Shown here piece by piece: positions 1 through 20,000 of a DNA stretch of 20,000 bases (its first letter is position 1; each line of letters opens with the position of its first letter). The translations under genes were made by a program, and so were the position numbers. The stretch is taken from contig NC_057719.1 of the NCBI RefSeq assembly GCF_004010195.1, forward strand, positions 29,596,415-29,616,414, given 5' to 3'. Under the pieces are notes generated by a model, which worked only from the letters and a program-made list of their open reading frames with translations, made no database searches and was not told where the DNA came from. Source of the stretch: Chiloscyllium plagiosum (Eukaryota).

Positions 1-1
1 A

Positions 2-169
2 TGGCTGAGGAGCTGGTGTAAGGGAAAAGGATTCACATTTTTGGATCATTGGAAGCTCTTTTGGGGTAAAAGTGACTTGTACAAGAAGGACGAATTGCAT
101 CTAAATTGGAAGGGGACTAATATACTGGAAGGGAGATTTGCTAGAGCTGCTCAGAAGGATTTAAACTAG
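2..169 (+). pseudogene. CR1 ORF1 C-terminal remnant (SGNH/GDSL esterase-like domain)
   Basis: Frame 2 reads WLRSWCKGKGFTFLDHWKLFWGKSDLYKKDELHLNWKGTNILEGRFARAAQKDLN*. It has a DxxH motif and is homologous to the 9350-9568 peptide. Confidence 0.85.
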
Positions 170-175
170 TGAGGT

Positions 176-3060
176 GTGACCCAGGGAGGTAGTGAAGAAA
201 GAGATCAATCTGAGACTGGTACAGTTGAGAACAAAGGCAAATCAAATAGTCAGGGCAGGCAGGGACAAAGCAGAGAACAAGGTAGGACTGATAAATTAAA
301 CTGTATTTATTTCAATGCAAGAGGCCTAACAGGGAAGGCAGATGAACTCAGGGCATGGTTTGGAACTTGGGATATCACAGCAATTACAGAAATGGACAGG
401 ACTAGCAGCTTAATGTTCCAGGATAAACATGCTACAGGAAGGACAGAAAGGGAGGCAATAGAGGAGGGTGAGTGGCGGTTTTGATAAGGGATAGCATTAC
501 AGCTGTATGGGGGGAGGATATTCCCAGAAATACATCCAGGGAAGTTATTTGGGTGGAACTGAGAAATAAGAAAGAGGTGATCACTTTATTGGGATTGTAT
601 TATAGACCCACTAATAGTCAGAGGGAAATTGAGAAACAAACTTGTAAGGAGATCTTAGTTATCTGTAAGAATAATAGGGTGGTTATGGTAGGGGATTTTA
701 AAAACATGCACTGGGACTGCCATAGTGTTAAGGGTTTAGATGGAGAGGAATTTGTTAAGAAGACTTGTTACAAGAAAATTTTCTGATTCAGTATGTGGAT
801 GTACCTACTAGAGAAGGTGCAAACCTTGACCTACTCCTGGGAAATAAGGGCAGGGGAGTGCGGTGTCAGTTGGGTGTCAATTCTATTAATTTTAAAATAG
901 TGATGGAAAAGGATAGACCAGATCTAAAAGTTGAAGTTCTAAATTGGAGAAAGGCCAATTGTGATGGTATTAAGCAAGAACTTTCGAAAGCTGATTGGGG
1001 GCAGATGTTCACAGGTAAATGGATGCCTGGAAAATGGGAAGCCTTCAGAAATGAGATAACGAGAATCCAGAGAAAGTATATTCCTGTTTGGGTGAAAGGA
1101 AAGGCTGGAGGTGTATGGAATGCTGGATGACTAGAGAAATTGAGGGTTTGGTTAAGAAAAAGAATGAAGCATATGTCAGGTATAGACAGGACAGATCGAA
1201 TGAATCCTTAGAAGAGTATAAAGGCAGTAGGAGTATACTTAAGAGAGAAATCGGGGGGCAAAAAATGGACATGAGATAGCTTTGGCAAATAGAGTTAAGG
1301 AGAATCCAAAGGGTTTTTACAAGTACATTAAGGACAAAAGGGTAACTAGGGAGAGAATAGGGCATCTCAAAGATCAGCAAGGCAGCCTATGTGTGTAGCT
1401 GGAGGAGATGGGGGAGATACTAAACGAGTATTTTGCATCAGTATTTACTGTGGAAAAGGACATGGAAGATATAGAATGTAGAGAAATAGATGGTGACATC
1501 TTGAAAAATGTCCATATTACAGAAGAGGAAGTGCTGGATGTCTTGAAACATAAATGTTGATAAATACCCAGGACCTGATCAGGTGTACCCTAGAACTCTG
1601 TGGGAAGCTAGAGAACTGATCACTGAACCTCTTACTGAGATATTTGTATCAACGATAGTCACAGGTGAGGTGCCGGACGACTGGAAGTTGGCTAACGTGG
1701 TGCCACTGTTTAAGAAAGATGGTAAGGATAAGCCAGGGAACTATAGACCAGTGAGCCTGACATCAGTGGTGGGCACGTTGTTGGAGGGAATCCTGAAGGA
1801 CAGGATGTACATACATTTGGAAAGGCAAGGTCTGATTAGGGATAGTCAACATGGCTTTGTGTGTGAGAAATCATGTTTCACAAACTTGATTGAGTTTTTT
1901 GAAGAAGTAACAAAGAGGATTGATGAGGACAGAGTGGTAGATGTGATCTATATGGACTTCAGTAAGGCGTTCTACAAGGTTCCCCATGGGAGACTGGTTA
2001 GCAAGGTTAGATCTCATGGAATACAGGGAGAACTAACCATTTGGATACAGAACTGGCTCAAAGGTAGAAGACAGAGGGTGATGATGGAGAGTTGTTTTTC
2101 AGACTGGAGGCCTGTGACCAATGCAGTGCCACAAAGATCGGTGCTGGGCCCACTACTTTTCATCATTTATATAAATGATTTGGATGCGAGCATAAGAGGT
2201 ATAGTTAGTACATTTGCAGATGACACCAAAATTGGAGGTGTAGTGGAAAGTGAAGAAGGCTACCTCAGATTACAACAGGATCTTGATCAGATGGGCCAAT
2301 GGGCTGAGAAATGGCAGATGGAGTTTAATTTAGATAAATGTGAGGTACTGCATTTTGGGAAAGCAAATCTTAGCAGGATGTATACACTTAATTTTAAGGA
2401 TCTAGGCAATATTGCTGAACAAAGAGACCTTGGGGTGTAAGTTCATAGCTCCTTGAAAGTGGAGTTGCAGGTAGACAGGATAGTGAAGAAGGCATTTGGT
2501 ATGCTTTCCTTTATTGGTCAGAGTATTGAGTACAGGAGTTGGGAGGTCATGTTGTGGCTGTACAGGATATTGGTTAGGCCACTGTTGGAATATTGCGTGC
2601 AATTCTGGTCTCCTTCCTAGCAGAAGGATGGTGTGAAAATTGAAAGGGTTCAGAAAAGATTTACAAGGATGTTGCCGGGGTTGGAGGATTGAGCTATAGG
2701 GAGAAGTTGAATAGGCTAGGGCTGTTTTCCTTGGAGTATCGGAGGCTAAGGGGGTTTATAAAAGCATGAGGGGCATGGATAGGATAAATAGACAAAGTCT
2801 TTTCCCTGGGGTGGGGGAGTCTAGAGCTAGAGGGCATAGGTTTATGGTGAGAAGGAAAAGATATAAAAGAGACCTAAGGGGCAACTTTTTCACACAGAGG
2901 ATAGTACGTGTATGGAATGAGTTGCCAGAGGAAGTGTTGGAGGCTGGTACAATTGCAACATTTAAAAGGCATTTGGATAGGTATATGAATAGGATGGGTT
3001 TGGAGGGATATGGGCCGGGTCTGGCAGGTGGGACTAGATTGGGTTGGATTATCTGGTCAG
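176..3060 (+). pseudogene. CR1 ORF2 remnant (APE endonuclease + reverse transcriptase), broken into fragments
   Basis: Track ORFs 176..484, 472..786, 765..1130, 1088..1279, 1583..2440 and 2766..3149 are collinear pieces of one EN-RT protein. End coordinate is approximate. Confidence 0.9.
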
Positions 3061-3758
3061 GATGGACAAGTTGGACCGAAGTGACTGTTTCCATGCTGTA
3101 TATCTCTTTGACTCCAAGAGATAATCATAATGAATTATGTGGTCGTTAGCTGTGAACAAGTCTTAGTTAATACTGCAGATTCCTGGAGGTTACTTGATTG
3201 TCTTTGGAAGCTGAACTGGAATTTTCCAAGTTTGCATTACTGATTGTGTGAAATGGAGACAGAAATACGAGGAAGGTTGTGAAAATGGCTGGGCTTCAAA
3301 GATGATGCTTGCTCCTGGGATCACAGGGGATCAGGGCAATGGTGAGTCTTTCAGGCTGCAATGAATGGAAAATACATGTAGGGCACTATGGGACATTATA
3401 TATCATGAATGAGGTAAATTTATAAAGATAGCACGAGAAATCTCACTGGGCTTCATGGAGAAAAACGCTTCATGAAACTTGCCAAAATTGATAATTAGTC
3501 AATTTCTACTAAATTCAGCTCATAGTCATAAGTAGGAGTGAATTGCTTAGGCTTTAGACTGTGAAGACTTGAGGACCACATCTTGGCTGTGAACAACATA
3601 TTAAATATCTTAGGAAACCATGTAATGTCAAAGGCAAAGATTTGATTTTGTACTTTATCAGTTATTACATCTTAACTGCAGTGTTATGCCTCATCTAAAA
3701 AGTATAGAAATCAATTTATTTTCACTCTCATTTGTTGTTAAGTGTGCATAAGTTACTA

Positions 3759-3965
<207 letters not shown>

Positions 3966-4378
3966 TTAAAATGTAGCAAAATTCATAATTATATATTTAT
4001 ATGGAACACAATTTGGGAGAACAAAAAATTAGAAGACTTGTTAAATGGCAAGAGGCTGGGATATGTTTAACTTCAAAGGTACATGGATGTCTTAAGTTTA
4101 TGAGTCACTGAAACTTATGTACAACAAGCAATTAAGAAGGCAAATTGATCTATAGTATGGAGGATTTGAGTCTCGTTGTATAAATGTCTAACTGCAATTG
4201 CATGGAGCTTTGCTGACGCCATAAGGAAAGATTGCATAGACTGGACCTATATCGTCTGGAGTTTAGAAAAGAGGGCGTGGTAGTGAGAGATGGGTGAATC
4301 TTTGGAACACTCTGACCTAGATGGCTGTGGAGGCTTAGTTTTGAGTATGTTCAAGGCTGCGGTTTGTACAGTTCTATA

Positions 4379-5054
4379 CAGTGGAACCTCGATTATCCGA
4401 ACGTGATGGGCGGGCACTATTTCGTTCGGATAATCGATTATTCGGTTAATCGATTAAATGCCTTTCCTCTGGAGTTCGGAGTTTTTAAAGTCTGCTCCCC
4501 GTTCAGGAGATCGCAGCAGCACACAGCGTGCGAGGCCCTGCCCCCACCTCCACCCCGCCCCCGAGCAGCCCCCTGCCCCCAAAACTGTCTTTCACCGCTC
4601 CCAATCCCATCCGACACCTCCCCGGCCCCGAAAACTCCCCACCTCCAACACCCCCGCCCCAACCCCTTCTGGACTGGACACCAACAAGACTGCCTTTGTG
4701 GGGTAAGTCTCCAAATAGCATGTACACATGCGCGCGCGCGCACGCACACACACACACACACACACACACCAACCTTTTGACAGGTTCCACCTTTGCCCTA
4801 TACAGGACAATGTTGGAGAGATTATGTGGGGAAGGGGAGTTTAGGGTACATCCCTGTTTAGAACTCCAGGGGAAGTGTGGGGAGAGGGGGAGGTCAGTCA
4901 TTTGGAGATGGTGCCTGTTTAATCACTGTAAACAAAAGACACGATCGCTGTTGGAAACACGTCTTTGATGTAATGTTTCCATCAGGACCTCAAGATCTCC
5001 TTTGGATAATCCGATTTTTGGATAATTGGTATTCAGATAATCGAGGTTCCTCTG
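4379..5054. mobile_element. Non-autonomous Tc1/mariner-superfamily (Tigger/pogo-like) MITE, 676 bp
   Basis: Left TIR CAGTGGAACCTCGATTATCCGAA (4379-4401) versus reverse complement of 5032-5054 CAGAGGAACCTCGATTATCTGAA, 21/23 identical. TA on both flanks (4377-4378, 5055-5056). Subterminal GGATAAT repeats. No transposase ORF. Confidence 0.9.
4718..4769. repeat. (CG)n/(CA)n compound microsatellite; 52-bp alternating purine-pyrimidine tract inside the MITE
   Basis: gcatgtacacatgcgcgcgcgcgcacgcacacacac...cac read directly. Confidence 0.95.
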
Positions 5055-5538
5055 TATTTAAAAACAAAGAATATGTGGATAAATGCATGATGTGGGGGTG
5101 CCGGTGTTGGACTAGAGTGGACAAAGTCAAAAATCACACCGGATTATACTCAAACAGGTTTATTTGAAATTGCACGCTTTCAGAGCCCGTACGCGTTCCT
5201 TGGGCAGCTAGTGAGAGAGAATACATCTGACACAGAATTTATAAGTAAAAGATCAAAGCATCATACAATTTATGCAAATATGTTGAATAAACCTACATGG
5301 CTATTAAGTCTTTAATCAGTTAGAATGGAGGTGCAGGTTTCGATTGATTAACATGTGAATCCCAGAATTTCTTTCAGGTCACCGCCCCAAGATAACTTCA
5401 CGTTTTATCAAAATAAAGGTGACACCTCAGGTCAGACAATGCATTTTATGTGTGAGGTCATGTTTCAAGTTTGTTTGTATCTCAGCCTGGAGTTAGACTG
5501 GTTTTATTTGCAAAGTAGGAATTTATAAAATGCCACAT

Positions 5539-5717
5539 TGAGTGACTGTCAACAGATCTCGTGCTTTTTTGAACAAAATAGAACGTATCTGCAAATGCAA
5601 ATTCACTACATAGAAGTAAATGTGTGTGTGTGTGCGTGTGAGTGACTGTCGACTGATCATGTGCTTTTTTGAAAATAGAATGTATCCGCACATGCAAATT
5701 CACTACATAGAAGTAAA

Positions 5718-5738
<21 letters not shown>
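5539..5738. repeat. Diverged tandem duplication, period ~100 bp, inside the Penelope-like remnant
   Basis: tgagtgactgtc...gtgctttttt...atgcaaattcactacatagaagtaaatgtgtgtg starts at both 5539 and 5639. Confidence 0.9.

Positions 5739-5762
<24 letters not shown>
5718..5762. repeat. (TG)n(AG)n compound microsatellite followed by a degenerate TG/AG-rich tract to ~5900
   Basis: Read directly. Confidence 0.95.
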
Positions 5763-6148
5763 CTGCGCGCGTGCTCTTGAGAGACTGAGTGTGAGAGAGT
5801 ACATGTGAGAGAGCATGCAAGTGAGTGTGTGCGAGAACATGTGTGCACGAGTGTGAGGGGTTATATGCCTGTGACAGAATGTGAGTGCAAGTTTGTGTCG
5901 ACGTTTGCATAACTTGTATGACTCTTTGATCTTTTCCTTATAAATTCCAACCCGGTGTAATGTGACTTTTGACTTTGTGAAAATGCAGGAAGATTAGATT
6001 AAAATAGAAGATCGGACATAATCTTATTGAAAGATGGAGCAAGCTTGAAGGTCTGAATTATCTGTTCTTAGGTGTAATAAAAATGTTATTACTAGGTTGG
6101 AAGAAAGTAGTTAAAACAGCAAGTTCCGGGATTATTTAGTTCCATTAA

Positions 6149-9100
6149 TTTTTCTTATTCATTCGCAGGACATGGGCATCACTGGTGAGGCCAGCATTTA
6201 ATGTACATCTAAACTGCCCTCGAAAGGATGACATCAATCACTTTCTTGGTAATGACATGGCCTGCTAGATGATTCTGGGTGTATTTAAGAGTCAACTACA
6301 TTATTGTGGATCCGGAGTTACACTTGAACCTCACATGACAAGGACATCAAGAAAGGGACATTAATAAACCAAATAGCTTATTTTACAAGTCTCCACTCCT
6401 GATACTAACATTAGAACATAGAACATAGAACAATACAGCACAGAACAGGCCCTTTGGCCCTCAATGTTGCGTCGACCTGTGAACTATTCTCAGCTCGTCC
6501 CCCTACACTATCCCAAATTCATCCAAGTGCTTATCTAAGGATTGTTTAAATTGTGGAATGCCCTACATTAGCAGGTAGGGCATTCCACGCCCTCACCACT
6601 CTCTGTGTAAAGAACCTGCCTCTGACATCTGTCTTAAATCAATTACCCCTCAATTTGTAGTTATGCCCCCTTGTACACGCTGACGTCATCATCCTAGGAA
6701 AAAGACTTTCACTGTCTACCCGATCTAATCCTCTGACCATCTTGTATGTCTCTATCAAATCCCCTCTTAGCCTTCTTCTTGCAATGAAAACATGTTCAAG
6801 TCTCTCAGCCTTTCCTCATAAGACCTTCCCTCCAGACCAGGCAACATCCTGGTAAATCTCCTCTGCACCTTTTCCAATGCTTCCACATCCTTCCCGAAAT
6901 ATGGGGACCAGAAATTTACACAATATTCCAAGTGTGGGCACACCAGCGTTGCAGCATGATATTGCGGTTCTAGAACTCAATCCCTCTACAATTGAGACCT
7001 AACACACCATATGCCTTCTTAATAGCACTATACACCTGGGTGGCAACTTTCAGGGATTTATGTACATGGACTCCAAAATCCCTCTGCACATCCACACTAC
7101 CAAGTATCTTTCCATCAACCCAGTACTCTGCCTTCCTGTTATTCTTCCCAAAGTGCATCACCTCACATTTAGCTGCATTGAACTCCATTTGCCACCTCTC
7201 AGCCCAATTCTGCAGTTTATCCAAGTCCCCCTGCAACCTGTAACATTTTTCCACACTGTCCACTACTCCACTGACTTTAGTGTCATCTGCAAATTTACTA
7301 ATCCATCCACCTATGCCTGTGTCTAAGTCATTTATAAAAGATGACAAACCGCAGTGGTCCCAAAACAGATCCTTTTGGCACACCACTAGTAACCGGACTC
7401 CAGGCTGAATATTTTCCATCAAACACCACTCACTGCCTTCTTTCAGAAAGCCAGTTTCTAATCCAAACTGCTAAATCACCCTCAATTCCTCTGCATTTTC
7501 TCCAACAACCTACCATGTGGAACCTTATCAAAGGCTTGACTGAAGTCCATGTATACCACGTCAACTGCCCTACCCTCATCTACATGCTTGGTCACCTTCT
7601 CAAAAAACCCAATGAGGTTTGTGAGACAAGACCTGCCCCTGACGAAACCATGTTGACTATCTGAAATCAAATTGTTGCTTGCTAGATGATTATAAATCTT
7701 ATCTCTTATAATCCTTTACAAAATCTTTCCTATAGCAGAAGGAAGGCTCACCAGTCTATAATTACCTGGGTCATCTCTACTGCCCTTCTTGAACAAGGGC
7801 ACAACATTTGCAATCCTCCAGTCCTCTGGTACAAAACCTGCAGACAATGACGACTCAAATATCAAAGCCAAAAGCTCTACTATCTCCTCCCGAGTTTCCC
7901 AGAGAATCCTCTGATAAATCCCATCCGGCCCAGGGGACTTGTCTACTCTCACTCCTTCTAGAATTGATAACATCTGTTCGTAACTAACCTCGATCCTTTC
8001 TAGTCTAATATCTCATCCCTCATTCTGCTCCTCAGCAATATTCTCCTTTTCCTGAGTGAAAACCAATGAGAAATGTTCGTTTAGCACCTCTCCGATCTCC
8101 ACAGGGTCCACACTCAACTTCCCACTTCTGTCTTTGATTGACCCTATTCCTACCCTAATCATCCTTTTATTCCTCACATACCTTTAGAAAGCTTTAGGGC
8201 TCTCCTTTATTCTATTTGCTAAAGACTGCTCGCGTCCTCTCTTTGCTCTTCTTAGCTCTCTCTTTAAATCCTTCCTAGCTGATCTGTAACTCTTCATCAC
8301 CTCATCTGAACCATCTTGCCTCATCAGCACATAAGTCTCCTTCTTCTTCGTAACAAGAGATGCAATTTCTGTAGTAAACCATGGTTCCTCTACCTTATCA
8401 CTTCCTCCCTGCCTGACAAGGACTTACCGAAAAGGACGTGCAATATCTGTTCCTTAAACCAGCTCCACATTTCCATTGTCTGCATCCCCTGCATTTTGCT
8501 ACTCCATTCTATGCATCCTAACTCTTGCCTAATCGCATTATAATTTCCCTTGCCCCATAGATAATTCTTGACCTGTGGCATGTACCTATCCCTTTCCATC
8601 GCTGAACTAAATGTAACTGAATTACAATCATTCTCTCCAACGTGCTCACCTACAACTAAATCAAACACCTGGCCTGGTTCATTACCAAGCACCAGATCCA
8701 GTGTGGCCTCTCCTCTTGTCGGCCCTTCGACATACTGTGTCAGGAAACCCTCCTGTACACATTGGACAAAAACTGATCCATCCGACATACTGGAGTTACA
8801 GCATTTCCAGTCAAGGTTGGGAAGTTGAAGTCTCCCATAATGACCATCCTGTTCCTTTCACTCCTACCCAGAATAATTTTGCTAATCCTCTCTTCCACCT
8901 CCCTGGAACTCTGCGGAGGCCGATAAAAAAACTCCAAGCAGTGTGACCTCTCCTCTCCTGTTTCTAACCTTCAGCCCACACTACCTCAGTAGACGAGTCC
9001 TCATCAAAAGTTCTCTCTGCCACCGTTATACTATCCTTGACTAACAAGGCCACGCCTCCCCCTCTTTTACCACCTCACCAGTTCTTAATGAAAGATCTAA

Positions 9101-9650
9101 ACCCTGGCACCTGCAACATCCATTCCTCACCCTGTTCTATCCATGTCTCCGAAATGGCCACAACATCGAAGTCCCAGGTGCCTATCCATGCTGCAAGCTC
9201 ACCTACCTTATTTTGGATACTTCTGGCGTTGAAGTAAACACACTTCATACCAGCACATTCCTGTGACCTTGAAATCCTGTCCCTGACCTTCCTACTCTCA
9301 TCCTCCTGTGCACTGCAACTACACCCCCAGTTCCCATCCCCCTACTGAGCTAGTTTAAACCTACCCAAATAGCACCAGCAAATTTCCCACCCAGGATATT
9401 AGTATCCCTCTGGTTCAAGTGAAGACCGTCCTGTTTGTACAAGTCCCACCTTCCCCAGAATGAGCCCCAATTATCCAAGAACCTGAAACCCTCCCTCCTG
9501 CACCATCCTTGCAGCCATGTGTTCAGCTGATTTCTCTCCCTATTCCTTGCCTCGCTATCACGTGGCACATTCTATTCTAGATTTAACTAATTAACAGAAG
9601 TTAAATTCCCCAGCTTCTTTAGTGAGGTTTTAAATCCTGTGTCCAAATCA
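6149..9650 (-). mobile_element. Old tRNA-derived SINE (same family as 13059-13398), split by the 6413-9568 LINE; own sequence ~6149-6412 and ~9569-9650
   Basis: Shares ttattcatt, agcatt and ttaagagtcaac with the 13059 copy. It resumes after the LINE with tattctagattt...aaattccccagc, which corresponds to tattccagatg...aaatgttaccatc in the 13059 copy. Confidence 0.65.
6413..9568 (-). mobile_element. CR1-clade LINE of a second subfamily, 5'-truncated within ORF1, decayed; same orientation as LRRC9
   Basis: ORF1 esterase remnant (9568-9350, ..DLYKQDGLHLN..). Endonuclease (KCVYFNARS, VVAISETW, FYRPP, IMGDFNFP, LDLVL). RT (PGNYRLVSL, QHGFVRGRSCLTNL, YMDFSQAFDKV, FADD at 7293-7282). (ATGTTCT)n 3' tail at 6413-6430. 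Possible short TSD acatt (6408-6412 / 9567-9571). Confidence 0.95.
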
Positions 9651-9776
9651 TCATACTATTATTCAATAAGGGAATGAAGGATAAACCAGAAATGTCAGGC
9701 AAGTCAGTGTCCAAATCATCATACTATTATTCAATAAGGGAATGAAGGATAAACCAGAAATGTCAGGCAAGTCAGT
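9639..9776. repeat. Perfect 68-bp tandem duplication
   Basis: gtgtccaaatcatcatactattattcaataagggaatgaaggataaaccagaaatgtcaggcaagtca at 9639-9706 and 9707-9774, plus gt. Confidence 0.97.
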
Positions 9777-10207
9777 ACAACCACAGTGGTGGGGAAACTA
9801 TCAGAAGCAATCCTAAGGAACAGAATTAATGCAAACTTGGAGAGGTAGATATTAAGCAAGTCAGTATGGTTTTGTTAAGGGGAGGTCATTTCTGACCAAC
9901 TTGATTTAAATTTTCAAAGGGGTAACCAGGCTGTAGATGAAGGTAATGCATTTAATGTAATCCATTTAGATGTCTGCAATTCCTTTGATGAGATCGAGCA
10001 AGGGAGAATTATAGTGAAGGTAAGAGCCCATGGGATCCAAGGAAAGTGGTTAATTGGATCCAGAACTGGTGAGTGGCAAGAAGCAGATGGCGGTGGTTGA
10101 GGGGTGTTTTTGTGACTAGAAGCCAGTCTGTAGTGAGGTTCTGCATGAATCAGTATTGAGGCCTTTGCTGTTTGTGGTATATATAAACAACTTAGATTTG
10201 AATGTAG

Positions 10208-10342
10208 GAATATATTTAACAGATATTTGTTGGAACTTCAATTCTGTGACTGTGCACCTTGTAGATGGACTGCAGCAACTCACCAGAGCTCTTTTCATAG
10301 AACCTTCTAAACCCACAACCACTACCTCTCAGAAGGACAAAC
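10208..10342 (+). mobile_element. 135-bp insert containing a fragment of an unrelated (L2-like) LINE, bracketed by a 10-bp direct repeat
   Basis: TTGAATGTAG at 10198-10207 and 10343-10352 is seen directly. gactgcagcaactcacc...ccttctaaacccacaaccactacc...agaaggacaa resembles a shark L2-like LINE from memory. Confidence 0.5.
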
Positions 10343-10349
10343 TTGAATG

Positions 10350-11275
10350 TAGCAAGTTTGCAGATCACCCCAAATTTGGAGGTGTAGTGGACAGCGAAGA
10401 AAGTTACCTCAGATTACAACGGGATCTTGGTTAGATAAGCCGACGGACTGAGGAGTGGCAGATGGAGTTTAACTTAGATAAATGTGAGGTGCTGCACTTT
10501 GGAAAGGCAAATTAGAGCAGGACTGATCCACTTAATGATAAGGTAATGGGGAGTGTTGCTGAACAAGAGACCTTGGAGTGCAGGTTCATAGTTTCTTGAA
10601 AGTGGAGTTGCAGGTAGATGGGATAGTGAAGGTGGTGTTTTGTATGCTTTACTTTATTGGTCAGAACATTGAGTATAGGAGTTCGGAAGTCATGTTGTGG
10701 CTGCACAGGACATTGGTTAGGCCACTTTTGGAGTATTGTGGGCAATTCTGGTCTCCCTCCTATCAGAAGGATATTGTGAAACTTGAAAGGATTCAGAAAA
10801 GATTTACAAGGATGTTGCCAGGGTTGGAGGATTTGAGCTACAGGGAGAGACTGAACAGGCTGGGCCTATTTTCTGTGGAGCTTTGGAGGCTGAGGGGTGA
10901 CCTTATAGAGGTTTGTAAAATCATGAGGGGCATGGAAAGGGTAAATAGACTAGGTCTTTTCCCTGGGGTGAGGGAGTCCAGAACTAGAGGGCATAGGTTT
11001 ACTGTGAGAGGGGAAAGATTTAAAAGGGGCGTAAGGGGCAACCTTTTCATGCAGAGGGTGGTGTGTGCATGGAATGAGCTGCCAGTGGAAGTGGTGGAGG
11101 TTGGTACAATTACAACAATTAAAAGGATGGGTATATGAATAGAAAGTGTTTAGAGGGCTATGGGCCAAGTGCTGGCAAGTGGGACTAGATTGGGTTAGGC
11201 TATCTGGTTGACATGGATGAGTTGAACTGAAGGGTCTGTTCCCATGCTGGACATCTCTAGGACTCTATGATTCTA
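10350..11275 (+). mobile_element. 5'-truncated CR1 of the same family as the 1-3116 copy
   Basis: Closely parallels ~2207-3116 (e.g. ggaggtgtagtgga..gaagaa.g.tacctcagattacaac.ggatcttg). ORF 10578..11138 is the RT C-terminus. Tail is ctctaggactctatgattcta. Confidence 0.93.
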
Positions 11276-12418
11276 AATGTGAGGTGGCGCAAACAAGGAA
11301 GGTAATGCATGATGAACAGTAGGACATTGGGAAGCACAAAGGATCAGAAGAACTTGGTGTGCATATCCATTAATCTCTTAAGATAGCAGCATCAATAGAT
11401 AAAGTGGTTAAGAAGGCACATGGGATATTTGCCTTTATGAGATAGAGCAGAGAGTTTAAGAGCAGAGAAGTTAGCTGGAACTCTATGAAATATTGGTTAG
11501 GCCACAGCTAGAATATTGTGTGCAGTTCTGGCATCCATATCTTAGGAGGGATGGAACTGCATTGATAAGGGTGTAGAAGAGATTTACCAGGATGTTGCCT
11601 TGGCTGCAAGTTTTAGATAGGAGGAGAGACTGTTTACTCTGAAGTTGTTTTCCTTAGAGCAGAAGAGACTGGAGGAGGGTGGGTGGGGGTGCCATGATTG
11701 AGATGTTAAAAAAAAAAGAGTATGAGAGCCATAGGCAGGGTAGACAAGAAGAAACCTCTTTCTTGGTGGCGGGATCAATGACCAAGAGGGATGGATTTAA
11801 GGTAAGGTGAAGGAGGTTTAGAAGGGAATCAAGGAAAATGGTTTTGACTGTTAGAGTGGTGGGAATTTGAAACTCACTGCCTGCAAGGGTGGTAGAAACC
11901 ACCATAGCATTTAATAAGTATTTATATGTATAGGATTAGATAGTTAGGTGATTATTTTTTGACCAGCCTCGATGGGTGATTCGATGGGGGTGAACAGTCT
12001 TTTTCTCTGCTGTAGATCTCTGTGATTTTATTATTGGATTGGGTCAGTGGATGACAATCCATGACTATAACTATCATGCTACTTTTCTCTACCAGTGTGG
12101 GAAGCTGATTTTCCTTATTGATGTATTCACGGTTTATTATATAATTGTCCAGTTAGCTACTGAAATGCAACATCTGTTTGATATTGGAGTTAGAGCATTT
12201 ACAATATTGAATGTTTACTCTTGTAGTTAATAGGATTTAGTAATAATAAACACAGGAACATCAGAAAATTCCCAAATTAATGTTAATATATTTATTCATA
12301 TACTATATAACTAATTGAACTAAAAGATTAGCCATTTTTAAACTTTAAATTTTGAACGGTTGTTTCAGTTAAGGAATAAGACGCACAGATCCCAATTTTC
12401 CTTCTAATTGGTAGTAAA

Positions 12419-12477
12419 GATGACTGGCTGTGCTTTTCCAGCACCACACTCTTCAACTCTATAACTCACTTTCTCCT
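12419..12477 (+). mobile_element. Short fragment of a common shark interspersed repeat (Penelope-like terminal repeat)
   Basis: gctgtgcttttccagcaccacactct...ctcactttctcc matches a remembered abundant shark repeat; not verifiable within the window. Confidence 0.45.
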
Positions 12478-13058
12478 GGTCCTAAAGATTGTATTGTTAC
12501 AAAATTCTCATATTAGAACTTATAGCTTTCTCTGCGAGCAATGAGTAGGTAACTAAAATGAGTCACTTATGAGTTGAAGTCATTTCTAGCAGATTAATAG
12601 TGGTAGCAAGGCTCTTGTGAGACATCTCATCAAAAACCTTTCAAAGTGCACTCAAATCTTCCAGTTAGGATGAGAAATCCTTTTTCTGGCTCCAGTCAGA
12701 CATAAGATTTCACATTTTTTTGATTTTTCTGAGTAACCTTCCGATGAAAGATCCTTCAGGATCAATTCAGTGCAGGAATCCTCAGCGGAAGCAGCAAAGA
12801 CCATTTGCACAGAACTTAAAACTCCTTTTTATGGCCTTAGCCTACTTTTTTTGGTTTACTAGAGGCTTTGAATATTCCAAAGTTTCTTTGCAGAGCTACA
12901 AAGGCAGGAGTGTAAAGAGATAGGGCAGATATGGCTGGTGGATAAAGTATTTAAAGGATCGGGTGAATAGGTAGGTTGGGGTTGAGGGGGATGTCAGTCT
13001 GGTTTGGGGCATTGTTCAGGCAGTTGTAGTGAGAGTTGGGATGTCAGTGAGAGTAAAC

Positions 13059-13398
13059 TTTTTTTTCTTTATTCATTTGCATTGTTGACTATATTAGCAT
13101 TAATTGCCCATTCCAAATTGCCCAGAAGGTAGTTAAGAGTCAACCATGTTGCTATAGGCCTGGAGTTACTTGGTAAGGATGGCTGGTTTCCTTCACTAGA
13201 AGTTATGAGTGAACCAAATGGGTTTCTATGACAATCAACTGTGGTCACATGGTCACCACTAGGTCAGTTCTTTATTCCAGATGTTTATTGAATTCAAATG
13301 TTACCATCTGCCATAGTGGGATTCAAACCCACGTCCCCAGAGCATTAGCCTGTGATTTTGGCTTGTTAGCCCAATGGCATTGCCGTTACATTGCTTCT
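13059..13398 (-). mobile_element. tRNA-derived SINE, near full length (SacSINE1-like by recollection)
   Basis: Minus strand has a Pol III B-box-like GGGTTTGAATCCC (13330-13318) about 70 nt from the 5' end, and an A-rich 3' end (..ATGAATAAAGAAAAAAAA). A second copy lies at 6149-9650. Confidence 0.8.
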
Positions 13399-13520
13399 GA
13401 TTTATCCTTCCCCTCTTGAAAAAGGGCTTATCTGATGTTCTTTGTTACTGACAGTAGAGAGAGGTGGAAAATATTCAATCTTTTGCTAGATGAATCATAA
13501 GGAAAAGATTTAGTTGACTA

Positions 13521-13775
<255 letters not shown>

Positions 13776-14344
13776 TCAGTTGGTCTCTAGGAGGTACACA
13801 AGAGAACCATAGAACACACCTGATAATGAAGAAAAATATCTATGACTTGTATTTCAGTAATAAGAAGATTAGTTTCCTAGTTTATTTTTCTGTGAAATAC
13901 CCATTCCCTGTGAAGAACATCACAAAGCATGAGTGCAGACCTGTTTTATAGCATCCTATTTTGGTAACTCTAGCATTTTAAACGCTAACCTTGGGATTAC
14001 AGAGTTACCTCTGAAACTGCAATAGAAGAGGACCTATAGGTGAGAGATGGAGCTTCCTACCACATTTTTCAGTTGGATTGTTGGCTGCCTGTTTCAATAC
14101 AGAGTTGCCCACCCAGAAGGAAATGCCGATACAACTTGGAAATTATAGAACCCAGCCAAAATTGTCTTGAATATCTTAACATGGAACTCCAGTTCAGACC
14201 ATACTGTTGCTGTCATTTCCAATTTTTACCATTTTTAAAATTTTTATTTCTTCTCGGTAAGAAAATGGCTTCACAATTGCCCTCTGAATTTCCAACTTCA
14301 GTTTTCATAGTAACCCCTGAACACGTCAAAGATGATTAAAAACA

Positions 14345-14645
14345 GTGTAAACACAGAAAAGATGTTCCCAATGACTGGAGAGTTCAGAACCAAGGGTCGC
14401 AATCTAAGGATATAGAATAGACCACTTAGGATTGAGAGTGGTGAGCCCATGGAATTCTCTGCCACAGAAAGCAGTAAACATTTTGAATGTTTTCAAGAAG
14501 GAGTTAGATAGAGTTCTTAGTGCTGAAGTGATCAAAGGCTATGGGAAGAAAACAGCAGGGTTCTAGAACCATGACTATAATGAAAAGCAAAGCAAGCCGA
14601 TGTGCTGAATGATCTATTCCCACTCCGAATTTCTATGTTGCTATG
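14345..14645 (+). mobile_element. Old CR1 3'-end fragment
   Basis: gatgttccc..ggagagttcagaaccaagggtc, tggaattctctgccacagaaagc, ttcaagaaggagttagatagagttctt; tail tttctatgttgctatg. Confidence 0.8.
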
Positions 14646-14971
14646 AAGAATTTTTAAAAAAATTGTCCCTGGTTCCTGAGGAATTTTGTTTTATTAGTAG
14701 CAAGAAAGTGCAAATTCTAGATCTTCACTACATAGCTGTTATTTCCATTTCATCAATGTTATGTCCTACTAGAGGGCAGTTCTACAGACCAATTTAATTG
14801 CTTAGGATAGGAAATTCTGGCAATCTTGGGGCTGGACATGCTGCTAGAAAAAAATATACCTGTGGCATTCAGTGGATAGCAGTTAACATGATCAGTATTA
14901 TAAGTACACTAAAATGATTAAAGGATATTTAATTGCACCTGCCTATGAATTTTGATTAGCGCCTATTTACC

Positions 14972-15090
14972 ATTGAAATAGGGTCATTCAGCACAGAAGA
15001 CTCCCTTTGGCCCATTGACCTATCTATATTAAACCCTTTTTCCAGCATTTGGCCCATGCCTTGAATGTTATGACATTGAGTGTCCAAATA
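14972..15090 (-). mobile_element. Degenerate CR1 3' tail fragment
   Basis: cagcacagaag..ccctttggccc resembles the tail of the 6413 element (cagcacagaacaggccctttggccc). Confidence 0.55.
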
Positions 15091-15338
15091 CTGCAACAAT
15101 ATGTTCTAACTTAATGCATATGTTGATCAGTCCAGTGTAATGATAGTTACAGTAAAGATGGCTAAACACAAAGTGTTGTACGTAATTTACGTACCTTAGA
15201 TAAATAAATATACTGACTCAAATATGGAACAGAAGTGACTGGGTAGTATATCAACATCACTATTTATAACTTGATTTTTTTTCAAAATCTTGCAGTAAAT
15301 TATCTAAATAGAGAAAAAAATATTTTTAGAAGACTCAC

Positions 15339-15447
15339 TTTGACACGAGGGAGATAGACAAGACCACTGAAGGATGTAAGATTGTTGCGTTCCAAATTGA
15401 TTCTTTGTAAACGTCCAAATTTCTCAGAAGGTCCAAGATCTACAGAT
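15339..15447 (-). CDS. LRRC9: Internal coding exon (109 bp) of leucine-rich repeat-containing protein 9
   Basis: Minus strand: ttcttaacag|A TCT GTA GAT ... CGT GTC AAA|gtgagt. Translates (R)SVDLGPSEKFGRLQRINLERNNLTSFSGLVYLPRVK, an LRR motif matching my recollection of vertebrate LRRC9 (..NNHLTSFSGLIYLPNVK). Phase 2 in and phase 0 out, compatible with the next exon. Confidence 0.92.
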
Positions 15448-15569
15448 CTGTTAAGAAGTATAAGTAATTGACACTAAATAATGATACTTATGCATTTGCT
15501 ATTGCAACTGTTGCTACTTTTTAACTTTTCAATTAAATCTTTGTATTTCTTAATATTTGATGAAATGAT

Positions 15570-15710
15570 CACAGGATTACAAGAGAAATAGGCCTTTATA
15601 TCCAATTAATCCATGTTGGTGTTAATGTTCTGTATTAACAACTTTGCTAATCTCATGCATCCATCTTGTTTCCATATTCTTTTATTTTCATTTCCTTCAA
15701 TGTATGAAAA
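15570..15710 (-). mobile_element. Possible very old CR1 3' tail fragment
   Basis: gaaataggcc...tccatgttggtgtt...ccatattctttt; weak resemblance only. Confidence 0.35.
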
Positions 15711-16824
15711 TAACATATTTAATGTTGTAGCAATAATGGCCAATTAAAGGGTGAATGCTGTAAGACTTCAGATCAACCCATTTCCTATTTTTACCTGTAT
15801 GTTAAACCCCTTTCATAACTGTTCACAATTTTTTAGTCATAATTATTTGTAGTCTTAGTAACTTGGGTGTTAGTTTTTATTACTGATTTGTCATAGCATT
15901 TGTAAGTATATACTCAATTGTAGAGGGCTTTTGACAATACTGCTTGCAGTGGACAGACAAAGTGCTGTTGAAAGGAAGAGGGCAATAATGACAGAAGTCA
16001 TTTACAAACAGATGGACAAGAAGTAAAACAATGTCTTATTTCTGATTTGAACACTTGCAAAAACATGTTTTTTTCATCTTGACCTGATAAGATAAAAACT
16101 AATAATATTCCTATTTAAGAATGCGTTGGATAAGAAGGGCTGAAGTTGTTTGTTCTAATCAGGAATGAAAATTGTAAGATCTAGTTTAGAAGCAATGTAC
16201 CTTTGTTTTGCAATCTTGTACATCGCCTATTAATTTAAATGCACGGTACCTTTATTTTCTTTTGCACATCTATTTTACATCTGCAGTCAAGTTCTACATT
16301 CAAGGTGTAATTTTTGTGTAACCATATTGCTGGAATACTGCATAGCCTAGCACCTTAGGGAGCAGTAGTTCAGAATCCTACTTCTTCAGCAAAGATAGCA
16401 AGGTCATTGAACCTCTAAGCATTAATCTGCTGACTGGCCACCTGTCTTCAATGGTTCACTGCTAACAGCACTTCAAAATTTCTAGACCGATTCCATCAGG
16501 GCCCTCTGTGCTGTATCTGAAAATCTTAGGCTCTCACAACAGTTGTTTCAGGCATGTCTGAATTTACAATGGTGCTTTATCTTGTCAATCAACAAATGTT
16601 TGACACGCCCTTAAGTGGAAATAAGCTGCCTGTAAAGGGAATCATAGGTAAGTCATTGTCAGACTCCAGTTAGGCAAGTTGCCAATGAACCATGTAAGAA
16701 GTATTGGCAACCTGACTATTCAATATTAATGACACAAGGCCTAACTTTATACTTTATGGTGGTAATGTGTTCAGGTGCAGGCTGAGTATGCAGTGCCAGT
16801 TCTAAACTTCAAAATGTCTTACGT

Positions 16825-17410
16825 ATCATTGACTCAGGGCAAACTGAAACCTTACATTTTTGGGCATTGCACCTTAGGAAAGAATTATTGGTCTAGGAGT
16901 ATAAATTTACCAAAGTATCTAGGTTTTTGAATGATTAACAGTAAAGGAGAGGTGACACAAACTTGAATGTATTCTCTGGAATGTAGAAGATTAAAGGCTG
17001 ATTTGAACAAAGTTTTAAGACATTAAAGAGAACAAAGCGGATTAAAATGCACCTACACGTTCTTTCTGTTGTACAAATGCGATAGATTAGTTGAAACTAT
17101 TGTGACTATTTGGGGAATCTACGATTTGAAGGCATTGTCCAAAAACTAGAGCCATGCTTTTCAGCAGTAAAATTAAGAAACACTTCTTTATGTAAAGCAC
17201 AATAAAAGTTTGGAACTCACAATATCAAGTGGCAATTGATGGTAATTTTAAATTAATTTGCAGTGGATACATTTTTGGTAGCCATAGGTATCACAAAGGA
17301 ATATAGAACAAAACCAATTGTATACATTCAGGTTACAGATCAACCATGATCTCCGCGAATGGTTTTGTAGTGAATGGAACGGTGGCCAGCTGAATCTCAT
17401 TTACTATGAA
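16825..17410 (+). mobile_element. Old CR1 3' fragment (RT C-terminus and 3' UTR)
   Basis: accttaggaaag, tgtattctctggaatgtagaagattaaaggctgatttga, aaattaagaaacacttc, aagtttggaactc, acagatcaaccatgatctc. Boundaries are approximate. Confidence 0.75.
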
Positions 17411-17429
17411 ATCCTTGATTGAAGTTGTT

Positions 17430-20000
17430 TGTCTGGGCCAGTCCAGGGAGCCATGGCTGGCAGTTTATGGACAGCAGATTTAGAATCTCCTAGTTTAGGG
17501 ATCTGATTGTCTGCTAGCTGGGCCACAGTCAGTATGTACTGTTAATCTGGAACAATCAGGAAAGCCCTGGCTGATTGATCTAAACAGGAGATTCAGAGTC
17601 TTCTCAATTTAGGGGACCGACTCTGTGCTAGCTGGGTCACAGTCAGTGTGTTACTGCTGCTGTTGATTTCTGCTTTTTTTGTGGAGAAACCTGATTCCTG
17701 GACTGGCTGAATTATTAGGTGAGCACTTGCTGCATCATGGAGTTCGGGAGTAGACCAAACCCCTGTGAGTTAATTGCACCTTTACAATGAACTGTGCTCC
17801 TGTGAGTGGGCCTGGTTCTCTATGGATGGGCCAGGACCCTATGGAGACTGAACACCTGTGTGCTGTGGGGTGTGCATTTGTCGCCTTCAGGAGTGGACTC
17901 TGCAGTTTGGAGTGAGCTTCATTTCTGACAATGCACTTTGCCTACTGGAGTGGACTCTGTTCCTGGGAGTGGACTCCACATTTTGAAGAGAACTGTTTAT
18001 GGTAATGGACTCTGTGTACCAGAAAGGACTTTGTTTGTTTGTTGACAATTGACACTGTCTTGTTGCTTGTTGGGGTTACCACCTGCACTATTTTGTGTGT
18101 CCCTGGGTCTGGCAGGCCTCACTGTGAGCTGAGAGGCTCATAGGTTGTTCTGAAAGTTGTCATCCCGAGAGCAGGAGGGTGGGTAGGCCGTCCTGTGAAC
18201 CTGAAGGTGGGTAGGCTGTCCTGATGCCGGTTGCCCTGAGAGCCGGAAGGTGAGTAGGCAATTCTGAGCGCTGTCGTCCCAAGAAGGGGTAACCAGGATG
18301 GGCTGTCCTAGAGGTATTCGGAAGGTGTCAGAGCGGCAGAGAGCCAGAAGGTCTGTAGGGGCAGGCCAAGATCTGGAAGGCTCGTCATCCCAGGGAAAGG
18401 GATGGGCTATCCTAGAGGTGACCAAAAGGTGTGTCATGGCAGTCCACAGGCCGGATGGCGCGTCAGGGTGGACGAGAGCCAAATGGTACATAGGGGCAAA
18501 CTAAGAGCCGGAAGGTGGGTAGGCCGTCCTCAGCACTGTCACCCTGGGCAGGTATGGGGGTGGGCTGTCCTAGAGGTGGCCGGAAGGTGTGAAGAGCGGT
18601 TAGGGAAGCTAGAAGGTGTGTAGGCTGTCCTGACCACTGTTGTCCTGGGGTGGTTGAGGTAGCAGGACGAGCTGTCCTTGAGGTGGCTGGAAGGTATCAG
18701 GACAGTCCGACAGCCGGAAAGGGCGTAGGGGCAGGTTGTCTTGTAGAGTGGTTGGAAGGTGGGAGGGATGGGTGAGTTGTTGGGGATCTCTATTTTATAC
18801 ACTGTTTATGTAATTGGATTGCTTTATACATATTTGTCATTGTTACTGTTTTGTGGTGACTGAAACTGGGATTTGAGGTTTGTCCACATTTCCCTGAAAA
18901 CTAGTTGAACAGTAGGGTTTGGGGCCTGGCTTTGCTGCTCCTCTCCCTTGTAAAATTGCTGCTTCATTGTATAGAGCTGTTAATGTTAACTGTTTTGTAA
19001 ACTGTATTGTTTAATACAAAATAAACAGGAGATTTAGAATCTCTGAAGTTCAGGGAACTGACTGTGCTGGCTGGGCCATAAACTCAGTGTTACAACTGTT
19101 GCTGGTTTTTGTTTTTTTTGAGGCGGGGGGGAGGGGTAGACAATTACCTGATTCCTGAACTGGCTGAACTATAAAACCCAATTTGTTAACTGGTATTCCA
19201 TTCTTGAGGACTGATTTCTAAACTGCCTGATCCATACAGTCAATGTGTTTCAGGTGTAACTCAGTTCTCATTAGGGAACTGTTGTTTCACTAGCTGGTTA
19301 CAGCCTGTACATTGTTCTTTCCTCAAAGTAAAAGAGTAATGTTGATTTTGTGGCAGGGTTTAGCCCTTGATTCTGGTTCTGTTTTTGAAAGTGTTTTCTC
19401 TTTTTTGGTGTTTGGACTGAGCCCTTGTGAGAAAACACATCTTTCTAGGTGAGCTGTTCTTGTGGGTAGGCGTGGCCCTTTGTCGGTGGATTAGGCCTCT
19501 GTAAAGACTGAACACCTGTGTGTGTGCTGGGAGGTCAGAATTTGCTGTGTCCTGGAGTTTGGGAGTGGACCAAACCCTTGAGTTACTGCACCTTCACAAT
19601 GTATTATGTTCCTGTGAGTAGGCCTGGTTGTCTGTCGATAAACCAGGCTTCTGTGGAGACTGAACACTTGTGTGTGTGCTGTGAAGTATGCATTTGCTGC
19701 CTTCAGGAGTGGACTGTGACAATACATTTTGCATATTGGAATGGACTCTGCTCCTGGGAATAGACTCTGCATTTTGAAGAGAACCATTTATGATAATGGA
19801 CTCTTAATACCAGAAAGGACTGTTTGTTGGTAATTGACTCTGTGTTGTTGCTTGGTGGATTTTTCACCTGCACTGTCTTGAGTGTCCCCCTGGGTCTGGC
19901 AGGCCTCGCTGTGAGGTGAGGGACTTGTAGGTCATCCTGCAAATTGGAGGCTAAGTATGCCATCCTGTGATGCAGATTACAAAATTCTGTCAAAGGTAAT
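17430..20000. repeat. Unclassified composite direct-repeat region: A-A-B / A-C-B; the second unit runs off the window
   Basis: Shared blocks: ACCTGATTCCTG.ACTGGCTGAA (17689-17711 / 19146-19168), GCCTTCAGGAGTGGACT (17883-17899 / 19699-19715), CATTTTGAAGAGAAC (17979 / 19770), CCCTGGGTCTGGCAGGCCTC (18101-18120 / 19888-19907). Module A is itself duplicated with period ~114 (17513 / 17627). Confidence 0.85.
18140..18770. repeat. G-rich degenerate minisatellite-like tract built from GCCGGAAGGTG(G/T)GTAGG and GGGCTGTCCTAGAGGT motifs
   Basis: Motifs recur irregularly, e.g. gagccggaaggtg at ~18240 and ~18505, and gggct(g/a)tcctagaggt at ~18300, ~18404 and ~18562. Confidence 0.8.

Follow-up and report, generated by a model that had tools for sequence, protein, structure and literature searches.

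Introduction

LINE ORF2 translation is called an open question in the available excerpts of two reviews (PMC3894237, PMC3708506), and the available parts of PMC13343379 describe CR1-group elements as the dominant retrotransposons of most vertebrates. SART1 and mammalian L1, for which reinitiation (of an unconventional kind in L1) is the tested mechanism according to the sections available to us (PMC3708506, PMC2881922, PMC5009743), resemble CR1 in having a bicistronic RNA; their ORF2 translation depends on ORF1. SART1 uses UAAUG coupling, and a UAAUG is also found in some shark CR1 families. However, SART1 and L1 make a separate ORF2 protein, whereas most CR1 junctions seen here have a slippery heptamer and no AUG at the overlap.

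A second group of described systems reaches the downstream frame by -1 programmed ribosomal frameshifting (PRF). U_UUA_AAC and G_GGA_AAC are among the most shift-prone heptamers for mammalian ribosomes (excerpts of PMC5009743), and the canonical signal includes a structure 5 to 9 nt downstream (excerpts of PMC3542737). In coronaviral (IBV-type) and retroviral -1 PRF, as described in the consulted parts of these two papers, a structural ORF ends with the same heptamer in the same phase, the polymerase ORF likewise lies in -1, and there is no start codon in common. CR1 differs in being a non-LTR LINE with the stop directly after the heptamer, no predicted downstream pseudoknot or hairpin, and a frameshift that we infer from comparison. 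Among LINEs, a figure legend in PMC5911963 states that TRE5-A and TRE3-A of Dictyostelium require a -1 frameshift for ORF2. Like CR1, these are APE-RT LINEs, but they belong to another clade and have another type of ORF1, and the legend names no shift site.

Our searches of the literature, which took in parts of PMC3905857, PMC11835228 and PMC4255032, found no report of a CR1 slippery site; CR1 papers from 1997 to 2003 may note the overlap. The first 300,000 characters of PMC5009743 name HeT-A, TART and LINE-1 and do not mention CR1, and the available text of PMC13343379 contains no mention of frameshift, overlap or slippery. Judged from sequence, what would be new is the major host group in which this known mechanism operates, and the Dictyostelium LINEs offer a precedent.

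Results

A slippery heptamer adjoins the ORF1 stop of a decayed CR1 element

The window, the whole 20,000-nt stretch of DNA analyzed here, carries a 5'-truncated, decayed CR1 LINE (copy 1) at 6412..9568 on the minus strand, which we delimited by tblastn with an intact ORF2 relative (P0173) and an ORF1 relative (P0002). The element starts inside ORF1 at 9568 and ends in a (TTCTATG)n tail at 6430-6412. The 3' end of ORF1 (9350..9568, minus strand) encodes the C-terminal 72 aa of an SGNH/GDSL esterase domain with the ending G-L-N-stop; the Pfam model Lipase_GDSL_2 matched this fragment with an E value of 2e-5 and the full-length relative P0002 with 5.6e-15. It is followed by an ORF2 remnant (6555..9245, minus strand; tblastn against P0173) with an APE endonuclease and a reverse transcriptase (RT) interrupted by stops and indels. 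P0173, an intact endonuclease-RT protein with Exo_endo_phos and RVT_1 domains, aligned over most of its length at 56 to 82% identity with 6 frame changes in ORF2, which shows that this genomic copy is dead. The SGNH esterase in ORF1, the APE-then-RT order in ORF2, the short-repeat 3' tail and the 5' truncation are all traits of the CR1 group, and copy 1 appears to be CR1 by the resemblance, read by eye, of its junction to CR1-labelled rows in the PMC13343379 supplement. The ORF1 relatives with names come from Mustelus, Hemitrygon and Hypanus (sharks and rays), and the home of the element is likely a shark or other cartilaginous fish. One shark-type CR1 ORF1, P0004, is 83% identical to the window fragment and carries the NCBI label of a Pseudomonas aeruginosa SGNH hydrolase; this bacterial label likely reflects host contamination.

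At the end of ORF1 the minus strand reads GGT TTA AAC TAG. The heptamer U_UUA_AAC (9353..9359, minus strand) thus stands in 0-frame X_XXY_YYZ phase directly before the ORF1 stop TAG (9350..9352, minus strand), as a sequence-only reading of this stretch had noticed. Direct reading also bore out its -1 frame, FKLAQ*GDGNWG...MKCVYFNARS, with the endonuclease in -1. Between the stop and the endonuclease lies a purine-rich linker (9246..9349, minus strand) that is open in the -1 frame in the family. The stop itself varies: a TAA variant accounts for 4 to 14% of contig depth at this site, and TAG, TAA and TGA all follow the heptamer in published consensus rows. TTTAAAC occurs 6 times in the window, counting both strands, and the two occurrences with TAG after them are the ORF1 ends of two CR1 copies. 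The chance of an in-phase heptamer arising from an L-N-stop ending is, by a rough estimate, about 0.01 per lineage, or about 0.025 with generous values; the inputs were a 298-codon ORF2 stretch, a third-position T frequency of 0.29, TTA for 2 of 28 Leu codons and AAC for 5 of 12 Asn codons.

The in-frame stop and the ATG of copy 1 are private mutations

Copy 1 has two features that bear on translation in -1, an in-frame TAG and an ATG just before KCVYFNARS. We mapped sequence from 4 of 24 listed runs, three of DNA (as contigs) and one of RNA (as reads), to 9150-9570 at 80% likeness. In terms of summed contig depth, which is not a copy count, the first position (9344) of the TAG at 9342..9344 (minus strand) was C, giving CAG, in 38089/38717, 51850/52814 and 166082/169198, or about 98% in all three DNA runs. 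The same C was found in 9/9 RNA reads, and P0012 and P0174 have Gln at this position, as expected from the CAG>TAG decay that had been suggested for this codon. The ATG (9246..9248, minus strand) had been raised as a caveat to frameshifting. It is present in copy 1, but the family has a Leu codon there: TTG was found at 9248 in 22062/22302, 22584/22817 and 53822/54261 of contig depth (about 99%) and in 4/4 RNA reads, and P0012 and P0171 to P0174 have Leu. Because the TAG and the ATG are both private decay mutations of copy 1, both caveats are explained.

Loose ends at 9250, taken with the sequence of P0171, suggest that the copy 1 linker has lost about 5 codons in frame; no indels were listed for the reads and contigs over 9150-9570. 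The contig comparison of this region showed no heptamer position among 40 listed rows of 114, which hold just 12 of the 72 ORF1 third positions. As for the outcomes set beforehand as counting against the reading, the -1 stop proved not to be fixed, the ATG proved not to be conserved, and no synonymous break of the heptamer was found at the junctions seen.

The heptamer is conserved beyond what L-N-stop coding requires

We searched the PMC13343379 supplement, which gives about 1,000 vertebrate CR1-group consensus rows with their first 400 letters visible, and judged the matches by eye. Searching for TAAAC followed by TAG or TAA leaves the first two T of the heptamer free. TAAAC+TAG gave 20 places; after 8 non-junctions were dropped and 1 row that begins inside the motif was set aside, both T were present in 11/11. 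TAAAC+TAA gave 17 places, of which 11 were dropped, and both T were present in 6/6. Both free T were therefore found in all 17 informative junction rows, behind codons for A, G, Y, D, C and others, in a tally from the visible first 400 letters that the remaining parts of the rows could alter. Junctions with heptamer and stop came from sharks, rays, a chimaera, bowfin, halosaur, bullfrog, coelacanth, alligator, crocodile and bearded dragon. Parts 9 and 43 of the supplement, each covered in full, held 3 junction rows among 44.

Among the places shown, the AAT, TTG, CTG and non-T variants of the heptamer gave no recognisable junction. In the supplement rows as far as visible, CTTAAACTA had 0 places, and no junction was found in 3 of 3 places seen for ATTAAACTA, 5 of 7 seen for GTTAAACTA, 5 of 5 for TTTGAACTA, 5 of 6 seen for CTGAACTA and 16 of 16 for TTTAAATTA. 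The sequence-only reading had proposed conservation of the heptamer beyond coding as a test, and the outcome agrees with it: the heptamer is kept in 17/17 junctions with no synonymous variant seen, in lineages that are not fully independent.

Among the best 150 representatives from an ORF1 profile search, the ending is LN in 52 and GN in 9. Only 2/52 have Q, K, E, M or W, which have no T-final codon, directly ahead of LN, compared with 15% nearby (P 0.012); the representatives and the consensus rows are related, so P values overstate the case. Each of the 9 GN endings has Q in front, the residue that G_GGA_AAC would require. These Q-G-N proteins (P0067, P0077, P0079, P0083, P0093, P0095, P0110, P0114 and P0136) are distant esterase ORF1s, and their sequences, read from protein alone, are compatible with a G_GGA_AAC heptamer in those families.

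We scored tails in 83 representatives, leaving aside 67 with no motif or no tail of 20 to 45 aa. A heptamer-compatible tripeptide ends 49/83, compared with 3.5% of internal tripeptides. The tails after the DxxH motif range from 24 to 39 aa, and because their length varies in this way the ending tracks the stop and not the fold. The remaining 34/83 have other endings, some with a compatible tripeptide a few codons earlier, and some of these 34 are probably L2-type. Shortly before their ends, P0119, P0142 and P0167 have K-N, compatible with A_AAA_AAC, and P0091 and P0149 have F-F, compatible with U_UUU_UUY.

The frame of ORF2 in other lineages

We scanned metagenomes with an ORF1 motif that lies about 25 codons upstream, so that the sequence at the ORF1 end played no part in the selection. 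The 10 loci obtained comprised 1 CR1 (L003), 7 of L2 type and 2 that are apparently bacterial. L003, an unrelated CR1 (46% identity), reads caT TTA AAC TAG at its ORF1 end. Its -1 frame is open for 33 codons into the endonuclease and has two ATT codons ahead of the endonuclease and no ATG before the first endonuclease motif. Searches of viral contigs, genome contigs and plasmids for ORF1 relatives with flanking DNA gave none beyond the weak matches L001, L002 and L013.

In the related protein P0174 the reading continues without a stop from FKL to the endonuclease and has no Met ahead of it, and in P0012 and P0019, which are fused by an indel, FKL also runs into the endonuclease. P0078 enters FKL, but the protein ends ahead of any endonuclease. 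Linker lengths are about 30, 37, 46 and 100 codons, and the -1 phase is kept in all. No -1-frame Met was found upstream, within the overlap back to the last -1 stop (39 nt in copy 1, 15 in copy 2 and 15 in L003). P0171 and P0173 have a linker Met at a position that is Arg in the window and in P0012, P0172 and P0174.

The window holds a second CR1 copy of another family (copy 2; about 1-3120, plus strand, by tblastn). Its ORF1 ends D-L-N-stop, read as gaT TTA AAC TAG at 160..169 (heptamer 160-166, plus strand). The endonuclease of copy 2 is in the 0 frame, which goes against the -1 reading; copy 2 is heavily decayed, and because it has many frame changes elsewhere, an indel is the likely cause, probably a linker deletion.

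We also translated six of the visible consensus rows by eye as far as the endonuclease. ScyCan_CR1-1a and SquAca_CR1-6c, both with TAATG, are open in -1; AmiCal_CR1-1 is in -1 up to the endonuclease without an in-frame ATG; CalMil_CR1-1b has two stops in the -1 frame; and AllMis_CR1-1b and PogVit_CR1-2 are off frame. These frames are weak evidence either way, because the rows visibly drop bases inside conserved coding sequence.

A G-rich motif lies at fixed spacing downstream

A G-rich motif, GGGGGATGGGAAC (9330..9342, minus strand), starts 10 nt after the heptamer, encodes G-D-G-N in the -1 frame and is a candidate stimulator. The sequence-only reading had pointed to a longer G-run segment about 10 nt downstream. 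The GGGGGATGGGAAC part of that segment is shared, but the third G-run (9328-9324) is private to copy 1; the family differs there at 9329, 9328 and 9326. Of 10 matches to GGGGGATGG, 8 are CR1 rows, 7 of these 8 are junctions in the visible sequence, and 6/7 have the 10-nt spacing. These rows, identified by eye, come from shark, ray, chimaera and alligator. The window has this spacing too, and L003 has a G-run at the same 10-nt distance. The motif may act as RNA or as a G-D-G peptide. The GGGGGATGGG motif is absent from copy 2.

Minimum free energy folding of the downstream sequence of copy 1, copy 2 and L003 with the quadruplex option (n = 12) gave z scores from -0.96 to +2.15, with no stable structure and no quadruplex. 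The suggestion of a G-quadruplex, hairpin or pseudoknot as stimulator therefore found no support in 12 folds of three decayed copies. We also considered long-range pairing of the G-rich motif and rejected it: the best partner, in the FWSP-coding region (-17.3 kcal/mol), was equalled by the best of 20 shuffles, and the partner found for copy 1 was not seen in copy 2 or L003. Two candidates for a stimulator are the G-rich motif, which is possibly protein bound, and the stop next to the heptamer, through its slow decoding. In PRRSV, a C-rich motif lies about 10 nt downstream of the shift site. The PRRSV nsp2 frameshift, which is stimulated by nsp1beta and PCBP (available sections of PMC5009743), resembles the CR1 junction in having a short low-complexity motif at fixed spacing and no RNA structure, but this is an analogy only, as the CR1 motif is G-rich and has no known binding protein.

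Discussion

The junction was confirmed as first observed, and the comparative evidence supports its interpretation as a -1 frameshift joining CR1 ORF1 to ORF2. The features of canonical -1 PRF found here are a heptamer in phase, a -1 ORF open across the site (copy 2 is the exception) and conservation beyond coding. We consider frameshifting to an ORF1-ORF2 fusion the best reading and probably the correct one. It draws on the phase, the frame, the linker open in the family, the lack of a shared AUG and a heptamer conserved across vertebrate CR1 lineages. In a small share of ribosomes, the tRNA-Leu on UUA and the tRNA-Asn on AAC would slip in tandem to UUU AAA. Slipped ribosomes would avoid the stop and continue as ...L-N-L... 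via the linker into the endonuclease and RT. Most ribosomes would instead terminate one codon later, so that ORF1p is plentiful and the fusion scarce. By the standard model, tandem slippage would make the fusion read ...G-L-N-L-A-Q-Q... and not F-K-L.

The main rival is termination-reinitiation, which we think unlikely as a general account and possible especially in the UAAUG families. Here ORF2 would be made as a separate protein in the -1 frame from a UAAUG, a linker AUG or a non-AUG codon, and the conserved ending would serve efficient termination or restart. Several observations suit it. TAATG is present at 3/6 TAA junction rows in the visible sequence (ScyCan_CR1-1a, SquAca_CR1-17a and SquAca_CR1-6c), where a slippery site and a SART1-like stop-start are co-located and either route could be used; GTG occupies the same place in CalMil_CR1-1b, ScyCan_CR1-14 and copy 2; and the linker Met of P0171 and P0173 and the ATT codons of L003 offer further starts. 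Calicivirus-type TURBS reinitiation calls for a conserved UGGGA 40 to 90 nt ahead of the stop. Copy 1 has UGGGA at distances of 96 and 37 nt and L003 at 81 nt; the stretch before the copy 2 stop has none, and the motif often arises from W-D codons. The UAAUG overlap is absent from copy 1, and no AUG is found at the overlap in the 11 TAG consensus rows as far as visible, nor ahead of the endonuclease in P0174 and L003. The lack of an AUG does not decide the matter, because L1 ORF2 is made without needing its AUG (PMC5009743, in the part available). What reinitiation leaves unexplained is an exact slippery heptamer built from three wobble positions across lineages, the covariation of LN and QGN, and linkers of variable length that stay open in -1. 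Frameshifting and reinitiation could also each operate in different families.

The heptamer might instead be a by-product, either of protein constraint on a C-terminal L-N or on an F-K-L or G-D-G peptide, or of another RNA function, for instance in packaging or processing. Vertebrate ORF1 alignments show an almost invariant L-N, G-D-G is common to the -1 frames, and no stimulator was found, all of which such an account would accommodate. Yet L-N requires neither TTA nor AAC nor a preceding T, and all of these are kept; LN is missing from the ends of the L2-type esterase ORF1s (7 loci); across the differing tail lengths, the ending goes with the stop and not with the fold; and a constraint on F-K-L would itself need -1 translation, for which there is no upstream start. 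We regard a by-product as improbable.

If -1 frameshifting is correct, a Gag-Pol-like fusion would build RT into the ORF1p particle at a set ratio, ORF2 annotations would extend upstream, and CR1 would provide a site at which frameshifting may need no structured stimulator. A heptamer conserved from sharks to crocodilians offers a precise and cheap test of LINE ORF2 translation. A wider proposal, which we hold tentatively and would not yet favor, is that esterase-type LINEs in general join their two ORFs into one protein through recoding of the viral kind. CR1 elements of sharks through reptiles, together with more distant relatives, would shift to -1 at a stop-adjacent U_UUA_AAC or G_GGA_AAC, with a structure-free G-rich stimulator, possibly protein bound, at a fixed 10-nt spacing; L2-type elements would do so by UGA-C readthrough; and the active enzyme would be a Gag-Pol-like ORF1-EN-RT protein.

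Other features of L2-type loci and of the window

In the seven L2-type esterase LINEs (L004 to L010), ORF1 ends in TGA, with TGA-C in 6/7 and TGA-CTG in 2. Beyond these stops (for example, L004:2608, L007:1322 and L009:398), the 0 frame stays open for 70 to more than 800 codons. In L004 and L009 no Met occurs until past the first endonuclease motif; in L005 and L007 a Met stands ahead of it. From sequence, these TGA junctions are candidates for stop-codon readthrough, and in-frame readthrough has been proposed for the Group 3 LINEs of Paramecium (excerpts of PMC5405496).

The window contains several other repeats. More CR1 RT and 3' fragments lie at 9759-11123 and 11326-11606 on the plus strand. 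A tandem pair at 5539-5737, with a 97-bp unit containing CA/TG runs, is 89% alike, and a perfect tandem duplication of a 68-bp unit occupies 9639-9776, about 70 bp from the 5' end of copy 1.
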